From the NCBI GenBank assembly GCA_025449535.1, contig JANWJF010000001.1, positions 485,136 to 549,135 of the forward strand: 64,000 nt of DNA, read 5' to 3'. The notes below the pieces were generated by a model. That model was given only the letters and a program-made list of their open reading frames with translations. It did no database searches and was not told the origin of the DNA. Positions within the stretch are counted from its first letter, which is position 1. Each line of letters starts with the position of its first letter. Source of the DNA: Candidatus Saccharimonadia bacterium (GTDB lineage Bacteria; Patescibacteriota; SICC01). A program made the translations under genes and the position numbers. Below, one piece after another: positions 1 through 64,000 of this stretch.

Positions 1-1
1 C

Positions 2-118
2 TACATCGAGGTTCCCTGGCTGCAGCTGCAAGAAGGAGACCTGAAGGCATGCCGACTGGCCTACTGCGACCAGGAGCTCATCGACGAGCATCTCAAAATC
101 AAGCTGGCCGGCGAGTAG
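2..118 (+). CDS. 3' end of an unidentified gene (partial, stop TAG at 116-118)
   Basis: Open frame from window edge: ...YIEVPWLQLQEGDLKACRLAYCDQELIDEHLKIKLAGE*. Confidence 0.3.
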   Translation, partial: YIEVPWLQLQEGDLKACRLAYCDQELIDEHLKIKLAGE

Positions 119-237
119 GCGTTTGGGTGGTTGCGGCATACGGGGGCCTCGTCTTTGGTATTCACCTGACGAGGCTCCCTACCACCTGACTGAATGGCGG
201 ATATGACAATCTTCTAGTCTCTCGAAGACTTGCTAGG

Positions 238-597
238 CTAATCTTTGCCGAACTCCTCAGTTAGCAGCCGCGCGATCTCGATCGCGGCCGCCAGGTAGTG
301 CAGGTCGATTCCGTCGAGCAGCGCCTCGGGGCCTTGGTCGATGACAATCTCGCCGGACGGATGCTCCGCCAGGTCGATTTCGCCCGCCGTCAGCACCGCC
401 ACCTCGGCCAGGCCGGCTTCCTCGTCGAGTTCGTACGTGTCCGATCCGTCCTCCTTCGGTCGCTTCGGCCGTCTCGGCGGCTTCCGCTCCGCCCGGAAGA
501 GTTCAAAAAACGCTCCCGAGTCGGAGCGTTCGTAATCCTCGATGGCGCCGGTGACGCCTACGTCTATGGCGTCTAAGTGGTGTTCGATCTCGCGCAT
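238..597 (-). CDS. hypothetical acidic protein (119 aa) downstream of the beta-lactamase-like gene
   Basis: ORF track; no recognisable motif; same strand as the 654-1580 gene. Confidence 0.45.
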   Translation of the reverse strand: MREIEHHLDAIDVGVTGAIEDYERSDSGAFFELFRAERKPPRRPKRPKEDGSDTYELDEEAGLAEVAVLTAGEIDLAEHPSGEIVIDQGPEALLDGIDLHYLAAAIEIARLLTEEFGKD

Positions 598-653
598 CGG
601 GTTCCTTTCATGGCATCCGATGGTAACGAATAATCATATGGTTGTCAAGTATT

Positions 654-1580
654 CTACCGACCCACGTAATACGCGAAGATGTCCCGGGACGCCTCGGCGA
701 TTCGGCCGTGCACCTCCTCGACCTTGCCGCGGAGTCCCTCGGTGAAGATCGCCACGGCGTAGGACTTGCCCCGGTAGCGGACGATGCCGACGTCGTGCTG
801 GCCGCCGTTGAAGGCGTCTCCGGTCTTGTGATAGACCCGGGTGTCCTTCGGGAGGAGCGCCGGGATACGTTCCTCGTACTCGCTGTGGTCCAGGATGCCG
901 ATCAGCTCCTCGGTGAGGAACTCGTCGGCCAGGAGGCCCCGTTGGAGCCGGTCCATGAACCGCAGCATGTCTCGCGGCGTGGTCGTGTTCTCGGTCACCG
1001 AGGTGTCGGCCAGGCCCTGGTCGTTGGCGAACCGTTGGAGCTTCGCCTTGTCGAGCCGGGTCGCTAGGACGTAGGCGGCGGTGTTGTCGGACTTCTCCAT
1101 CATCAGTCGGGCCAGCTCCCGCCAACTGTACCGGTGCGGCGCGGGCTTGTTCTGGATGACGCCGGTGCCGTAGCGTTGGATCTCGTCCGGCGCCAACGTC
1201 AGGACCTCGTCGAGGTCGAACCGGTTGTTGGAAGCCTCGTGGTACATGAACCCGACGATCACCAACTTGGTCGTCGAGGCGGCGTCGTATACCCGGTCCG
1301 CGCCGAGCAGGAACTCCTTCCCGGTCTCCAGGTCGCGGGCAGCGATGCCGATCCGACCCTCCCCGAGATTCTGGGCGATCCGGATCGTCAGGTCGCGTTG
1401 CGAGTCGACGTTCGGGAGGCCGTCGTCCGCGACCGCCGGCTCCGCCGGGCGCGTCGGCTGCTGGGGCGGGGACAGGAGCAGGGACAGCCCGACCGCGACT
1501 ATCGCGACCGCCAGGTACTGCCGCTTCGAACCCCGTCGTACAGCCTTTTTCCTCTCCGGGCTGATGTGTGTTTCATCCAC
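654..1580 (-). CDS. class A beta-lactamase-like serine hydrolase, membrane-anchored (N-terminal TM plus Pro-rich linker)
   Basis: SxxK (STTK), SDN and KTG motifs in class A order; hydrophobic N-terminus. Confidence 0.7.
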   Translation of the reverse strand: MDETHISPERKKAVRRGSKRQYLAVAIVAVGLSLLLSPPQQPTRPAEPAVADDGLPNVDSQRDLTIRIAQNLGEGRIGIAARDLETGKEFLLGADRVYDAASTTKLVIVGFMYHEASNNRFDLDEVLTLAPDEIQRYGTGVIQNKPAPHRYSWRELARLMMEKSDNTAAYVLATRLDKAKLQRFANDQGLADTSVTENTTTPRDMLRFMDRLQRGLLADEFLTEELIGILDHSEYEERIPALLPKDTRVYHKTGDAFNGGQHDVGIVRYRGKSYAVAIFTEGLRGKVEEVHGRIAEASRDIFAYYVGR

Positions 1581-1619
1581 GAGGTCATTATACTTTTAGA
1601 TGCGCCCGATGGCGCACTC

Positions 1620-1694
1620 TCCGGAGTAGCTCAGCGGTAGAGCAACCGGCTGTTAACCGGTAGGCCGTCGGTTCGAATCCGACCTCCGGAGCCA
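1620..1694 (+). tRNA. tRNA-Asn (GTT)
   Basis: Cloverleaf read by eye: acceptor tccggag/ctccgga, anticodon loop cuGUUaa, T-loop GGTTCGAATCC, CCA encoded. Confidence 0.9.
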
Positions 1695-1734
1695 CGCGTA
1701 AGTGCTTTCAACTAATGTTTAGAAAGGCTCAACT

Positions 1735-1923
1735 ATGCAAAAGATCGCTACCCGAATTTTCATCTGTGCTTCGCTCGCGTTTGGCGTATTGGGAATCTCG
1801 GTTGTCCTTACCCGGCCCGAGGATGATTCGCTGCTCTCCAAGCTCCTGTTTATTACGGTCTTCATCATCCTGCCGTCGTTCGCCCTGAGTGTTGCCGGTA
1901 AGTACTTGAACGATAAGTCTTAG
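1735..1923 (+). CDS. small membrane protein (62 aa), AT-rich
   Basis: Two hydrophobic helices; lies in low-GC islet after tRNA-Asn. Confidence 0.4.
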   Translation: MQKIATRIFICASLAFGVLGISVVLTRPEDDSLLSKLLFITVFIILPSFALSVAGKYLNDKS

Positions 1924-1956
1924 TTCGAACATAGTACGCTTTGCGGAGCAAAGACC

Positions 1957-2313
1957 TTACGATTCCTTCCTTAGGATATTCTTCATCGCCTTGCCCCTCG
2001 CCAACTCATCAATCAACTTATCTAGGTAGCGGACTTCCTGCATGAGCGGTTCTTTGATATCTTCCACTCGGATACCGCAAATTACGCCTGTTATCAAAGT
2101 TCGCGACGGATTTAGCCGAGGAGCTTTCGCGAAGAAAGTCTCGAAGTCAGTCCGTTCTTCCAGTCGCGCTTCCAGCTCTTTCTGGCTGTACCCCGTCAGC
2201 CAACGGATGATTTCATCGACTTCTGCCTTTGTGCGATCCTTTTTCTCTGCCTTGGCAACGTAGTACGGGTAGACGCTGGCGACGCTCATTGTGTAGATCC
2301 GATGCTTTGTCAT
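1957..2313 (-). CDS. DUF2200 family protein
   Basis: N-terminus [25 protein letters not shown] typical of DUF2200 (recollection); lower GC. Confidence 0.6.
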
Positions 2314-2326
2314 GGCCCTTTTGCTC

Positions 2327-2635
2327 CTAAGACTTTTTTGATCGCTTACTAAGCGCCCACCGCGCCGAAGGACTCATGGGCTTGTCCTTCCGATGGATGC
2401 AGCCGATCCAACAGCAGGGTCGGCGCTTTCCTTCCTTGAGCTCCTTGACGGTCCGTTCGACGTGTTGCCTTCTCGTCTCCGCTTGTTTGACGAACGTCGT
2501 CCAGCAGATCCATTCGTTGCGGGCCAGTGGCGTCAGGTCGTTCCAAGCCGCTAACGCGGCCGGATCGGAAGCAAGCGATTTTCGCAAATCCGTTGGTACG
2601 TTATGAACGGTACCGCTGGAAATTCTTTTGCTCAT
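2327..2635 (-). CDS. YdeI/OmpD-associated family protein
   Basis: [24 protein letters not shown] segment resembles the YdeI/OmpD-associated family (recollection). Confidence 0.55.
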
Positions 2636-2739
2636 AGGCTCATTCTAGGAATTTTTTGGATTAGAAACATCCGCTCATTGCCCCGGCAGGGTCGATTCCC
2701 CTGGCGAGCGAGGGCGCCGCTTGTCCGCTACTTGAAAAA

Positions 2740-3327
2740 GTGGCTTATTCATGGTATTATTACGCAATTTTCGTATACACCATGTCTGCCGAAACACCCA
2801 AACCGAACGCCGTGGAACGCGAGACGCCCGCCGAGCGGAAAGCCGCGTACGCAGAATTTCGTAGCTCACTTGCCGACCGATTCGTGTTTCACGGCGAGCG
2901 CGCGGTGGAATACTCAAACTTAGCTGTTGATGTCCGCCAGCTCGGCGAACTGCTCAAGGACGGCCGATTCAGTTACGTCGAGGTCGAGATGTCCGAAGAT
3001 CCGCAGTCTGGTGAAGCCAAGCTCGACAAGGTTAGTATGCTGGTTCCAGACACGGAGACCGGTGATTACAAGGACGGTGCGACCATTTACGAGGCGTACT
3101 TGCCAGTCGGTGAGGTCCGTAAGTTCGAGTTACACCGCAACCTATCCTTTGGAGAGACCCAGCGGGCCGAAGCAGGATCGGCCAAGGCGACGGCCATGAT
3201 GGTGATGACGGAAAGTACCATTCAACTGGCGAGGCGGGAGATCCTGATGGACAAGCCAGAAGGATACAAGGGAGAGCTAGCCAGCGTCGCCGAGGTCCGG
3301 AAGCTGCTGGGCAGCCTGCAAGGATAA
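2740..3327 (+). CDS. hypothetical protein (GTG start at 2740; alternative ATG at 2782)
   Basis: ORF track; no known motif. Confidence 0.45.
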   Translation: MAYSWYYYAIFVYTMSAETPKPNAVERETPAERKAAYAEFRSSLADRFVFHGERAVEYSNLAVDVRQLGELLKDGRFSYVEVEMSEDPQSGEAKLDKVSMLVPDTETGDYKDGATIYEAYLPVGEVRKFELHRNLSFGETQRAEAGSAKATAMMVMTESTIQLARREILMDKPEGYKGELASVAEVRKLLGSLQG

Positions 3328-3349
3328 CAGGTCGTATAATGGGCCCGTC

Positions 3350-3832
3350 ATGGCTCGCAAGCGACCGAAGCACCCCACGGCCACGCTGCTGCGTGTCGGA
3401 TCCCTTCGCGTGAACCTGCTGAACGGACAGACCGACTGGCGGGAATACCTGGTCTGGCAGCTCGGCCTGCTGGCCGCGGCGCTTTCGCTGCTGGTGATAC
3501 TGCTCCTGCTCTGGCGGCCCGCAGCCGTGACGGAAGTAACCGCGCTCTATGTGCTGCTGGCGGCCCTGCCGGGAGTCGCTTTGGCCTCGGTCTCGCTCTG
3601 GTGGCTGATCAAGCGCGAGTACAGCCGCAGCAAGCGGTTCGCGTTGGCATTCCTGGTACTGTCAGCACTTACCGCCTCGCTGGTGGGTTTGGGGATGTTC
3701 GAAGCCGTGCCGGAAACGGGGTGGTTCGATTTGCTGCTCGTCGGTACCCTGCTGTATCTGATCGGCACCGGTGTGATCGGTCTGGTCATCTTCGTCCGCG
3801 GGGACGACGTCTCGCCGTGGTGGAAGCGGTGA
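3350..3832 (+). CDS. hypothetical integral membrane protein (about 4 TM)
   Basis: Hydrophobic segments; ORF track. Confidence 0.45.
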   Translation: MARKRPKHPTATLLRVGSLRVNLLNGQTDWREYLVWQLGLLAAALSLLVILLLLWRPAAVTEVTALYVLLAALPGVALASVSLWWLIKREYSRSKRFALAFLVLSALTASLVGLGMFEAVPETGWFDLLLVGTLLYLIGTGVIGLVIFVRGDDVSPWWKR

Positions 3833-3849
3833 TATACTGACTCGTCATC

Positions 3850-4194
3850 ATGCCTGTCGCCGAACTGCATCTCGATAACCCGGAAATGGCCGAACGGTTA
3901 CGCAGCCGTCAGGATGAGTTCGCCGCGCTACTCGGCGTCGAACCGGAAACACTGCGCCACTTGGAGTTCTGTGACTGCTGCCATGGCGAAGACTGTTGGT
4001 GGGCAGACCTAACCGACGACGTGTTGGATTGGTACGGTCTCAACCTGGCTGATTACGACGAGTCATGCGAATACCGTGCCGATGTCGCCGGCGCCGAGTG
4101 CGGTCCCTGCGGTGGCACGGGCTTCAAGGGCGGCAGTTTCGATCTGACCGTTGAGCAGTGGCACCAGCTTGGCGGTCAGGACCGCAGCCTGTAG
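3850..4194 (+). CDS. hypothetical Cys-rich protein (CDCCHGEDCWW ... CGPCGG)
   Basis: ORF track; clustered Cys/His suggest a metal-binding site. Confidence 0.45.
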   Translation: MPVAELHLDNPEMAERLRSRQDEFAALLGVEPETLRHLEFCDCCHGEDCWWADLTDDVLDWYGLNLADYDESCEYRADVAGAECGPCGGTGFKGGSFDLTVEQWHQLGGQDRSL

Positions 4195-4943
4195 CCCGTC
4201 TGGAAGATCCGGTAATTCACTAGGAACATCACGACGCACCCTAGGAGGACCAACCCGAGCGAGAGCCAAGGGTCGACATCGGAGGCGCCGAGCATCCCAT
4301 GCCGGACCAGGTTAATCATGTAGAACAACGGGTTGAAGTGGCTGATCGTCTGGAAGACTTCCGGCAATAGGCTGACCGAATAGAAGACGCCGCCGAGGAA
4401 GATCAGCGGCTGGAGGATGAAGCTGGTGTATAGGCTGATCTGGTCGAACTGGTCGGCCAGCACGCCGGCCAGTACGCCGAGCAGCGCGAAGAACAGTCCG
4501 ACCGACAGCAGCCCGCCGAAGAACAGCACCGGGTCGGCCAGCGGCAAGTCGATCAGGAACGAGGCGGTGACCAGGGTGATCCCGGCGACGATCGAACCGC
4601 GGATCAATCCGCCGAGCGTGTATGCCGCCAGCAGTTCCAGTGAACTCAACGGGGAGGCCAGCTGGTCGTCGATCGCGCGCATGAACCGCATCTGGAACAG
4701 CGACGACGAGTTGTTCTCGAACGCTCCCATGGCCAGGGCCATCATCACCAGGCCGGGAAGGATGAAGACGATGTAGGAAAAGCCTTCGAGGTCGCCCACC
4801 CGGCTGCCGAGGGCCGCACCGAAGATCCCGATGTAGAGATAGGTGTTGAGGAGCGGGGTCAGCAGCGTTTGCCGCTTGATGTTCCAGTAGCGGGTGAACT
4901 CGCGCTTGAGGACCGTGCTGAAGCGGCGGAAATTGAAGGTCAC
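4176..4943 (-). CDS. ABC-2 type transporter permease (GTG start overlapping ATPase stop, GTGA)
   Basis: 6-TM ABC-2 permease-like sequence; N-terminal 170 aa of the listed ORF is an Arg-rich spurious extension. Confidence 0.7.
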   Translation of the reverse strand: MTFNFRRFSTVLKREFTRYWNIKRQTLLTPLLNTYLYIGIFGAALGSRVGDLEGFSYIVFILPGLVMMALAMGAFENNSSSLFQMRFMRAIDDQLASPLSSLELLAAYTLGGLIRGSIVAGITLVTASFLIDLPLADPVLFFGGLLSVGLFFALLGVLAGVLADQFDQISLYTSFILQPLIFLGGVFYSVSLLPEVFQTISHFNPLFYMINLVRHGMLGASDVDPWLSLGLVLLGCVVMFLVNYRIFQTGYRLRS

Positions 4944-5734
4944 GGCGTCTCCTGTCCTTCCTCGTCCGCCTCGGCGGTCCGTTGCAGTTCCTCGCGTCCG
5001 ACCACCGAGAGGTAGACGTCCTCGAGTGTCTTCTTCTTGAACTTCTTCTTCAGCTCGGCGACCGTGCCGGTCTCGACGATCTTGCCGTGGTTGATCAGGG
5101 CGATCTGGTTGCAGAGCTGCTCCGCTTCCTCGATGTAGTGGGTGGTGAGGAGGATGGTCTTGCCCTCCTTGTTGACCTTCTTCATGTAGTGCCAGAGCTC
5201 GAGCCGGAGCTCCACGTCCACGCCAGCGGTCGGTTCGTCGAGGACCAGCATCTGCGGGTCGTGCATCAGGGCGCGGGCGATTACCAAGCGCCGCCGCATG
5301 CCGCCGGACAGCCCGCGCGGGTTCTGCTTGCGCTTGTCCTGCAGCGAGAACGCATCGAGGAGTTCCTCGATGCGTTTCTTGCGCAGCTTCTTCGGCATGC
5401 CGTAATACCCGCCGTGGTAGTCGAGCGTTTCCTCGACGCTGAGAAACCAATCCAGGCTCATCACTTCCTGCGGCGACAAGCCGACGTGCTGCCGGGCGAC
5501 CGTGGGGTCGGCCACCGCGTCGTCGCCGAACACCTTGATCGTGCCCTTGGTCGGGATGGTCAAGCCGCTCATGCAGTGGATCGTCGTGGACTTGCCGGCG
5601 CCGTTCGGGCCGAGCAACCCGTAGAAGTCACCCTGCTTGATGTTCAGGTCGATACCCCTGAGGGCGACGGTCTCCTTCTGGCCTTTCTGAGAGCGATAGG
5701 TCTTGCGGAGCTTCTTGATCTCGAGCGCGTCCAT
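4940..5734 (-). CDS. ABC transporter ATP-binding protein
   Basis: Walker A GPNGAGKST, signature LSGGMRRRL, Walker B LVLDEPT. Confidence 0.9.
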   Translation of the reverse strand: MDALEIKKLRKTYRSQKGQKETVALRGIDLNIKQGDFYGLLGPNGAGKSTTIHCMSGLTIPTKGTIKVFGDDAVADPTVARQHVGLSPQEVMSLDWFLSVEETLDYHGGYYGMPKKLRKKRIEELLDAFSLQDKRKQNPRGLSGGMRRRLVIARALMHDPQMLVLDEPTAGVDVELRLELWHYMKKVNKEGKTILLTTHYIEEAEQLCNQIALINHGKIVETGTVAELKKKFKKKTLEDVYLSVVGREELQRTAEADEEGQETP

Positions 5735-5790
5735 ACCGGTCCAGTATAGTCCTTCGCGCGGCCCGCGGCCCCGGCGTCTATACTGAAACC

Positions 5791-6345
5791 ATGCCGCGCA
5801 TCTACACCCGGACCGGCGACAAGGGACTGACCAGCCTCTACGGCGGACAGCGGATTCCCAAGCACCGGGTGCGTCTGGACGTGGTCGGGACGCTCGACGA
5901 GCTGAACGCGATGCTCGGGCTGGCCTTGTCCGAAATCACGCAGAAGGACATCGTCGGGCCGTTGACCGAGGTCCAGAACCTGCTGCTGAACATCGGCGCC
6001 GAGGTCGCCGAAGGCGGCACCAAGGCCAAGAAGATGATCGACGACTCGCTGCGGATCAACCCGATGCACGTGGCGACGCTGGAACGCTGGATCGATTCGT
6101 TCGAGCAGGACGTGCCGCCGCTGACGACGTTCATCCTGCCCGGCGGGTCGCCGGCCGGAGCCCGGTTGCACCTGGCCCGGGCGGTCTGCCGCCGCGCGGA
6201 GCGCCGGCTGGCGGAACTCTCGGAGAAAGAGGGCGCCAACCCCGCCAGCCTGATGTATCTCAACCGTCTGTCCGACTTCCTGTTCGTCCTCGCCCGGACC
6301 GTGAACCACGCCGCCAAGGCGACCGAACGGACCTGGAAGAAGTGA
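5791..6345 (+). CDS. cob(I)yrinic acid a,c-diamide adenosyltransferase, PduO-type
   Basis: MPRIYTRTGDKGLTSL N-terminus characteristic of the PduO/MMAB family. Confidence 0.8.
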   Translation: MPRIYTRTGDKGLTSLYGGQRIPKHRVRLDVVGTLDELNAMLGLALSEITQKDIVGPLTEVQNLLLNIGAEVAEGGTKAKKMIDDSLRINPMHVATLERWIDSFEQDVPPLTTFILPGGSPAGARLHLARAVCRRAERRLAELSEKEGANPASLMYLNRLSDFLFVLARTVNHAAKATERTWKK

Positions 6346-6431
6346 CGCGTGGAACCTGCCGCAGTCGCTTGCCCACGGATAACCGAGGGAGCATACTGGC
6401 GTCGAGATTCGACGGAAGGAGGTGATGGAAA

Positions 6432-6848
6432 GTGGAATCAGTCATCGATCAGATCGAAGTGAACTACTGGGCGGTCCTCGCCTCGGGCGTCGGCGCGATG
6501 GTGGTCGGAGCCATCTGGTATAACGTCTTTTCCAAGCCGTGGCTCAAGGGCGTCGGGTTGACCGAGATGAAGGCGAAGAACGGCAGCAACTTGGTCTATC
6601 TGTGGTCGTTTTTCTGCATGCTGGTGATCGCCTACGTGCTGGCGCACGTGGTCGGCTTGGCCGAAGCGGACGACGTCACGGAAGGCCTGGCCACCGGAGC
6701 CTGGATGTGGCTCGGGTTCGCCGCCACGACGACGGCGATCAACTACCTGTATCAGCAGAAATCGCTGAAACTGTACGCGATCGACGCGGGTTACATGCTG
6801 CTGGTCTTCTTGCTCAGCGGCGCGATCCTTGCCAACTGGCCGGTATAG
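6432..6848 (+). CDS. DUF1761-like membrane protein
   Basis: Hydrophobic 4-TM profile; RBS GGAGGTGA 8 nt upstream of GTG. Confidence 0.5.
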   Translation: MESVIDQIEVNYWAVLASGVGAMVVGAIWYNVFSKPWLKGVGLTEMKAKNGSNLVYLWSFFCMLVIAYVLAHVVGLAEADDVTEGLATGAWMWLGFAATTTAINYLYQQKSLKLYAIDAGYMLLVFLLSGAILANWPV

Positions 6849-6856
6849 TCCTCACG

Positions 6857-6890
6857 ACAAAGGGCCTTCCGCAGAGGGCCTTTTGTTTTG
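6857..6890 (+). terminator. putative intrinsic terminator hairpin after the 6432-6848 gene
   Basis: acaaagggcc / ggccttttgt stem followed by TTTTG. Confidence 0.4.
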
Positions 6891-6951
6891 TCGATTCTGC
6901 CAATGACCTGCGCGCCCGGTACACTAAGGTACGTAACCGAAGGAGGACTCC

Positions 6952-7545
6952 ATGGCCGATTACCAAGCGCAGCCGTACGACGAGAAGCTCGACAAGCTGA
7001 CGGGCATCTCGAAGGAGACCAACCGTGCTCACTACGGGCTTTACGAGAAGTACGTGGCGCAGTACAACCGCGCGACGAAGGATCTCAAAGAGGCGGACAA
7101 GTCCGATGCCAACCAGATCTACTCCTGGTACCGCAGCGCCGCGGTGGACCTGACCTTCGCGATCGGCGGCGTCAAGAACCACGAGATCTACTTCGGCCAC
7201 CTCGGCGGGGACGGCTCGCCCGTGGATGGAGGCTTCCAGAAGCAGGTCGCCAAGGACTTCGGCAGCTGGGACGACTACGTCGCCGACCTCAAGGCGGCCG
7301 GCATGGCGGCCCGCGGCTGGGCCTGGACGGCCTGGGACGACGACTTCGGCAAGCTCATGAACGTCGTCGGGGACGCTCAGAACACCTTCCCGGTCTGGAA
7401 CGCCCATCCGGTGGTGGCGCTGGACGTGTACGAACACGCCTACATGGCGGACTTCTCCACCGCCCGGCCGAAGTACATCGACGCGTTCCTCGCGAACCTG
7501 GACTGGTCGGTGGTCGAGGAATCGTTCAAGAAGATCCACGCCTGA
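6952..7545 (+). CDS. superoxide dismutase, Fe/Mn family
   Basis: Fe/Mn SOD fold motifs including DVYEHAYMADF (DxWEHAYY-like). Confidence 0.85.
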   Translation: MADYQAQPYDEKLDKLTGISKETNRAHYGLYEKYVAQYNRATKDLKEADKSDANQIYSWYRSAAVDLTFAIGGVKNHEIYFGHLGGDGSPVDGGFQKQVAKDFGSWDDYVADLKAAGMAARGWAWTAWDDDFGKLMNVVGDAQNTFPVWNAHPVVALDVYEHAYMADFSTARPKYIDAFLANLDWSVVEESFKKIHA

Positions 7546-7622
7546 GCCACGCGCTTGCGCTCGCTTGCCGTCGAGGTTATGGTGACCTCGTAAAAACAAA
7601 ACTAACCTCGTAAGGAGGGTAC

Positions 7623-8273
7623 ATGGCGCAAGACAAAGCCGTGAAACGCAGCGTGCTGCGGACACTCGGACTGACTATCATCACGTCCGGGTTGTACATG
7701 TTCTATTGGTTCTACGTGACCAAGAACCAGCTGAAGCAGGAACTGAAGACGGACGACAACGTCGGCCTGCAGACCGTGGGATTGATCGTCCCGATCCTGA
7801 ACGCGTTCATCGTCTACTGGCTGTACCGGGACATCAACAAGGCACGGGACTCGAAGAAGCTCGAGACCTTCCCGGCCGGCTGGTACGTGGGCGTCCCGTA
7901 CATCCTGATCGCGATCGCCTTCGCGATCGGATTCGGCTCGTTCTTCTCCTTCATCGGCAGCGTCGTTGGCAACGACACCGGCGGCGCCGTGGCTGCCACC
8001 GGCGGACTGGTCCTGGCGTTGCTGTTCGCCTTCGCGGGAGGCATTTCCCACTACGTCTTCTGGGGCTTGGCCGTCAGCAAGCTCAACCAGTATTGGGACA
8101 AGGTCGGCAGGACCACGGCCAAATTCTCCACCGGCGAGATCGTCATTGTGGTTCTTGGTCTCGTGCTCGGCTACTTCAACGCGACGATGGATCGTACGGC
8201 CAACACCACCGAGAGCGACCAACAGCTGGAACAGCTCCAGCAGGAACTCGACAAGTACGACACCAAGTACTGA
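7623..8273 (+). CDS. membrane protein (DUF4234-like N-terminus)
   Basis: Multiple TM helices; ORF track. Confidence 0.5.
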   Translation: MAQDKAVKRSVLRTLGLTIITSGLYMFYWFYVTKNQLKQELKTDDNVGLQTVGLIVPILNAFIVYWLYRDINKARDSKKLETFPAGWYVGVPYILIAIAFAIGFGSFFSFIGSVVGNDTGGAVAATGGLVLALLFAFAGGISHYVFWGLAVSKLNQYWDKVGRTTAKFSTGEIVIVVLGLVLGYFNATMDRTANTTESDQQLEQLQQELDKYDTKY

Positions 8274-8295
8274 TCCGAACCTGGCTTACCCGATG

Positions 8296-8320
8296 CGCGC
8301 CGCCAAGCGGCGCGTTTTCG
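8296..8320 (+). terminator. rho-independent terminator
   Basis: 8-bp GC stem cgcgccgc/gcggcgcg, loop caa, then TTTT. Confidence 0.6.
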
Positions 8321-8324
8321 GTAA

Positions 8325-8717
8325 TTAGCGCCCTGCCGGCTGCCAGCCGACCCGGGCCAATCCTTGGGTGACGCCGCAAACCGCGTCGCCGACTTCCTGG
8401 ACGGTGATCGAGTGCTCGCCGGCGATCGTCGATACCTCCTCGCGCCCTTCCTCATGGAAGCCGTAGAACTGTTCGAAGATCCGCCTGTCCCGTTCGCTCA
8501 CGCCCGCCTCGCGCATCGCCGCTCGCAGCTCGGACAACCGTCGCCGGTGCTCGTCGAAAGCCGCCCAGCGTTCGTCCCCCACCTCCGGTCGGCGCTCCAG
8601 GAACTCACGGTCCCGGTCCGCCAGGTAGGAGAGGTCGCCGCTTACCCGCGGGTCGCCCACGACCCCGCGGTCACGCTCGGCGACGCCTTCGGATCCTCGT
8701 TGTTCCGATTCACTCAT
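8325..8717 (-). CDS. small sigma-70 region-4-like HTH protein (hypothetical)
   Basis: DRRIFEQFY...STIAGEHSITVQEV resembles the sigma-70 region 4 HTH. Confidence 0.4.
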   Translation of the reverse strand: MSESEQRGSEGVAERDRGVVGDPRVSGDLSYLADRDREFLERRPEVGDERWAAFDEHRRRLSELRAAMREAGVSERDRRIFEQFYGFHEEGREEVSTIAGEHSITVQEVGDAVCGVTQGLARVGWQPAGR

Positions 8718-8784
8718 GGCTAACCGGAAATCCTACCGCCGTGCTCGTGGGGCGTCAAGCGCCGTCCGGCGGTAGAATGACGGC

Positions 8785-9990
8785 ATGGCCGACTTCACCA
8801 AGGTCCGGACCGACTTCCCGGCGCTCACAGACGACTCCGCCTACCTGGACTCCGCGGCGACGGCGCAGAAACCGGAGACCGTACTCAAGGCAATGGACGG
8901 ATTCTACCGCGAGCGGTACGCGCCGGTTTCTCGCGGCAAGTACGCTGCCACGGAAGCGGCCACCGCGGAATACCGGGCAGCCCGGGAGGCGGTCGCGTCG
9001 TTCATCGGCGCCTCGGATGCCTCGGAGATCGTCTTTACGCAGAACGCCACTGCCTCGATCGATCTGGTCGCGCGCTGCTGGGCCATGGCTAACCTCGGCA
9101 AGGGCGACTCGATCCTGTTGACTGAGATGGAACACCATTCGAACTTCGTCCCGTGGCGGCTGTTGGCGGAGGCGCGCGGACTGGAGCTGCGTCTCGCGAA
9201 AATTGATGGGCATGGAACGCTGGATATCAATGACTTCAAGCGGAAGCTTCCCGGCGCGAAGCTCGTCGCGGTGACCCATGCTTCGAACGTGCTGGGGACG
9301 ATCAATCCGGTCACGAAGCTGGCGGCCCTGGCGCACGAGGCGGGGGCGAAGCTCCTGGTCGACGGGGCGCAGGCCGTCCCGGGCTTACCCGTCGACGTCG
9401 GGAAGCTAGGAGCGGACTGGTACGCGTTCAGCGGGCATAAGGCATACGGCCCGACCGGCATCGGTGTGCTCTGGACGCGGCGGGAGGTATATAGGGAGAT
9501 GACCCCGGCATTCGGAGGAGGCGGAACGGTCGGCAAAGTGACGTCGAAGAGTACGACGTTCCTCGACCCGCCCGCGAAGTTCGAGGCCGGGACGCCGCCG
9601 GTGGCGGAAGCGATCGGCCTGGCGGCGGCGTTGGAATACCTGGAGAAGATCGGCATGGGAAACGTGCGCAGCCACGCTGAGTCGATCACCACCCGGGCCC
9701 TGGAAACGCTACAGGGGATCGACGGCGTGACGGTGCTCGGCCCGCCCGATGCGAAGGATCGCGTGGGGCTGGTGACGTTCCTGCTGGACGGCGTCCATCC
9801 GGGCGACCTGGCGGTCAGCCTCGACCACGACGGCGTCGCGATCCGCTCCGAGCAGCAGTGCACGCAGCCGCTGCACCAGGCACTGGGTCTCGAGGCAAGC
9901 GCCCGCGCGAGCTTCGGGATTTATACGGACGAAAGCGACATCGACCGGCTGCATAGGTCATTGCTTTCGGCAAAGAAGACATTGGTTTGA
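8785..9990 (+). CDS. sufS: cysteine desulfurase (aminotransferase class V, SufS-like)
   Basis: PLP-lysine motif SGHKAYGPTGIGVLW; C-terminal active-site Cys region. Confidence 0.8.
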   Translation: MADFTKVRTDFPALTDDSAYLDSAATAQKPETVLKAMDGFYRERYAPVSRGKYAATEAATAEYRAAREAVASFIGASDASEIVFTQNATASIDLVARCWAMANLGKGDSILLTEMEHHSNFVPWRLLAEARGLELRLAKIDGHGTLDINDFKRKLPGAKLVAVTHASNVLGTINPVTKLAALAHEAGAKLLVDGAQAVPGLPVDVGKLGADWYAFSGHKAYGPTGIGVLWTRREVYREMTPAFGGGGTVGKVTSKSTTFLDPPAKFEAGTPPVAEAIGLAAALEYLEKIGMGNVRSHAESITTRALETLQGIDGVTVLGPPDAKDRVGLVTFLLDGVHPGDLAVSLDHDGVAIRSEQQCTQPLHQALGLEASARASFGIYTDESDIDRLHRSLLSAKKTLV

Positions 9991-10004
9991 TACAGTAAGC
10001 GGCC

Positions 10005-10502
10005 ATGGCTAGGATCGACCAGCGAGATGCCGCCGAGCGCGCCCGCGAGTATGAGCGATTGGAAGCAGGCTCCCTTCGGGCGGCCGCGCACGCGCTCCGG
10101 GAGACGTTCGGTCCCCACAAGGAGTTTCCGAATGCGGACGGCAGCGAAACGTTCGTGGTGAAGATCGCGGGACCGAGCGCGCCGCCCAGGCAGGGGTGGC
10201 GGTCTCCTCTCGATACTCGGCCCGTGCCGCAAGGCGCGCCGCTCGAAGTGTTGGCCTATCGCAGGTTACGTGATGGATCGGTCAGCGGAGCGTTCTTCGC
10301 GGTCATCGATGACCGCGACCATCCGGCGTTCCCTGACGTCGGTGCTCCGGAACATCCATTCTCGGGGAACTGGGCCGGCGAACTGTCCAACGACACGCGG
10401 ATGGGTCTTTTGACCTCGATTATGTGGGAGTTAGTGCACGGATTGCCGGAGGATAAGATATTCGGGCTTCACGACCGGCCACCCTTGGGCCACCAGCGGT
10501 AA
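10005..10502 (+). CDS. hypothetical protein (3' end overlaps convergent MGMT gene by about 34 nt)
   Basis: ORF track only. Confidence 0.35.
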   Translation: MARIDQRDAAERAREYERLEAGSLRAAAHALRETFGPHKEFPNADGSETFVVKIAGPSAPPRQGWRSPLDTRPVPQGAPLEVLAYRRLRDGSVSGAFFAVIDDRDHPAFPDVGAPEHPFSGNWAGELSNDTRMGLLTSIMWELVHGLPEDKIFGLHDRPPLGHQR

Positions 10503-10792
10503 CGCTCGACGTCGCAGGTGAACTCCTTCGGATCGACGGCGATCCCTTCGGCCTCGACCTCCGCACGGTGGGTCGGCATGCCGCCGGGATAGCCCGGCGC
10601 CATCCGGCCGTGCCGGTTCACAACGCGATGCCAGGGTAGTTCCGGGTCGCCATAGTGCGCCACGAACCCGACGGCCTGCGCCTTGCGGGGCGCGCCGAGG
10701 ATGGCCGCGATCTGGCCGTACGTCATCACCCGGCCGCGGGGAATCTTCCGGACCAGCGCCTCGACCTGCTGTTTGAACGTCAGCTCAGGCAT
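10469..10792 (-). CDS. MGMT family (alkyltransferase-like DNA-binding domain) protein
   Basis: PWHRVVNRHG motif of the O6-methylguanine methyltransferase DNA-binding domain. Confidence 0.7.
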   Translation of the reverse strand: MPELTFKQQVEALVRKIPRGRVMTYGQIAAILGAPRKAQAVGFVAHYGDPELPWHRVVNRHGRMAPGYPGGMPTHRAEVEAEGIAVDPKEFTCDVERYRWWPKGGRS

Positions 10793-12257
10793 TCGAGAGG
10801 TACTCGAGCAGCAGCCGCGTCCCGAAGCCGGAACCGCCCTTCTTGGTGTACCCGGAGTCCCTGTCCGGGGTAGCCGGGCCGCCGATGTCGAGGTGGACCC
10901 ACGGGACCGTGCCTACGAAGTGCTTGAGTAGCAGCGGTCCGGAAAGGGTGTAGGCGCGTCCCGACACGATGTTCGAGAAGTCCGCCACCTCGCTCTTGGT
11001 CATGTCGTCGTACTCAGCCGGGAACGGCAGCGGCCAGACCTTCTCGCCGGTGCGCTCCCCGGCTTCCCGAAGTTTCTTCTCCAATCCCGGCTTGGTCGCG
11101 AAGATCGCCGCGTACGACGGGCCCAGGCTGATGTCCGTGGCGGTCAGGGTTGCCAGGTCGATGATCTCGTCCGGCTTGTCCTTGGCGGCCGTGTGGGCCA
11201 AGGCGTCGGCCAGGGTCAGCCGTCCCTCCGCGTCGGTGTTGCCGACCTCGATGGTCTTGCCGTTGAACGTCTTCACCACGTCGCCGGGCTTGTAAGCGGC
11301 TCCGCCAAGCAGGTTCTCGACCGCCGGCAGATACCCGGTCACCCGATGCTTCACGCCGAGCTTCTTCAGCGCGCTCATCGCGCCAAGTACCGCCGCGCCG
11401 CCGGACATATCCAGTTTCATCGACTCCAGGCTGCCGCCGCGGGTCGGCTTGATGTTGATGCCGCCGGCGTCGTAGGTGACGCTCTTGCCCACCAGGACGA
11501 CGTGTTTCTTCGAACGGGTCTTCGGCCGGTAGGTCAGCTTGATGAACTGCGGCGGCTCGTCCGAACCTTTGGCTACGGCCAGGGTCGCGCCGAGTCCTGC
11601 TCGCTTCATCTCGGCCGGGCCGAGTACGGAGATACCGAGGCCGCTCTGCTTCGCGATCACCCGGGCTTCCTTCGCGAACTGCTTGGGGGTCAGGTGGGAC
11701 GGCGGCTCGTTGGCGAGGTCGCGGGCCAGGACCTGCGCTTCGGCGGTCACCCTGCCGCGGTCCCAGGCCCGCTTCAGGGCGGCGGCGTACGCCGGGGTCG
11801 GCTTCGGCGTGATCGCGACGATTCCCAATGGCTTCCGGGCCTTGCCGCTCTTATGCTTGGTGAACTTATAATCGCCGAGGAGGAGTCCTTCCGCGCAGGC
11901 GGACAGCACCCCGGCGCTCTTGGCCGGCGGCGCCATCAGGGCGAGCGAGTACAGGTGGTGCTGGCGGGCGAACGGCGCCAGGCTCCCGTTGATCTTGCGG
12001 ATGTCCTCGTCGGATCCGCCGGTGCCCACCCCCGCGACCAGCAACCAGGAGCATTTGAGGCCCTGCGGCGCCGGCAGCAGGAACTGCTCCCCGACCGTGC
12101 CCTTGGCCTTACGGCGCTTGGCTTCCCGATCGATATCCTTCAAATCCGCGGCCGAGAGGTACGCCGCGAAGTCCTTGGGCACACCTTTGCCTTTGACGAA
12201 AGAAACGACGAATGCATCGGTGCCTCGGGGAATCGTCTTGGAAACGTGAAATTTCAT
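10785..12257 (-). CDS. pepA: leucyl aminopeptidase, M17 family
   Basis: NTDAEGRL signature and M17 catalytic-domain conservation. Confidence 0.85.
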
Positions 12258-12325
12258 GGTTCGTCCGTAGAATGTAACAGTATCCAGTATATAGGGATAT
12301 CGGATACTAAAAGAATGTGTCCAGG

Positions 12326-12345
12326 ATCGGAACGTGGCGCAGCCT
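12326..12345 (+). repeat. 20-nt direct repeat of the 5' part of tRNA-Pro (cgtggcgcagcctggtagcg)
   Basis: Identical 20-mer at 12326-12345 and inside the tRNA at 12383-12402. Confidence 0.5.
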
Positions 12346-12377
12346 GGTAGCGGACGTTAATAGTTTGTGCAAAAAGT

Positions 12378-12451
12378 CGGGGCGTGGCGCAGCCTGGTAG
12401 CGCGCACCGTTCGGGTCGGTGAGGTCGCCAGTTCGAATCTGGCCGCCCCGA
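12378..12451 (+). tRNA. tRNA-Pro (CGG)
   Basis: Acceptor cggggcg/cgccccg, anticodon loop uuCGGgu, T-loop GTTCGAATC; no encoded CCA. Confidence 0.85.
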
Positions 12452-12517
12452 CTTTTTGCACAACGCAGGCAAGCCTGTGCCCAGGCGCCGAATCTGTCAT
12501 TATGATGGCGCGTTGAT

Positions 12518-13657
12518 ATGGCCAAAGGCGATTCAAACCGGGACGGCGACGCGGCGGGCACGCCCCAGCCGAGCGTCACGCAGCAGATCCTGACCTCGAT
12601 CGTCCAGAACACGGACGACGCGGTGATCAGCCGTGACCTCGACGGCAAGATCCTCACGTGGAACAAGGGCGCCGAGCGCCTGTACGGTTACAAGATGTCC
12701 GAGGCGGTCGGGAAGCCGGTCAGTATCATCGTGCCGGACGACCTGCCGCCGGACGACCGCGACGTCGTCAGGCGGATCCGCCGCGGCGAGCACGTCGAGC
12801 ACTACGTCACCACGCGGCAGCGCAAGGACGGCAGCAAGGTGGTGGTGGACCTCACGGTCTCGCCGCTCCGGGACAAGCGGGGCCGGTTCATCGGCATCTC
12901 CAGCATCGCCCGTGACATCACCGAGCAGAGCATGATGCTCAAGCGGCAGCGCGAGTTCATCTCCATCGCCTCGCACGAGCTGCGGACCCCGCTGACGGCC
13001 CTCACCGGGTACCTGGCCCTCTCGCAGGGTGCGGACGATCCGCTCCAGGCCAACGAGTTCACCCGGCGGGCGTACCAAGCCGCGCAGCGCCTGACCAAGC
13101 TGGTCGAGGACCTGCTCGAGGTAGCGCGACTGGAGGAGGACCGGGTGGTCCTCGACCTCGCGCCGTTCAATCCGTCGGCGATCGTCGAGGAGTCGGTGCA
13201 GGAGCTGGCACCGGTGGTTCGTCAGAAGCGGCTCCAGCTCCGGCTGAAGGACGAACTCACCGGCCGGGACCTGGTCAAGGTCGACCCGGTGAAGTTCCAC
13301 CAGATCGTCCGGAACCTGCTCGACAATGCTCTCAAGTACACGCCGTCCGGCGGGCGGGTCAGCGTGAACCTGACGTCGTCCGGCGACGTGGTCCGGATCC
13401 GAATCAAGGACACAGGCATCGGCATCGACGAGAAGAACCTGGAGAAGATCTTCGATAAATTCTTCCGCGAGTACACGGAGCTGTCCGTGCACGCCGGCGG
13501 CACGGGATTAGGTCTGTTCATCACCAAGCAGCTCGTGGATCGGATGGGCGGCACGCTGGCGATCCGCTCCCGCCGCCAGCAGGGCACCGCCGTGACGCTC
13601 GAGTTCCCGAAGGCCAAGGTGCGGAAGCGGAAGACTGCCGCCAAGCGGAAGAAGTAG
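12518..13657 (+). CDS. PAS domain sensor histidine kinase
   Basis: H-box ISIASHELRTPLTAL, G2 box GGTGLGLFI; N-terminal PAS. Confidence 0.8.
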   Translation: MAKGDSNRDGDAAGTPQPSVTQQILTSIVQNTDDAVISRDLDGKILTWNKGAERLYGYKMSEAVGKPVSIIVPDDLPPDDRDVVRRIRRGEHVEHYVTTRQRKDGSKVVVDLTVSPLRDKRGRFIGISSIARDITEQSMMLKRQREFISIASHELRTPLTALTGYLALSQGADDPLQANEFTRRAYQAAQRLTKLVEDLLEVARLEEDRVVLDLAPFNPSAIVEESVQELAPVVRQKRLQLRLKDELTGRDLVKVDPVKFHQIVRNLLDNALKYTPSGGRVSVNLTSSGDVVRIRIKDTGIGIDEKNLEKIFDKFFREYTELSVHAGGTGLGLFITKQLVDRMGGTLAIRSRRQQGTAVTLEFPKAKVRKRKTAAKRKK

Positions 13658-13698
13658 AAGCCTGCCCCGCTTGCTACAATGCAGGCAAAGAAATAAAT

Positions 13699-15066
13699 AT
13701 GACCCGCACGCTCACCATCACCTCACCGATAGACGGTTCGGTCGTCGGGACGGTCCCGCGCCGGACCGCCCGCGACGTCCGCACCGCGTACTCCCGCCTG
13801 GCCAAGGCGCAGCGGGAATTCGCGTCCGCGCCGCTCGCCGAACGGCTCCGGGTGACCAAGCTGCTCGCGACGACGCTCCTTGAGAACCGGAAGAAACTCG
13901 CCGACCTGCTGGTCCGCGAGATCGGCAAGACGCCGGCCGAGGCGGACACGGAGGTCATCCGGACGGCGGACATCGTCACGGGGACGATCCGCGAGGCCAA
14001 GCGCCAGCGGCCGGAAGTGATCAAGGACGCCGGGAATCCAAAACGGCGGCAGGAGGTCGGCCGGATGCCGCTGGGCGTGGTCCTGGCGATCAGCCCGTTC
14101 AACTATCCGATCAACTTGGCGATCACCAAACTGGCCCCGGCCTTGGCCGCGGGCAACGCGGTGCTCTGGAAGCCGTCCACCCAAGGTTCGGTCGTGGCGA
14201 CGCGGTTCGCGCAGGGACTCTACGCGGCGGGCTTCCCCCGACAGCTCCTCGCCGTGATCACCGGCAGCGGTTCCGAACTGGGAGAAGCCTTGGTGACCGA
14301 CCCGCAGTGCGGCATGGTCTCGATGACCGGCAGCACGGAGACGGGGCAGTGGATCGCGGGGCGCACTGGCGCGATTCCGCTCTTCCTCGAGCTCGGCGGG
14401 AACGACCCGGCGATCGTCCTGGCGGATGCGGACCTCGACCTGGCGGCGAAGCACATCGTCGGCGGGGCGTTCAAGCTGGCCGGCCAGCGCTGCACCGCGG
14501 TCAAACGGGTGTATGTCGTCCGGTCCGTGGCCGACCGGCTGGTGCGGAAGATCGATGCCGAGGTCGCCAAGCTCGGTCCCGCCGGCGACCCGCGCGAGCA
14601 TCCCATCGGGCCGCTGGTCGACGACTCGGCCGCGCGGCGCCAGCGTCGATTGATCGCGGACGCCAGGAAGCGCGGTGCGAAGGTGATCCGCGGCGGTACG
14701 GTCCACGGTCGCTACGTGGAGCCGACGTTGCTCGACAAGGTCCCGCAGCGCGCCGCCGTCGTGCGGGAGGAACAGTTCGGTCCGGTATTGCCGGTCATCC
14801 GGGTGAAGGATGCGGACGAAGCGGTCCGGCTCGCGAACGACACGGAGTACGGCCTGCAGGCCAGCGTCTTCTCACGGAACGCGAAGCGCGCCCGCGCGGT
14901 CGCGGATCGGATCGACGCCGGCGGCGTCCATCTGAACGGCCCGGACCAGCGCGGCCCGGACAACTTCCTGTTCACCGGTCACAAGGGTTCCGGCCTCGGC
15001 GCCCAAGGCATCCGGTTCGCCCTGGAGTCGATGAGCAAGCCGAAGACGACGGTTACGAACCGGTAA
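13699..15066 (+). CDS. NAD(P)-dependent aldehyde dehydrogenase family protein
   Basis: FLELGGNDP and catalytic Cys region GQRCTAVKRVYV. Confidence 0.85.
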   Translation: MTRTLTITSPIDGSVVGTVPRRTARDVRTAYSRLAKAQREFASAPLAERLRVTKLLATTLLENRKKLADLLVREIGKTPAEADTEVIRTADIVTGTIREAKRQRPEVIKDAGNPKRRQEVGRMPLGVVLAISPFNYPINLAITKLAPALAAGNAVLWKPSTQGSVVATRFAQGLYAAGFPRQLLAVITGSGSELGEALVTDPQCGMVSMTGSTETGQWIAGRTGAIPLFLELGGNDPAIVLADADLDLAAKHIVGGAFKLAGQRCTAVKRVYVVRSVADRLVRKIDAEVAKLGPAGDPREHPIGPLVDDSAARRQRRLIADARKRGAKVIRGGTVHGRYVEPTLLDKVPQRAAVVREEQFGPVLPVIRVKDADEAVRLANDTEYGLQASVFSRNAKRARAVADRIDAGGVHLNGPDQRGPDNFLFTGHKGSGLGAQGIRFALESMSKPKTTVTNR

Positions 15067-15132
15067 GCTTTCCAGACCGCTCTGACTCTTGACATAAGGG
15101 CCGTTTTGTGTTTCAATTAAGCAATTTTTGCA

Positions 15133-16212
15133 ATGAAACACACACCAATAAAAAGTAGGTCGCGGCTGCTTCTCGCCCTGTTCGCCTGCCTGACGCTGGT
15201 CGGGACGGCGGCTCCGGCCGGGGCGCAAGGCGGCTCGGTGGCCCGGGACCAGAACCACCTCGAGTCGTTGGACGAAGAGATCCTCTCGCTGGCGGCGCGG
15301 ATCCCCGAGCTGCGCAAACAGATCGCGGAGACCGAGGAACTGCAGAAGGACACTGCGAGGAAGGTCGCCGCGGCCGAGCACGAGGAGGCCGAGCTGCGGC
15401 CGAAGCTGGAGGCGGCCGTCGCGGAGTACCGCCGGTCGGTGGACGCGCTGAAGGAAGCGATCCAGATCGACTACGAAGCCGAGGATCCGGGCGTGGTCGA
15501 GCTGGCGGCGGAGAGCGGGACGCTGAGCGAGAAGTTCAGCCGGGCCAGCTATCGTGCCGCCATCGGCGAGTCGTTCGAACGGCTGGCGGAGGACGCGGAG
15601 GACGCGGAAGCGAAACTCCGGCAGCAGAAGGACCGGCTGGACGGCACGATCGGTTCGCTCGAGGTGCTGCAGCGCCAGCAGCAGGCGTTGGAGCTGGGGC
15701 TTGAGGACCAGAAGCGCGAGCTGGCGGAGTCGATCGACAACCGCGAGGACGAGGCGCAGTACCTGCGCGTGCGGATCACCCGGGCCAAGGCGGTGCGGGA
15801 CGGCCTGCTGACGGCGTCACTCGGTGGGGCGTTCACCGAGGGCGAACGGGTGGAGCGCGGCGATGTGGTCGGGTTCGAAGGCTCGACCGGGTTCTCGACC
15901 GGCTGCCATACGCACTTCTCGGTGATCGACGGCGGTCGCTGGGCCGACCCGGCGCTCTACTGGCGCGAGCTGGCCAAGCCCGCGGGACAGATCTTCCAGC
16001 CGTTCGGCATGACCGACTGGGCGAAGCGCGGCGTTTACGGCGGTAACGTCCACAACGGCATCGACTTCGTGCAGGGCTGCGGCAACGCGGTCCGGACCGC
16101 GGCGGACGGCGTGATCATCCGCGACATCCGGAACGACGGCTCCGGCTTCGGCCACTATGTGATGGTCCGCCATAAGGGCGGCATCATCACGCTATACGCG
16201 CACCTGATCTAA
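15133..16212 (+). CDS. M23 family peptidase with signal peptide and coiled-coil N-terminal domain
   Basis: HxxxD/HxH-type M23 core (GFSTGCHTHFSV); signal-peptide-like N-terminus. Confidence 0.8.
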   Translation: MKHTPIKSRSRLLLALFACLTLVGTAAPAGAQGGSVARDQNHLESLDEEILSLAARIPELRKQIAETEELQKDTARKVAAAEHEEAELRPKLEAAVAEYRRSVDALKEAIQIDYEAEDPGVVELAAESGTLSEKFSRASYRAAIGESFERLAEDAEDAEAKLRQQKDRLDGTIGSLEVLQRQQQALELGLEDQKRELAESIDNREDEAQYLRVRITRAKAVRDGLLTASLGGAFTEGERVERGDVVGFEGSTGFSTGCHTHFSVIDGGRWADPALYWRELAKPAGQIFQPFGMTDWAKRGVYGGNVHNGIDFVQGCGNAVRTAADGVIIRDIRNDGSGFGHYVMVRHKGGIITLYAHLI

Positions 16213-17168
16213 TCTGGCTGTCCAAGGCGGACCGCTCCCCGGCGGATGGCTTCCTTCTCGACGGCCTTGTCCTCGAGGTATCGCCACGATTCGCCGCACC
16301 CTTTGCACCCGGTGATGTGGTTCCGCATCCGTGCGGCCGTTTCCTCGCCGATAACGTCGATGTTCCCTCGATGTAACGCCCCCATGCGGGTGGTGCTAAT
16401 GTGGGTCATCGGCCCAACGAAGAACGGATTGCGTACGTCTAGCGCGATTCCCTCGAATACGGCTTTGACGGCATCCGTGGCGCTGTCGACCTCGCCCAGC
16501 TTGAGATAGTCCCAGGCATTAAGCCCGTCGCCCTCGTGCGAAGGCTCGACGGTCTGCATGGCTACGCGCAAGGTTTCGACATCCAAGAGCCGTTCTCCTG
16601 CCGTGTTAACCGTGTACAGTAGTTCCGGGCCTTCCTGGATCACGTGGCGTTGGTCGAACCGTAGTTCGGGAATCGCCGCCATCTCTTCCAGCAACTCAAG
16701 ATACTTGGCGGCCCGGTTAAGCGCAGCGAAGTCCGGGGCTTCGGTGGGAGGCTCGGGAAGACCGTCTTCGGGCGAGCCGGGCAGTCCCGCTATCGTGTGC
16801 AGAAACAGTTCCGGGGGCCATTTCGCCAGCTCGGCCAGACGGGTGAAGCGCTCGCGGACCTTCGCAAGGGGAACGGCAGGGTCGGCGGTGTCGTACAGGT
16901 GCTCTCGTCGCTTTTGTTCCCGCTCGTCGGGTTCGGGAAACAGTCCGGCCAAATCGTCGAAACGACCTTCTTGAATCGCAGCTCCCACCCAGTGCAGCTC
17001 GGGCAGTACCGGAGTGGTGCGGCTGAAGAAATCGGGAGCACGTTCGTCCTTTGTTGGGGTGTCTCCTACCGGTCCTTCGGGCATAGTGCTCACACTATAC
17101 ACGGAGGAAGGCGGCCCATCGTCACCTACGTCCGCAGCCAGGGGAATCTCGATGTCGGGATGTCGCAT
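16209..17168 (-). CDS. hypothetical protein (319 aa), last gene of a minus-strand operon
   Basis: ORF track; no known motif; CKGCGE near C-terminus. Confidence 0.5.
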   Translation of the reverse strand: MRHPDIEIPLAADVGDDGPPSSVYSVSTMPEGPVGDTPTKDERAPDFFSRTTPVLPELHWVGAAIQEGRFDDLAGLFPEPDEREQKRREHLYDTADPAVPLAKVRERFTRLAELAKWPPELFLHTIAGLPGSPEDGLPEPPTEAPDFAALNRAAKYLELLEEMAAIPELRFDQRHVIQEGPELLYTVNTAGERLLDVETLRVAMQTVEPSHEGDGLNAWDYLKLGEVDSATDAVKAVFEGIALDVRNPFFVGPMTHISTTRMGALHRGNIDVIGEETAARMRNHITGCKGCGESWRYLEDKAVEKEAIRRGAVRLGQPD

Positions 17169-17212
17169 CGCGACGTCGTCATCGGATTCCCGCTAGCCAC
17201 CACCTGGCTGGA

Positions 17213-17599
17213 TCATGCTTCTTTTTTCGACGGGGCTTCGAGGGCACGGACCACCGGAAGTGAGAACGCCATCGCGATTCCGCCGTAGTAGCAGGCCTCT
17301 GCGATCGTCTCGTCTTCGATGAACATTGACCCGACGAGACCGCCGATGAACCAACAGACCATCCAACAGCCGAGGAAGACGTAGAAGGCCTTCTCCGGCA
17401 GATGGTCCAGTCCCTTCGACAGCAGGACCAGCGCTCCGACAAGGGCCGCCCCGCCGACGATCACGAGCGGCGCGTAGCCGATCACGTCTGCGACGAACGG
17501 CCAGTTCATCACGGCGCCGCCGAAGCCGACCAGGAACGCCATGGCGGTGAACAGGCCGATCGTGGCGTACCCGATGATATTCCACATCGTGTCCCCCAT
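17213..17599 (-). CDS. integral membrane protein (start MGDTMWNII; AAGGAG-like RBS)
   Basis: 4 TM helices; trimmed N-terminal extension of the listed ORF. Confidence 0.5.
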   Translation of the reverse strand: MGDTMWNIIGYATIGLFTAMAFLVGFGGAVMNWPFVADVIGYAPLVIVGGAALVGALVLLSKGLDHLPEKAFYVFLGCWMVCWFIGGLVGSMFIEDETIAEACYYGGIAMAFSLPVVRALEAPSKKEA

Positions 17600-17696
17600 A
17601 CTTCTCCTTTCTCGATCCAGCCGGTGATGGCTGGGTGCGGACGCAGGTTGGTAAAGGTCGCCGACGGGCAACGGTACCACGTGCCGGAACCGGCGG

Positions 17697-18830
17697 CTAG
17701 GCGCCGTACTTCTTCCGGTTGGCGTCGTACAGTTCCTTGAACAGCAACAGTTGCGCGCCGGAGCCGATCACCACAGTGGCGAACGCGACCATCGCCCCGA
17801 TCGTGGGAATCGCGGTGACGAGGTAGTAGATCGCCAGGCCAAGCGTCCCCGCCCCGAAGGCCGGCCAGAACCGGTCGGGGAGCTTCCGGACGAGTGCGCC
17901 GCCGATCGCCAACGCCGCGAAGACCTTGGCGGAGTACAGCACCAGCCCGTAGGCGAACAGGGTGAAGAGGCTGAGCGGTACCCCGACCAAGGAAATCAGC
18001 AGGATGCCGGCCAGCAGCGGCGTCACGAGCAGGAACCCAAGGCCTGCCAGTAGGCTGATGCCCGGTCGGCCGGTGAGGAGTTCGGACGCGTGTACCGCGG
18101 CCCGGCGGGCGTAAAGCAGGATGCCGAGCAGCAGCAGCACCGCGCCGAGGAACCAGAAGATCTGGCCGTTCAGCCGGTCGAGGAACGTCTCTTGTTCCTG
18201 CTCCTGCTTGGAGAAGTCGACGGAACCGTCGACGGTCGAGCCCTTGTCGCGGACCACTTCCTCCGGACCGGAGTAAGTGACGTTGCCGGCGATCCGCGAT
18301 CCCGATGCCAAGCGGAAGTCGCTACCGGTTTCGGCGTCGAGGTTCCCGCCGACGGTCCCGGAGACCTGTAGGGTGTCCGATCCGACCCTGGCGTCACTCC
18401 CGATCGCGCCGACCAGCGTGACGTCCTGTCCGTAACCGACCAGGTCGCCGGCGATGCGGGCGCCCTTGGTCACGTCGAGACTGTTGCCGAAGAGGATCGC
18501 GTCCCGACCGATCCGACCGGAGATGGTCACCTCGGACCCGGCCGCCCGGACCGACCCGCCCACGGTGCCGCGGATATCTACCTTGGCGCCGGCGGCCCAG
18601 ACGTTGCCGGTCACCCGGCCGAGGACGGTGACCTCGGACCCGGCCGCGACCACGTCACCTTCCACCGTCCCGACTATTGTGACGCTGTCGCCGACGGCGT
18701 AGAGGTCGTCCTTGATCACCTGGTCCCGCCCCACGTTGACCACGTCGGCGGCGCGTCCGGTGGCGGCCTGGACCGTCGCCGGGACCAGCAGGCCTCCGAC
18801 CAACGCGACCGCGATGAGCACACGTTTCAT
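17697..18830 (-). CDS. polymer-forming (bactofilin-like) repeat protein with signal peptide and C-terminal 4-TM domain
   Basis: Signal peptide MKRVLIAVALVGGLLVPATVQA; repeated VxGxVxGDV beta-helix motifs; hydrophobic C-terminus. Confidence 0.6.
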   Translation of the reverse strand: MKRVLIAVALVGGLLVPATVQAATGRAADVVNVGRDQVIKDDLYAVGDSVTIVGTVEGDVVAAGSEVTVLGRVTGNVWAAGAKVDIRGTVGGSVRAAGSEVTISGRIGRDAILFGNSLDVTKGARIAGDLVGYGQDVTLVGAIGSDARVGSDTLQVSGTVGGNLDAETGSDFRLASGSRIAGNVTYSGPEEVVRDKGSTVDGSVDFSKQEQEQETFLDRLNGQIFWFLGAVLLLLGILLYARRAAVHASELLTGRPGISLLAGLGFLLVTPLLAGILLISLVGVPLSLFTLFAYGLVLYSAKVFAALAIGGALVRKLPDRFWPAFGAGTLGLAIYYLVTAIPTIGAMVAFATVVIGSGAQLLLFKELYDANRKKYGA

Positions 18831-19008
18831 GCTTTCAATATACGCCATGAATAGCAACAAGCGACCGGGCCAAGGGGGCAAGCCCGATCACTCGCTGCAG
18901 TCGCCCCTGGAGGTGTGCCGTCTCCAGAAGCCAGCCAGCGTAGCAATTAATTCTATGGTTGTCAACAAAAAACGCCCCAAGGGGCGATGTTCGCGGCAAC
19001 CTTCCGAA

Positions 19009-19191
19009 TCAGGCCTCGAACCGGGAGAGCAGCTTGTCGTTCTCCTGGGACAGCTGGCTGAGTAGACGCCGGATCTTCTGGGCGTCGCGCCGGTTCGGCT
19101 TCTCGGCGGCCAAGGCTTCCAGCATATAATCGATATCCTCGTATTCCTCGAGGAGGACTTTGAGCAGATGTTGGACGTATACGGTCTTCAT
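19009..19191 (-). CDS. small alpha-helical protein (60 aa)
   Basis: ORF track; sits between the response regulator and bactofilin-like gene on the same strand. Confidence 0.35.
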   Translation of the reverse strand: MKTVYVQHLLKVLLEEYEDIDYMLEALAAEKPNRRDAQKIRRLLSQLSQENDKLLSRFEA

Positions 19192-19283
19192 GGGTACAAA
19201 AAAACAGCCACGAGATGTGTCTGTTTCCTCCGTTTCCCTTGCGGGACCAGCATTATGCGCCGCTCTCCAGGCAGTGTCAACGC

Positions 19284-19712
19284 CTAGCGTTTCGCCTTGG
19301 CTGTGCGCTTCATGCGCGTGCCGAGCGTCGTCTTGATCTTCCCGACGATGTCGTCCGGAAGGTGGAAGGTCTTCACCAGGAATTCCTTCGCCCCGAGCGA
19401 GAGCGCCAACCGCTTGTCGTTGTCCGCGCGCTCACCGCCGAGATTGGTCAGGACGATCACCGGGATCCGCTTGGTGGCGGCCTGTTCGCCGAGCTTCTTC
19501 AGCACCTCGAACCCGTTCAACTCCGGCAGCATGATGTCGAGCAGGATCAGGTCCGGCTTCAGGCGCCGGGCGAGGGCTAGGCCCTCCTTGCCGTCCGTCG
19601 CCATGGTGACCCGGAACGTCTCGAGCTCCAGCTTGGTCTGATACAGCTCGGTGAGCATCGGATCGTCTTCGATGAGCAGGATATGGCCGCTAGCTTCCGA
19701 CATAATCACCAA
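19284..19712 (-). CDS. response regulator, receiver domain only (CheY-like)
   Basis: DD..D..K receiver pattern (LLIEDDP, LILLDIMLP, VLTNLG). Confidence 0.8.
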   Translation of the reverse strand: MVIMSEASGHILLIEDDPMLTELYQTKLELETFRVTMATDGKEGLALARRLKPDLILLDIMLPELNGFEVLKKLGEQAATKRIPVIVLTNLGGERADNDKRLALSLGAKEFLVKTFHLPDDIVGKIKTTLGTRMKRTAKAKR

Positions 19713-19803
19713 TGATGGGACGCGAGGGACGTCCCGTCAATGGCGCAAGTTCCAAGCCTACCCAGCTGGCGTTTTGGCAGTTGTGACAAAATGGCGCGGG
19801 CGT

Positions 19804-20937
19804 ATGATGGTCCGTACTATGGCGTTCACGTTCTCACCGCCGTTCGCCCGCACCGTCGTCAACCAGGTAATGAGCCTGCTCGGCAAGGACGTCACGTTGA
19901 CCGATCCGGACGGCGCCGTGCTGGCCTCGTACAACCCCGACGCGGTCGGTAGCAAGCTGGACGTCGGCAAGACGGCGTCCGCCTCGGGAATCGTGTCGCT
20001 GGAGGACGGCGTCGGGTTCGCGGTGACGAACAGCGGCACGGCGGTCGGCGTCCTGGTGATCCACGCGGACGGCAAGGAAGTGAAGGACACCGTCCCGATG
20101 ACGCGCAGCCTGGTGGAGCTGCTGATCGGCCGCGAGGCCGACCAAGGCCTCTCCGGCAACCTCGACCAGCTGCTCTGGCAGTTCTTCAACGCCACCACCG
20201 ACGCCGAACGCGAACGGCTGGTCCACGACAGCCAACTGCTGGGACTCGACCTCACCAAGCCGCGGTTCGTGGTCCTGGTGTCCATCCCGGGATTCGCGGA
20301 CAAGCTCACCGCCAGCAAGGACAAGGAGTTGGCGATCGAGCGGATCCGGGACCGGCTGAACCGGGAGATCACGGCGATCTTCCCGACTACCGATGACAAC
20401 GCGATATCCTACTTCGGCCACGACGAGTTCCTGATCCTCAAGGACGCCTCCCGCGGTGAGGAGACGTTCGACCTCTTCCGGAAGAAGAGCGACCGGATGC
20501 TGGCGAACCTCGGTACCGAGGGCGTGACGGCCGGCGTCGGCGGCATCTACCCCGGCCTCAGCGGGCTCAACAACTCGTTTTCCGAGGCGGACTCGGCGCT
20601 GCGGCTGGGCCGGAAGCTCCACGGTCCGGGCAAGGTCTACGAGGTCGGCGACCTCGGGCTGTACGTGGTGTTCGGCAACGTCCCGCGCGACCGTCAGATC
20701 GTCCTGGCCAAGCGCCGGCTGGCGCCGCTGCTTCGGGACGAGCACCTCACCAAGACCGTCCGAGCGTACTTCGGGGCCAACCTCAACCTGACCCAGGCGG
20801 CCAAGGAGCTCCACGTCCATCGCAACACGTTGATTTACCGGCTTCGCAAGGTGAAGGACCTGATCGGCCTCGACCCCGAGGCGTTCGACGACGCCGTCCA
20901 GTTGAAGATGGCGTTGTCGTTGCTGGATTTGTCCTGA
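19804..20937 (+). CDS. CdaR/PucR family transcriptional regulator
   Basis: C-terminal PucR-type HTH LTQAAKELHVHRNTLIYRLRKV; start trimmed to ATG 19804 to avoid the RR gene. Confidence 0.75.
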   Translation: MMVRTMAFTFSPPFARTVVNQVMSLLGKDVTLTDPDGAVLASYNPDAVGSKLDVGKTASASGIVSLEDGVGFAVTNSGTAVGVLVIHADGKEVKDTVPMTRSLVELLIGREADQGLSGNLDQLLWQFFNATTDAERERLVHDSQLLGLDLTKPRFVVLVSIPGFADKLTASKDKELAIERIRDRLNREITAIFPTTDDNAISYFGHDEFLILKDASRGEETFDLFRKKSDRMLANLGTEGVTAGVGGIYPGLSGLNNSFSEADSALRLGRKLHGPGKVYEVGDLGLYVVFGNVPRDRQIVLAKRRLAPLLRDEHLTKTVRAYFGANLNLTQAAKELHVHRNTLIYRLRKVKDLIGLDPEAFDDAVQLKMALSLLDLS

Positions 20938-21191
20938 ACGTCCTGACCGAACTCCGGGTCCAGCCAGCGGGGCGGAACCGGATGACCGCCGGAACGCTGC
21001 TGATCACGGCCGAGCGGCCGACCCCGATTTCCCCGGCTTCAGGGCGCTCCGGACGGTCACCGGTTCCGCCTTGTTCCCGGGCAGGACAAATCCTCGTTGG
21101 GTTTTGGTGGGATTTTCGTAAGTTTGCCTAATGCTCGGTCGGCAAGACGTGGTATGGTATTGTCTGGACTTGATGATTTACTTGATTGCTT

Positions 21192-21473
21192 ATGGCTAAG
21201 AAAGGCACATCCACGGGTACGTCGCGCAGGGGATTCGCCTCCATGACTCCGGCGCGTGTGCGTGAAGTGGCCGCCAAGGGCGGCAAGAAGACCGCCCAGG
21301 GGCACGACATGGCGATGATCGGGCAGGCCGGCGGCAAGGCCACGGCCGAGCGCGGCGCCGCCTACTTCGCGCGAATCGGACGGCTCGGCGGCAAGGCCGG
21401 CAAACGCGGTCCCGCCAAGCAGACTGCCGCTCCGGCGCGGTCTCGGACCAGGACCCGCGGCAGCCAGGCGTGA
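21192..21473 (+). CDS. KGG-repeat general stress protein (YciG/Con7-like)
   Basis: Repeated KGG/GGK motifs (AKGGKKT, AGGKAT, GGKAGKRG). Confidence 0.7.
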   Translation: MAKKGTSTGTSRRGFASMTPARVREVAAKGGKKTAQGHDMAMIGQAGGKATAERGAAYFARIGRLGGKAGKRGPAKQTAAPARSRTRTRGSQA

Positions 21474-21722
21474 GCGCCTTTGGCGAAAGTTCCAACGGTC
21501 GCTCCGGGAAGCGGCCGGTTTTTTGGCGGTTCCTCCATCGTACCGGCCATCCCGGCCCGGTAGCGTGGTAACCGGACGACAGGGCGTCCACTTCACAACA
21601 AGGATCTCCGCAGGGCAACTCCTACAAGTAGTGTCGCATCGGACCCGTGACTCCCGTCGGCCCGTGGGCCGCCGGGGCACCGGACCACTTAGCATCACCA
21701 GGGTTTAGCACCGAGAGATCCA

Positions 21723-22277
21723 TCAGCCGCGAGTAGAGGCCCCGAGCGTCTCGGGGCCTTCGTGGCGTGCCGGTCTCGAGGCGAAGAGCAGCTGGGGCGC
21801 GGTCTTGTCCCGGGATTTGGCAAGCCGGTAGACCGGCAAGGGTTCGTGCCGCCGGACCCGTCGTCCTTCGGGCAACCGGATCGGCAGGACCGGTCCGAGC
21901 AACAGGTTGGTGAGGATCGCCTGGGCGACGAGTACGCTTTCCTTCACGAGGTGCTTCTTCCCCGTGGCGATGGTCACGTGGTACGTGCCGATCGGGTCGC
22001 GGCGCCAATTCCAGGTGGTCTGGCCGCTGGCGCAAAGGCCGCGGCGCTCGAGGATCGCCAGCATCACGTGCTCGAACACGTGGCCGAGCTCGGTGTCCTC
22101 CAGCTCCTCCGTGAACGGCAGGCCGCTGCGGTTGTAACAAAGATGCTCCCGGAGGGAGGGGAGCATGTCGAGGAGGTGGGCGCGGAGTTGGTCGACTTGG
22201 GAACTGTAGAGGGAGTGGTGGAACCGGATCGTGATCCGGGTATGCCGGGGGAAGAACGTGATGGCGCTGATTTCCAT
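21723..22277 (-). CDS. standalone cyanophycin synthetase N-terminal domain-like protein
   Basis: LPSLREHLCY ... GHVFEHVMLA ... GTYHVTIA align with the CphA N-terminal domain (LPSLVEHFC ... GHIVEHVALE ... GVYNVVYE) from memory. Confidence 0.55.
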   Translation of the reverse strand: MEISAITFFPRHTRITIRFHHSLYSSQVDQLRAHLLDMLPSLREHLCYNRSGLPFTEELEDTELGHVFEHVMLAILERRGLCASGQTTWNWRRDPIGTYHVTIATGKKHLVKESVLVAQAILTNLLLGPVLPIRLPEGRRVRRHEPLPVYRLAKSRDKTAPQLLFASRPARHEGPETLGASTRG

Positions 22278-22466
22278 GGCCCTTGTTTATGGACCCACCC
22301 TAGTTATCTACATCTAGTGGGTCAATCCACAGCAATCCCCAATATGTGGAACATTCCTGTGCCTGTCATCCCCAGCGCTCGGCTGGGTTATACACTTCCT
22401 TGCCTGTCGGGGATACCCCAGGGACCTTTCGCGTGTCCACGCCCGGGCGGTGTATAGTAGGCAGCA

Positions 22467-23000
22467 ATGGCGGTAAATCCCGTATTGAACCAGTCCCCGA
22501 ACCGGATCCGGAACGCCTTCCTACTCGGCGCCGGGGTCGGCGTGGTGATCGCGCTGGTACTCGGCGCGCTGATCCGCGGAGGCGCGGCCAGCGCCGACGA
22601 CCTCAAGGGCGTCGAGGAGCGGCTGACCGCGATCGAGGAGAAGCTGGCGACGCCGACCCCGGTCCCGAAGGCCAGTGCCGCGCCGGAATCACTCACGCTC
22701 AGCGCCATCAACGAATCGCCCGAGAAGCACATCGGCCAGACGGTCGAGCTGTCCGGCAAGGTGTCCAGCGAACACCAGGGCGTCGGGTTCATCCTGGTCG
22801 ACGCGGACGGCAGCTACCTCTGGGTGCATACCAACGCGAACATCCCGGAAGGCACCGCGACCGTGAAGGGCAAGGTGGTCAAGCTGGAGGACCAGCTCGC
22901 GGAGTGGAAGAGCGAGCCGGGCTGGCCGGATGACGACACCACGCTCACCTCGCGGCTGCGCGAGGAAGTGATCTTCGTCGAGGCGGAGGACGTCTCCTGA
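22467..23000 (+). CDS. hypothetical membrane-anchored protein
   Basis: N-terminal TM then soluble domain; ORF track. Confidence 0.45.
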   Translation: MAVNPVLNQSPNRIRNAFLLGAGVGVVIALVLGALIRGGAASADDLKGVEERLTAIEEKLATPTPVPKASAAPESLTLSAINESPEKHIGQTVELSGKVSSEHQGVGFILVDADGSYLWVHTNANIPEGTATVKGKVVKLEDQLAEWKSEPGWPDDDTTLTSRLREEVIFVEAEDVS

Positions 23001-23284
23001 TGCCGACGTTGGTGGTCAGCTGGATCGTGGTGGGCGCCCTGGCCGGGTTCCTGACCTATTCGTTGTCCCGACGCCGGCTGCCGGGCGGCTTGTTCGCGAA
23101 CCTCGTGGTGGGTATCGTCGGCGCCTTGGTCGGTGGGTACCTGATTTCCGACACCACCGGCACCGACGTCGCCCGCGGCGCGGTGACCTGGGGCATCCTG
23201 GCCGCTGCCCTGGTCGCGGCCCTGACCGCCTCGTTCATCGTCCAAGGCGAAGCGAAGGCGCGGACGAACGGACAGAAATCTTAG
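23000..23284 (+). CDS. GlsB/YeaQ/YmgE family stress-response membrane protein
   Basis: Three glycine-rich TM helices typical of the transglycosylase-associated family. Confidence 0.75.
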   Translation: MPTLVVSWIVVGALAGFLTYSLSRRRLPGGLFANLVVGIVGALVGGYLISDTTGTDVARGAVTWGILAAALVAALTASFIVQGEAKARTNGQKS

Positions 23285-23832
23285 AGTCGGTACACCGTAT
23301 GGTTGGCGGGGTTCATGCCTTCTTCAACCGTGTCGTCCTTGACGACTGCTAAGACGACCTCTTTAATCGTCCCTACGCAGACGCAGCCGTCCTTTAGGTA
23401 CTTTAGGGCTTCCCCATACTGCCTTGCGGGTAAATCTCGCCCGATCGTAATGTGGGGTTCGAAGTTCTTTTCGTACTCCTGGTGACGAGCATCGACATAG
23501 TTGGTGTACTGAACCAGAGCCGACAAGAGCGCTCTCTGAAGGTTGACCAACTGCCGGGCAGACTGGGCACGAATCATGATCGTACTGTCTGGCTCCGTTT
23601 GCTTAGCGACAACTTCATCAAAACGGACAGTCATTTTTCCAGGTAGCTTTCGGTTTGAGAAAAAGTGGTCTAGTTGATTTCGTATTGTGGGAACTTTTTC
23701 ATCTTCTATGAAGCAAGGCTGCTTCAAGGTGTTGTGGAAGTGCCACGGCTCGTCGTACTTTTTTCGAAACTCGTCCAACCAGTCAGGCCGCTCCGTCAGA
23801 CGGAGTTTCGTGTAAACGGCGAATATCCTCAT
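23284..23832 (-). CDS. 2H phosphoesterase superfamily (LigT-like) protein, low-GC
   Basis: Two HxTx motifs (HNTL, HITI); N-terminal part of the listed ORF overlaps tRNAs and is trimmed. Confidence 0.55.
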
Positions 23833-23906
23833 GGTGGCAGTGGCAGGATTCGAACCTGCGACCAACAGCTTATGAGTCTGCTGCTCTACCGCTGAGCTAC
23901 ACTGCC
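23832..23906 (-). tRNA. tRNA-Met (CAT), elongator or Ile2-type
   Basis: Reverse complement folds as a tRNA: ggcagtg...cactgcc acceptor, loop cuCAUaa, GGTTCGAATCC, CCA encoded. Confidence 0.85.
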
Positions 23907-23947
23907 GTGCCCGTACAGTATACGAAATGCCTACCCGTAGGTAGGCA

Positions 23948-24019
23948 TTTCTCCGTGTAGCGGGGGCAGGATTCGAACCTGCGACCTCGTGGTTATGAGC
24001 CACGCGAGCTGCCACTGCT
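23948..24019 (-). tRNA. tRNA-Met (CAT), initiator-like (1:72 mismatch)
   Basis: Reverse complement gcggggtggagcag...ctcataa...ggttcgaatcctgcccccgct resembles bacterial tRNA-fMet. Confidence 0.7.
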
Positions 24020-24087
24020 CCACCCCGCAATGCGCCGGCACGTCTTTGTGTCGGTTGTATCAGTATAAGAAGTCCGCCACGGGACCG

Positions 24088-24930
24088 TCAATGAGCGTCC
24101 GGACGGGGCCTTTGGAGCTTGCCTCGCGACGTGCCACCCCGCTTCAACGACTCGATGGCTTCCGCCGGACGGTCCGACCGCATCAGCGCGGTCCCGATCA
24201 GTACGGCGTCCACGCCGCGGGCGTTGTACTTGCGCAGCTTCTGCCGCGACTTCGCGTCCACGCCGAACCCGCTTTCCGTGACGACGGTCACGCCTTCCGG
24301 CGTAGCCTCCAGCAACTCTCCGGTCACGGCGACGTCCACCGGCAGGCCCTCTGCGCGCAAGTTCCGATTGTTGATGCCGATGATCCCGGCGCCGGATCGG
24401 ACCGCCCGGTCCAGGTCCTCCGCGTCATGGGCTTCCACGAGCGCGTCCAGGCCGAAACTCTCGGCGTATTCGCGGAGATACCGCAGCTGTTTCGCATCCA
24501 ACTGGCTGGCGATCAGCAGCACCGCGTCGGCGCCGAAGGCCTTGGCCTCGAGCAACTGGTACGGATGGGTGAGGAAGTCCTTGCGCAGCAGCGGCTGGGA
24601 AGTCCGTTCCCGCAACGCGGCCAGGTGCCGGAGCGAACCGCCGAACTTCGTCTCCTCGGTGAGCACCGAGATCGCGTCGGCAGGCGCATACAGCTCGGCG
24701 ATCTCATCGGGACTGACATCCCGAATGCTACCTTCCGTCGGGGAAGCCGGCTTGTATTCGGCGATCACCGACAAGCCGTCCGTGCGCAACGCCCGACCGA
24801 AGCAACCGTCGCGGTGGCGCCAGCGTTCGACTTGCTCGATCAGCGCGCCCAGCCGGACCTCCTCGCGCCGCCGCATCGCGGCCTCCAGCGAGGCTTCCGA
24901 GAGTTCCTCCAGTACGGCAGGGGTTTCCAT
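24088..24930 (-). CDS. trpC: indole-3-glycerol phosphate synthase
   Basis: VIAEYKPASPTEG, LRKDF, LLIAS motifs of TrpC. Confidence 0.85.
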   Translation of the reverse strand: METPAVLEELSEASLEAAMRRREEVRLGALIEQVERWRHRDGCFGRALRTDGLSVIAEYKPASPTEGSIRDVSPDEIAELYAPADAISVLTEETKFGGSLRHLAALRERTSQPLLRKDFLTHPYQLLEAKAFGADAVLLIASQLDAKQLRYLREYAESFGLDALVEAHDAEDLDRAVRSGAGIIGINNRNLRAEGLPVDVAVTGELLEATPEGVTVVTESGFGVDAKSRQKLRKYNARGVDAVLIGTALMRSDRPAEAIESLKRGGTSRGKLQRPRPDAH

Positions 24931-24949
24931 GACCGGTTACCGTAACAAA

Positions 24950-25792
24950 TCAGTCCTGCCGAAGCGAGGCCATGGCGCCGATTACCCCGGCGTCGTCGCC
25001 GTGCTTGGTTTCGACGATCTCAATCGCCCCGATGCCCTCGAGATGTCCGTTCGTCTTCCGTTCGATCTCGGGAAGGCGTGCTGCCTGCTTCTCGGCTACA
25101 CCGCCGCCCAGCACGAAGCGTGCCGTCGGATGGGCCCGGTACAGGTCGTAAAGTCCCCGGGCGAACCAATCGGTGACGTCGCCCAGCTCCTCGTCCGAGA
25201 GTTCCGCGGGCGGCTTCCCGAACCGCTTCTGCAGGTAGCCGCCGCCGACGTAGGCCTCGAAGCAGCCGTGCCGGCCGCAGTTGCACCGGGGGCTCGACTC
25301 GTCCCAGCGCAGGATCACGTGTCCCGGCTCCGGGGCGCCGACGATCCGCGGCTCGCCCTTATGGAATTCGACGATGCCGCCGCCGACGCCGGTACCCCAG
25401 GTGATGACCCAGCAGTCCTCGCTGTGGTCACCGAACGCGGCTTCGGCCCAGGCCGCCGCTTCTGCGTCGTTGACCAGCTTGATTCGGCAGCCGAACGACG
25501 CCTCCAGGTCGGCCTTGAGCGGCTTGCCACCCCAGTCCTTTAGATTAGCCGAGTGAAGTAACCCGGAACCATCCGGTGCATGTTCCCCCGCGACGCCCAG
25601 GCCGATGCCAGACGGGGATTCCTCGCCGACCAGGCTCCGGACCGCTTCGCCGAGCCGCTCCAGGTCGTCCGCATACGTGCCGCTGACCTCGAAGCGTTCG
25701 CGGCCCTTGATCTCGTCCGAATCCAACCCGTCGAACTCGGCGACCCGTCCGGACGTGCCGCCGATGTCGATACCGATGTACTTCTCACTCAT
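24950..25792 (-). CDS. ROK family sugar kinase (glucokinase-like)
   Basis: N-terminal GIDIGGT and ROK zinc motif CNCGRHGCFE. Confidence 0.8.
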   Translation of the reverse strand: MSEKYIGIDIGGTSGRVAEFDGLDSDEIKGRERFEVSGTYADDLERLGEAVRSLVGEESPSGIGLGVAGEHAPDGSGLLHSANLKDWGGKPLKADLEASFGCRIKLVNDAEAAAWAEAAFGDHSEDCWVITWGTGVGGGIVEFHKGEPRIVGAPEPGHVILRWDESSPRCNCGRHGCFEAYVGGGYLQKRFGKPPAELSDEELGDVTDWFARGLYDLYRAHPTARFVLGGGVAEKQAARLPEIERKTNGHLEGIGAIEIVETKHGDDAGVIGAMASLRQD

Positions 25793-25816
25793 AACTGAAC
25801 GAGTATACGAGAATCA

Positions 25817-26206
25817 TCATCCTTTGCCAAAAAAGTACTCCCACCATTGCTCGGGATTGGACGGCGGCGTTTCCGGACGGGCGCGCTCGCCGGGCTGGGT
25901 GATACTGACCAGCTCTTCGTTCTTCGGCTTCGGTACTACCACTACGCGCTCGCCGGGCCGCTGGTAGCCGAGCCGGGCCCGCGCCTCCTTCTCCTTGTAG
26001 GAGTCGGTGCGATAGTACGCGAGCAAGCTCTTCAGCTCGAGGTTCCGTTGCTTCAGCTCGTCTATCTCGTGCGAAAGGATCTTCTCGTCCTGGTGGACGC
26101 GGTAGTTCTCGTAGATCAGCTTGCCGGAACCGAGCAGCAGGTAGGCGAAGACCAGCACGCCGAAGGCGGTGATCGCGCGCCGCTTGAGCCATTCCGTGCG
26201 GTCCAT
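25817..26206 (-). CDS. septum formation initiator (FtsB/DivIC-like) protein
   Basis: N-terminal TM followed by coiled coil (EIDELKQRNLELKSLL). Confidence 0.55.
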   Translation of the reverse strand: MDRTEWLKRRAITAFGVLVFAYLLLGSGKLIYENYRVHQDEKILSHEIDELKQRNLELKSLLAYYRTDSYKEKEARARLGYQRPGERVVVVPKPKNEELVSITQPGERARPETPPSNPEQWWEYFFGKG

Positions 26207-26317
26207 AGTGACAGCTTACCGCTTTGGCCGTCAGCTATCAGGCGTCGGATGATAAGGATAAGCTGGTAAGTGTGGAAACATGCGGGAAGAGGACTTTCAC
26301 ATCTTCGCTCGCTCGTC

Positions 26318-26390
26318 GGGCCCGTAGCTCAGCGGTTAGAGCACCCGGCTCATAACCGGGCGGTCCTAGGTTCGAATCCTAGCGGGCCCA
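26318..26390 (+). tRNA. tRNA with CAT anticodon (Met or lysidine-modified Ile2)
   Basis: gggcccg/cgggccc acceptor, clean anticodon stem cccgg/ccggg, loop cuCAUaa. Confidence 0.85.
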
Positions 26391-26502
26391 CAATTTGTAG
26401 ATATTTTCCCGAGCCAAGGCCCAGGAAATACGAGACGCTTTAAAAACCCCTTGGTTACTTGACTTTTATGCTCATTTGGACTACTGTGAGACAATTTTGA
26501 AG

Positions 26503-28923
26503 ATGCCAAACAAACACAGGAAAACGTATCTCGGAGTCACCGCCGGGGCTTTGCTGTTGGCCGCCGCGGCCGGACTGTATCTGGATGCACGCCAGCCCGC
26601 CACGGACATCAGGAACCACGAGATCGGCCGGGACAGCCTGGGCGACGGTCGCGTCACCGCCGGCACGGATACCGCGCCAGGCAACGCGATCGCGACCACC
26701 ACCGAACTCGCGTACGAGTCGCCGGAACTGGAGACCGGTCTGCCGAAGGCGAACGCAATCGGCGTCAACTGGACGCAGGAGGGCGACGGCGAGGCCGAGC
26801 TTGAGGTCCGCACGAACGACGGCGACGGATGGAGCGAATGGTCGGAGCTGGACGGCGACGATCGCAAGGACGGGACGGTCGAGCACAGCGCGATACTGCT
26901 GACGGAGAACGCGGAGCGGACCCAGTACCGGTTCGCGCTTTCCGGGAACGTGAAGCTGTCCAAGCCCAAAGTCTTCGCGATCGACGCCACCACGGGTCCG
27001 GACCCGGAAAAGAAGACGGTCATCGGCCAGATGTTCGGTGGCAAGGCTTCCGCGATTTCGAATCCGCGGATCTACTCCCGGTCGGAATGGGGCTCGCCGG
27101 AAGCTGGCGGCTCGCCGCGCTGGACGCCGAACTATCACAAGCTGCAACGCGTGATGGTGCACCATACCGTCTCGAACGCGACGAACTCGTTCTCCAGCAG
27201 CGCCGCCAACGTCCGGGCGATCTGGTATCAGCACGCCAACAACAATAACTGGGGCGACATCGGCTACAACTACCTGGTGGACATGGGCGGCCGGATCTTC
27301 CAAGGTCGGTATTACAACAAGGCGCATGCTGAGGCCAACGACGTAGAGGTCGAGGGCGGCCATACGTTCGGATACAACGACCGCAGCATCGGCATCGCCG
27401 CGCTCGGCGACTTCCGGTATGATGGCTCGAGCGGGGCGCTCCGGGAGAACATCGGCAAGATCGCCGGGTTCAAGATGGCGCCGTACAAACTGGGTGCGAC
27501 CGCGCGGTACCAGGACGAAAGCGGACGGTCCCAGTACCGGATCGGGGGCCATCGGAACTACACCAGCACGACCTGCCCGGGGAACAACCTCTATAACGTG
27601 CTCGGTACCATCCGCAACCGGGCCCAGGTCTACCGGGATGCGTACGTGGCGCAGTCGACCTGGGACTACGGGTACGTGAGCAAGAGTTCGCACAACGTCA
27701 GTTTCCGGCCGGGCCAGACCTCGGACATCCATATCGTCCTGAGGAACGACGGCGAGAACGTCTGGCGAAACGAGGGTTCGCCGATCGTCCGGCTCGGAAC
27801 GGACCGGCCGCGTGATCGCAACAGCAAGTTCGCCGCGACCTGGCTCGCCCCGAGCCGGACGGGAACGTTCGAGGACCAGGCCGGCGGCGGTGACGACGCC
27901 GACATACACACGGTCCAACCGGGCGAGACGGCGCGGTTCGAGTTCACCGTCACGGCGCCGTCCACCCCTGGTACCTACAAGGAGTACTTCCGCCCGGTGG
28001 CCGACGGGGCGGGTTGGTTCTATCGGGACATCGGCATGCATTGGTCGCTCAAGGTCCTCCCCCCCGGCTACAACTACGGCTTCGTCAGCAAGTCGGCCAC
28101 GCCCGCCACGATCACGCCCGGCGTGGACACCCAGGACGTCACCGTGCGGCTCGAGAACACGGGAACCGAGTCCTGGCCGGTGGACGGCGCGCTCCGGCTC
28201 GGCACGGACCGGGGCCGGGACCATAAGTCCGCCTTCGTGACCACTGCGGGACCGGATCCCTGGATCTCCCGGACCCGGCCCTCGGCGGTGGACTCGGTGG
28301 TGGGTGCGCCCGGTGACACGGCGGTAGACCCCGGCCAGGTCGCGGAGTTCGACTTCACGATCACCGTGCCGGCTGGCCTCGCTGCCGGCAACTACAAGCT
28401 CTACGTGCGTCCGGTGCTGGACGGCGTGAAGTGGCTACCCGAGGACTACGGCATCAACTTCCCGGTCCCAGTGGCTCCCCAGCGGCGCACGGGCACCTGG
28501 ACTACCCGCTATGACGGCAGCCAGACGAACTTCCAGCAGGGCACCGTGAAGCGGGTACGCCTGGCGATCGCCAACACCGGCCGGATGACCTGGCAGGGCA
28601 GCGGCCCGGACCAGGTGCGCCTGGCCACGAGTAACCCGAAGGACCGCAGCAGCGCCTTCAGGACCGAGGTGGGCGAGGCGCCCGACGCCTGGCTGTCCCC
28701 GAACCGGGCCTCGGCCATCGACGGGACGGTCACGGACGTGGATACGATGACCGTGGACACCGGGGACACGACGATCGAGCCGGGGCAGGTCGCCTTCTTC
28801 GACATCTACCTGAAGGCGGACCGGCCGGTGGGTACCTACCGGGAGTACTTCGCCCTGGTGCAGGAAGGCATCGCCTGGTTCCCGGACACCGGGTACAACA
28901 TGTACCTGAGGGTGGTCGAGTAG
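26503..28923 (+). CDS. N-acetylmuramoyl-L-alanine amidase (Amidase_2/PGRP) with three about 130-aa C-terminal repeats
   Basis: Amidase_2 core (HHTVS ... IGYNYLVDMGGRIFQGR); three repeats sharing W..G...RL(G/A)T..P.DR.S.F. Confidence 0.7.
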   Translation: MPNKHRKTYLGVTAGALLLAAAAGLYLDARQPATDIRNHEIGRDSLGDGRVTAGTDTAPGNAIATTTELAYESPELETGLPKANAIGVNWTQEGDGEAELEVRTNDGDGWSEWSELDGDDRKDGTVEHSAILLTENAERTQYRFALSGNVKLSKPKVFAIDATTGPDPEKKTVIGQMFGGKASAISNPRIYSRSEWGSPEAGGSPRWTPNYHKLQRVMVHHTVSNATNSFSSSAANVRAIWYQHANNNNWGDIGYNYLVDMGGRIFQGRYYNKAHAEANDVEVEGGHTFGYNDRSIGIAALGDFRYDGSSGALRENIGKIAGFKMAPYKLGATARYQDESGRSQYRIGGHRNYTSTTCPGNNLYNVLGTIRNRAQVYRDAYVAQSTWDYGYVSKSSHNVSFRPGQTSDIHIVLRNDGENVWRNEGSPIVRLGTDRPRDRNSKFAATWLAPSRTGTFEDQAGGGDDADIHTVQPGETARFEFTVTAPSTPGTYKEYFRPVADGAGWFYRDIGMHWSLKVLPPGYNYGFVSKSATPATITPGVDTQDVTVRLENTGTESWPVDGALRLGTDRGRDHKSAFVTTAGPDPWISRTRPSAVDSVVGAPGDTAVDPGQVAEFDFTITVPAGLAAGNYKLYVRPVLDGVKWLPEDYGINFPVPVAPQRRTGTWTTRYDGSQTNFQQGTVKRVRLAIANTGRMTWQGSGPDQVRLATSNPKDRSSAFRTEVGEAPDAWLSPNRASAIDGTVTDVDTMTVDTGDTTIEPGQVAFFDIYLKADRPVGTYREYFALVQEGIAWFPDTGYNMYLRVVE

Positions 28924-28963
28924 CGGCTCGGATACTTCGCTCCGGTTTCAGTAGAATGGGACG

Positions 28964-29914
28964 GTGATTGACGCGCTGATCATCCTGGTCCTGCTGGCGT
29001 ACGCCTACTTCGGATACCGTCGGGGCTACTTCGCGGGGATGGCGGAACTGGTCGGGTTCATCCTGGGACTGGCCGTTGCCTTTACGTTGTCGAAGCCCCT
29101 GGGCGGGCTGTTCGCGGAGATCATCAACCTGCCGCGGAGCATCCTCGACCTCGGTGCCTTCATGGTGCTATGGATGCTGACCGAGCTGGCGGTGTCGTTC
29201 GGTTGGCGGTTCGCCAGCAAGAGCCTCCCGGAGAAGCTGAGCAAGCACCCGGCGAACCGGGCGGCGGGAGTATTGCCGGGAATAGGCAAGGGCCTGGCGT
29301 TCATCACCATCCTGCTCCTGATCGTCGCCTCGGCCCCGATTCCCACGAGCACCAAGCAGCCGTTCGTTGAGTCCGCCATCGGCAAGCAGCTGTTGGCTGC
29401 GGGAACGGTCTTCCAACAGCAGGTCAACGGCGTCTTCGGCGAGGCGTTGCGGGATACGCTGGCGTTCAAGACGGTGAAGACGGGCAGCAGCGATACGACG
29501 GAACTGGGATTCACGGTGAAGGATGCGTCGGAGTGCCGGGAGGACGGCAAGAAGCTGTTCGAGAAGGCGAACGCGGAACGGGCGGAACGCGGCTTCCCGC
29601 TGTTGGAGTGGGACGACGGGCTGCGCGCGGTGGGACTCAAGCATTCGCAGGACATGTTGGCGCGCGGGTACTTCTCGCACGTGACGCCGGAGGGCAAGGA
29701 TCCGTTCGACCGGATGGCGGACGCGGACATCACCTACGTCGTGGCGGGAGAGAACCTGGCGTTCGCCCCGACGGTCGACATCGCCCACACCGGCTTGATG
29801 AACTCGCCCGGCCATAAGGCCAACATTTTGAAGGAAGACTTCCGCAAGCTGGGCGTCGGCTGCGCGGATGGCGGCATCCGCGGGCAGATGTACTCGCAGG
29901 AGTTCACGGGCTGA
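28964..29914 (+). CDS. CvpA-like membrane domain fused to a CAP (SCP/PR-1) domain
   Basis: N-terminal CvpA-type 4-TM segment; C-terminal GYFSHVTPEG ... NSPGHKANIL CAP motifs. Confidence 0.65.
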   Translation: MIDALIILVLLAYAYFGYRRGYFAGMAELVGFILGLAVAFTLSKPLGGLFAEIINLPRSILDLGAFMVLWMLTELAVSFGWRFASKSLPEKLSKHPANRAAGVLPGIGKGLAFITILLLIVASAPIPTSTKQPFVESAIGKQLLAAGTVFQQQVNGVFGEALRDTLAFKTVKTGSSDTTELGFTVKDASECREDGKKLFEKANAERAERGFPLLEWDDGLRAVGLKHSQDMLARGYFSHVTPEGKDPFDRMADADITYVVAGENLAFAPTVDIAHTGLMNSPGHKANILKEDFRKLGVGCADGGIRGQMYSQEFTG

Positions 29915-29942
29915 ACGGTTGTGGCCGTGTCCGCGAACCGGT

Positions 29943-30470
29943 ATGGTGGTCGGTTATATCGATATGAGTAGTACTGAAGCCAACACGGGAATCGACTCGC
30001 GGATTACCGTCGATGAAATCAGCTGGCAAGAAAAAACCACCGGAGATGCCTTCGTCGCCTGTGTCGAGGAGCTGCTCGAGCCTTTCCCCATCACACCCCA
30101 GGAGGATGACGAGTTCGAAGCGCACCGAAGCGACCGGTGCGGCGAGTTCCCGGTCACACCCGGTCTCGACATCAGAGTCCGGCGTAGCGGTGCCATGCAT
30201 GAACTGGAGTTCGTGGCGGGCATCCGCGTCTGGGTCGGCGGAGAGCTCCGTTCGGCGACCGAACGGGTTTCCTTCACGCACAGCGGCGGCCGTCTGCACA
30301 TCGATACTTTCGCTTCGCTTGAGCCGCAGAAGGGGCACCGCCAGGAGCTGGCCCTTGCGCAATACACCGCGGGCGGCCATTTGCCGTTCCTCGAGTCCAC
30401 GGACGGGTTCGCCAAGGTCGAGGCTTTCAAGGAGATCGTTGACCACCCCGAGGCGTACCTGCGGCCGTAA
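29943..30470 (+). CDS. hypothetical protein
   Basis: ORF track, start trimmed to ATG 29943. Confidence 0.4.
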   Translation: MVVGYIDMSSTEANTGIDSRITVDEISWQEKTTGDAFVACVEELLEPFPITPQEDDEFEAHRSDRCGEFPVTPGLDIRVRRSGAMHELEFVAGIRVWVGGELRSATERVSFTHSGGRLHIDTFASLEPQKGHRQELALAQYTAGGHLPFLESTDGFAKVEAFKEIVDHPEAYLRP

Positions 30471-30482
30471 AGTGCTGGACGG

Positions 30483-31148
30483 TCAGTCCGTGCCATACTT
30501 GATCGCCTGGATGCCGAGCTCCGGGACGTTCACGCCGGGCTTCCGGCCGATGACGAACTCGATGGCATCGACGATCTCGCCGACATTGAGCGTCGTCTCG
30601 GAATCGTCGTCCTCGCCGAACGCGCCGGGATAGATACCCCCGACGGTGACCCCGTGTTCGCGCGCTTCCTTGGCGAGGCTCTTCGTGAAGCCGTCCATCG
30701 CGAACTTGGCCGCCGCGTAGGCGGCCTGGTGCCGCTCGGCATAAAACCCGCCTTGCGAGACGACGTTCACGATCCGTCCGGCGCCCGCTTCCTTCATCGC
30801 GGCGTAAATCTCCCGGGTGAAGAGCATCGGCGCCAGCGCATTCGAGCGGATCTGCTGCTGAATGTCCTCGGGGGCGGTCTCTTCGTACGGTCCGCCGATC
30901 CAACCGCCGGAAGCGTTGATCAGTACGTCGACCGTCTTATGCGACTTGAGGATGTCGGTGGCGGCCTGCAGGGCCTGGTCCGGATCGGCGGCGTCCCCGG
31001 CTTGGTATTCCGCGCCGGTTTTGGCGGCGATCTGCTTCAGGCGTTCGGCGTTGCGGGCGACGAGCACGACGGCGTCGTTCTTCAGCTGGCCTGCCAAGGC
31101 CCGACCCAGCTTCCCGGTCCCTCCGGTAATGACAATCGTCCGACTCAT
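30483..31148 (-). CDS. SDR family NAD(P)-dependent oxidoreductase
   Basis: TGGTGKLG Rossmann motif and YxxxK. Confidence 0.85.
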   Translation of the reverse strand: MSRTIVITGGTGKLGRALAGQLKNDAVVLVARNAERLKQIAAKTGAEYQAGDAADPDQALQAATDILKSHKTVDVLINASGGWIGGPYEETAPEDIQQQIRSNALAPMLFTREIYAAMKEAGAGRIVNVVSQGGFYAERHQAAYAAAKFAMDGFTKSLAKEAREHGVTVGGIYPGAFGEDDDSETTLNVGEIVDAIEFVIGRKPGVNVPELGIQAIKYGTD

Positions 31149-31180
31149 GCCATCAGGATACCATCGGGTACCCTGTACTT

Positions 31181-32527
31181 ATGCAGCTGCTCGACGAAGT
31201 CCGGGACATCCTCCAGCCGTATCGTGATAGGAAGCTCATCGTGGCGGTGTCCGGCGGCGTGGACTCGGTGGTCCTCCTCGACCTGTTGAACGAACTCCGC
31301 CATGAGTTGGAGCTGGACCTGGTCGTCGCGCATGCGGACCACGGCCTCCGCCGCGGCAGCGCCAAGGATGCCCGGTTCGTCGAGGCGCTGGCGCACGGGT
31401 TGGGACTGCCGTCCGCTTCCACGCGGCTCGACCTGAATCCCGGCGGCAACGTCGAGGCTCGCGCTCGCGAGGCCCGGTACCGCTGGCTGGAGACCATCCG
31501 CAAGCGCCGCAAGGCGGACTACGTCGTCACCGCCCATCAGGCGGACGACCAGGTCGAGACGCTCTTCCTGCACCTGGCCCGGGGGACCGGCATGCAAGGG
31601 CTTTCCGGCATGAAGACGCTGTCCGGCACGGTCCTCCGCCCGCTCCTGGGAACGCCGCGCGCCCAGGTCGCCCGGTACGCCCGGCGCCGTAAGCTGAAGT
31701 TCCGCCGCGACCCGACCAACCGGAACGTGAAGCACGCCCGCAACCGGATCCGGCACCAAGTGATCCGGAGCCTCCGGAAGATCAATCCGCAGCTCGTCGA
31801 GACGGTCAGCCAGTCGATGCGGGTCTTCTCCAACGAATACGAGGTCGCCCGGATGCTGGCGGCCCGAGAACTCGCCCAGGTGACCGTCAGCGCGGGCGGC
31901 GACGGCCGCAAGCTGAAGCGTGCCAAGCTGATGAAGATGGACCGTGGGGTGCGGCATCTGGTCTGGCGGGAGGCGCTCCGGCAGCTGGCCGGTGACCTGC
32001 GCGGGTTCGCGCTCCGGCACCTCGAGCAGCTCGACGACCTGTTGCACCGGCAGACCGGCAGTCGGGCGCATCTGCCACGCGGTGTGACCGCGGCGCGTCA
32101 ATACGACGAACTGGTCCTCCGGATCGGTCCACCGGCCGCGCCGCCGAAGCGCACGACGCTGGCGGTTCCGGGCGAGGCAGACTTCGGCGATCGGACGATC
32201 TCGGCGAAGACGGTCGCCAGGGCCCGCCCGGAGGCGTCCGGTCGGACGGCGGTGCTGGACGCGGTCGCCCTCGGTGACGAACTGGTCATCCGTCCGCCGC
32301 GGGCTGGGGATCGGTTCAAACCGGTCGGGATGCGCGGCAGCAAGCTGGTCAGCGACCTGCTCACGGACGCCAAGGTCCCGCGCGACGAGCGGCCGTGGGT
32401 GCCGGTCGTTCTCAAGCCGGGCGGTCGCGGCAAACGCCAACAGGTCGTCTGGGTCGCGGGGTACCGGGCGGACCGGCGGTTCGTGCCGCGCCGCGGCGGC
32501 AAGCGGGTCGTGCTTCGACTGGTCTGA
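31181..32527 (+). CDS. tilS: tRNA(Ile)-lysidine synthetase
   Basis: PP-loop SGGVDS; conserved tilS-ftsH neighbourhood. Confidence 0.85.
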   Translation: MQLLDEVRDILQPYRDRKLIVAVSGGVDSVVLLDLLNELRHELELDLVVAHADHGLRRGSAKDARFVEALAHGLGLPSASTRLDLNPGGNVEARAREARYRWLETIRKRRKADYVVTAHQADDQVETLFLHLARGTGMQGLSGMKTLSGTVLRPLLGTPRAQVARYARRRKLKFRRDPTNRNVKHARNRIRHQVIRSLRKINPQLVETVSQSMRVFSNEYEVARMLAARELAQVTVSAGGDGRKLKRAKLMKMDRGVRHLVWREALRQLAGDLRGFALRHLEQLDDLLHRQTGSRAHLPRGVTAARQYDELVLRIGPPAAPPKRTTLAVPGEADFGDRTISAKTVARARPEASGRTAVLDAVALGDELVIRPPRAGDRFKPVGMRGSKLVSDLLTDAKVPRDERPWVPVVLKPGGRGKRQQVVWVAGYRADRRFVPRRGGKRVVLRLV

Positions 32528-32570
32528 CCGCCGGTGCAACGCCCCCGCCCCTGCGGTACCCTAGGTAGGT

Positions 32571-34424
32571 ATGAACCGAAGCGTGCGCAGCTTGCTATAC
32601 CTGATCGGCGCGGTGATGATCGTCGCTTTGGTGTACTCGTCCACCGGTGTCGGCCAGACCGCCAAGGAGGAAGTGCCGGTCACCCGGGTCATCGAGCAGA
32701 TCAAGACCGGTCAAGTGGACAGGATCGAGGCGGCCGGCCGGGAGCTCACGGTAAAGCTCGCGAACGGTAAGACCGAGACGACCAAGTACACCGGCGACTC
32801 GCTGCCCCAGTACCTCAAGGACTTCGGCGTGACGGACGCCCAACTGGCCAAGGTCGAGATCGAGGAGCAGGGCGCCAAGGACTACTCCGTCTGGATCAAC
32901 CTGGCGAGCTTCGTGCTGCCGCTGCTGCTGATCGGCGGGTTCCTGTTCTTCATGCTCCGGCAGGCCCAGTCCGGCAACAACCAGGCGATGAGCTTCGGCC
33001 GCAGCCGGGCCAAGCTCTTCAACGCGGAGAAGAAGTCCAAGGTGACGTTCAAGGACGTGGCCGGCGCCCACGAATCCAAGGAAGAGCTTGAGGAGATCGT
33101 CCAGTTCCTGAAGTATCCGGCCAAGTTCGCGCAGCTCGGCGCGGAGATTCCCAAGGGCGTGATGATGGTCGGCCCACCCGGCACCGGCAAGACCCTGCTG
33201 GCCCGCGCCGTGGCCGGCGAGGCGGACGTGCCGTTCTTCTCCATCTCCGGCTCGGAGTTCGTGGAGATGTTCGTGGGCGTCGGCGCCAGTCGGGTCCGCG
33301 ACCTCTTCGCCAAGGCCAAGCGGAACGCGCCCTGCATCATCTTCATCGATGAGATCGACGCGGTCGGCCGCCAGCGCGGCGCCGGACTCGGCGGGTCGCA
33401 CGACGAGCGCGAGCAGACGCTCAACCAGATCCTCACCGAGATGGACGGCTTCGAGCAAGGCACCAACGTGATCGTGATAGCCGCCACCAACCGGCCGGAC
33501 GTGCTCGACCCGGCGCTGCTCCGCCCGGGGCGCTTCGACCGCCGGGTGCTGCTGGACCGGCCGGACGTGAAGGAACGCAAGCTGATCTTGGAAGTGCATG
33601 CCAAGGGCAAGCCGCTCGAGAAGGGGGTCGATCTCGGGAAGATCGCCCGTCAGACGCCGGGCTTCGCCGGCGCGGACCTGAAGAACCTCTTCAATGAGGC
33701 CGCGATCCTGGCCGCTCGGCGCGACAAAAAGAAAGTCGGCCAGGTGGAGCTGACCAACAGTATCGAGAAGGTGATGCTGGGTCCGGAACGCCGTAGCCGT
33801 GTGATGAGCGAACAGGCGAAGAAGGTTACCGCGTACCATGAGGCCGGCCACGCGCTGGTCGCGACGTACCTGCCGCGCACCGATCCGGTCCATAAGGTCA
33901 GCATCATCTCCCGCGGCATGGCGGGCGGCTATACCTGGTACCTGCCGGACGAGGACAAGCTGCTCCACGCCAAGCCGGATTTCGAGGACGAACTGGCCGC
34001 GATGCTGGCCGGCCACGCCGCCGAACGGGAGGTCTTCAAGGAGGTCACGACCGGCGCCAGCTCGGACATCCAGAAGGCGACGGAGCTGGCCCGCCGGATG
34101 GTGGTCGATTACGGCATGTCCGAGAAGCTCGGGCCGATCGCCTACCGCGAGAAGGACGAGATGGTCTTCCTCGGCCGGGAGCTTGGCGAGCAGAAGCATT
34201 ACTCCGAGAAGGTCGCCGCGGAGATCGACGCCGAGGTGAAGCGGATCATCGACACGGCGTATGCCCTGGCGCAGTCGACGCTCAAGAAGCACCGCAAGAA
34301 GCTCGACATGCTGGCCGCGGAGTTGATCAAACGGGAGACGATCGAAGGTGAGGAGTACGACAAGCTCTTTCCCGATGCGCCGAAGCTACAGAAGGCTAAG
34401 CCCAAGCGCAAGGCGCGCGCCTAG
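32571..34424 (+). CDS. ftsH: ATP-dependent zinc metalloprotease FtsH
   Basis: AAA Walker A GPPGTGKT, second region of homology, HEAGH zinc motif. Confidence 0.95.
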
Positions 34425-34455
34425 CGGCGTATACTGAGGCCGACGCACGGAGCGT

Positions 34456-36087
34456 ATGGTCAAACAAACCGTCAGCCAGCTGAACCGACAAGCCAAGGGA
34501 GCGATCCGGAAGTTCTTCGGATTCTCGACGAGCGTCGGCGGGGCGGCGGCGATCCTCGGCGTCGCGTACTTTGCCAGTCGCCTGTTGGCCCTGGTCCGCG
34601 ACCGGCTCCTGGCGACCGGCTTCGGCCCCGGGCCGGAACTGGACGCGTACTTCGCGGCCTTCCGGATCCCCGACTTTATCTTCAACGTGCTGATCTTCGG
34701 CGCGATCTCATCTGCGTTCATCCCTGTCTTCGCCGGCTACCTCGCCAACAAGAAGAAGGAGACCGCGGACAAGGTCGGGTCGGTCGTCCTGACGGCGGGG
34801 ATCATATTACTGATCGGCGTCGCCGGGGTGGCGTTCGTGTTCGCGCCGGAACTGGCGCCGTTCATCGCGCCGGGGTTCACCGACGCGCAGCTGAAGGAAG
34901 TGGCCGAGCTCACCCGGATCATGCTGCTCTCGCCGATCTTCTTCGGTATCGGCGGCATCTTCGGGTCGGTCCTCCATTCGCACCAGCGGTTCGTGGCGTA
35001 CTCCGTCGCGCCGCTGCTGTACAACCTCGGCATCATCGCCGGCGCGCTGGTCGCCCCGGAGCTTGGCGTGAAGTACCTGGCCTGGGGCGTCGCCGCGGGC
35101 GCCTTCCTGCAGATGTGTATCCAGGTCGTCGCCGGACTCCGGACGGGATTCCGGTTCCGGCCGAACCTCAGTATCCGGCACCCCGGTGTCCGGCGGATCT
35201 TCTGGCTGATGATCCCGACCACGATCGGCGCGGCGATCCTCCAGATCAACTTCCTGGTCGAGACGGTCATCGCCTCGACCCTCCAGGCCGGCTCGCTGGC
35301 CCAGTTCTGGCTGGCGACCAGCCTCTCGATGGTGCCGGTCTCGGTGGTCGGCGCGGCGTTCGCGACGGCGGTGTTCCCTGTGCTCGCCAAGGCGGCCTCG
35401 ACCCATCAGACCTCGCTGTACGTAGAGAACCTCGTCACCGTGATCCGGAAGATCCTCTTCGTGATCATCCCGGTCAGCATCGCGGTCATGCTGCTGCGCG
35501 CGCAGATCGTCCGGTTGGTCTACGGCGCCGGCAACTTCGACTTCGACGACACGCGGTACGTGACCAGCATCCTGGGCATCCTGGCGGTGTCATTGTTCGC
35601 TCAGGCCCTGGTGCCTTTGCTCTCCAAGGCGTTCTATGCGATCCGCAATACGCGCACCCCGGTGATCATCGCCGGCGTCGCGATGCTGGTGAACGTGGCC
35701 GTGGCGATCCCGGCCAGCCACTACCTCGGGGTGGTGGGTCTGGCGCTGGCGTTCAGCCTCGCCTCGATCGTCCAGGTCGCGCTGCTCTTCTTCTTCCTTT
35801 CGAGCAAGGTCCCGGCGGTGGAGGACCGGGCGATGCTCTCGGCGATCACCCGGATCACGTTCGCGTCCCTGGCCTCGGGCGCGGCGATCTACGGGACGTT
35901 GTACGGCGTCGCCTATCTGATCGAGGACATCCAAAGCACCCAGACGGTGGCGTTCTTCGCGATCCAGACGGTACTGGCCGGGTTGGTCGGCTCCGGCGTC
36001 TACCTGATGCTCACCACGGCGATGAAGCTGCCGGAAGCGCGGTTGCTCCTCGTCCGGGCCCGTCACCCGCTCGACGCGGACGATTGA
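34456..36087 (+). CDS. murJ: lipid II flippase MurJ
   Basis: 14-TM MviN/MurJ-like protein, 543 aa. Confidence 0.8.
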   Translation: MVKQTVSQLNRQAKGAIRKFFGFSTSVGGAAAILGVAYFASRLLALVRDRLLATGFGPGPELDAYFAAFRIPDFIFNVLIFGAISSAFIPVFAGYLANKKKETADKVGSVVLTAGIILLIGVAGVAFVFAPELAPFIAPGFTDAQLKEVAELTRIMLLSPIFFGIGGIFGSVLHSHQRFVAYSVAPLLYNLGIIAGALVAPELGVKYLAWGVAAGAFLQMCIQVVAGLRTGFRFRPNLSIRHPGVRRIFWLMIPTTIGAAILQINFLVETVIASTLQAGSLAQFWLATSLSMVPVSVVGAAFATAVFPVLAKAASTHQTSLYVENLVTVIRKILFVIIPVSIAVMLLRAQIVRLVYGAGNFDFDDTRYVTSILGILAVSLFAQALVPLLSKAFYAIRNTRTPVIIAGVAMLVNVAVAIPASHYLGVVGLALAFSLASIVQVALLFFFLSSKVPAVEDRAMLSAITRITFASLASGAAIYGTLYGVAYLIEDIQSTQTVAFFAIQTVLAGLVGSGVYLMLTTAMKLPEARLLLVRARHPLDADD

Positions 36088-36136
36088 TTTACTGCTTGGT
36101 TGACGCTCTTTAATCGCTTTGCTAGCATTCTTCGTT

Positions 36137-36625
36137 ATGGGCGAACGATCAGAAGAAGCACGAAGGGCGGAGTTCGAGGCGTCCCGCGAACCGACGCCGG
36201 ACGGTCGCAGCCTGGAGGATTTTCCTGTGGGTTTAGAGGTAGTTGCATACATGAGCAACTACGGGCAGCTGGAGCTCGGAAATGCGACCATCGTCGGGCA
36301 TACCAGGTTTGGCTGGGTGGAGGTACGTCCCCGCAACCTGGATCGTGGCGCGCCCTTTGGACGCCGCGATGCCGTCTTTAAATTCTCACCCCGCTCACCT
36401 GGCCTGTTGCGTTCTGAAGAATTGGAATCGTTGAAAGGTTCCCGGGAGCAGGTACGGTGCTGGGTCGGGCAGGGCGATCGGTATGATGAACGGGAAAGTC
36501 GACGTCTGGTCGACAAGATCGTCGGTTACTCAGGGTACGATGGTCCGGTGAAGCCCCCCATACCTGGTGACCCCGTCCGGAAACGGTCAAAAGGCGTCAA
36601 TAAGGCCGGCTGGCCCGGCGGCTGA
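36137..36625 (+). CDS. hypothetical protein, paralog A of a tandem pair
   Basis: Shares LEDFPVG, RFSPxSPGLLR, GYxGYxG with the next gene. Confidence 0.5.
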   Translation: MGERSEEARRAEFEASREPTPDGRSLEDFPVGLEVVAYMSNYGQLELGNATIVGHTRFGWVEVRPRNLDRGAPFGRRDAVFKFSPRSPGLLRSEELESLKGSREQVRCWVGQGDRYDERESRRLVDKIVGYSGYDGPVKPPIPGDPVRKRSKGVNKAGWPGG

Positions 36626-36633
36626 GGGGTGAC

Positions 36634-37113
36634 ATGGATTCCGAACGCCTGATAGGACTTTTAAGGGAACACGCCGAAGCGTCCCGGGAGAAGGGGGCGC
36701 TTCCCGGTGAACGCACGCTCGAGGACTTCCCGGTCGGCGCCAACGTGGTCGTCTACACCCTGGCCTGGGACCAGCACGAACTGCGTCGCGGCACGGTAGC
36801 CGAACATTCCGAGTACGGGTTCGTAGTGGTTGAGCTCGAGACGAAGCAACGTGGAAGGCTTGGCGTGCCGTCGTCGACGCGCTTCTCTCCGGAGTCTCCC
36901 GGTTTGTTGCGCATCTCCGACGTGCAGCGGCTGCGCCATGCGCCCGAACGTGCCCGGCGTTGGAGCGAGGACGGTGGTGTCTATAACGCCCGCGAACGGC
37001 CGCGGCTGGTGAGCAAACTTCTTGGGTACACGGGCTACGAGGGCCGTCCCCGGGGCTCGTCCGTGAATCCGCCCTCCCGTCGGTCGAGAAAGGGCTTTAA
37101 CCGCGTCCGGTAA
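36634..37113 (+). CDS. hypothetical protein, paralog B of a tandem pair
   Basis: See paralog A. Confidence 0.5.
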   Translation: MDSERLIGLLREHAEASREKGALPGERTLEDFPVGANVVVYTLAWDQHELRRGTVAEHSEYGFVVVELETKQRGRLGVPSSTRFSPESPGLLRISDVQRLRHAPERARRWSEDGGVYNARERPRLVSKLLGYTGYEGRPRGSSVNPPSRRSRKGFNRVR

Positions 37114-37154
37114 GCGTCTTTGCGTCGGCTTTCAGCTACTATTAGTAGTATCTG

Positions 37155-39248
37155 ATGGCCAAACGACGCACCAAACGAACACGAGCCCGTACGCGCAAGA
37201 GCCCGGCCCGGCGCCGCACCCGGCGGTCGGAACCGGAGCCGCGCGAGCCGCTGGTCCACCCGGACACCGCCCGGCAGATCCTGGCGATCGCCTTGCTGGC
37301 CGGGGGGTTGGTGCTCGCCTTGGCGTTAGTGGGCGTCGGCGGTCCGGCCGGTTCGGCCGTGGCACTCTGGGCGAAGCAGGCCGTCGGGGCCGTCGCCTGG
37401 GTGCTGCCGCCGGCCGCCGTCTACGCCGGCTGGCGCCTGTACCGCCGCGAGGAGCTGCCCCGGCATCTCGTAGTAGGGTTCTTGATCACGGCTGCGGCGG
37501 TCACCGCCCTGCTGCACCTGCTGGTGAAGGTCGACGAGCTCCCGGCTGCCACGGACGGTACGTTCGGCGGTCTCCTCGGGTACGCCTTGTCGGCTTCATT
37601 CACGTACGCGGTGGGCGGTATCGTCAGCCTGATCGTCTTCCTGGCGCTCCTGGCCGTCGGCGTCCTGGTGATGACCAACCGCTCCAAGGCGGGTGCCGGG
37701 CCGACCGTCGAGCAGACCCCGCCGCCGAAGCGCAGCGACCCGGTCCCGCCGACCGCTCCGCCGGCCCCGAAGGAACGCCCGGCACAGCCGGTCGCCGCCC
37801 CGACCGAGTTCACGCCGCGGGTGGTCGACAAGGCCTGGGAGCAGCCGCCGATCTCGTTGCTGTCGGACGACACCTCCGAGGCGGACGCCGGCGACACCAA
37901 GCACATGGCGGCGATCATCGAGCAGACGTTGGCGAACTTCAACGTCGAGGCCAAGGTGGACCACGTGCACGTCGGTCCGACGGTGACCCAGTTCGAGCTG
38001 CGCCCGGCACCCGGCGTGAAGGTCACCGAGATCACCCAGCGGTCGAATGACCTGGCGCTGGCCCTGGCCGCGCACCCGATCCGGATCCAGGCGCCGATCC
38101 CCGGCAAGGCCTCCGTCGGTATCGAAGTGCCGAATCAGAAGGCCGCCACGGTCCGGCTCCGGCAGATGTTCGAGACCAAGGCGTTCAAAGACGGCGGCGC
38201 GTTGCCGCTGGCGCTCGGCCTCGACGTCTCCGGCCAGCCGGTGGTTACCGACCTCTCGACGATGCCGCACCTCTTGATCGCCGGACAGACCGGCTCCGGC
38301 AAGTCCGTGGCGATCAACGCGATCCTGATGAGCCTGCTCTTCACCCACTCGCCTCGGCACCTCCGGTTGCTGATGGTCGACCCCAAGCGCGTCGAGCTCA
38401 CCAACTACAACGACATCCCGCACCTCCTGGCGCCGGTGATCGTCGAGTCGCCGAAGGTGGTCAACGCGCTGAAGTGGGTGGTCTCCGAGATGGAACGGCG
38501 CTACCAGGTGTTCCAGGAGGCCGGCGCCCGGAACCTCATCGAGTACAACAAGGGCGCCAGCCGAAGCGGAGCGAAGGCGTCTGACGCCAAGGACGAGATG
38601 CCATACTTAGTGATCGTCGTCGATGAGCTGGCCGACCTGATGCAGGTGGCCGGCAAGGCGGTGGAAGGCACGATCACCCGGATCGCCCAATTGGCCCGGG
38701 CGACCGGCATCCACCTGATCATCGCCACCCAGCGGCCGAGCACGAACGTGATCACCGGCGTGATCAAGGCGAACTTCCCGAGCCGGATCGCCTTCGCGGT
38801 CAGTTCTAACACCGACTCGCGGGTGATCCTCGATTCCGGCGGCGCGGACAAGCTGCTCGGCAAGGGCGACTCGCTGTTCATCACCGCCAGCACGCCGCAG
38901 CCGATCCGAGTGCAGGGTGCCTACGTGGAGACGCGCGAAGCCAACGCCCTGACCGACTTCTTGAAGGGCAAGGGCGAGCCGGTCTATGAGGAGTCGGTGA
39001 CCGAGTCACAACCGGGCGGTCCCGGCGCCAGTGGCGAGGGAGACGGCGGCGGGGACGATCCGATGTACGAGGAGGCCAAGGCCGAGGTGATCCGCGCCAA
39101 GAAGGCCTCGACTTCATACCTGCAGCGCCGGCTGCGGATCGGCTACGGCCGAGCCGCGCGCCTGATCGACACGCTCGAGGAGAACGGCGTGATCGGTCCG
39201 GGCGAAGGCGCCAAGCCGCGCGAAGTCCTGATCGACCCGGAGGAATAG
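37155..39248 (+). CDS. ftsK: DNA translocase FtsK/SpoIIIE
   Basis: Walker A GQTGSGKS; N-terminal TMs, Pro-rich linker, C-terminal gamma domain. Confidence 0.9.
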   Translation: MAKRRTKRTRARTRKSPARRRTRRSEPEPREPLVHPDTARQILAIALLAGGLVLALALVGVGGPAGSAVALWAKQAVGAVAWVLPPAAVYAGWRLYRREELPRHLVVGFLITAAAVTALLHLLVKVDELPAATDGTFGGLLGYALSASFTYAVGGIVSLIVFLALLAVGVLVMTNRSKAGAGPTVEQTPPPKRSDPVPPTAPPAPKERPAQPVAAPTEFTPRVVDKAWEQPPISLLSDDTSEADAGDTKHMAAIIEQTLANFNVEAKVDHVHVGPTVTQFELRPAPGVKVTEITQRSNDLALALAAHPIRIQAPIPGKASVGIEVPNQKAATVRLRQMFETKAFKDGGALPLALGLDVSGQPVVTDLSTMPHLLIAGQTGSGKSVAINAILMSLLFTHSPRHLRLLMVDPKRVELTNYNDIPHLLAPVIVESPKVVNALKWVVSEMERRYQVFQEAGARNLIEYNKGASRSGAKASDAKDEMPYLVIVVDELADLMQVAGKAVEGTITRIAQLARATGIHLIIATQRPSTNVITGVIKANFPSRIAFAVSSNTDSRVILDSGGADKLLGKGDSLFITASTPQPIRVQGAYVETREANALTDFLKGKGEPVYEESVTESQPGGPGASGEGDGGGDDPMYEEAKAEVIRAKKASTSYLQRRLRIGYGRAARLIDTLEENGVIGPGEGAKPREVLIDPEE

Positions 39249-39249
39249 C

Positions 39250-39729
39250 ATGGCGATGCGCGAACCGTCGTCCATCTGGCGCCGCCTGCTGCTCCTGGTA
39301 ATGGCGGTGTCGCTGCTGGCCATCGCGATAGACGTCGTCTCGGACGGCTGGGGGTTCTACGACAAGCGGGTGAACGCCGCCAAGGAGCTTGCCAGGATCG
39401 TCTCGGTACCCCAACTCAAGCTGGTGCCGCCCCACGTGGATAAGATCTCCGAGAAGCGTGACGTCGGCGAACAGTGTTTCATCCGGGTCTGCACCGAGAG
39501 CCCCGTCAGCGTCCGGCAGGACTTCCTATTCCCCGGCTCGAAGTCGGAGATCATCGGGTTCTACGACCGGGCGTTCGTCGGGCATGGCTGGGACTGGTCC
39601 AAGGGTCCGAAGAGCGCTACGTATACGCACGGGACGTCCGAGCAGGACTGCGTGTCGGCGACCCTGACCTTCGAGCAGGAGACCATCTATCGCCTGACCT
39701 ACACGCCGGACTGCGGCTGGCGGCGGTAA
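39250..39729 (+). CDS. hypothetical secreted/membrane-anchored protein
   Basis: N-terminal hydrophobic segment; ORF track. Confidence 0.4.
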   Translation: MAMREPSSIWRRLLLLVMAVSLLAIAIDVVSDGWGFYDKRVNAAKELARIVSVPQLKLVPPHVDKISEKRDVGEQCFIRVCTESPVSVRQDFLFPGSKSEIIGFYDRAFVGHGWDWSKGPKSATYTHGTSEQDCVSATLTFEQETIYRLTYTPDCGWRR

Positions 39730-39830
39730 GCCACGGCACTCTGATACAATCAACCGTTAGCCGGTTCCGGCTAGCGAACTTCGCCTCGAACCTTCGACAG
39801 ACCCGCGTAATCCTGACGAAAGGAGCGTCC

Positions 39831-40067
39831 ATGCGGACGACGACGTATGTACTCGGTTCCATCGTGGTCTTCATCGCGATGATCGCGGTACCGTTGTATG
39901 GCATGGCCGCTCTTTCCGAGGTCACTGGTGGCCATGTCGAGTGGGTGATTTACACCAGGGTCGTCTTGGCCCTGTTGCCAGTACAAATCCTGACGGGCGG
40001 TTGGTTCGGCTGCATCCTGGACTTCTTCTACAAGCAAGCAAACCGGGAAAGGCAGGTATCGCGATGA
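39831..40067 (+). CDS. small membrane protein (78 aa)
   Basis: AAGGAG RBS 6 nt upstream of ATG; 2 TM. Confidence 0.4.
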   Translation: MRTTTYVLGSIVVFIAMIAVPLYGMAALSEVTGGHVEWVIYTRVVLALLPVQILTGGWFGCILDFFYKQANRERQVSR

Positions 40068-40288
40068 GGCTGGTCCTCCGTGTGTGTGTCGCGTGGTCGG
40101 CCGTCGTGGTGGGATCGGCGTTCCCGGCACTTCTGGCGGAGGTCGCCGGCAAGGACGTCGATTACGTTGCGCTAGGTCTCCACTACGTCGACCGGCTTCC
40201 CTTGCTCGTAGCGCTTTACGTCGTCTTGGCGGTGATAGTCCCTTGGGGCGACCACCTTACGAGACAAGACGCGCTCAGCTCCCCATGA
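40064..40288 (+). CDS. small membrane protein (74 aa), ATGA-coupled to previous
   Basis: Overlapping stop/start; hydrophobic. Confidence 0.35.
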   Translation: MRLVLRVCVAWSAVVVGSAFPALLAEVAGKDVDYVALGLHYVDRLPLLVALYVVLAVIVPWGDHLTRQDALSSP

Positions 40289-40443
40289 TTCGGGTCGCGC
40301 CCGGAAAAGGTCCTTGCGATTCACTTCGCAGCCGACCTTTTCCGGGCGCTTCCTCTTTTTCGTCAAGAAATCTTTTTGAACCTTTTTTAGAAGCCGCGCC
40401 GACCCCGCCGGACGGACTATCCGCATGCGCTACACTGGACATC

Positions 40444-41439
40444 GTGATCCAATTCAAGAGACGCCAGCTGAAAAGCGACAAGCCGCTGTCTGAGCAACTC
40501 AAGGAAGTGCGCCGGACGGCCAAGCTCACGTTCGAGCAGATCGCGATCGAGACGAAGATCCCGAAGAAGTACCTCCGGGCGCTCGAGCAAGGCAAATACG
40601 AGGAGCTGCCGGCGGAAGTCTACGTCCGCGGGTTCCTCGAGAACTACGCCTCGTACCTCGGCTTCCCGCAGGACGAGGTGTTGACCCAGTACCGCCGCGA
40701 GCGCGGGGTTTCCGGGCGCAAGGCACCCTCGCTGGATCTCCCGAAGCGGTCGGTTGAGCAGCCGAAGCTGACGATCACGCCGCGGACGCTCGGCTTGGTG
40801 ACGGCCTCCGTGCTCCTGCTGACCGTCGTCGGCTACCTGATCACGCAGATCACCGGCTTCGCCTCGCCGCCGGACCTCGAGATCACCGGTCCGGTCGCGG
40901 ACGCACGCGTCGCCGACGACCGGGTGACGGTATCCGGCAAGACGGAGTCGGACGCGCAGGTCTTCATCAACAACCAGCCGATCCCCACCGACACGGACGG
41001 CAGCTTCAAGGAGACGGTGACGCTGCCGGCCGGCACCAACTCGCTGCGTATCGTGGCGCGCGACCAGAACGGCCGCGAGCGGATCGAGATCCGTTCGGTG
41101 GTGGTGACGCCGGGCGGGCCGCAGAGCCCGCAACCCAAGGGGACCACGGCATCCGGCGCGCTGTTCGTCGTGAAGGTCGGCCCGAACAGTGCCTTCGTGG
41201 AGATCAACACGGACGGCAAGACCGCGTTCGACGGACTGATGGCGCCGGGGAGTACCCAGACCTTCACCGCCAAAGATCGTGTGCTGGTCACGACCTCGAA
41301 CGGCGGCAGTACGACGGTCACCGTCAACGGCAAGGGCCAAGGCACACTGGGCAGCGAAGGGCAGTTCCGGGAAGGCGTGCAGTTCCTGGTGAAGGACTTC
41401 GTACAGTCGACGCCGAGCCCGAGTCCGCGACCGGAATAA
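40444..41439 (+). CDS. RodZ-like cytoskeleton protein (XRE HTH, TM, C-terminal DUF4115-like beta domain)
   Basis: HTH LTFEQIAIETKIPKKYLRALEQG; TM; C-terminal Ig-like domain; GTG start inferred. Confidence 0.6.
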   Translation: MIQFKRRQLKSDKPLSEQLKEVRRTAKLTFEQIAIETKIPKKYLRALEQGKYEELPAEVYVRGFLENYASYLGFPQDEVLTQYRRERGVSGRKAPSLDLPKRSVEQPKLTITPRTLGLVTASVLLLTVVGYLITQITGFASPPDLEITGPVADARVADDRVTVSGKTESDAQVFINNQPIPTDTDGSFKETVTLPAGTNSLRIVARDQNGRERIEIRSVVVTPGGPQSPQPKGTTASGALFVVKVGPNSAFVEINTDGKTAFDGLMAPGSTQTFTAKDRVLVTTSNGGSTTVTVNGKGQGTLGSEGQFREGVQFLVKDFVQSTPSPSPRPE

Positions 41440-41461
41440 CCGCCGGTGGTATGGTGATGAC

Positions 41462-42019
41462 ATGAGGCTCGGGAGGCGTCAGCCTGAGGGGGAAGCGGTA
41501 CCGCAGCACGAACGGCTTTGGAAGCCTTCGGAAGGGCTGTCCATCGTGGACGGGGACACGCGCGACGAGCTGGTCGCGCAGTTCAACGGGATGACGAACC
41601 GGGATACTAACCCGAGTCGGGATTACCGCGACGGTGTTCTTTATCTTGGCGAATCGAGGATAGAGTATGCCCGGTCAGCCGATCTACTTACAGGCCTGGC
41701 AGACGATGATTTTGGTGTATTCCAGATCGATGCCTTAGGGCCGTATGCACCCGAAACGGTCCGAAACATGCGGTTTTACATCTGCTCCGAGGCTCTTGCT
41801 GAAGCAGGAAAGGAGGACTGGGCTTGTCTGCTTGAAGGTAGTCACCTACTCCCGGGCGACGTTGCTCTCCCGCTGCCTGGCAAGTCGTTCGACCCGAAGC
41901 CGATTCTGCCCGATGCAGTGGAGTTTGCTCTGAAGGAAATGCGCTGGCACGAAGAGCTGCGGAAAGCCGTAAAAGAACGACGTCGACCTACCTTTCCGAG
42001 ACCTCGTTTGGCCGTCTAA
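41462..42019 (+). CDS. hypothetical protein
   Basis: ORF track; no motif recognised. Confidence 0.45.
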   Translation: MRLGRRQPEGEAVPQHERLWKPSEGLSIVDGDTRDELVAQFNGMTNRDTNPSRDYRDGVLYLGESRIEYARSADLLTGLADDDFGVFQIDALGPYAPETVRNMRFYICSEALAEAGKEDWACLLEGSHLLPGDVALPLPGKSFDPKPILPDAVEFALKEMRWHEELRKAVKERRRPTFPRPRLAV

Positions 42020-42029
42020 TAAGCTAAAG

Positions 42030-42057
42030 TTGACATAGGTATACATTAGTATACTAT
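42030..42057 (+). promoter_or_regulatory. putative recA promoter (TTGACA -35; TATACT/TACTAT -10) containing GTATAC-N4-GTATAC palindrome
   Basis: AT-rich region about 130 bp upstream of recA start. Confidence 0.4.
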
Positions 42058-42181
42058 CTATTCGTGTCCGGTTAGATCGCGTTTCGACGACAGGTATCCA
42101 CTAGTCATCCACTTGAAACAGCAAGCGACCATAAGGTAGCCTGAAAAGACCGACAAATAATAAATTACGAAGGAAGGTATC

Positions 42182-43297
42182 ATGACACCAGTGGCAGAGA
42201 ATCCCGCCAAGACGACCAAGGAACCGACGGCCAAGCAGGCCCCGGCCAAGACGGCGAAGGAACCGAAGGACGACAAGCCCGTCGGCCAGTTCGTGGTGAG
42301 CGACAAGGTCCGCAAGGAGAAGACCGAGGCGGTCGACATGGCGCTGGCCCAGATCGAGAAGCAGTTCGGCAAGGGCGCGATCATGAAGTTCGACGCCGAC
42401 AGCAAGATGAACGTGGAGTCGGTCTCTACCGGTTCGCTCTCGCTGGACTTGGCGCTCGGCGTCGGCGGCATCCCGAAGGGCCGGATCATCGAGGTCTACG
42501 GTCCGGAATCCAGCGGCAAGACCACGCTGGCCAGCCATATGATCGCCCAGATACAAAAGGAGGGCGGCACCGCCGCGTTCATCGACGCGGAACACGCGTT
42601 CGACCCGGAGTACGCCAAGAAGCTTGGCGTGGACGTCGATGAACTGCTGATCTCGCAGCCCGATGCCGGCGAACAGGCCCTCGACATCGCGGAGACGCTG
42701 ATCAAGAGCGGCGGCATCGACATGATCGTGGTCGATTCCGTGGCCGCGCTGACGCCGCGGGCGGAGATCGAAGGCGACATGGGCGATTCGCACATGGGTC
42801 TGCATGCCCGGCTGATGAGCCAGGCGCTCCGGAAGCTGACCGGGGCCATCTCCCGATCCAATACCACGGTCGTGTTCATCAACCAGATCCGGATGAAGAT
42901 CGGTGTGATGTTCGGCAGCCCCGAGACCGTCACCGGCGGTAACGCGCTGAAGTTCTACTCCTCCGTACGCCTGGACATCCGCCGGGTCGCTCAGCTCAAG
43001 GACGGCGAGACCGTCATCGGCAACCGGACCCGCGTGAAGATCGTGAAGAACAAGGTCGCGCCGCCGTTCCGGACCGCCGAGTTCGACATCATGTACGGCC
43101 AGGGCATCTCGTACGAGGGTGACGTGCTCGACCTTGGCGTGGAGCAGGAGATCGTCCAGAAGGCCGGCGCCTGGTACGAGTACGAAGGTGCCAAGCTCGG
43201 TCAGGGCCGCGAGGCCGCCAAGCAGTACCTCAAGGACAATCCGAAGGTCGTCCAGACGATCGAGCGGAAGGTCCGCGAGGCCGCGGTCGCCGACTGA
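42182..43297 (+). CDS. recA: recombinase RecA
   Basis: [11 protein letters not shown] Walker A and full-length RecA conservation. Confidence 0.97.
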
Positions 43298-43300
43298 ACC

Positions 43301-43918
43301 ATGCAAATCACCAAGGTCGAGAAGCAGGAGAAACGGGATCGCTACAACGTCTACGCGGATGGGAAGTTCCTGACCGCCCTGGACGCCCTGGTGCTGGCCG
43401 ACTCGGACGTCCGCGAAGGCGAGATCATCACGAACTCGGAACTGGCGAAGCTGCTGCAGCGCGACCGGTTCGCGAAGGCGCTGACCAAGGCCTACTCCCT
43501 GCTGGCCCGGCGTCCGCACGCCTCGGCCGAGTTGGCCCGCAAGCTGCGGGAACGGCGCTACCCCAAGGAACTGATCGAGGAAGTCCTCGAACACCTTACC
43601 CGCCTCGGCTACATAGACGACGCGGCCTTCGCGCGGGAATGGGTCCGTCAGCGCGGGACGTCACGCGGCCCACGCGTGTTACGGGCGGAACTCCGCCAAC
43701 GCGGCGTGACTGACGAGGCCGCCGCCGCGGCGTTGGAGGACTTGGACGATCCGGCCGAAGCCATCCGGAGCCTTGCGGAAAAGCGACTGCAACGCTTCCG
43801 GAGCGAGACACCGGAAAAGGCCCGTGAGAAGACGATCGCGTTCCTGCAAAGGCGAGGGTACGCGTTCGGGGAGATCCGGACCGTGCTGGACGGGATGAGG
43901 CCTAGCGGGAGAACCTGA
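43301..43918 (+). CDS. recX: recombination regulator RecX
   Basis: Immediately after recA; three-helix repeat RecX pattern. Confidence 0.85.
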   Translation: MQITKVEKQEKRDRYNVYADGKFLTALDALVLADSDVREGEIITNSELAKLLQRDRFAKALTKAYSLLARRPHASAELARKLRERRYPKELIEEVLEHLTRLGYIDDAAFAREWVRQRGTSRGPRVLRAELRQRGVTDEAAAAALEDLDDPAEAIRSLAEKRLQRFRSETPEKAREKTIAFLQRRGYAFGEIRTVLDGMRPSGRT

Positions 43919-44396
43919 CGACGTCCCCGGGTTGGACCGAGTGTTGCCTAGCCCAGCCGGCGGACGTCTCGAGAACCTTGTCCACCGGACCCTCGGGCTG
44001 GTACTTCGGCAGCTGTGCGTCCGGCACGCCGGGTTTTGCTGACGGAACGTTCGACGTTACCTGGGTGACAGTATCGCCGGAAATCCAGACGATATCGATC
44101 GGAAACTCAACGCCCTTCATCCAGATAGTCGGCGTCGTGGGCTCTTCGTAGGCGAACAGAAGAGCACGGTCTTTCATAAGCGGCTCGGCGCCCATCAGCC
44201 CCTTCTCCAGTCTTCCTGGAGAGGTCGCGACATCGGCCCGTACCTTGGCTTGGTCAAGCCGTACGGTCACGGTCACATCGTCGTTGAACTCAGGCGGCTC
44301 GGTGAATTGCATGATGATCAGACCAAGGATTGCAGCCGCAATCAGTACGGCGACGGTAACGACTACCGGATTCCTAAAGAGGTTTTGTATTCGCAT
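43902..44396 (-). CDS. DUF192 domain protein
   Basis: EFPIDIVWI motif; N-terminal TM. Confidence 0.6.
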   Translation of the reverse strand: MRIQNLFRNPVVVTVAVLIAAAILGLIIMQFTEPPEFNDDVTVTVRLDQAKVRADVATSPGRLEKGLMGAEPLMKDRALLFAYEEPTTPTIWMKGVEFPIDIVWISGDTVTQVTSNVPSAKPGVPDAQLPKYQPEGPVDKVLETSAGWARQHSVQPGDVVRFSR

Positions 44397-44540
44397 GGTA
44401 TAGGCAAAAACATATCAATCGTATCATTTTGCGAGAATGCCCGGCTCAGGGTAGGCTGGTATGTGCACTTTCGTGCCTTAACTTTTCGTCGTCGCGGTCG
44501 TCGCGACATCCGTCAATCTCTACCAAGGGAGGCATCTCTC

Positions 44541-45524
44541 GTGAGTACCCAGGCAGTTTCAGAAGGACCCAAGAGGTCTTCCCTCGCAGTGAAAGTGGGA
44601 ACCACTATCGACGTGTGGGGGCCGTTCGTAGGGCTGATCGCAGCTCTCTACTTGCTGGTCACCTGGCAGGCGAATCCGCTCGAGCTGGGGTTCGACCTCT
44701 TGTTCACGGCCGTGTATTACGTGGCCACGGCGCTCGGGGTCACGGTCGGCTATCACCGGCTGCTGACCCACGAAAGCTTCGAGACCAAGCAATGGGTCAA
44801 AGACGTCTTGGTCGGCCTCGGCATCACGGGCCTGCAGGGCTCGCCGTTCATGTGGGCTGCGGACCATCGGTTGCATCACATGCATACCGACGAGGAGGGC
44901 GACCCGCACAGTCCCCATAAACCCCACGGAGGTTGGCGAGGTCTCTTCCACGCCCACATGGGGTGGCTGTTCGGTTTCTGGAAGAAGTCGCGGTCGGACC
45001 TGATCCCGGACCTCATCGCGGATTCCCACCTGAGGACGCTGAACGCCCTCTTCGTTCCCATCGCGCTGTTCTCGTGGATCGTGTTTCCGTTGCTTGTCGG
45101 CTTGGCAGTCAAGCAGTCGTTGATCGGAGGCGTACAGACCATGTTGTGGGCCGGTTTCGCCCGGGCGTTCCTCGTCCAGCACGTGACCTGGTCCATCAAC
45201 TCGATCTGCCACAAGTTCGGGGAGCGGCCATACGGCATCGACCCCCAGACCGGCATGAGCACCAACGTTCACTGGCGGGTGCTGCTGCTCCTCTCATTCG
45301 GGGAGACCCGTCACCACAACCATCATGCCTTCCCGAACTCCGCGATCCATGGATTTCGGTCGAAGGAGGAATTCCGTGGTGATCGAGCCGGCAGGTTCAT
45401 CCTGTGGCTGGAGAAGCACGGTCTGGCATCGAACATCGGGACCGTTACGCCGGAGGACGAAGTCAAGCGGCAGGAGGGAATCGAACGGCTGAAGCCTAGA
45501 ACACCCCAGCCCGCCGCCTCCTGA
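44541..45524 (+). CDS. acyl-lipid/acyl-CoA fatty acid desaturase (delta-9-type)
   Basis: His boxes HRLLTH, HRLHHMH, HNHHAF; RBS AAGGGAGG before GTG 44541. Confidence 0.8.
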   Translation: MSTQAVSEGPKRSSLAVKVGTTIDVWGPFVGLIAALYLLVTWQANPLELGFDLLFTAVYYVATALGVTVGYHRLLTHESFETKQWVKDVLVGLGITGLQGSPFMWAADHRLHHMHTDEEGDPHSPHKPHGGWRGLFHAHMGWLFGFWKKSRSDLIPDLIADSHLRTLNALFVPIALFSWIVFPLLVGLAVKQSLIGGVQTMLWAGFARAFLVQHVTWSINSICHKFGERPYGIDPQTGMSTNVHWRVLLLLSFGETRHHNHHAFPNSAIHGFRSKEEFRGDRAGRFILWLEKHGLASNIGTVTPEDEVKRQEGIERLKPRTPQPAAS

Positions 45525-45573
45525 CGGGAACCCCGCATCGCGATTGACGACGAACGGCATGAAGTACACGACT

Positions 45574-45608
45574 GGGCCCGGAAGGTCATTTACCAACCTT
45601 CCGGGCCC
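45574..45608. terminator. perfect 12-bp-stem hairpin between desaturase and tRNA-Val 3' ends
   Basis: gggcccggaagg / ccttccgggccc with 11-nt loop; no clear U-tract. Confidence 0.4.
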
Positions 45609-45620
45609 GGAGCATTTCTG

Positions 45621-45694
45621 TGGGCAATGCTGGACTCGAACCAGCGACCTCCGCGATGTGAACGCGGCGCTCTAGCCGACTGAGCTAATTGCCC
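45621..45694 (-). tRNA. tRNA-Val (CAC)
   Basis: Reverse complement gggcaat...attgccc acceptor, loop uuCACau, GGTTCGAGTCC. Confidence 0.85.
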
Positions 45695-45835
45695 TCGAGT
45701 AACAGGAATATCGTATCATCGGTCTTTTCGTGTGGCTTGGCCATGCTGCGCCGCGTCAGCGCGGCGGACGTCACGATGGCCGACTGGCTCATTACCCGTG
45801 CAACGCATTAATCGTATCACCGGCTCGAGTGCCGT

Positions 45836-46417
45836 TCAGCGCAGGAACGCGGCGTAGAACGTCTTGCCCGCCTCGGAGACGGTCAGCCGGATGGTACCGG
45901 CGTCCTGCCACCAGGAGCTTCGCGCCCAGCGGCTGTCGCTCGCCGGATAGATCCGGAACTCATAGCCTTTCCCGAACTCGCGCCGGAAGGTGACCGTGGT
46001 GCGCCGGGCGTGGTACGGCGAGGTCACCAGGATCGCCGACCGGATGTCCTGCGCCTCGAACACCGGCTTCAGGAAGCGCGCGTTCTCATTGGTGGTCCGG
46101 GACTGCTCCTCGACTATCGTCGCGGCCAGGGGGACTCCCTGCGAGATCGCCCGCTGCTGCATCACCTTGGCGTTGGAAGTGCCGCGGTCCGCGGCCGCTC
46201 CCGCGAAGACCAGCGTCCGGCCCCAGCCGTCCTTCCAGAGCCGGATGCCGGCGTCCGCGCGGGTGGCCGTCTCGCCGCCGGAGACCACCACGATCGCATC
46301 GGTCTTCTTCAGGTCGTCGCGCGGCGCGATGAACCAGCCGAGCCCGATTACCAGGAGGATGACCGCCGTCGCGAAGGCCAGCAACACGGTCACGGTCCGG
46401 CGCAGCCACCTACTCAT
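45836..46417 (-). CDS. YdcF/SanA family (DUF218) protein
   Basis: N-terminal TM; VVVSGG ... SPYHARR DUF218 motifs. Confidence 0.7.
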   Translation of the reverse strand: MSRWLRRTVTVLLAFATAVILLVIGLGWFIAPRDDLKKTDAIVVVSGGETATRADAGIRLWKDGWGRTLVFAGAAADRGTSNAKVMQQRAISQGVPLAATIVEEQSRTTNENARFLKPVFEAQDIRSAILVTSPYHARRTTVTFRREFGKGYEFRIYPASDSRWARSSWWQDAGTIRLTVSEAGKTFYAAFLR

Positions 46418-46820
46418 CGGCCCGGAACGTCCAGAACTTGTTGCCGATGAAATTCGACGCGACCACGGTCCCGTTGGCCAGCACTTGTGCCGGGAACTCG
46501 TGCATTCCGGTACGTTCGACCAATAGCCAGAGGACGATCAGGTTGACCGTCAGGCCCACCAGCTGGACCGTCGTGAACTTGGCGAGTTTCCCGATCCGAT
46601 GCTTGCCGGCCCGGAAGGTCCAGATCCGGTTCCAAGTGTAGCTATTGAGCGTGGCGATGCTGAACGAGGCGACGGCGGCCGTGAGGTAGTAGACGCCGAG
46701 TACCAGCAGCGCCCCGTACACCGCGAAATTGATAGCGGTCGTCAGTAACCCGACCAGCACGAACTTCACGAACTGGCGCGCGTGCTTGTCGCGTCTGATG
46801 GCGGCGATGGATACGTTCAT
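46410..46820 (-). CDS. GtrA family membrane protein
   Basis: FVKFVLVGLLTTAINFAVY ... FIGNKFWTF typical of GtrA. Confidence 0.7.
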   Translation of the reverse strand: MNVSIAAIRRDKHARQFVKFVLVGLLTTAINFAVYGALLVLGVYYLTAAVASFSIATLNSYTWNRIWTFRAGKHRIGKLAKFTTVQLVGLTVNLIVLWLLVERTGMHEFPAQVLANGTVVASNFIGNKFWTFRADE

Positions 46821-47326
46821 GTGGCGATCTCCGGCTCGAGTCCGGCCGGGCTTCCGTCGTTATCATATCGCAGCACTACCCGGTCCCGCTCGAACCGGTC
46901 GACCCGGGCGCGCGGGATGATCAGGTCCTTCGCGGAGAGTTGCCACCAACGCGGCTTGATGTGCAGCTTGGTCAGGAAGTGCCCCTCGGTCTCGACCGTG
47001 GCGTCGTCCACTGTGCCGATCCGCTTGCCCTTGCCGGTCACCGCCCGGAGGCCGATCGGCCGGATTCCCGCCTCTGTCGCTCGTTTGACGGCGGGCAGGT
47101 CCTCGAGCGGCGCGGCGACCTCCGCCCCGGCGATTACCAGGCCGTGGTCCAGGTAGGCACGGATGTCCACGGTCGAGAGATACGCGTCCCGTGGCCCGGC
47201 GAGTCGGTACGCCAGTACCTTGCCTTTGGCGGCGTCGAAGACGACCTCCCGCACCCGGCCCACGGGCGCGCCGTCGCGTTCGGAGACCACGGGCTGGCCG
47301 GCCAGGTCGGAAAGCAACTTCAACAT
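46817..47326 (-). CDS. hypothetical protein (PRC-barrel-like)
   Basis: ORF track; weak resemblance only. Confidence 0.4.
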   Translation of the reverse strand: MLKLLSDLAGQPVVSERDGAPVGRVREVVFDAAKGKVLAYRLAGPRDAYLSTVDIRAYLDHGLVIAGAEVAAPLEDLPAVKRATEAGIRPIGLRAVTGKGKRIGTVDDATVETEGHFLTKLHIKPRWWQLSAKDLIIPRARVDRFERDRVVLRYDNDGSPAGLEPEIAT

Positions 47327-47348
47327 GCTTCCATGGTATCGGTCACGG

Positions 47349-48704
47349 TCAGCGTTCGGAAACCGGTACCGTGTCCGATACGTCGCCCTTCAGTTTCTGG
47401 GCGTCGCCGCTGGGAATCTCCACCGAGAACAGCGCCCGGCCCTTGTCGTCGTCGGCCAGCACCAGCACATGCTCGTAGTCGCGGTCCCACCCCACGATCA
47501 CGGGGTTGGAGAGCTTGCCGATCCGCTTCACGGTGCCGTCCGCGTACAGCGACAGCCGCGCGCCTTTGCCGCTGCGCACGAACACGGTCTGGTCCAACCG
47601 GCGGTTCATCAGGAACGAGCTGGCCGGCTTGGTCTCGGGGAAGACCCGGGGTTCGCCGCCTTCCAGCGCCTGCACGACCATGGCGTCGCCGCCGATTCCC
47701 TGGCTTTGGAGATAGCTGAGTCGGCTGCCGTCCACCGAGACGGCCGCTTCATGCTCGTTGCCGTCCGTGTTCGCGACCGGCTTGGTGACGCCGGTGACCA
47801 CGTTGGCGGCGAAGAGGTCGTTGTTTCCGTCGTCGCGCTCCTCTTGGTAGTAGATCGAGATGCCGTTCGGGTTCCAGACGATGCCACCGGGCAGCCGGCC
47901 GGTCTCGATCCGCTTCGATTTGCCGGTCGTAGTGTCGGCGATGAAGATCGCTTGCTCGGCAGGGATCGCCAGCTTCTTGCCGTCCGGTGACCAGGCCGCG
48001 GGCCAGGTGCCGGGCAGCTTGTCTGCGATCGTCTCGACCTTGCGCGAGGCGATGTCCACGACCTTCAGCTTGCTGCGGTTGGTGGCCTCGTCGGAGGCAC
48101 CTTCCTCGTTCGAATAGAAGGCGACCTTCTGGGTCGGACTGGAGAACGCGACGCCGTAATCGTCGAACACCGAGCTGACCAGCGCCTCGTCGTCGTCACG
48201 CTCCACGGAGCGCAGGTAGATCTGCCGTTTGCCGGGTCCGCCCTTGGCGTAGACCAGCGCGAACTCGCGACCGCTGGGCGCCGGGGCGCTGGGCAGGGGC
48301 GTGAACGTTGGCAGCGGCTCGGGAGTCGGTGCGGCCGACGGCAGCGCGGTCGGGACGGACCGCAGCGTCGGGGACGGACTCGGCGTCCGGTAGGGCGCCA
48401 GCTGGGCGACCGTGCCGAGCGAACGGGCGGCCGGCTTCGCCGAGGCGGGCGGGGTAGGCTTGCCGACCTTCACGGTGAGCACGCCCACGTCCACGTTGGC
48501 GGCGCTCTGCGGCCGGGCCCGGTTACCGAACTTCTCGTTGCTGAGCTCGCGCGGCGTCTCGGTCGGGCTGGGCGGTGCCGACGGCGTAGGCGGAGGCGGC
48601 TGCTGCTTACGGAAGTAGAGGATCGCCACGACGATACCGGCCAGGACCAGCAGTCCCAGCAGTGCGTACAGAATCTTCTTCCAACGTGGCGTTTGGTGTC
48701 TCAT
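47349..48704 (-). CDS. TolB-like PD40 beta-propeller protein with N-terminal TM and Pro-rich linker
   Basis: Repeated PD40-like beta-propeller blades; TM at N-terminus. Confidence 0.6.
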   Translation of the reverse strand: MRHQTPRWKKILYALLGLLVLAGIVVAILYFRKQQPPPPTPSAPPSPTETPRELSNEKFGNRARPQSAANVDVGVLTVKVGKPTPPASAKPAARSLGTVAQLAPYRTPSPSPTLRSVPTALPSAAPTPEPLPTFTPLPSAPAPSGREFALVYAKGGPGKRQIYLRSVERDDDEALVSSVFDDYGVAFSSPTQKVAFYSNEEGASDEATNRSKLKVVDIASRKVETIADKLPGTWPAAWSPDGKKLAIPAEQAIFIADTTTGKSKRIETGRLPGGIVWNPNGISIYYQEERDDGNNDLFAANVVTGVTKPVANTDGNEHEAAVSVDGSRLSYLQSQGIGGDAMVVQALEGGEPRVFPETKPASSFLMNRRLDQTVFVRSGKGARLSLYADGTVKRIGKLSNPVIVGWDRDYEHVLVLADDDKGRALFSVEIPSGDAQKLKGDVSDTVPVSER

Positions 48705-48748
48705 ACCCCTCCTCCGTATTGTACGCCAGGCGGGGAAAAAGCGGCCGG

Positions 48749-49306
48749 TCAGCCGCGTTCGACGTACGTGCCGGTGCGCGTGTCGACCACGACCTTGTCG
48801 CCGACCTGCACGAACAGGGGCACGTTGACGGTCGCTCCGCCAGCCAGCTTGGCGGACTTGCTGCCCCCGGCCGCGGTGTCACCCTTGAGTCCTGGATCCG
48901 TCTCGACGACCTCGAATGCCGCCTTGATCGGCAGGTCCACGCCGATGACCGACCCGCCGTGGAGCAGCAGCTTGACGTTCGCGCCTTCCGCCAGGAAGCC
49001 GGCCTGCTTGCCCAGCGTCTCGGCCGGCACCTCGTGTTGCTCGTACGTCTTGGTGTCCATGAACGTCAGCGTGTTCCCTTGGCGGAACAGGAACTGGCCT
49101 TCCGCAGTCTGGAGCGCGGCCGGCTTGATCTTGTCGTTGCCTTGGAACGTCTTCTGGAGGACCGAGCCGGTCTTCAGGTTCCGGAGTTTGGTCCGCACGA
49201 CCGCCCCGCCGCGGCCCATCTTGGCGTGCTGGTACTCGAGCACGACGTACGGATCGCCGTCGAGCTCGATCTTCGTGTTCGTCTTGAGGGCGGTGATGCC
49301 GAGCAT
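48749..49306 (-). CDS. efp: elongation factor P
   Basis: Full-length EF-P conservation including KxxxG loop region. Confidence 0.95.
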   Translation of the reverse strand: MLGITALKTNTKIELDGDPYVVLEYQHAKMGRGGAVVRTKLRNLKTGSVLQKTFQGNDKIKPAALQTAEGQFLFRQGNTLTFMDTKTYEQHEVPAETLGKQAGFLAEGANVKLLLHGGSVIGVDLPIKAAFEVVETDPGLKGDTAAGGSKSAKLAGGATVNVPLFVQVGDKVVVDTRTGTYVERG

Positions 49307-49310
49307 GGAC

Positions 49311-49541
49311 CTACCGGGTGGTGAACGGCATCAGCGCCGCCTGGCGCGACCGCTTGACCGCCGTGGCGAGCATCCGCTGGTGCTTGGCGCAGTTGCCGGA
49401 GCGCCGCCGCCCGTCGATCTTGCCGTACGGGCTGACGAACTTGCTCAGCAAGCGGACGTCCTTGTAGTCGACCACGTCCAAGTCCTTGCTGCAGAACTGG
49501 CAGCGTCGGAACTTGGGAGCTTGTTTTTCCTTGATTGCCAT
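49311..49541 (-). CDS. rpsR: 30S ribosomal protein S18
   Basis: Full-length S18 conservation. Confidence 0.95.
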   Translation of the reverse strand: MAIKEKQAPKFRRCQFCSKDLDVVDYKDVRLLSKFVSPYGKIDGRRRSGNCAKHQRMLATAVKRSRQAALMPFTTR

Positions 49542-49544
49542 CGG

Positions 49545-50033
49545 TTAGAAGGGGATATCATCCAGCGCCGGGTCCTCGGCGCCTTTATCGTCTTTCTTGG
49601 CCTTGTCGTCCTTGCCACCGGCCGCCTGCGACGCTTCCGCCTCGGTCGGCTGGGCCGGAACCTGGCTGCCTGCGCCCGGACCGCCGCCTTGGCCGGCGCC
49701 GCGGGAATCCAGGAGGATCATGTCATCAGCGACGATCTGTGTCCGCGACCGCTTGGAGCCGTCTTGGGCCTCCCAGGTGTCGGTCTGCAGGCGTCCCTCG
49801 AAGTACGCCCGGCGGCCCTTGGCCAGGTACTGGCTGCAGATCTCGGCCAGTTTGCCCCAGACGACGACGTTATGGAACTCCGCCGCCTCCTGCTTCTCGC
49901 CCTGCTGGTTCTTCCACTGGCGGTTGGTCGCGACGCCGAAGCTCGCTACCTGTTGCCCGTTCGGGGTCGTCTTCGCCTCCGGATCCCGGGTGAGGTTCCC
50001 GATGATCATCGCCTTGTTGAGATCTTTGGCCAT
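49545..50033 (-). CDS. ssb: single-stranded DNA-binding protein
   Basis: OB-fold SSB with acidic C-terminal tail DDIPF. Confidence 0.95.
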   Translation of the reverse strand: MAKDLNKAMIIGNLTRDPEAKTTPNGQQVASFGVATNRQWKNQQGEKQEAAEFHNVVVWGKLAEICSQYLAKGRRAYFEGRLQTDTWEAQDGSKRSRTQIVADDMILLDSRGAGQGGGPGAGSQVPAQPTEAEASQAAGGKDDKAKKDDKGAEDPALDDIPF

Positions 50034-50055
50034 GCTGCCTCCGATTAGTTAGTCC

Positions 50056-50595
50056 TTATGAGTCCTTGAGTTGCTCCGCCAGGGCCGCTTCCAGGTCCTT
50101 GGCGCTCGCCTTCTTCTCCGCGGCGGGTTTCTTCTCCGCCTCGTCGTCCGTGTCTTCCGCGGGAGTCGTATCCGCCGCCGGGGCTTCTTCGGCCTTACCC
50201 GCGACTGGCTTGGCACTCTTCCGCAGCGCCTCCGGCACGGTGACCTTGGCGGCCTCCTTGCTCTCCTCGACCGCGGTCGGGGTCTGGACGATCTCGCCCG
50301 GCTTCGGGACTTCCTCGGCCGCGACCAGGACCGTCCGCACGACCTCGTTCATGACGTTCAGCTGCTTCACGAAGTCATTCGCCTTGGCGGCGTCGATCTC
50401 GAGGTGCAGGAGTACGTACCAACCATGGTCCTGCTTGCCGATCGCGTAGGCGAGGCGCTTCCGCCCGAGGACGTTCTGCTCCTTGGCCTTGCCGCCGAGC
50501 GACAATAGCTTGGCGCCTACCTCGTCGGTGACCTTCGCCGCTTCGGGCTCGGTCTTGCCGCCGTCGATGATGTATAACAGTTCGTAAGTTCTCAT
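50056..50595 (-). CDS. rpsF: 30S ribosomal protein S6 with extended acidic/Ala-rich C-terminus
   Basis: MRTYELLYII N-terminus; rpsF-ssb-rpsR order. Confidence 0.9.
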   Translation of the reverse strand: MRTYELLYIIDGGKTEPEAAKVTDEVGAKLLSLGGKAKEQNVLGRKRLAYAIGKQDHGWYVLLHLEIDAAKANDFVKQLNVMNEVVRTVLVAAEEVPKPGEIVQTPTAVEESKEAAKVTVPEALRKSAKPVAGKAEEAPAADTTPAEDTDDEAEKKPAAEKKASAKDLEAALAEQLKDS

Positions 50596-50730
50596 GCTTC
50601 TCGTGGACTATCGCCCCGGTGATCGGGAGAAAAGCTCAGTACGACCCAGTGTATCGTCGCGGGGCCTGCGAGACAAGCGTCAGTACGGGCGTCGGGAGGG
50701 GAATGAAGGAGCGAGTAACCATATGGTAGC

Positions 50731-51747
50731 TTGCTTCAGTCCATACGTCAAGCGGGCGTATTATCAATCCAGATGGCTGAACCAGGTGCAGCGCAGGTCG
50801 AGGGGGAAGACCGGCAGGTTGAGGGCGTCGAGACGGACGTCGATTACGCGGAGCTGCCGAAGCCGGAACTTGAACCGGTAAGGCGCAGGGACCTGACCGA
50901 AGGATTTAAGTCGGTATCGTTAGGTGCCCCTCGCTTTCCCACTGAGAAATCGGCATGCGCAGCGATGGATAGGCGCATTAGGAAGACTGCGACGATCACA
51001 TCGACAGAGACGTACTTTCTTTGGAACTCTCAGACAGGGCGGCTGTACGAGCGTGAATTTGGTGGTGGTCCTTGGACGAGGGCGCTCGCCCAACGTAACG
51101 CAGGCTTCCGTCGTTTCGCTGGTACGGCCGTACAGACACGGCCTGGCGTTGGTCGAACCAGTGAGGACTTACTGAAGTACATAATCCGCTCCAACGTGCA
51201 GGAGGACGGACGATTCGACGTCGATGCCGACTACCTGGGATCCACGGACCGACTCAGCGAACCGTTTGACGGTGAACCCGACCCCGAACTCACTAAGCAG
51301 CTGCTAGAGGCGGTTTTCGGTGGGACTGAACGCCACGATGGATTCGAATCATTGGTTCTAGGGCGTCCATCCAGCCGACGTACCCAGATGGACCACCTGA
51401 CTAGCGTTCTGTCCGACCAACCTGCCGACGCGCCTCATGGCCAAGGGATTCGTCTGGAAGGGCCGGACGATCCTTCTGCGGGATTCTTCGAGATGATGGA
51501 AGGGTCGGGCAACGGCGAGAAGCCGGAGCCGCGGCTGGAGCTCTCCCGGTTCCGGGGAGCACTTCCAAATATTCCAGGCTTGGAAGGCGAATGGGTTCGT
51601 CTAGAAGTCACGAACCGCACCGAAGGTCAGCAGGAGTTCCTCGAAGCCTTAGCCGCCCGAATTGGCAACGGTGCGCACGTGTTTGTCGAGGGCTACCGTT
51701 GCCAACCCCAAGTATTGGTACCGATCAAGCTCGGCTTCGCGGATTGA
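50731..51747 (+). CDS. hypothetical protein (338 aa; start uncertain, alternative ATG 50773)
   Basis: ORF track; lower-GC segment; no motif. Confidence 0.45.
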   Translation: MLQSIRQAGVLSIQMAEPGAAQVEGEDRQVEGVETDVDYAELPKPELEPVRRRDLTEGFKSVSLGAPRFPTEKSACAAMDRRIRKTATITSTETYFLWNSQTGRLYEREFGGGPWTRALAQRNAGFRRFAGTAVQTRPGVGRTSEDLLKYIIRSNVQEDGRFDVDADYLGSTDRLSEPFDGEPDPELTKQLLEAVFGGTERHDGFESLVLGRPSSRRTQMDHLTSVLSDQPADAPHGQGIRLEGPDDPSAGFFEMMEGSGNGEKPEPRLELSRFRGALPNIPGLEGEWVRLEVTNRTEGQQEFLEALAARIGNGAHVFVEGYRCQPQVLVPIKLGFAD

Positions 51748-51866
51748 CCGTTGGGCAAAGCGAAGAGCGGGGCCTGGCCAAGGTTCGGGTTTGTCGAGAT
51801 AAAGAACGGTTAATGCATAGAGCAGGCCGAAGATCCTACCAGGTGACTCTGGTATAGTAATTCGTT

Positions 51867-52778
51867 ATGGAAAACACCGTTGCCATCGAGGAGGTATATC
51901 CTGAGTTGCTCCATGAGTATCAGGCCGGGGAGCCGCTCAGTGCGGAGGCTGTTGAAGCGTTCATGGCAAACCTGCCGGAATGGGACTCGGTTGAAGGAAT
52001 CAATGGCCCGGTATACGGGCGGCGGCTCACTGAATTTGATAAGGATTTCTGGCTCGGGGTTTCACTCGGGGAAGCAATCAAAGTCCATCGACTGCGATCA
52101 TCCGATCAACTCCTGGCATACGTGGAGGCGTCGAATGGTGTCTGCCCGGAACAGTTACGGGTCATCCTGGAGCTGGAAGGTGCGTCATTGGACAGTTCGG
52201 TTGCGCCTGAACGGTTAGAGACACTGTACATGCAACTCCTGGCCGCAGAAAGCGAATGGACTTTGGCGGAACTCAGAGAACATCTCCGAGTGCAGCGTGA
52301 ACTTGAAAAGGAAGCGAAGGGGGTTGTCGACGGCTTTACGGATAAGCAGCGCGAAGTCCTTCGCCAGATCGATCGACCCACTGGTGAAATCGCGTACAGC
52401 TCACGCCGCGGTGAATCGACCGTCCGAACACATATACATAACATGATGGATCAAGCAGGGTTTCGTTCGCGCGTCGAACTGCTGCTATTGGCATTCCGGG
52501 CTGGGGAATTATCCGACAAATCCCAGCCGGAGCATGCCGGAGTAAGCCGGTTGTCCGCGCGCGAGAAGGAAGTAACCCGGTTGGCAGTGTTTACCCAGCA
52601 GGAAGTCGCCGCACGCCGGGAGATATCCGTCTCCACCGTTCGGGCTCATATGCACAATGCTATGCAGAAAGCGGACGTTCCTCACCGGGCTGGATTGGTG
52701 GCAGCGACAATTCGCGAGAATATCATTACGATAGATGAATTCGTACTTCGTTCGGATGAAGCGGACTCCGAGTCGTAA
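51867..52778 (+). CDS. transcriptional regulator with two tandem LuxR/GerE-type HTH domains
   Basis: Two copies of the R(E)xEVLxx...ISxSTVRxHxHNxMxK pattern. Confidence 0.6.
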   Translation: MENTVAIEEVYPELLHEYQAGEPLSAEAVEAFMANLPEWDSVEGINGPVYGRRLTEFDKDFWLGVSLGEAIKVHRLRSSDQLLAYVEASNGVCPEQLRVILELEGASLDSSVAPERLETLYMQLLAAESEWTLAELREHLRVQRELEKEAKGVVDGFTDKQREVLRQIDRPTGEIAYSSRRGESTVRTHIHNMMDQAGFRSRVELLLLAFRAGELSDKSQPEHAGVSRLSAREKEVTRLAVFTQQEVAARREISVSTVRAHMHNAMQKADVPHRAGLVAATIRENIITIDEFVLRSDEADSES

Positions 52779-52792
52779 AGTACCGTCGGTAG

Positions 52793-53911
52793 CTAAGCTC
52801 CGTGCCGGATGTGCATGACGTCGCCGTCCTGGACGACGTAATCCTTGCCTTCCGTCCGCTGCTTGCCGGTGTCCCGCGCGGCTGATTCGGAACCGGCAGC
52901 CACGTAGTCGTCGTAGGCGATCACCTCGGCGCGGATGAACTGCTTCTCGAAGTCGCCGTGGATGGTCCCGGCGGCCTGCGGGGCGGACGAGCCGGCCCGA
53001 ATCGGCCAGGCGCGGGCTTCCTTCAGCCCGGCGGTGTAGAACGTGATCAGTTCGAGCAGCCCGTACCCGGCGCGGATGACCCGGTTGAGGTTCGGCTCCT
53101 CGAGCCCGACATCCTTTAGGAACTCCGCGCGCTCCTCCGGCGGCAGGGCGCCGATCTCGGCCTCGATCTTGGCGGATACGGCCACCACTGTCAGCCCGTT
53201 GTCCTCCGCCCAGCGCTCGGCTTCCTGATAGAAGCTGTTCGTGCCGGGCTTGGCCACGTCGCCCTCGTCGACGTTCGCGACCACCAGCATCGGCTTCCAA
53301 GTGATCAGCGGGAGCGCCCCGGATGAGTGTAGATGCACCAGCTTCTTCCGTTCGTCCGCGTTGAACTCGACCGACCGGGCCGGCTGCTCGCCATCCAGGG
53401 CTGTCGCGATCCGCTTGAGGAGTTCCAGCCGCTCGGCGGAATCCTTGTCACCCCGCGCCTCCTTCTCCAGCGGCCGGAGCAGCTTCTCTAGCGTCTGCTG
53501 GTCGGCGAGGATCAGCTCCAGCAGCACGGTCCGCAGGTCGTCGACTGGATTGAGCTTGCCGGCCACGTGGGTCACGTCCGCGTCCTCGAAGCAGCGGACG
53601 ACCAGCGCGATCGCCGTGGTCTCGCGGATGTGGCTGAGGAATTGGTTTCCGAGTCCTTCGCCCTTGTTCGCCCCGGCCACCAGCCCGGCGATGTCCACGA
53701 ACTTCACCGTGGCGGGGACGGTCTGCTCCGGCTTCACTAACTCCGTGAGCTTGGCCAGCCGTGGGTCCGGCACGTCGACGATTCCTTCGTTCGGTTCGAT
53801 CGTCGTGAACGGCCGGTTCGCCGCCTCGGCCTGCGCGCGTTCGAGCAGCGCGTTGAAGAGCGTGGACTTGCCCACGTTGGGGAGGCCGACGATGCCGATG
53901 GAGAGGGACAT
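52793..53911 (-). CDS. ychF: redox-regulated ATPase YchF (Obg-family GTPase)
   Basis: MSLSIGIVGLPNVGKSTLFNALL G1 motif; C-terminal TGS; listed ORF N-terminus trimmed. Confidence 0.9.
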   Translation of the reverse strand: MSLSIGIVGLPNVGKSTLFNALLERAQAEAANRPFTTIEPNEGIVDVPDPRLAKLTELVKPEQTVPATVKFVDIAGLVAGANKGEGLGNQFLSHIRETTAIALVVRCFEDADVTHVAGKLNPVDDLRTVLLELILADQQTLEKLLRPLEKEARGDKDSAERLELLKRIATALDGEQPARSVEFNADERKKLVHLHSSGALPLITWKPMLVVANVDEGDVAKPGTNSFYQEAERWAEDNGLTVVAVSAKIEAEIGALPPEERAEFLKDVGLEEPNLNRVIRAGYGLLELITFYTAGLKEARAWPIRAGSSAPQAAGTIHGDFEKQFIRAEVIAYDDYVAAGSESAARDTGKQRTEGKDYVVQDGDVMHIRHGA

Positions 53912-54017
53912 GAACCCAGAGTAGCACCAGGACCTTGGTTGTGGTAAAAAAGGTTGTTGGCGAGAACCCTCGCCATGCCCGGTGCGGCGGTACCGTACGC
54001 GAACCTTAGGAGTCGCC

Positions 54018-54233
54018 ATGGTCTTCGGGGCCATCATCACGCTGGAAGCCGTGCCGTGGCTCGTGTTCGCCGCGGTTGCGAGTATGACCCTTCGGAGTTG
54101 GTTCCTGGGTTGGCAAGCGTCCAAGGCCATCAATCGGAACCCCAACTGGTACATGCCGGCACTCGACCTGACGGTGGTCACGCTCTTCATGTTGCTGGTG
54201 GTCGTGGTGTTCGAGCAGTACCTCTACCCCTGA
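54018..54233 (+). CDS. small 2-TM membrane protein (71 aa)
   Basis: Preceded by AGGAGTCGCCATG; hydrophobic. Confidence 0.4.
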   Translation: MVFGAIITLEAVPWLVFAAVASMTLRSWFLGWQASKAINRNPNWYMPALDLTVVTLFMLLVVVVFEQYLYP

Positions 54234-54378
54234 CCAAGGAGACCGGATCGTCTTCGAAAGCGAGGTGGGGAAGAAGGGACCCAAGGCGACGGTCTGGGCC
54301 TATGCCGACTCGTACGACCGGCTGACCGGACGCGGGGCCTGGGCCTGACCCGAAGCGAAGTCCCATCAAGGAGTCGCC

Positions 54379-54558
54379 ATGTTCTCGGAAGAGATCGTCA
54401 TACCCTGGATTGCGTTCGCAGTGACTCTCGTCATCACCATCGGTGCGGTACGGGAGTCCAGACGACTCGGCAAGATCGGGAAAGACCTCGGCTGGTTGCT
54501 ACTCATCGTCGTCCTGGCAGCGTTCACGTTGGGCTATGCCCTGGTCGAGACGCTGTGA
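54379..54558 (+). CDS. small 2-TM membrane protein (59 aa), same RBS/start context as 54018
   Basis: Identical 13-nt AGGAGTCGCCATG context; not in ORF track (<60 aa). Confidence 0.35.
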   Translation: MFSEEIVIPWIAFAVTLVITIGAVRESRRLGKIGKDLGWLLLIVVLAAFTLGYALVETL

Positions 54559-54795
54559 GGTCCCATGTACAACATTCACTGAATCACCGATAGGTGCAGG
54601 CGCATCCGCGCTCCCACGCATCTGTCGGTTTTTCAGTTCGTTGAGAGGGTATACCCTTGTTTTTTTGTCTTAGTGGTGGTAAAAATAGTAGCCCATCGCC
54701 CCTTGAAAACCCGGCCAACCAACCCATCGCAATCTCGACCGAATCACCTTTGAAAGTCGGCTTATGCCGGAACTCGACATAGGAGCGTGAGAGGT

Positions 54796-55098
54796 GTGAG
54801 TACAGCAACAGAGACATTATCGAGTGGTACCCAAGAAGTCGTCACCACGAACCACCCCCTGCTGCGTTTTCGGAAGGAAGAATCCCGCCAAGACGGTGCC
54901 AAGGGGTGTCTGCTGATCGACGGATACGTCGAACCGGCGAAAGTCCTGGCCGAGGCCCGGAGACAGGGCGCCGTCAATTCGACCGGTAGTGGCGTCTACT
55001 ACATCGTGGAATTCACGACCGGTTTCAATCAGAAAGACGGTCCCGGAGGGCGCAACGCGGACTACGTCAAGCGGGCGCTCAAAAGGATGCAGGACTGA
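54796..55098 (+). CDS. hypothetical protein (about 100 aa; GTG start after AGGAG)
   Basis: ORF track; RBS spacing favours GTG 54796 over 54787. Confidence 0.4.
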   Translation: MSTATETLSSGTQEVVTTNHPLLRFRKEESRQDGAKGCLLIDGYVEPAKVLAEARRQGAVNSTGSGVYYIVEFTTGFNQKDGPGGRNADYVKRALKRMQD

Positions 55099-55237
55099 GT
55101 ACTCGGAATTGCGATGGAACATCGGGAGATGCATGGCACAGGCTTTGATTCGGTCGAATCGCCGTGCATCTCCCGCCCCATCCTCGGGTTGGTTAGTCGG
55201 GTTATAGTCGGCCTTTGGCCGTAAGGCACGCAATGCC

Positions 55238-56239
55238 ATGACTGAAGGAACTCCAGATCGTCGCTTCGAGCTTCCCCGGGAGGAACTGCAGTTCACAGTG
55301 GAACACAACCTTCGGGTGCTAGCGGCAATGGTTGTCCGGCAGGAGCTCGACGAGCTTGGCACGGACGCTGACGACGAGACCGCCGACCTGTCCAGCCGCG
55401 CACTGGAACACCCGAGCGTGATCGTCGATGACGTCATCGACTTCGACGCGACGGAAGCCCGCGTGCTGGCGGTCAGGTTCCCGGCCGATCCCTCGGACGG
55501 TGAGACCGTTCTCTTCGCGGAAGGATACCTGCTCACCGTCAACCGGGACGTGAAGCGAGTGACCAAGCAGAGCGGCCCGGTCCGGATCATGGCCAGCCTG
55601 GACGGGTCGACGGTGATGGTAGAAGGCCTGGACGCACTGAGTGACGACGAACTGCAGGCGGCGCTCGTCGCGACGCACAACGCGTTCCTCGGGACCAACC
55701 GACTGGACCGGGCGGTGCGCCTGGCCTTGCTCGAAGAGAACCTGGACTGGCTTGGTTCCGAGAACGTAGAGGCCGACCAGGGAATGACGGTCGTCCAAAG
55801 CGCCGTCCGGCTGATGGAAGCCGAGGAGCCGGGTTTCGACAACGACCTCAAATGCTGGTACGTGCGCAGCAAAGGTGAACTGGCGCATCTCTCGGAAATC
55901 TCGTTGCTCGACGACAAGCTGATGATCCACGTGGTCGACCGACGGCACGACAAGCACCTGTACTTGGTCTTCCAACGGGGCGAAGACGGTTCCTTCTTTC
56001 CCAGGCATGGCCCCGAACTGCTGGACCCCGGCTTGGTGGCCGACGCGCTGCTCTTGTTCACGCCCGGCAATTACGAACTGGTCAGCGAAGACTACTATCA
56101 GCGCCATAACGGCGCCCAGGCGGTAGAAGAAGTGCTGGGCGAGGAAGAAACCGATAGGTCGGAAAAGGCGCGCCGGGAACGGGAATCCCATGCACGTCAG
56201 CCGGGAACCCGGGACGAGATCGAGGATCAGTACAGGTAA
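55238..56239 (+). CDS. hypothetical acidic protein (333 aa)
   Basis: ORF track; followed by a clean terminator. Confidence 0.5.
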   Translation: MTEGTPDRRFELPREELQFTVEHNLRVLAAMVVRQELDELGTDADDETADLSSRALEHPSVIVDDVIDFDATEARVLAVRFPADPSDGETVLFAEGYLLTVNRDVKRVTKQSGPVRIMASLDGSTVMVEGLDALSDDELQAALVATHNAFLGTNRLDRAVRLALLEENLDWLGSENVEADQGMTVVQSAVRLMEAEEPGFDNDLKCWYVRSKGELAHLSEISLLDDKLMIHVVDRRHDKHLYLVFQRGEDGSFFPRHGPELLDPGLVADALLLFTPGNYELVSEDYYQRHNGAQAVEEVLGEEETDRSEKARRERESHARQPGTRDEIEDQYR

Positions 56240-56289
56240 GGTCGTTTGCTTGAATTAGCAGGCAATCAGTAGCAACCTACAAGTACTAA

Positions 56290-56312
56290 CACACCGCGCG
56301 AGCGGTGTTTTC
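56290..56312 (+). terminator. rho-independent terminator
   Basis: 7-bp stem acaccgc/gcggtgt, loop gcga, then TTTCT. Confidence 0.6.
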
Positions 56313-56315
56313 TAT

Positions 56316-56816
56316 ATGGATTTGATTGAAAACTTACTCAAGGACAAAATCTTCTGGATTAGTGCCGGGGGAACTTTGGTAGTTGTTGCAGTAGCTGGTG
56401 CTATCGCCATTGCATCGTCTAGTGATAGTACCGATTACGCTTCACTCGTGACCAAAACACCAAGCCCAACTGTTGAACCAACTCCTAAGCCCACGCCTTG
56501 CCTGATTAAAGGGAATATTAGCTTCAATACAGGAGAAAAAATATATCACCTGCCTGGTATGGAGTTTTATGACGAAACGGTCATTGAGTCCGAGAAAGGT
56601 GAAAAGTTATTCTGCACTGAACAACAAGCCGTTAAAGAAGGCTGGCGCAAGGCAAAACCTGCTCCACCTCCCCAAGTTCAACAAGGGTATTACGAGGAGG
56701 GATGTGAGGACTTTGAGACTTTTGAGCAAGCATACGATGCGGGATATGAGTGTAATGACTTACCGAGCGAAGACAATATTGAAGATGAAGAAGGCTACGA
56801 AAATTACGAATACTGA
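56316..56816 (+). CDS. AT-rich (about 42% GC) membrane-anchored secreted protein with a conserved small Cys-containing domain and acidic C-terminal tail
   Basis: N-terminal TM, Pro/Thr linker, CLIKGNISFNTGEKIYHLPGMEFYDET ... FCTEQQAVKEGWRKA domain. Confidence 0.55.
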   Translation: MDLIENLLKDKIFWISAGGTLVVVAVAGAIAIASSSDSTDYASLVTKTPSPTVEPTPKPTPCLIKGNISFNTGEKIYHLPGMEFYDETVIESEKGEKLFCTEQQAVKEGWRKAKPAPPPQVQQGYYEEGCEDFETFEQAYDAGYECNDLPSEDNIEDEEGYENYEY

Positions 56817-56824
56817 CCTTAGTA

Positions 56825-57790
56825 TTAACCTTTCCCGTGAAACTTCTTATGCACCTCCCGCAACTGCGGGTTGGTGACGTGGGTGTAGACCTGGGTGGTC
56901 GTGATCGAGGCGTGCCCGAGCATCTGCTGGACGGACCGGATGTCGGCGCCGTTCCGGAGCAGCCCGGTCGCGAAGCTGTGCCGCAGCGTGTGCGGCGTCA
57001 CGTCCTTCACCAGGCCGGCCGCCGCCGCGTACTTCTTGATGATCCGTTGGATCGACCGCGGCGTGAGCCGGAGGTCGGCGCCATCGGCTTCCTTGGCGGC
57101 ATTGGTTGAGTCGCTGCGGGTGAGCAACGGCTTCATCGCGATCTTCCGTTTCAGTAGATAGGCGCGCAGGTATTCACCGGCGCGGTCGGAGAGGAAGACC
57201 AGCCGTGGCTTGTCGCCTTTGCCGCGCACCATGAACTCGCCGCGTTCGGCGTTCACCTGGTCGGTGTCCAGCGCGCAGAGCTCCGAGACGCGAAGGCCGG
57301 TGGAGTAGAGCAGCTCGAGGATCGCGCGGTCGCGGAAGCTCGTGAACGTGTCCTTGGTGCCGGAGGATTCAAGCAAACGTTCCGTCTCCTCCGGCGTCAG
57401 GAACTCGACGCTGCGGCGCTCGGTCTTGCCGAGCTCGATCTTGTCCGCGGAGAGCGCCTTCACGTCCCGCTTGGCGAGGTACTTGAGCAGCGCGCGGATC
57501 GCGATCACGTGGTAGTTCTGGGTGAGCCGCCCGAGCTCGCCACCTTGCGGGGTCGGTTGGCGGTTCAGCCAGAGCCGGAAGCCCCGGACGGCGTCGATCG
57601 AGATGTTGGACGGCTTGCTGACGCCGTGCTTGGCGCCCCAGGCCGCGAACCGGCCGAGGTAGTGGTCGTAGTTCCGGAGGGTGAGCTTGGAAAGCTGCTT
57701 CTCCACCTCGCAGTACTCGAGGAACTGCGTGATCATCTCCGAGAGCTCGGTCTTCGGGCGGGCTGGTTTTGGTGTCGCTTTTTCCGGCAT
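56825..57790 (-). CDS. tyrosine site-specific recombinase (XerC/XerD-like)
   Basis: R...HxxR...Y catalytic pattern (HTLRHSFATGLL ... LGHASITTTQVYTHV). Confidence 0.85.
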   Translation of the reverse strand: MPEKATPKPARPKTELSEMITQFLEYCEVEKQLSKLTLRNYDHYLGRFAAWGAKHGVSKPSNISIDAVRGFRLWLNRQPTPQGGELGRLTQNYHVIAIRALLKYLAKRDVKALSADKIELGKTERRSVEFLTPEETERLLESSGTKDTFTSFRDRAILELLYSTGLRVSELCALDTDQVNAERGEFMVRGKGDKPRLVFLSDRAGEYLRAYLLKRKIAMKPLLTRSDSTNAAKEADGADLRLTPRSIQRIIKKYAAAAGLVKDVTPHTLRHSFATGLLRNGADIRSVQQMLGHASITTTQVYTHVTNPQLREVHKKFHGKG

Positions 57791-57817
57791 GCGCCTGCAT
57801 TTTGCGACATATGCGCT

Positions 57818-57933
57818 GTCTTGTCATTCTGAGCGCAGCGAAGAATCCTGCTGGGTTGCCAGATCCTTCGGTCGCGGAGCCTGTCCTGAGCGAACAAAGC
57901 GAGTCGAACGGGCTCCCTCAGGATGACAAGTAC
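57818..57933. repeat. inverted repeat pair (tcttgtcattctgag / cctcaggatgacaag) flanking about 85 bp immediately upstream of the recombinase start
   Basis: 14/15 complementary positions. Confidence 0.4.
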
Positions 57934-57945
57934 CACCTGGCCAGT

Positions 57946-58025
57946 CATCTGGGGTGGGGCGGGGTCTCCTAACGGGTCGCAATGACGGCGTTAGAAGACC
58001 CCGCGGGTCCACTCCAGATGATTCA
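57946..58025 (-). repeat. R1a: about 80-nt imperfect palindromic repeat beginning at the stop codon of gene 58023-58493
   Basis: Conserved flanks catctggggtggggcgg...gaccccgcgggtccactccagatgattca shared with R1b. Confidence 0.6.
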
Positions 58026-58493
58026 ACTTCCTGACTGTTCGTTTCGGGCATCATGCCGGAAGGAAGCGATCAGAGCACCGACCAGTCCGCCGAAGAGGCC
58101 GGTCAGGCCGAGGATGAGCGCACCGCCGCGGCGGAGCCAGGAGCATTCCTTGCGGCGGCCGGAGGTTCTCAGGATGGTTCCCGAGACCAGTCCGGCACCG
58201 AGGATCGCGCCTGCCGTGATGTAGTTCTCGCCGAGCTCGTGTTCCTCACGGACCGTCGACTCTTCGTACTGCTCTTCCTGCGTCGCGGCTTGCCGCTTGT
58301 CGTCGCGGACCACGTTGATCACCAGCCAGGCGTACGCCGCGGAGAGCGCGGTGGTGATGGCGCCGGGAATAAGCATCCAGCGATTGCGGCGGTGCAGGAT
58401 CATGGTGACCAGTCCGCCAGCCAGCCCGGCGCCGCCCGGCAATCCGATCAGCGTGCATTCCCACACGACGGTGTATTCTTTCTTCTTCGTCAC
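58023..58493 (-). CDS. glycine-zipper membrane protein (156 aa)
   Basis: GxxxG-rich TM helices (GGAGLAGGLV, GAILGAGLVSG, GLTGLFGGLVGALI). Confidence 0.5.
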   Translation of the reverse strand: MTKKKEYTVVWECTLIGLPGGAGLAGGLVTMILHRRNRWMLIPGAITTALSAAYAWLVINVVRDDKRQAATQEEQYEESTVREEHELGENYITAGAILGAGLVSGTILRTSGRRKECSWLRRGGALILGLTGLFGGLVGALIASFRHDARNEQSGS

Positions 58494-58520
58494 GTCGTCC
58501 TTCCGTAGGGGTTGGTCAGG

Positions 58521-58739
58521 TCACTGCGAGCCCTTGAGGCCGACCACGAAGGCCAGTCCCGCGCTGCCGAGGGCGGAGAGGGTAGTCAGGAAGATTCCCA
58601 ACCGGGTGCGTCCGCGGTCCTTGCTGCGCCGGCCCGAGACGGTCAGTCCCACGCCGGAGGCCAAGGTGCCGCCGAGCCCGAATCCCGCCAGCGAGAAGTC
58701 TCGCGCGGCGGCGAAGCTGCTGGTCTTGAATCCTTTCAT
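58521..58739 (-). CDS. small glycine-zipper membrane protein (72 aa)
   Basis: AGFGLGGTLASGVGL and LGSAGLAFVVGL helices. Confidence 0.45.
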   Translation of the reverse strand: MKGFKTSSFAAARDFSLAGFGLGGTLASGVGLTVSGRRSKDRGRTRLGIFLTTLSALGSAGLAFVVGLKGSQ

Positions 58740-58761
58740 CCAACGGTCCCTTCGGTCGTCT

Positions 58762-58800
58762 TTTCATCTCTGGAGTGGAGATGGTTGGCCAGGTTGTTAA
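58762..58800 (-). promoter_or_regulatory. R2a: conserved upstream element with 6-7-6 palindrome CATCTC-N7-GAGATG, centred 35 bp before the start codon of 58521-58739
   Basis: Near-identical 39-nt copy at 59782-59820. Confidence 0.45.
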
Positions 58801-58821
58801 CGTCCGTCCGACCCGGCTTAC

Positions 58822-58903
58822 CATCTGGGGTGGGGCGGAGTCTCATAACGTGTCTCAAGAAGAGAGCGTTACGAGACCCCGCGGGTCCACTCCAGATGAT
58901 TCA
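58822..58903 (-). repeat. R1b: second copy of the about 80-nt palindromic repeat, beginning at the stop codon of gene 58901-59164
   Basis: 29+31 nt flanks identical to R1a; central 22 nt diverged. Confidence 0.6.
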
Positions 58904-59164
58904 TCCTTCCAGTTGGGACGTGTGGCGGCGTAGGGCGCGTTTCGCCCAAAGGATTGCGGTGCCGACGGCCCAGGTCAGGATCAGGGACTGGCTGGTGAGC
59001 ATGATGCCTCCGCCGAACAGCCAGTTGTTGTGTCGACGGCCTTTGCGCATCAGCATGATGCCGGCCATGGTGCCGATGATGCCGAGGAGGCCCCAGGGGG
59101 TCATTTCGCGGCGGTAGGTGTTGTATTCCATGGGCGTGAAGCGTGGCGGCGAGTCGTCAGCCAC
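58901..59164 (-). CDS. small membrane protein (87 aa)
   Basis: Two TM helices; ORF track. Confidence 0.45.
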   Translation of the reverse strand: MADDSPPRFTPMEYNTYRREMTPWGLLGIIGTMAGIMLMRKGRRHNNWLFGGGIMLTSQSLILTWAVGTAILWAKRALRRHTSQLEG

Positions 59165-59206
59165 GGGACTCCTTCCTGTAGTCGTTCCCGGACGGCGAAG
59201 CCGTCC

Positions 59207-59410
59207 CTAGTCGAGGTAGGCCATGAACTCAGCGGTTTTCTCTTCCATGCGGAGTTCTTGGTCGATCGCGAAGCCCAGGCCCAAAAGCAGGGCGACCACG
59301 ATCAGTGAGGCACCTTTGAGGAAGCGCCAGCCTTCGAAGTGAAAGAGACCGGAAAGCATCATCACGAAGCCGGCTCCGCAGCCCGTAGCGGTGGCTGCCG
59401 CGGCTCCCAT
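59207..59410 (-). CDS. small membrane protein (67 aa)
   Basis: Trimmed from a 300-aa overprinted ORF to the hydrophobic C-terminal ATG-started segment. Confidence 0.35.
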   Translation of the reverse strand: MGAAAATATGCGAGFVMMLSGLFHFEGWRFLKGASLIVVALLLGLGFAIDQELRMEEKTAEFMAYLD

Positions 59411-59478
59411 CGCTTCGTACTCGGGCCGGAGGTCGATCTGTTGTCGTGCCACGGGGTTCCTTTCGTCGTTGTCAGCGG

Positions 59479-59760
59479 TCACCCGCCGGAAGTTTGATCT
59501 GCGGTCGTGCCGTTCGGGGAGGCGGAATGCTTTGATCCGATTGCGACTCCGCAGAGCAGTGCCAGGCCAGCGCCCAGGAAGTAGAGCCCGCAACCGATGG
59601 CGAAGAGCTTTCCCTCTTCGTCGCCGCTCGATGTCGACACGACCATCAATGCGGTTCCTGTCGCGAAGATCGCTCCGAGGAGAAAGCCGATGATCAGGCA
59701 AAGCTGTCCGGCGAAGGCCTGGTCCCGCTGGTACTCGTCCTTCGTGTAAGTGTCCTTCAT
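59479..59760 (-). CDS. small glycine-zipper membrane protein (93 aa)
   Basis: GxxxG-rich helices; GGAGG RBS. Confidence 0.45.
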   Translation of the reverse strand: MKDTYTKDEYQRDQAFAGQLCLIIGFLLGAIFATGTALMVVSTSSGDEEGKLFAIGCGLYFLGAGLALLCGVAIGSKHSASPNGTTADQTSGG

Positions 59761-59781
59761 GGCGTTCCTCCGTCAGGGTCG

Positions 59782-59820
59782 ATTTCATCTCTGGAGTGGA
59801 GATGGTAAGCCGGGTTGTTA
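59782..59820 (-). promoter_or_regulatory. R2b: second copy of the conserved upstream palindrome element, centred 34 bp before the start codon of 59479-59760
   Basis: See R2a. Confidence 0.45.
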
Positions 59821-59909
59821 AGAGACCATTTACCATAGCATAAAAGTCCGCTTCCAGGCTGGCAAAATGTGCGCTCAGGTGCATAGTAATAAGCAGACAA
59901 GCCGTTACC

Positions 59910-60599
59910 TTGAGCGCCATGAGAACCCCTGGCACAGAGTTCCGTCCCGACGAACCGGTCCTCCGGGAGGTCCGCCTGGGGATCGAAGGTACCGACCAAA
60001 ACGAAATCGTCTTCTGCGGGATGTCGGAAGGCCGGTACTGCCAGGTAGCGGCGGGGGCAGTGGACTTCCGGATCGAGCCCGCGGACGGCGATACGTACCG
60101 GCTGATCAACCTGCGTACGGGAGAGCTTCACGTGCTGGAATCCGGAAGCCGCCTAGCTCCGTTCCCTTCGCACGACTTTTCCGAGCCGTTCTTCTGGTTG
60201 GACAATGATGAAGGAACCCTCCGGATCGGGAACGCAGAAGAAGGAGAAGCGTCGGTCGTCCGGTTCCCGTACGATCTGCGATTCGAGCTTGTCCACGCGG
60301 GAGTCATCCGGTGTCCCCAGGATAGCGAGCTACGTTCGGAACTGGTCCATTCGTTGTACGAGTACGAGGACCGCGACCTGGACGGGTATTCGGACCGCGA
60401 CTTCGCGTTGCAGCTGTACAAGGAACGGATCATGGACGCCCTGCTGGCGCGCGGGATGGTGACTGCTAGCCGGCTGTTCGATCAGCTCGAGGTAGCGGAA
60501 GCGGAGATCTTGACGATGACACCGGAAGAACGGCGCGAGGTATTCGATGAGGCGTTCCGGGAGATCCGAGGGACCTGCGCCCAGATGGCCGCATCGTAG
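59910..60599 (+). CDS. hypothetical protein (229 aa)
   Basis: ORF track; AT-rich upstream region. Confidence 0.5.
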   Translation: MSAMRTPGTEFRPDEPVLREVRLGIEGTDQNEIVFCGMSEGRYCQVAAGAVDFRIEPADGDTYRLINLRTGELHVLESGSRLAPFPSHDFSEPFFWLDNDEGTLRIGNAEEGEASVVRFPYDLRFELVHAGVIRCPQDSELRSELVHSLYEYEDRDLDGYSDRDFALQLYKERIMDALLARGMVTASRLFDQLEVAEAEILTMTPEERREVFDEAFREIRGTCAQMAAS

Positions 60600-60746
60600 G
60601 TCCTACGTTTTCGACACATAACAAAAATGCGGAGGGGACCGAAGCCACGGTGTGTGATGTGGCTTCGATCGCCTCCTCCCCGTCCGAAACGTCTTACGAC
60701 GCGGCCGCCCTGGATTGGGCACGGGGTTGCGGGTCTGGGTGTCTGA

Positions 60747-61241
60747 TCAGCTGACCGAGCTTGGTGCTGCTGGCTCGCGTCGCGTGTCAGTTGGTGACGG
60801 CGAGCTGGATTGGATGATCGCCTCCGGAGTGATGTTCTGGAGCTTGCGGTAGAGCCGGAAGCCGGTGGCCCAGTCGAGTGCGATGCAGGCGATGGCGAAC
60901 GGTGCCGCGAACGGCAGGAATTCCGCCTGGACGGGGTATATCGCCATGTCGAGGATTCCGATGGTCATCGAGGTCACGAGTCCAATCGCGATGGCCAGGA
61001 TGCGACGATGAGTGAATGCCGAGAGTGCTATGGCCAAGCCGACCGAGACGATGGTCGTGATCATCAGTACTTCCTGGATGGTTAGCGAGAGCACCATCGT
61101 GCTGAAGCCGCCTTCCCGGGCTTCCATGTCGTACGCGCTCATCAGGTCGCTCAGCAGGAACAGCTGGCTGAACGCCGCGATGGCGACGAGCAAGCCGATG
61201 ATCCAGCTGATCGGGTTGATGCGAAGCTCGAATGACTTCAA
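60747..61241 (-). CDS. integral membrane protein (164 aa; TTG start with AAGGAGGTG RBS)
   Basis: Hydrophobic; the 412-aa listed ORF is an antisense extension over the PAP2 gene. Confidence 0.5.
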   Translation of the reverse strand: MKSFELRINPISWIIGLLVAIAAFSQLFLLSDLMSAYDMEAREGGFSTMVLSLTIQEVLMITTIVSVGLAIALSAFTHRRILAIAIGLVTSMTIGILDMAIYPVQAEFLPFAAPFAIACIALDWATGFRLYRKLQNITPEAIIQSSSPSPTDTRREPAAPSSVS

Positions 61242-61367
61242 GCTCCCACCTCCTTTATGTCGAATGTCCGGACAGGAAAAAACTACCGGTTGCTGAAAAA
61301 GTACCACCATAGAGATACTTTTACAATAGTCGCGCGGCAAACCGGCAGGGGACGGTAAGCTAGGTGC

Positions 61368-61922
61368 ATGGACTCCCTGCGCCACCTCGACTACCTGATC
61401 GTGAAAGCCGCCTCGGAGGCGGGCCGGACCGAGCCCTATCGTGACGCTGTCGTCTACTTCTTCGCGGAACTGTTGGCGTACTGGTTCATCCTGGCGGCGA
61501 TCCTGATGTTCATGTCCGGCAAGACGCCGAAGCGGAAGGAACGCGCGCAGGACACGGCCATCGCCGCGATCGGTGCGGTACTGCTGGCAGTCGGGCTGCG
61601 GTGGCTGATCGGCGAGGTCTGGTTCCGCGAGCGTCCGTTCGAGACGCATCAGATTCATCATCTGGACATCGTCTCGCCGAGCGGCAGCTTCCCGAGCCTC
61701 CACGCGATGATGACGTTTGCGTTCGCCTCGACGGTGATGTTCATCGGGACGTTCCCGAAGTGGGGCAAGGTCTTCCTGCTGATTGCGGTACTGGTCGCCG
61801 CTGCGCGGGTCTTCGCCGGCGTGCATTACGTGAGCGACGTGGCCGTCGGCGCGGCGCTCGGCATCGGCATCGGCAAGCTGGTCAGCTGGCAGAGCAAGTC
61901 GCTCGCCCGCGACATGCGCTGA
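61368..61922 (+). CDS. PAP2 family phosphatase
   Basis: PSGSFPSLHA and GVHYVSDV (SxH / HxxxD) PAP2 motifs. Confidence 0.7.
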   Translation: MDSLRHLDYLIVKAASEAGRTEPYRDAVVYFFAELLAYWFILAAILMFMSGKTPKRKERAQDTAIAAIGAVLLAVGLRWLIGEVWFRERPFETHQIHHLDIVSPSGSFPSLHAMMTFAFASTVMFIGTFPKWGKVFLLIAVLVAAARVFAGVHYVSDVAVGAALGIGIGKLVSWQSKSLARDMR

Positions 61923-62002
61923 GCACAGGATGTGGGAAAACACCTTGGTTACGCGTAGACTGAGGATGTTCCCAGCTACCTTCACAAAGCGAGGTGAGCA
62001 TC

Positions 62003-62131
62003 ATGATCAAGGGCTGTGGAACGGTGATACTCATCCTCTTTATCTTCATGCTCGCGTTGGTCTACTACATCAACGAGGAGGCAAAGGAGAACGGAGGTAC
62101 TCCGCAGAACATCGAGAGACGGGAGAAGTAG
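62003..62131 (+). CDS. small membrane protein (42 aa)
   Basis: GAGGTGA RBS before ATG; single TM; not in ORF track. Confidence 0.3.
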   Translation: MIKGCGTVILILFIFMLALVYYINEEAKENGGTPQNIERREK

Positions 62132-62133
62132 AT

Positions 62134-62256
62134 ATGGACGCGACCTGCGTCACCGAAACGGCAGTCGACTTGGCTTGCGGCGGGCTGCTCCTCCTGGCCC
62201 TCCTGAGCTTTCCGTCGATGGCCTACTTCGGCCTCATGTACCGGGGCGGCTTCTGA
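62134..62256 (+). CDS. small membrane protein (40 aa)
   Basis: Starts 3 nt after previous stop; hydrophobic. Confidence 0.3.
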   Translation: MDATCVTETAVDLACGGLLLLALLSFPSMAYFGLMYRGGF

Positions 62257-62630
62257 TGGCCGTCGCGACCGGACGGAAACCCCGACGGACGATTGGGGTC
62301 GAGCCAAGCAAAGACCTGTTTATCTACCGCCTGACGGGCATCCTGCTGGTCGTGCTGTGCCTGACGGTCACGTGGACCCAGGACTTCGGCACGGCCTGGC
62401 GGATGATCCTGACGGCGGTAGCCGTCGTCGTCCTGGCGGCGGTGCTGTACCTGACGGGCCGGCGTGAAGTCGGGTGGTTTTGGCCCGGCCTGGGCCTCGT
62501 CGCCGGGGCATTGGCCATGGCAGGCGTTTGCCTGCAGCCGATCCACATCGCCCAGAAGCTGATCGGTTGGGCGATCCTCGGGTATGCGTGCATACGCATA
62601 GTCGCGGCAACCAAGAGAAAGGAAACCTGA
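62256..62630 (+). CDS. membrane protein (124 aa), TGATG-coupled
   Basis: 3-4 TM helices. Confidence 0.4.
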   Translation: MAVATGRKPRRTIGVEPSKDLFIYRLTGILLVVLCLTVTWTQDFGTAWRMILTAVAVVVLAAVLYLTGRREVGWFWPGLGLVAGALAMAGVCLQPIHIAQKLIGWAILGYACIRIVAATKRKET

Positions 62631-62633
62631 ACG

Positions 62634-63110
62634 ATGGGAGACTTGCGCTTCCTGACGAAGGACCGCGAGGAGCGGTCGACCGGTTCCGGGGCGGCCCGGC
62701 GGGAACGGACGTTCGTCCGGATGTCCGCCGTCTGCCTCGCCCTGTTCGGCGCGCTGTTCGTGTTCGGACTCATACTCGGCTCGGCCGGCGAGCAGGAGTG
62801 GGGTAAGCCGGTCGGCTTGTCCGGTTTCGGCTGCCTCGCCTTGGCGGGCGGTCTGTACTGGTATCGCGACCCGTCGCCGGAACGGCGATACGTCGTCCAA
62901 TGGGCGACGTTCCTCGGGTCGTACGTCGTGCTGGCCGCGGGGCTGGCCGCGGGGTGCGGTCTCCTCGGGTCGTTGGACCTTACCGGTCCCTGGGCAGCCC
63001 TGAGGAACATCGCGTTGCTCGCCATGTTGGCGGCGGCGGGGTTCATCGCCCTGGTCCTCCGCGCGAAGTTCGACCCCCGTCTTTCCGACGGGACGGACCC
63101 GTATGCGTGA
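62634..63110 (+). CDS. membrane protein (158 aa)
   Basis: 4 TM helices. Confidence 0.45.
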   Translation: MGDLRFLTKDREERSTGSGAARRERTFVRMSAVCLALFGALFVFGLILGSAGEQEWGKPVGLSGFGCLALAGGLYWYRDPSPERRYVVQWATFLGSYVVLAAGLAAGCGLLGSLDLTGPWAALRNIALLAMLAAAGFIALVLRAKFDPRLSDGTDPYA

Positions 63111-63324
63111 GCCACGGACGGAAACGTCCCAGGCTCGGAACCCGTTGCTGGTGATCGCGCTGATTCCCGTGCTGATGGCCTGCATCGCCTGCGCCAAGCT
63201 GGCGATCCGGTCGGGGCACCTCGTGCCCGGCATCGGTTCGGCGTCGATCGCCCTCATCACCCTCGGGTCGATGATGTGGTTCTGGTCACGCGCCCTCCGG
63301 CAATCCCCGCGGTTGCCTACTTAA
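63103..63324 (+). CDS. small membrane protein (73 aa), overlaps previous by 8 nt
   Basis: 2 TM helices. Confidence 0.4.
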   Translation: MREPRTETSQARNPLLVIALIPVLMACIACAKLAIRSGHLVPGIGSASIALITLGSMMWFWSRALRQSPRLPT

Positions 63325-63426
63325 GCGGTCGTCTGGTATCCCCTCGCGTTGCGAGGAACTCGGATACTGGGCGGCCGCTTTGCGCTTCCGGCGGCGTTTC
63401 CTCCGGGGAGGGTACACTGGATATCG

Positions 63427-64000
63427 TATGGATTACGTCTACGCCGCGATCCTCGGTATCATCCAAGGCCTTACCGAGTTCCTGCCGATCTCCTCGACCG
63501 GACACCTGGCCTTGGCGCAAGACTACCTCAACCTCGACCAGGCTGTGTTCGGCCTCCAGTTCGACGCCGCGATCCAGCTCGGCACCACGGTCGCGGTGAT
63601 CTGGTTCTTCCGGAAGGACTTCTGGAACCTCTTCCGCCACTGGCGCCGCCCGGCGGAGAAACGGCTGTTGCTTTCGCTCGTCGTGGCGACGATACCGGCG
63701 CTGGTGATCGGCGCTTCGTTGGAGAATCAGATCGAAGGCCCGTTCCGTGATCCGGTGGTGATCGCGGCGGCGCTAGTGATCGGCGCGTTCGTATTCTTCA
63801 TCGTGGAGCGCGTCGCCAAGCAGCGCCGGACCGTCCGCGAGGCCACCTGGAAGGATGCCGTCGCGATCGGGTTCGCCCAGGCATTGGCGTTGGTGCCGGG
63901 CGTATCCCGTTCCGGTGCGACGATCACCGCCGGGATGTTCCTGGGACTCAAGCGCGATGCCGCCGCCCGGTTCGCGTTCCTGTTGTCCGTGCCGATCATC
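63427..64000 (+). CDS. uppP: undecaprenyl-diphosphate phosphatase (UppP/BacA), 5' portion; runs off window end
   Basis: MDYVYAAILGIIQGLTEFLPISSTGH N-terminus; open to window end, so absent from ORF track. Confidence 0.85.

Follow-up and report, generated by a model that had tools for sequence, protein, structure and literature searches.

A probable one-gene foreign module in a recurrent insertion slot behind an Xer-like recombinase gene of Patescibacteria

Introduction

The stretch of DNA immediately following the stop codon of an Xer-like recombinase gene of Patescibacteria is a hypervariable slot into which foreign modules are recurrently inserted. In the DNA analysed here, a continuous stretch of 64 kb referred to as the window, positions 56240–56824 probably represent one such module (estimated probability about 0.6); it occupies the slot, which runs from the recombinase stop codon to the 3′ end of the neighbouring gene that converges on it. 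The protein family of the cargo is ordinary and it is the locus which is interesting: taken alone, the protein is one more member of the sunset family, set apart by an uncommon acidic tail. Few mobile elements are recognised in the tiny genomes of Patescibacteria, and still foreign surface proteins, toxin–antitoxin pairs and anti-phage genes gather at one defined place, the end of a core recombinase gene.

Results

Composition and divergence of the cargo gene

The cargo gene (56316–56816, + strand) encodes a predicted membrane-anchored surface protein of 166 residues, and the JGI gene caller returns an open reading frame with identical coordinates. Its GC content is 44.1% against 63.4% for the window, and its GC3 is 40%, compared with 90% in the adjacent recombinase gene and an average of 84% in the genes of the genome. 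It has the lowest GC of the 214 open reading frames of at least 100 residues in the window. When GC is plotted in 500-bp steps across the 64 kb (mean 0.634, sd 0.044), the minimum of 0.446 falls at the cargo gene, at position 56301, about 4 sd under the mean. The low GC extends into 76 nt of non-coding DNA 5′ of the gene. The original prediction of an AT-rich gene with foreign-looking codon usage is thus borne out, its figures of 42% for the gene and 65% for the genome being slightly off, and the cargo gene is compositionally foreign DNA. No sigma-70 promoter for it was found on the + strand, and a PADLOC search with the window protein and its 333-residue neighbour gave no matches.

The cargo protein and its gene arrangement were found unchanged in three independent samples. 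A more distant copy of the cassette is present at locus L004, where the cargo gene shows 41 synonymous and 9 non-synonymous codon differences from that of the window over 113 codons; the gene evolves under purifying selection. The two cassettes differ at 15% of their DNA and the two recombinase genes at 13%. The cargo had been predicted to be recently acquired. It is foreign, and it is missing from the slot in every close relative examined, but divergence close to that of the host gene, together with purifying selection, leaves ‘recently’ unsupported; long vertical inheritance of the cassette is possible, though without amelioration.

A conserved Xer-like recombinase

The tyrosine recombinase gene (56825–57790, − strand, 321 residues) lies tail to tail with the cargo gene, and the predicted 8-bp gap is the spacer at 56817–56824, which in direct reading separates the two convergent stop codons. 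The protein has the catalytic domain of tyrosine recombinases (R-K-H-R-H/W-Y; Phage_integrase, E=3.7e-43) and an N-terminal SAM-like domain (Phage_int_SAM_1, E=1.5e-9), and its translation contains the motifs GLRVSEL, GKGDKPR, HTLRHSF and LGHASITTTQVYTH. It scores below the cut-offs of the equivalog models for XerC and XerD (TIGR02224/TIGR02225), with 245.4 against 335.2 bits for XerC and 248.2 against 329.6 bits for XerD, below those of PRK00283 (246.9 against 279) and XerA (209.2 against 220 bits), and also below that of XerS. The GC content of the gene is 64.9%. Among the GTDB Patescibacteria genomes 399 relatives were found at 52–91% identity, and the neighbourhood is fixed in the order PAP2, recombinase, slot, YchF, S6/SSB/S18 and EF-P in lineages down to ~70% identity. 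The gene thus belongs to the conserved core of Patescibacteria, is Xer-like and syntenic, and does not encode the integrase of an element, in agreement with the suggestion that it might be the chromosomal Xer. There is no paralogue of it within the 64-kb window, no dif site was identified at the locus, and the cumulative GC skew has no inflection at 56–57 kb or elsewhere in the window.

The last 83 nt of the gene (56825–56907, − strand) comprise the stop codon and the codons for S-I-T-T-T-Q-V-Y-T-H-V...G-K-G, with the codon for the catalytic Tyr302 at 56885–56887. The only TTT codon of the recombinase (1 of 10 Phe codons) and its only CAT codon (1 of 9 His codons) both fall in the last 8 codons.

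The inverted repeat that had been predicted beyond the recombinase is real, and is positioned upstream (5′) of the gene. It bounds a sequence of ~110 nt just upstream of the recombinase start codon (57820–57930), with arms of 14 nt at 57820–57833 and 57917–57930 which match at 13 of 14 positions, and the sequence has a folding z of −2.9. It is single-copy among all fetched loci and occurs in this lineage only.

A hypervariable slot after the recombinase stop codon

In a tblastn search of 24 related loci, the cargo protein and the 333-residue neighbour were both absent, and the recombinase and YchF genes remained linked. What fills the slot varies from locus to locus (L007, L008/L011/L013, L010, L014/L212, L169, L168, L004, L208, L210 and L211). 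The inserts are markedly low in GC in six high-GC lineages, lying 20–29 GC points under the host, and genes of native GC fill many other slots. In the clade of at least 80% identity (n=9), the GC of the 600 nt past the recombinase stop codon minus that of the recombinase gene averages −0.177, against −0.022 in 137 other loci and −0.024 for a control taken upstream of the recombinase; loci L087 and L088 are further outliers. Both of these loci came from a metagenome scan with the recombinase, in which the best relative was 70% identical.

The low-GC inserts encode secreted proteins, a toxin–antitoxin pair and defence helicase–nucleases. The proteins include HTH_17 with Fic/DOC, an SF1 helicase–REase (PADLOC PDC-S37, 273 bits), an HNH–DEAD helicase (DpdF-like, 322 bits), and G5-domain and Excalibur-like secreted proteins. 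Modules range from 0.6 to 2.7 kb, and the window insert consists of one gene only. None of 10 cargo proteins from L087, L004, L010, L014, L169 and L011, a set without two G5-domain proteins of L004 and the L168 cargo, contains a Phage_integrase or other recombinase domain. The window insert combines foreign composition with absence from relatives, two features of genomic islands that target gene 3′ ends. Comparison of synteny had been proposed to settle whether the region is an insertion, and it points to one. The original prediction did not foresee that insertions recur at the 3′ end of the recombinase gene, which makes the adjacency of cargo and recombinase no coincidence.

Duplicated 3′ ends of the recombinase gene

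Scanning 165 loci for repeats of the recombinase 3′ end revealed long direct repeats (~78 nt, including the catalytic-tyrosine codon) in L004 (76 nt, 97%) and L087 (79 nt, 94%) only; two loci had 17-nt matches. The recombinases of L004 and L087 are only ~70% identical to each other, and the two remnants start at the same nucleotide, C|CGATCAC. In both loci the repeats flank cargo without an integrase. L004 reads as a series of tandem modules of which the newest adjoins the recombinase gene, and a second assembler recovers it in the same arrangement (L005). The window cassette is present in L004, where it is joined to a recombinase-end remnant: homology between the two loci extends from the sunset gene across the spacer into the recombinase end, and halts exactly at 56907 (2884 in L004), which is the repeat boundary. 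The spacer and its flanking stop-codon context are common to the window and the L004 remnant junction.

In the window there is no second copy of the recombinase 3′ end, either at the left boundary or between the recombinase and YchF, so the mechanism of integration is transferred to it from two other lineages. A candidate decayed remnant at the left boundary of the window scored inside the null from shuffled queries and was rejected. Nor is there a remnant at the L010 boundary or at the outer boundary of L004. A search of the last 174 nt of the recombinase gene for an Xer-type palindrome (arms of 9–11 bp, spacer of 5–8 bp) found none at the crossover, so there is no evident core site for the recombinase. 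At synonymous sites, the bin of the last 26 codons is the most conserved (0.85); as the other bins stand at 0.83, the expected step of homogenisation is not clearly seen. No circular or free form of a module was found in pattern scans of viral and metagenome sequences, and the recombinase 3′ segment had 0 matches on viral contigs as a possible free attP.

A conserved element at the distal edge of the insert

The distal edge of the low-GC insert is formed by a conserved element of ~70 nt (56243–56313, + strand). It contains an imperfect 7-6-7 palindrome, in which TTGCTTG (56246–56252) and CAGGCAA (56259–56265) are separated by AATTAG. This is followed by a GCAA-rich block and by a terminator-like hairpin with its T-run, and the element ends 2 nt 5′ of the cargo ATG. 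The hairpin (56291–56308) has a 7-bp stem and a GCGA loop and precedes TTTTCT; it accounts for the terminator that had been noticed ahead of the cargo gene. Terminator-like motifs occur in the region at the number expected by chance (3 seen, 3.1 expected); this hairpin is kept in four independent copies.

The four copies of the element, one in the window, two in L004 and one in L010, score 71–75 bits with nhmmer, and their alignment has 47 invariant columns. Each either bounds a low-GC island on its distal side or lies immediately 5′ of a gene for a transmembrane or secreted protein, and the element marks the far edge of three islands. No full-length match was found by nhmmer in ~210 other loci, and the exact pattern had 0 matches in contigs of viruses and of JGI metagenomes. 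With a looser pattern of 15 bases there were 37 viral matches, which are confined to the pattern region and fit chance. Rfam contains no family for the element, the inverted repeat or the hairpins; a match to mir-4776 was rejected as a spurious long-hairpin match.

The cargo protein

The transmembrane anchor, Pro/Thr linker, Cys motif peptides and acidic tail that had been read from the translation are all present. The anchor (residues 12–34; Kyte–Doolittle 19-residue maximum 2.2) is followed by a Pro/Thr/Ser linker (residues 35–61), a sunset domain (residues 62–114, nt 56499–56657), a Pro-rich spacer and an acidic Tyr/Cys tail (residues 124–166, nt 56685–56813), whose 43 residues include 17 D/E, 7 Y and 0 K/R. 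The sunset model NF051437 matches residues 64–114 over its full length (profile positions 1–42 of 42) at 33.5 bits (cut-off 27; E=3e-8). The protein carries the signature C-x-IKGNIS-x3-GEKIYHLPG-x3-Y-x2-T-x-I-x4-GE-x-(W/L)FC-x-E-x2-A-x3-GWRKA. In the 17-sequence alignment from which the signature columns were taken, IKGN, S, IYH, P, Y, T, I, GE, F, A and R are invariant, and the two Cys, G and W are nearly so. All of these columns are kept in the window protein, the sole departure being L98 in place of the usual W before F99–C100. In an AF2 model (pLDDT 90–98), the domain is predicted to be compact, with a beta-beta-beta-alpha arrangement, and C62 and C100 make up its conserved Cys pair.

The sunset family is large, with 6,438 representative clusters, and its members include secreted nucleases, membrane proteins of phage ‘moron’ type and certain ribosomal proteins. 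Among 145 representatives the fusion partners are SNase (23), SH3_3 (9) and LysM (3–5), in keeping with the original prediction of a Cys-containing module often fused to secreted nucleases. The domain is usually C-terminal, a frequent layout that does not formally define the family: of the 150 best representatives, nearly all stop 1–3 residues after it. In the window protein, and otherwise only in P0001 and P0003, the domain is instead followed by a tail of 52 residues which is acidic, rich in Pro and furnished with another Cys pair. The cargo protein is also matched by phrog_21287, ‘membrane associated protein’ (E=1.9e-9). Five homologues carry a precomputed Pfam assignment to PF27542 (ArfC), that of P0003 being marked ‘weak’; PF27542 does not appear in the Pfam hmmscan of the window protein, and the model matched nothing in any hmmscan and was possibly absent. 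A limited literature search on ‘sunset domain’ and ArfC/Rv0901 returned nothing useful.

No significant relative of the sunset domain was found in the PDB by sequence or fold. A weak Foldseek match to the N-terminal domain of Ada (1u8b_A; TMq 0.52, E=5.3), an hhalign comparison with Ada PF02805 (E=0.0045, 7.7% probability, weakening to E=0.022 with a deeper profile) and one family member matching PF02805 at E=9e-4, under the cut-off, only hint at remote kinship with this DNA-binding domain, whose Cys4 zinc site is not conserved in the sunset domain. For the tail, an Excalibur (PF05901) identity was rejected, there being no Pfam match at E≤1. Compared by eye with the L010 cargo, the tail has only C-x-DF-x-T-x-E-x-A...C in common with the first half of the Excalibur motif.

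Discussion

How modules may enter the slot

The repeats in L004 and L087 are probably the footprint of integrase-less modules which enter the 3′ end of the recombinase gene and supply it with a replacement end. Such modules would arrive as circular DNA and recombine within the last ~80 nt of the gene. As each module would bring its own copy of the recombinase end, the gene, including its catalytic-tyrosine codon, would be rebuilt, and the old end would be displaced outwards. The window cassette, made up of the sunset gene, the 8-bp spacer and the recombinase end, would be a unit of this kind that later lost its distal remnant. Insertion is most likely catalysed by the adjacent recombinase itself; it is possible that RecA-dependent Campbell integration, or the integrase of a helper element, drives insertion instead. 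A bolder and rather unlikely extension is that the housekeeping Xer-like recombinase also serves a cassette-capture platform as its integrase, with the attachment site inside the 3′ end of the recombinase gene. Integrase-less secreted-protein, toxin–antitoxin and defence modules would then insert serially, each renewing the last ~26 codons with the catalytic tyrosine and pushing older modules outward.

Alternative explanations

The slot may instead be a permissive gap between convergent genes, without site-specific insertion, whose contents are swapped by homologous recombination after DNA uptake and anchored in the recombinase gene on one side; the 78-nt repeats would then be side effects of a single RecA-mediated (Campbell) crossover with circularised fragments in which the end of the gene was present by chance. 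Between L004 and L014 the left breakpoint falls exactly past the terminator of the neighbouring gene and the right one at the recombinase stop codon, which indicates that the whole intergenic interval was exchanged. The crossover without a palindromic core site, the lack of remnants in the window, in L010 and at the outer edge of L004, and the native-GC genes in many slots fit a homologous swap, as does the report that most gene transfer in Patescibacteria takes place between Patescibacteria (PMC12455944). Random crossovers or breaks, however, would not predict that repeats in two lineages only ~70% identical cover the same segment from the same nucleotide, and inserts so far below their host in GC do not come from close relatives with alignable flanks. 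Moreover, 78 nt is short for efficient RecA-dependent integration. Such swapping is rather improbable. Less probable still is that TTGCTTG-N6-CAGGCAA is a dif-like site of a single Xer-like recombinase, and that modules bounded by such sites are moved by Xer recombination as in IMEX arrays and Acinetobacter pdif modules. The left element, with its inverted repeat and 6-bp spacer, does have the geometry expected of a tyrosine-recombinase core; it is found only at island edges beside the recombinase, and in L004 a pair in direct orientation flanks a block of cargo. Single-recombinase Xer systems keep gene and site as one module, which IMEXs exploit (PMC5357621; PMC9765430). The inserts of the window and L010, however, have one site each and no match at the recombinase side, the arms are short (7 nt, 6/7 complementary), and the locus lacks a GC-skew inflection. 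The element is also missing from the loci of close relatives without low-GC islands, which it would not be if it were the conserved chromosomal dif of this position. Since it always lies directly 5′ of a secreted-protein gene, a promoter or leader would fit equally.

Two further readings concern the origin of the genes themselves. That the pair is one recent arrival, a small mobile element which brought the AT-rich gene and has the recombinase as its integrase, could be argued from the 8 bp between them, from the scores under the XerC/XerD equivalog cut-offs and from the inverted repeat beyond the recombinase. The gene has host composition (GC3 90%), however, with hundreds of Patescibacteria relatives and retained PAP2, YchF, S6/SSB/S18 and EF-P neighbours, and the inverted repeat, present once and in this lineage only, lacks a counterpart on the far side; synteny and composition refute this reading. 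Equally, it is very unlikely that the cargo gene is native and owes its low GC to amino-acid composition or to selection on expression. Purifying selection and stable presence in three samples of the species would suit a native gene, but amino-acid content cannot yield a GC3 of 40% where that of the genome is 84%, the low GC includes the non-coding DNA upstream, and the nearest relatives lack the gene.

Relation to known systems

The preferred reading, a foreign module in a recurrent slot, recalls the islands found at the 3′ ends of tRNA and tmRNA genes, and SGI1, which one report places at the 3′ end of trmE (PMC6531882). There, as here, a conserved gene has DNA of foreign composition at its 3′ end. 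In L004 and L087 the parallel extends to a direct repeat made of the displaced gene end, and to a target that an element-borne replacement would keep intact; modules also accumulate in tandem with the newest beside the gene, as in L004. Unlike such islands, the cargo modules of the slot are tiny (0.6–2.7 kb) and have no integrase, and the target is a tyrosine recombinase gene whose replaced segment includes the catalytic tyrosine. A non-exhaustive search of the literature found no description of the end of a tyrosine recombinase gene as an insertion target of this kind.

In IMEXs and single-recombinase Xer–dif systems (XerS/difSL, XerH/difH, XerA/dif, and XerL/dif with LME-1), integrase-less DNA likewise lies at or beside a housekeeping Xer-type recombinase, the gene and the insertion site are physically linked, as they are for XerS/difSL, and arrays can grow (PMC5357621, PMC9765430). 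IMEXs, however, have dif-like sites at both junctions, whereas here the palindrome-bearing element is at one edge only and the junction repeats are the coding 3′ end of the recombinase gene, with no dif-like palindrome at the crossover. The locus differs from Xer/dif modules too in having no GC-skew switch and a recombinase that falls under the XerC, XerD, XerA and XerS cut-offs. Integrons similarly combine a recombinase gene with an adjoining array of small, mostly promoter-less, integrase-less modules, with the latest insertion beside the recombinase and a short conserved structured element (here a palindrome and a hairpin) at cassette edges. In contrast to integrons, the recombinase is not an IntI (TIGR02249, 135.5 bits against 265, in two separate stretches), the array is at the 3′ end of the recombinase gene and not upstream, the conserved element is 5′ of the cargo genes with no long imperfect hairpin of the attC kind, and the repeats are copies of the gene end.

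Were the recombinase to catalyse these insertions, streamlined episymbionts would have a simple, testable route to surface and defence functions, the attachment site would be of a new kind that rewrites the catalytic end of the enzyme, and duplicated xer 3′ ends would be a practical marker for cargo in metagenomes. A cassette-capture platform, if true, would be functionally integron-like with another site architecture, in ultra-small symbiotic bacteria.

The possible role of the cargo protein

The N-terminal hydrophobic segment would export or anchor the product of the window cassette, such that the sunset domain, and then the acidic Tyr-rich tail, would be displayed outside the cell. There the domain is tentatively suggested to bind a cell-surface polymer, for which nucleic acid would be the likeliest choice because the domain has nucleases and ribosomal proteins as partners; alternatively, the ligand may belong to the cell wall. 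The arrangement which precedes the domain is not peculiar to this protein: most members of the sunset family, like the window protein, have an N-terminal transmembrane or signal segment and a low-complexity linker before the domain.

Layout and base composition of the locus

What is noteworthy about this locus is the 3' end of a conserved Xer-like gene, where a cargo slot with precise bounds recurs and duplication has left two independent footprints. In the window the cargo is the AT-rich sunset gene (56316–56816, + strand; 166 aa, GC 44.1%, GC3 40%), which converges with the Xer-like tyrosine recombinase gene (56825–57790, − strand; 321 aa, GC 64.9%, GC3 90%); as read from the sequence, their stop codons lie 8 bp apart. 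A terminator-like hairpin with a T-run (56291–56314) stands immediately 5' of the sunset ATG, and an inverted repeat (arms 57820–57833 and 57917–57930) lies on the 5' side of the recombinase gene. Both ORFs and the gap between them are as described in the original prediction. Whole-window GC is 63.4%, and the GC plot that had been proposed as a check (500-bp windows: mean 0.634, sd 0.044) has its minimum, 0.446, at 56301, coincident with the sunset gene, which has the lowest GC among the 214 window ORFs of at least 100 aa. The low-GC segment covers approximately 585 bp, from the stop of the upstream 333-aa gene (56239) to that of the recombinase (56825). The identical protein and arrangement were found in three independent samples, in one of them on a 681-kb contig.

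Two assemblies break at the locus: the contig (67,277 bp) of a same-species NCBI MAG stops within the sunset gene, leaving a 99-aa partial protein (P0002), and Logan contig L003 stops within the recombinase gene. These breaks may reflect strain heterogeneity in the slot.

The recombinase

The recombinase contains Phage_integrase and SAM-like domains, and its catalytic motifs are readable in the translation. Its scores do not reach the equivalog cut-offs for XerD, XerC, XerA or XerS and fall well short of the one for integron integrases. A role as the integrase of a small element was set aside: its composition matches the host, 399 relatives (52–91% identity, nearly all labelled Patescibacteria/CPR) occur among GTDB species representatives, and the gene order PAP2–recombinase–slot–YchF–S6/SSB/S18–EF-P is kept down to about 70% identity. 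The protein database holds 398 relatives at E ≤ 1e-100. Within the 64-kb window there is no recombinase paralogue and no GC-skew switch. The recombinase is a core chromosomal Xer-like gene, and the caveat that it might be the chromosomal Xer was borne out by its synteny, relatives and composition.

The sunset protein and its domain family

An HMM search, likewise proposed beforehand, identified the NCBIfam 'sunset' domain NF051437 at residues 64–114 (33.5 bits, above the cut-off of 27). The protein has no match in the local Pfam copy; its homologues carry precomputed PF27542 ('ArfC') matches. A short N-terminus (residues 1–11) precedes a hydrophobic TM anchor (12–34), a Pro/Thr/Ser-rich linker (35–61), the sunset domain (62–114), in which C62 and C100 are nearly invariant, a PAPPPQVQQ spacer (115–123) and a tail (124–166) with 17 acidic, no basic and 7 Tyr residues and with C130 and C146. 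The acidic tail recurs in P0001 and P0003 alone. No homologue is closer than P0001, which is 86.5% identical over the C-terminal 126 residues and has a longer, unlike N-terminus. Between the sunset gene and its counterpart in the related locus L004 there are 41 synonymous and 9 non-synonymous changes, which argues that the gene is functional.

The family comprises 6,438 representative clusters at E ≤ 0.001, and NCBIfam also has L17 and L20 'sunset domain variants'. The domain forms the protein's end in nearly all members, and up to four tandem copies occur. Among 145 representatives its partners are SNase (23), SH3_3 (9) and LysM (3–5), with HNH, muramidase and PG_binding_1 as occasional partners; the nuclease association given for the module in the original prediction was thus correct. 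Phage-encoded membrane proteins also carry the domain (phrog_21287, Clostridium phage phiCT19406A, Bacillus phage G). The cargo product is an ordinary member of this known family with an unusual tail. From the partner domains we infer that the sunset domain may bind a polymer outside the cell, nucleic acid being somewhat likelier than cell wall.

AlphaFold predicts three short strands and a helix for the domain (pLDDT 90–98). No solved structure matches it by sequence, nor significantly by fold, the best geometric overlaps being with the Ada DNA-binding N-terminal domain (TM about 0.5). The C-terminal helix motif is paired with that of Ada by hhalign (E=0.0045 at 7.7% probability, a match that weakens when the profile is deepened), and one family member reaches PF02805 at E=9e-4; a relationship with Ada is an unproven lead. 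The DNA of the domain core (56505–56578) and a hypothetical gene of the Mesobacillus foraminis plasmid NZ_CP033045.1 share 80% identity across 74 nt, a nucleotide conservation unusually high for a short domain across phyla.

A variable slot between the recombinase and YchF

The slot, from recombinase stop codon to YchF, measures 0.86 to 5.4 kb among the loci with related recombinases (L-numbers), and its first gene varies by lineage: a P-loop kinase-like gene (L008, L011, L013), a 522-aa HNH-DEAD helicase (L014, L212), a 167-aa cytoplasmic protein (L169), cytidylate kinase (L211) or other genes (L208, L210). Between lineages, sequence identity gives out over the final one to three recombinase codons. 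Markedly low-GC DNA opens the slot in six lineages whose recombinase genes are high in GC (slot-start GC minus recombinase GC: window −0.21, L168 −0.29, L004 −0.26, L010 −0.25, L088 −0.24, L087 −0.15). The mean offset is −0.177 in the clade of at least 80% identity versus −0.022 in 137 other loci, and the upstream control gave −0.024. Products of the low-GC inserts are G5-domain proteins, an Excalibur-like protein and TM proteins, all secreted or membrane-located; HTH_17 paired with Fic/DOC; an SF1 helicase of 1175 aa that carries a restriction-endonuclease-like domain (PADLOC PDC-S37, 273 bits); and an HNH-like protein. The cargo proteins scanned contain no integrase domain. In the synteny comparison, tblastn of 24 related loci found no match to the 166-aa sunset protein, which, with its low GC, upholds the claim of foreign cargo: the sunset gene is foreign.

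The 333-aa neighbour immediately left of the insert (55238–56239) is acidic and of native GC, has no Pfam, NCBIfam, PHROG or PADLOC match and, being likewise absent from the tblastn results for the 24 loci, is lineage-specific. The low-GC island of L087 (5889–11549; at least 5.6 kb) lies beside a recombinase only 70% identical to that of the window; HTH_17 and Fic/DOC stand between direct repeats, followed by the 1175-aa helicase, which has an MTES_1575/DUF559 endonuclease domain and also matches Hhe besides the candidate system PDC-S37. In two MAGs the 522-aa HNH + DEAD/Helicase_C gene (L014 7002–8570, L212 10002–11570) overlaps the recombinase stop by 4 nt; in PADLOC its product scores highest against DpdF (322 bits) and PsyrT (228 bits), and the gene may serve on its own in defence or as a toxin. 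The P-loop kinase-like gene (MRISILGLSGSGKT...) begins on the recombinase stop codon, co-directionally, in three species (L008 6960–7490, L011 6957–7460, L013 6921–7490); where the genome is high-GC, the gene has 49–52% GC, clearly under its host.

Insertion footprints and a possible mechanism

We looked in 165 loci for duplication of the final 150 nt of their own recombinase gene. Long repeats occur in two only, L004 (76 nt, 97% identical) and L087 (79 nt, 94% identical), whose recombinases are only about 70% identical to one another; two more loci have 17-nt matches. Both long copies are direct repeats that begin at the same nucleotide (...C/CGATCAC..., the slash marking the boundary), within the codons for the catalytic-tyrosine motif S-I-T-T-T-Q-V-Y-T-H-V, and extend to the gene end. 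In L087 a 765-bp HTH + Doc module lies between the repeats, and the helicase-nuclease gene directly abuts the far side of the second copy, or remnant. In L004, for which a second assembler gave the same gene order (L005), 2.6 kb of cargo lies between the repeats; past the remnant come the P0001 gene, one more gene and a copy of a 70-nt element. The window and L004 are homologous at the DNA level (84.6% over 430 nt) in a stretch that leads from the sunset gene across the 8-bp spacer into the recombinase end; its limit there coincides to the nucleotide with the boundary of the repeat (window 56907 = L004 2884).

On the simplest reading, the mobile unit would be 'cargo + recombinase end', recombining inside the last ~80 nt of the recombinase gene, and the sunset cassette of L004 would have been pushed outward by a later arrival. 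The window has no remnant copy, so that there the mechanism would follow from homology with L004. No Xer-type palindrome is evident around the crossover; synonymous-site conservation is highest in the bin of the last 26 codons, but not distinctly so. The final eight codons contain the only TTT and the only CAT of the gene, both of which other lineages conserve. Pattern scans of viral and metagenome contigs found no free or circular form of the module.

The locus resembles a genomic-island site at a gene 3' end in its direct repeats, which L004 and L087 have, and in the likely target restoration and tandem accumulation. IMEX and single-recombinase Xer/dif modules likewise place integrase-less DNA beside a housekeeping recombinase (PMC5357621, PMC9765430), and the likeness to an integron is superficial; the locus does not pass the defining tests of either integron or IMEX. 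That the Xer-like recombinase operates the slot as a self-targeting, integron-like capture platform seems rather unlikely, with roughly one chance in five. According to a study of Patescibacteria gene exchange, genomic islands number in the hundreds; the text of that study mentions neither integrases nor recombinases (PMC12455944). A limited literature search turned up no account of insertion into the 3' end of the xer-like gene itself.

The original prediction held as to foreign cargo, nuclease-associated module and possible chromosomal Xer. Its view of the acquisition as recent is unsupported, since the cassette and its L004 counterpart differ (15%) roughly as much as the recombinases do (13%). 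Either each lineage took its cassette from a mobile pool that is itself diverged, or amelioration has been resisted.

Repeats and other features of the window

The left element of ~70 nt (56243–56313) recurs in L010 and L004, at the distal edge of all three islands, with one further copy inside the L004 island; it is missing from relatives without low-GC islands. Every copy immediately precedes a gene whose product is a TM or secreted protein, and combines an imperfect 7-6-7 palindrome with a GCAA-rich block, an invariant GC hairpin (loop variable, 3–5 nt) and a T-run 4–15 nt from the start codon. In L004 it starts 10 nt past the end of the homology with L014, just beyond the conserved neighbour's terminator. 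These four copies could represent a promoter/leader with attenuator, an insulating terminator or a recombination site.

On the other side of the recombinase, the inverted-repeat-bounded ~110 nt (57820–57930; arms CTTGTCATTCTGAG and CTCAGGATGACAAG) lies between its start codon and a hairpin repeat, is single-copy among all fetched loci and is confined to the window's lineage; its left arm holds the sole sigma-70-like −35 hexamer found upstream of the recombinase. Between recombinase and PAP2 runs a series of small ORFs (58023–59760; JGI calls of 156, 72, 76–87, 91 and 93 aa), predicted short membrane proteins, none with an above-cut-off Pfam match. Two copies of an ~85–95-nt sequence (57930–58025 and 58806–58903; 88% column identity), each just downstream of one such ORF on the − strand (58023–58493 and 58901–59164), fold as very stable long hairpins (−51 kcal/mol; z = −7.6 and −7.2). 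Their sole Rfam match, to a miRNA, is spurious; candidate identities are terminators, REP/MITE-like repeats and a portion of a duplicated gene unit.

The window has three other low-GC spots. One, at 41462–42019, is an ORF of 185 aa that shortly precedes a RecA-like ORF (42182–43297) and has ~50% GC in its second half (41701–42201); those at 1551–2451 and 23251–24001 coincide with tRNA-Asn and two tRNA-Met genes.

Follow-up and report, generated by a model that had tools for sequence, protein, structure and literature searches.

Complementary 5′ and 3′ elements bracket small-gene units in Patescibacteria and may close their transcripts

The locus described here lies in a 64-kb stretch of DNA (the window) from the ~810-kb genome of a Candidatus Saccharimonadia bacterium. 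Beside an xer gene, five minus-strand open reading frames (ORFs) encode proteins of 93, 81, 87, 72, and 156 aa; all five have SD-like sequences and were called as genes in the deposited MAG. A preliminary description of this DNA counted five small membrane genes. The ORFs are indeed there, but the 72-aa ORF scored one hydrophobic segment and the four others two per unit. The genes are organized by two repeats, R1 and R2. A repeat search of the window confirmed R1 copies at 57946-58025 and 58822-58903, with identical outer parts and a diverged centre, and R2 copies at 58762-58800 and 59782-59820 that are 92% identical. The arm motif CATCTGGRGTGG occurs four times in the window, compared with 0.61 copies expected, and 0 of 100 shuffles reached four.

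Several placements given in the preliminary description proved exact. R1 begins precisely at a stop codon, as the plus-strand 'tca' at its end is the TGA of the 156-aa ORF (58023-58493, minus strand) and of the 87-aa ORF (58901-59164, minus strand). The R2 palindrome CATCTC-N7-GAGATG is found in the window only at 58765-58783 and 59786-59804, with its centre 35 nt upstream of the ATG codons at 58739 and 59760. As proposed, the R2 core does resemble the R1 3′ arm in reverse complement, and the two repeats are related. Beyond that description, the R2 copy of each unit has an outer part (58779-58797 and 59800-59815) whose reverse complement is the 16-19 nt immediately outside the R1 copy of that unit (57932-57950 and 58811-58826). 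Read in this way, the R1 and R2 'families' are the two strands of one predicted long-range helix, forming the 5′ and 3′ halves of a bracket around each operon. The two bracketed units, B and A, stand in tandem 10 nt apart, and their parts (predicted helices P1 and P3 and hairpin P2) are as follows.

59837..59865, minus strand: unit B sigma-70-like promoter, TTGCCA-17-TATGCT, a 9/12 consensus match whose -10 element ends 15 nt upstream of TTAACA
59816..59821, minus strand: unit B TTAACA, adjoining the 5′ end of the box, beyond the inverted repeat
59800..59815, minus strand: unit B P1 5′ strand, sense ACCCGGCTTACCATCT (outer R2b), 16/16 complementary to 58811-58826; predicted pairing probability ~1.0 in the 1030-nt unit RNA
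59785..59799, minus strand: unit B P3 5′ strand, sense CCACTCCAGAGATGA (R2b core), predicted to pair with 58887-58899 as 13 bp plus a 2-nt bulge
59479..59760, minus strand: B1, 93 aa, two hydrophobic segments; a singleton 90%-identity cluster, present only in assemblies of this organism
59207..59452, minus strand: B2, 81 aa, two hydrophobic segments, GTG start (from ORF and hydrophobicity)
58901..59164, minus strand: B3, 87 aa, two hydrophobic segments; its TGA (58901-58903) stands 1 nt before the P3 3′ strand
58887..58899, minus strand: unit B P3 3′ strand, sense TCATCTGGAGTGG (R1b 3′ arm), from complementarity and cofolding
58836..58881, minus strand: unit B P2 hairpin (R1b centre), 15-16 bp, GC-rich, with two imperfections, both G-U on the sense strand
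58811..58826, minus strand: unit B P1 3′ strand, sense AGATGGTAAGCCGGGT, spanning the left flank of R1b and its first 5 nt
58795..58800, minus strand: unit A TTAACA, 10 nt past the end of unit B
58779..58794, minus strand: unit A P1 5′ strand, sense ACCTGGCCAACCATCT (outer R2a), outer 9 bp predicted paired with probability ~1.0
58764..58778, minus strand: unit A P3 5′ strand (R2a core), from complementarity and cofolding
58521..58739, minus strand: A1, 72 aa, glycine-rich, one clear hydrophobic segment at the threshold used; a singleton 90%-identity cluster
58023..58493, minus strand: A2, 156 aa, two tandem copies of a two-segment unit (internal repeat), TGA at 58023-58025, without homologues
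58009..58021, minus strand: unit A P3 3′ strand (R1a 3′ arm), from complementarity and cofolding
57960..58003, minus strand: unit A P2 hairpin (R1a centre), from the inverted repeat and folding
57935..57950, minus strand: unit A P1 3′ strand, sense AGATGACTGGCCAGGT, from the inverted repeat and cofolding

A third unit of like design, C, which the preliminary description did not include, lies at 54703-55203 on the plus strand.

54703-54708, plus strand: TTGAAA, from the sequence
54708-54725, plus strand: P1 5′ strand, AACCCGGCCAACCAACCC, from complementarity and folding
54726-54733, plus strand: P3 5′ strand, ATCGCAAT, from complementarity and folding; the 5′ half of the bracket spans 54703..54733
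54787..55098, plus strand: cargo, a 103-aa soluble ORF without homologues (from ORF, homology search, and hydrophobicity)
55108-55115, plus strand: P3 3′ strand, ATTGCGAT, from complementarity and folding; the 3′ half of the bracket spans 55108..55203
55124-55174, plus strand: P2 hairpin, from folding
55186-55203, plus strand: P1 3′ strand, GGGTTGGTTAGTCGGGTT, from complementarity and folding

With two further examples in relatives, five bracketed units were found in three related Patescibacteria (CPR) genomes: A, B, and C in the window, one (L012) adjoining xer in a relative whose Xer is 90% identical, and one (D, in L115) between ftsH and murJ in a relative whose Xer is 70% identical. On the sense strand, the 5′ side of each unit runs from TTAACA (TTGAAA in unit C) into the box AACCYGGCYWACC and a unit-specific extension, which together form the P1 5′ strand, and passes directly into a unit-specific P3 5′ strand, followed by the SD and one to three ORFs. 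The 3′ side begins 2-24 nt past the last stop codon with the P3 complement, continues through one or more strong P2 hairpins, and ends with the P1 complement. The right-hand repeat is split by P2 in every unit, by ~45-50 nt in four of them and by ~190 nt in D.

The outer box is conserved across units; the inner part of P1 and P3 vary from unit to unit yet stay complementary. For P3, the pairs are CCACTCCAG(AG)ATGA with TCATCTGGAGTGG in units A and B, CCGCTTCAA with TTGGAGCGG in L012, ATCGCAAT with ATTGCGAT in C, and CATAGCCACT with AGTGGCTGTG in D. Units C and D have in common a 20-nt box subtype, GGCCAACCAACCCAT, despite their different loci, genomes, and cargo, and the outer boxes of L012 and unit A are nearly identical.

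The cargo is mostly, although not uniformly, hydrophobic. Outside unit C, whose product is soluble rather than membrane-bound, the proteins are 63-156 aa long and six of the seven have at least two hydrophobic segments (A2 has four); A1 has one at the threshold used. A2 matched itself alone among 5.8 billion proteins, as did the 103-aa protein of unit C in a homology search; these two are the cargo proteins to which the statement of 'no homologues' applies. The A and B proteins, with their paired hydrophobic segments, resemble each other weakly (26-36% identity over 44-72 aa).

Folding predictions support the bracket in all units. When the 5′ and 3′ UTRs were cofolded, P1, P3, and P2 formed in 5/5 units with a gain of -17 to -32 kcal/mol over the separate folds, and the predicted minimum-energy fold is a P1/P2/P3 three-way junction. 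In predictions for full unit RNAs (380-1030 nt), pairing between the box and the final 70 nt has a probability of ~1.0. We also aligned 23 pairs of P1 and P3 by hand from the five units, of which A and B are not independent, removing P2 and setting the register by complementarity; in this alignment, which leans towards structure, 95.7% of cells are paired versus 78.8% in shuffles (0/500 reach the observed value), and 12 of the 23 pairs change on both sides between units. Sliding the partners by 1-3 columns leaves just 23-46% paired. Between A and B, three P1 positions differ, and all three have changed on both arms. This compensatory pattern, like the flanking complementarity, goes beyond what had been described earlier.

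Neither strand is preferred overall, as sense and antisense folds are equally stable. All three imperfections in the P2 stems of A and B are G-U on the sense strand; among the P1 mismatches on that strand, A-C outnumber G-U. Any inverted repeat in DNA would yield an identical folding result. Pairing alone, moreover, leaves the conservation of the outer box and TTAACA across cargos and loci unexplained. A search of Rfam 15 returned as its sole match a sub-threshold generic hairpin (a microRNA precursor model, 31 bits versus a gathering score of 97).

The transcription context was examined with a sigma-70 consensus scan, which gave three sites in the region compared with 1.0 expected. One of these is the promoter-like site just upstream of unit B, and no comparable site occurs between units B and A. 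Promoter-like sites just upstream of C and D were read by eye, as was a weaker candidate for L012, and the spacing from promoter to TTAACA is about 10-17 nt. The predicted leader ahead of P1 is ~15 nt, so P1 is not a 5′-terminal protective stem. A canonical terminator (54645-54658) precedes the unit C promoter. None of the five units is followed by a terminator, and in 5/5 the next gene downstream points in the same direction. P1 cannot form in RNA if transcription ends right past P2. The consensus scan, a weak test for this purpose, found no promoter-like site on the plus strand within A and B and hence no antisense promoter; the interior of unit C has one weak 9/12 antisense match at 54845..54816. 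On spacing, the box was rejected as a -35 hexamer and TTAACA as a -10 element. The 3′ box of L012 may incidentally provide the downstream xer with TTGGCC as a -35 element.

These observations can be set against the original proposal that R1 is a REP/BIME-like 3′ stabilizer or unusual terminator, that R2 is a separate operator, and that together they define a co-regulated module. Hairpins that lack a U-tract can shield mRNAs from 3′ exonucleases, and R1 alone would indeed form the long imperfect hairpin that was proposed (~29 bp, -51 kcal/mol, z ~ -7.3) at a stop codon, with no T-run after it, also as stated. Likewise, the R2 palindrome is a perfect 6-N7-6 at a fixed 35 nt from two start codons. 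However, R1 is not a dispersed element: just two R1 and two R2 copies exist in the 64 kb analysed, all at one locus. The suggested search for repeats in relatives gave no further true R1 copy. Among 185,579 species genomes scanned with the R1 arms, the three matches were two contig-end palindrome artefacts and one unrelated hairpin, R1 and R2 are absent from viral contigs, and R1 is absent at the syntenic site in four close relatives. As an intrinsic (Rho-independent) terminator, R1 is ruled out, as its hairpin and those of all units have no T-run, and canonical terminators are present elsewhere (54645-54658, 56291-56308).

The operator assignment for R2 is also unlikely. The palindrome would form a weak hairpin (-6.6 kcal/mol, z ~ -2), and it arises because one short motif serves in both P1 and P3. 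Units C, L012, and D lack it in the corresponding 5′ segments; these are unrelated in sequence yet complementary to their own 3′ UTRs. A transcription-factor site at equivalent promoter positions is not supported, the palindrome being restricted to A and B and lying downstream of the predicted unit B promoter, within the transcript. Box/anti-box pairing outside R1 and R2 is left unexplained by the original proposal, which we now consider improbable as a whole. What stands is that the repeats arrange small-membrane-protein genes into modules, for which a dedicated cis-acting nucleic-acid structure is the best reading; the REP/BIME and operator components do not.

It also seems doubtful, and to a similar degree, that the brackets are a functionless by-product, with A and B as recent tandem duplicates that are still undiverged at their non-coding ends and with inverted repeats that are relics of creation or insertion. 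The weak similarity between A and B proteins would fit an old duplication, just five units are known, and the region is hypervariable. Yet the UTR elements of A and B are 92-100% identical and the coding DNA between them no longer aligns, so the ends evolve far more slowly than the genes. The compensatory double changes in P1 also argue against such relics, as does the recurrence of the same architecture in three other units whose P3 and P2 sequences are unrelated, in genomes with Xer identity as low as 70%.

On balance, the evidence favours an RNA-level 5′/3′-UTR closing structure. We consider it moderately probable that each small-gene transcript unit is closed by a single long-range RNA structure, with R2 as its 5′-UTR half and R1 as its 3′-UTR half. 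Such a structure would form in the mRNA, and the closed message might control decay, processing, or translation. Possible modes include tac/fbi fold-back as in hok mRNA, 5′/3′ folding as in AapA1, or a UTR duplex as in Bacillus subtilis hbs. Alternatively, the bracket might act as a double-stranded stalk at which a read-through transcript is processed into separate B, A, and xer parts. Three copies of one 12-nt motif are present in units A and B, and the RNA could therefore choose between a local state (the long R1 hairpin plus the small R2 hairpin) and a long-range state that is predicted to be more stable. A ribosome halted at the TGA, 1-2 nt before P3, would need to melt P3. Conservation of TTAACA and the outer box suggests that a sequence-specific trans-acting factor is involved.

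Another interpretation places the function in DNA, with the boxes and complementary segments as the ends of gene cassettes, either inverted repeats for inversion or a folded single-strand recombination/mobilization site. A recombinase such as the neighbouring Xer, or one encoded elsewhere, would then exchange the units as orphan-gene cassettes. Distribution gives this some appeal. Four relatives with 82-89% identical Xer have no unit at the PAP2-xer site, and the relative with 90% identity has one unit in the same place with different cargo and an outer box nearly that of A. The tandem arrangement of B and A, the box subtype common to C and D, the absence of homologues for the tested cargo, a MITE-like element adjoining units A and D, pairing without strand bias, and the resemblance of TTAACA plus outer box to a protein recognition sequence all point in the same direction.

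Nevertheless, we regard this DNA-level reading as unlikely. No target-site duplication was seen at the units, and the right repeat, broken by 45-190 nt of hairpin(s), is unfit as a contiguous transposase site. Unit-specific covariation is unexpected if one enzyme reads all ends. At the empty site in the window, ftsH and murJ are 32 nt apart, and L115 has ~820 extra nt there; the indel ends lie ~225 nt and 115 nt outside the boxes, with a promoter and other repeats outside them on one side and the MITE-like element on the other. The boxes sit inside the transcription unit, not at the edges of the inserted DNA. The Xer next to A and B is a housekeeping Xer, syntenic in relatives without units and best matched by XerD and XerC models, and against the integron integrase model TIGR02249 it scored 135.5 bits (cut-off 265). 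Units C and D have no recombinase nearby. Six independent assemblies of the A/B locus show one orientation and identical sequence, and viral contigs gave chance matches only for the box.

Specific mobile elements were also considered. An integron is ruled out by the integrase model score and the lack of attC boxes; RYYYAAC was not found after the stop codons, and the unit start (G)TTAACA is unlike GTTRRRY when compared by eye. For dif/IMEX elements beside xer, no 11-6-11 dif-like core occurs in R2 or the box, and cumulative GC skew makes no turn near xer. A TIR transposon, MITE, or mobile insertion cassette is a poor fit, given the split right repeat, the lack of a target-site duplication, and the indel ends outside the boxes. 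Wider searches added little. A metagenome scan with TTAACAACCYGGCYWACC gave at least 120 loci, nearly all chance or a coding motif (QFNNPANP), and among the matches listed only L115 was genuine. A generic search for long inverted repeats in the window and the relatives' loci found no further units, amid a high background in GC-rich DNA.

Among known systems, the predicted bracket appears closest to the fold-back mRNAs that encode small membrane toxins. Pairing between 5′ and 3′ regions controls such mRNAs, as in the tac/fbi pairing of hok (PMC9841398) and in AapA1 (PMC5416894), and in both cases the closed form blocks translation until the 3′ end is trimmed (PMC9841398, PMC5416894). As in hok/Sok and AapA1, the units mostly encode small hydrophobic membrane proteins, the start and end of the message are complementary and would close it (a prediction in 5/5 units), alternative exclusive pairings appear possible through the A/B motif, and a stable 3′ hairpin stands beside the closing helix. 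In contrast to those systems, the cargo is larger (63-156 aa), mostly with two hydrophobic segments, and soluble in unit C; no antisense RNA promoter was detected and no SD-sequestering box identified; P1 starts ~15 nt inside the predicted transcript; and there is no sequence or Rfam similarity. Units also carry one to three genes, with two or three in A and B, unlike classical type I toxins.

A 14-bp 5′/3′-UTR duplex in B. subtilis hbs modulates RNase Y cleavage and couples stability to translation (PMC5737220). The brackets likewise would place a long-range UTR-UTR duplex on small-protein mRNAs, but their helix is longer (~23-31 bp), has two coaxial parts, and is broken by a hairpin branch, and they recur around unrelated genes as a family that shares a conserved box. 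In RNase III stalks, inverted repeats flank 16S and 23S rRNA or phage early-mRNA sites, and the flanks pair and loop the unit out of a longer transcript. By analogy, the unit-specific flank pairing described here could allow B, A, and xer to be cut apart, although protein-coding units are bracketed in this case.

Elements of the REP/BIME, ERIC, and Correia types are similarly transcribed imperfect palindromes, located in 3′ UTRs or between cistrons and able to affect mRNA stability; each is short and self-contained, with tens to hundreds of copies, whereas R1 and R2 occur at one locus with a pairing partner 0.4-1 kb away across genes. Integron cassettes (attC) and Acinetobacter pdif modules resemble the units as small, often orphan, promoter-poor tandem units beside a tyrosine recombinase gene. 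Further points of likeness are a unit start complementary to its own 3′ structured site and a conserved outer box alongside an inner paired part and a hairpin that both vary. The differences are a housekeeping Xer in place of IntI, the lack of R''/R' boxes (RYYYAAC/GTTRRRY), and a complementary 5′ part of 23-31 nt rather than 6 nt. In addition, the bracketed units have their own promoters, their conserved part would occupy the apex of a folded circle instead of its base, and no dif-like 11-6-11 core was seen.

More speculatively, the bracket might be the recognition structure of an undescribed Patescibacteria system, in which the conserved TTAACA and the AACCYGGCCAACC box join with a paired extension and a hairpin, both variable, to form a three-way junction. 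This structure would be either a new gene-cassette site folded from the unit ends, which exchanges orphan-gene modules between loci and genomes, or a dedicated RNA-processing/closure signal that is read by a specific factor and marks accessory small-protein mRNAs. We offer this idea as a tentative one that we do not expect to prevail.

The locus also illustrates that what look like 'repeat families' at the ends of genes can be opposite strands of a single long-range helix. Patescibacteria are uncultured and have tiny genomes, and their post-transcriptional control and handling of many orphan small membrane proteins are almost uncharted. A recurring, covarying 5′/3′ bracket provides a concrete cis-element that is open to search, probing, and mutation. 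If it works like hok or AapA1, the logic of fold-back control would extend to a distant phylum and to multi-gene units. If the units are instead exchangeable cassettes, they would give these reduced genomes a new means of varying the membrane proteome.

Both palindromic repeats of the preliminary description, R1 at stop codons and R2 upstream of start codons, are confirmed as observations. A repeat search recovers R1 at 57946-58025 and 58822-58903, with identical outer parts and diverged centres, and the arm motif CATCTGGRGTGG has four copies in the window, all in the two R1 elements, where 0.61 are expected and none of 100 shuffles reaches four. Each R1 begins, as had been noted, at a TGA stop, and the two genes concerned are as follows.

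58023-58493, minus strand: 156-aa ORF whose TGA stop is the plus-strand 'tca' end of one R1
58901-59164, minus strand: 87-aa ORF whose TGA stop is the plus-strand 'tca' end of the other R1

R1 by itself folds into the long imperfect hairpin that had been proposed (-51 kcal/mol, z about -7.3 for both strands). The absence of a U-tract also holds, and an intrinsic terminator identity fails on this defining feature, there being no T-run after R1; canonical terminators (hairpin plus T-run) are present elsewhere in the genome, at 54645-54658 and 56291-56308. The R2 copies (58762-58800 and 59782-59820) are 92% identical, and in the window the palindrome CATCTC-N7-GAGATG is restricted to them, with its centre 35 nt 5' of two ATGs. 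The five minus-strand small genes have SD-like sequences and are called in the deposited assembly, the Patescibacteria (CPR) MAG GCA_036560925.1; Logan and JGI contigs of identical sequence extend to 810 kb. Their description as membrane-protein genes stands for the most part: among the 93-, 81-, 87-, 72- and 156-aa ORFs, most have two hydrophobic segments per unit and the internally duplicated 156-aa protein has four, and at the hydrophobicity threshold applied the 72-aa protein has a single clear one.

The interpretation placed on these repeats is partly supported overall, and the REP/BIME label is not borne out. No further R1 or R2 copies occur in the 64-kb window, and neither repeat was found in viral contigs. 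A scan for the two R1 arms in one genome per species (185,579 species) gave three matches, none genuine: two contig-end palindrome artefacts and one unrelated hairpin. The artefacts (L005 3468-3552 and L007 7786-7872) are perfect palindromes at the extreme ends of short MAG contigs from Bacteroidia and Pirellulaceae, assembly products that resemble hairpin elements in pattern scans. In four relatives whose Xer is 82-89% identical, the PAP2-xer interval holds neither R1, R2 nor any of the five small genes, and a homologue of the neighbouring 226-aa gene is present there. Because R1 and R2 are not dispersed, the REP/BIME label fails its own defining test.

R1 and R2 instead appear to be two parts of one bracket around each group of small genes. 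Within each unit, 16-19 nt flanking R1 match the outer segment of R2 in reverse complement (repeat search): 57932-57950 pairs with 58779-58797 in unit A, and 58811-58826 with 59800-59815 (16/16) in unit B. Differences between the two units in this stretch occur on both arms (ACCTGGCCA... vs ACCCGGCTT...). The earlier remark on the R2 core, that it looks like the R1 3' arm in reverse complement, also holds and is built into the arrangement, and the two resemblances together therefore point to one common layout per unit. As read from the sequence, the sense strand would run from TTAACA through the 5' strand of an outer helix, P1 (the box), and the 5' strand of an inner helix, P3, to the SD and ORFs; after the stop would come the P3 3' strand, a hairpin (P2) and the P1 3' strand. 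R2 would thus correspond to TTAACA with the P1 and P3 5' strands, and R1 to the P3 3' strand, P2 and the first bases of the P1 3' strand.

The start of a unit can be written as TTRAMA-AACCYGRCYWAYC. A search with the box gave three units beyond A and B, or five in total. Among the matches listed in a metagenome scan with an 18-nt box, most are chance or coding sequence and one is a true unit (D, at locus L115); it shares one 574,219-bp contig with the 70%-identical Xer and thus belongs to the organism that carries this Xer.

Unit A, minus strand: around ORFs of 72 and 156 aa; next gene xer
Unit B, minus strand: around ORFs of 93, 81 and 87 aa; next gene in unit A
Unit C, 54703-55203, plus strand: in the window, around a 103-aa soluble ORF; next gene a 333-aa ORF
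Unit L012, single, directly 5' of xer in a relative whose Xer is 90% identical: around a protein of 77 aa, two hydrophobic segments; next gene xer
Unit D, L115, between ftsH and murJ: around a protein of 63 aa, two hydrophobic segments; next gene murJ

The L012 unit has nearly the same outer box as unit A but differs from it wholly in inner P1, P3, hairpin and cargo. In all five units P3 abuts P1 on the 5' side, its 3' partner begins 2-24 nt past the stop codon, and at least one hairpin lies between the P3 3' strand and the 3' box. The P3 sequences themselves, listed jointly for A and B, are unrelated from unit to unit.

P3, units A and B: 5' strand CCACTCCAG(AG)ATGA, 3' strand TCATCTGGAGTGG
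P3, unit L012: 5' strand CCGCTTCAA, 3' strand TTGGAGCGG
P3, unit C: 5' strand ATCGCAAT, 3' strand ATTGCGAT
P3, unit D: 5' strand CATAGCCACT, 3' strand AGTGGCTGTG

Several individual features accompany these units. The unit C leader segment TCGACCGAATC (54735-54745) is an 11-nt perfect complement of the P2 loop GATTCGGTCGA (55147-55157), which would add a loop-to-leader contact besides P1 and P3. Between the 72-aa and 156-aa genes of unit A lies a box-like ACCTGACCAACC (58510-58521), one mismatch from the P1 box, that overlaps the stop codon of the 72-aa gene and may be due to chance. Around and within the unit D 3' UTR (L115 reverse complement 7160-7265 and 7700-7765) a different small hairpin repeat, CGAGAAGTT...GAACTTCTC, with TTCGAGGCCGCCGG-like sequence on its 5' side, is present in two or three copies.

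When each 5' UTR is cofolded with its own 3' UTR, all five units have the P1/P2/P3 three-way junction as their minimum-energy structure, with a gain of 17-32 kcal/mol over separate folds; non-cognate pairs score lower except where the boxes are alike. In folds of whole units (380-1030 nt) the probability that the 5' box pairs with the 3'-terminal 70 nt is still close to 1.0. A hand-built alignment of 23 pairs (16 in P1 and 7 in P3, P2 removed), which covers only five units, two of them related (A and B), and whose 3' register was picked by complementarity, has 95.7% of its cells paired against 78.8% in shuffles (0/500 reach the observed value), and 12 of its pairs differ on both sides. Shifting the partner strands by 1-3 columns leaves only 23-46% paired. 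For units A and B the cofolds reach -84 and -90 kcal/mol, and the local R1 and R2 hairpins -51 and -6.6 kcal/mol, placing the long-range state 20-24 kcal/mol ahead of the local one. Since units A and B each contain three copies of CATCTGGRGTGG or its complement, the two states are mutually exclusive.

It seems reasonable to speculate on how such a structure might act. P3 could form once its 3' strand had been made, ahead of the competing R1 arm, and a ribosome that ends translation at the TGA, 1-2 nt 5' of P3, would melt it. Because no unit is followed by a terminator and the next gene always runs in the same direction, the closing helix could just as well be a site of double-strand processing that frees units from read-through transcripts. 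In its working, the bracket would be most like the small membrane toxin mRNAs that fold back 5' to 3': it resembles the tac/fbi fold-back of hok mRNA (PMC9841398) and the closed full-length mRNA of AapA1 (PMC5416894). A third parallel is hbs, where a 5'/3'-UTR duplex tunes cleavage by RNase Y and links stability with translation (PMC5737220). With type I toxin-antitoxin systems, however, the bracket shares a resemblance only: its cargo is larger and sometimes soluble, and no antisense promoter was found within units A or B. Unit C carries a weak promoter-like GTGACG-18-GATAAT antisense to the ORF start (54816-54845, minus strand), which, if real, would give an antisense RNA across its 5' region. 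Rfam returned no match for the bracket.

Just downstream of units A and B lies a recombinase gene.

56825-57790, minus strand: tyrosine recombinase gene xer, best models XerD and XerC

Its product scores far below the integron-integrase cut-off of the profile models, and an integron identity fails on this feature. The nearest Xer relatives keep the order ...BacA, small genes, PAP2, variable interval, xer, variable interval, ychF..., and this conserved synteny therefore marks the gene as the housekeeping Xer of the clade. Both intervals (ychF-xer, 53911-56825; xer-PAP2, 57813-61353) are hypervariable, with wholly different gene content among genomes that share 82-88% DNA identity in the flanking genes; the three units of the window, A, B and C, fall inside these intervals. 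Between unit A and xer is a MITE-like element of ~110 nt (57820-57930) with terminal inverted repeats CTTGTCATTCTGAG / CTCAGGATGACAAG; its end provides ATGACA, the -35-like element of the predicted xer promoter (57827..57799), and a shorter relative lies 21 nt past unit D (L115 reverse complement 7834-7886). Across the xer start codon, an inverted repeat, ATGTCGC-N24-GCGACA(T/C) (57780-57815), is conserved in all relatives (for example L010 and L011, both 7982-8020) and could be an Xer autoregulatory site or a leader hairpin. The adjoining 166-aa protein (56316-56816) has a 'sunset' domain (NCBIfam NF051437, E = 3e-8). Further away, a non-coding stretch 3' of the 226-aa gene (60677-60737) is 78% identical to L011 7794-7858, where the surrounding genes are not common to both; it adjoins an 18-nt hairpin, 89% complementary (inverted repeat 60631-60676), and may be a small RNA or regulatory element. 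Three independent Logan assemblies of the locus (L002, L003, L004) break at the same point, ~430 nt into xer, which points to variation among strains or to a repeat immediately after it.

Perhaps the bracket acts on DNA rather than RNA. As the main rival explanation we consider a cassette or inversion site at the DNA level, which we regard as unlikely but worth weighing because folds of the sense and antisense strands are equally stable (which counts against firmly calling it RNA), TTAACA and the outer box keep their sequence from one unrelated cargo or locus to another, units come and go among close relatives, all cargo tested lacks homologues, and a MITE-like element adjoins two units. Units C and D, in different loci and genomes, even have a 20-nt box subtype in common. 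Nonetheless, the 'right repeat' is split by a hairpin in every unit and no target duplication was seen, features on which a TIR-bounded transposon identity fails, and the unit-specific covariation is unlike selection by a shared transposase or recombinase. Furthermore, the window carries the empty site for unit D, with a ftsH-murJ gap of 32 nt vs ~820 extra nt in L115, and the ends of the extra DNA fall well outside the boxes. The boxes are therefore internal to the transcription unit rather than the ends of inserted DNA.

Candidate promoters also favor the RNA reading: TTGCCA-17-TATGCT just 5' of unit B and, by eye, a similar site upstream of unit C (itself preceded by a canonical terminator), TTTACA-17-TATCAT upstream of unit D and a weaker candidate with a TACGAT -10 upstream of the L012 unit. 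The box would thus lie ~10-20 nt inside the predicted transcript. P1 mismatches have no sense-strand G-U bias, a further point against a firm RNA reading; P2 mismatches of units A and B do. With moderate confidence, we favor an RNA-level structure that closes the 5' UTR onto the 3' UTR as the best explanation. The bracket itself marks a recurring family of small-gene units with a conserved box, seen so far in one Patescibacteria clade only.
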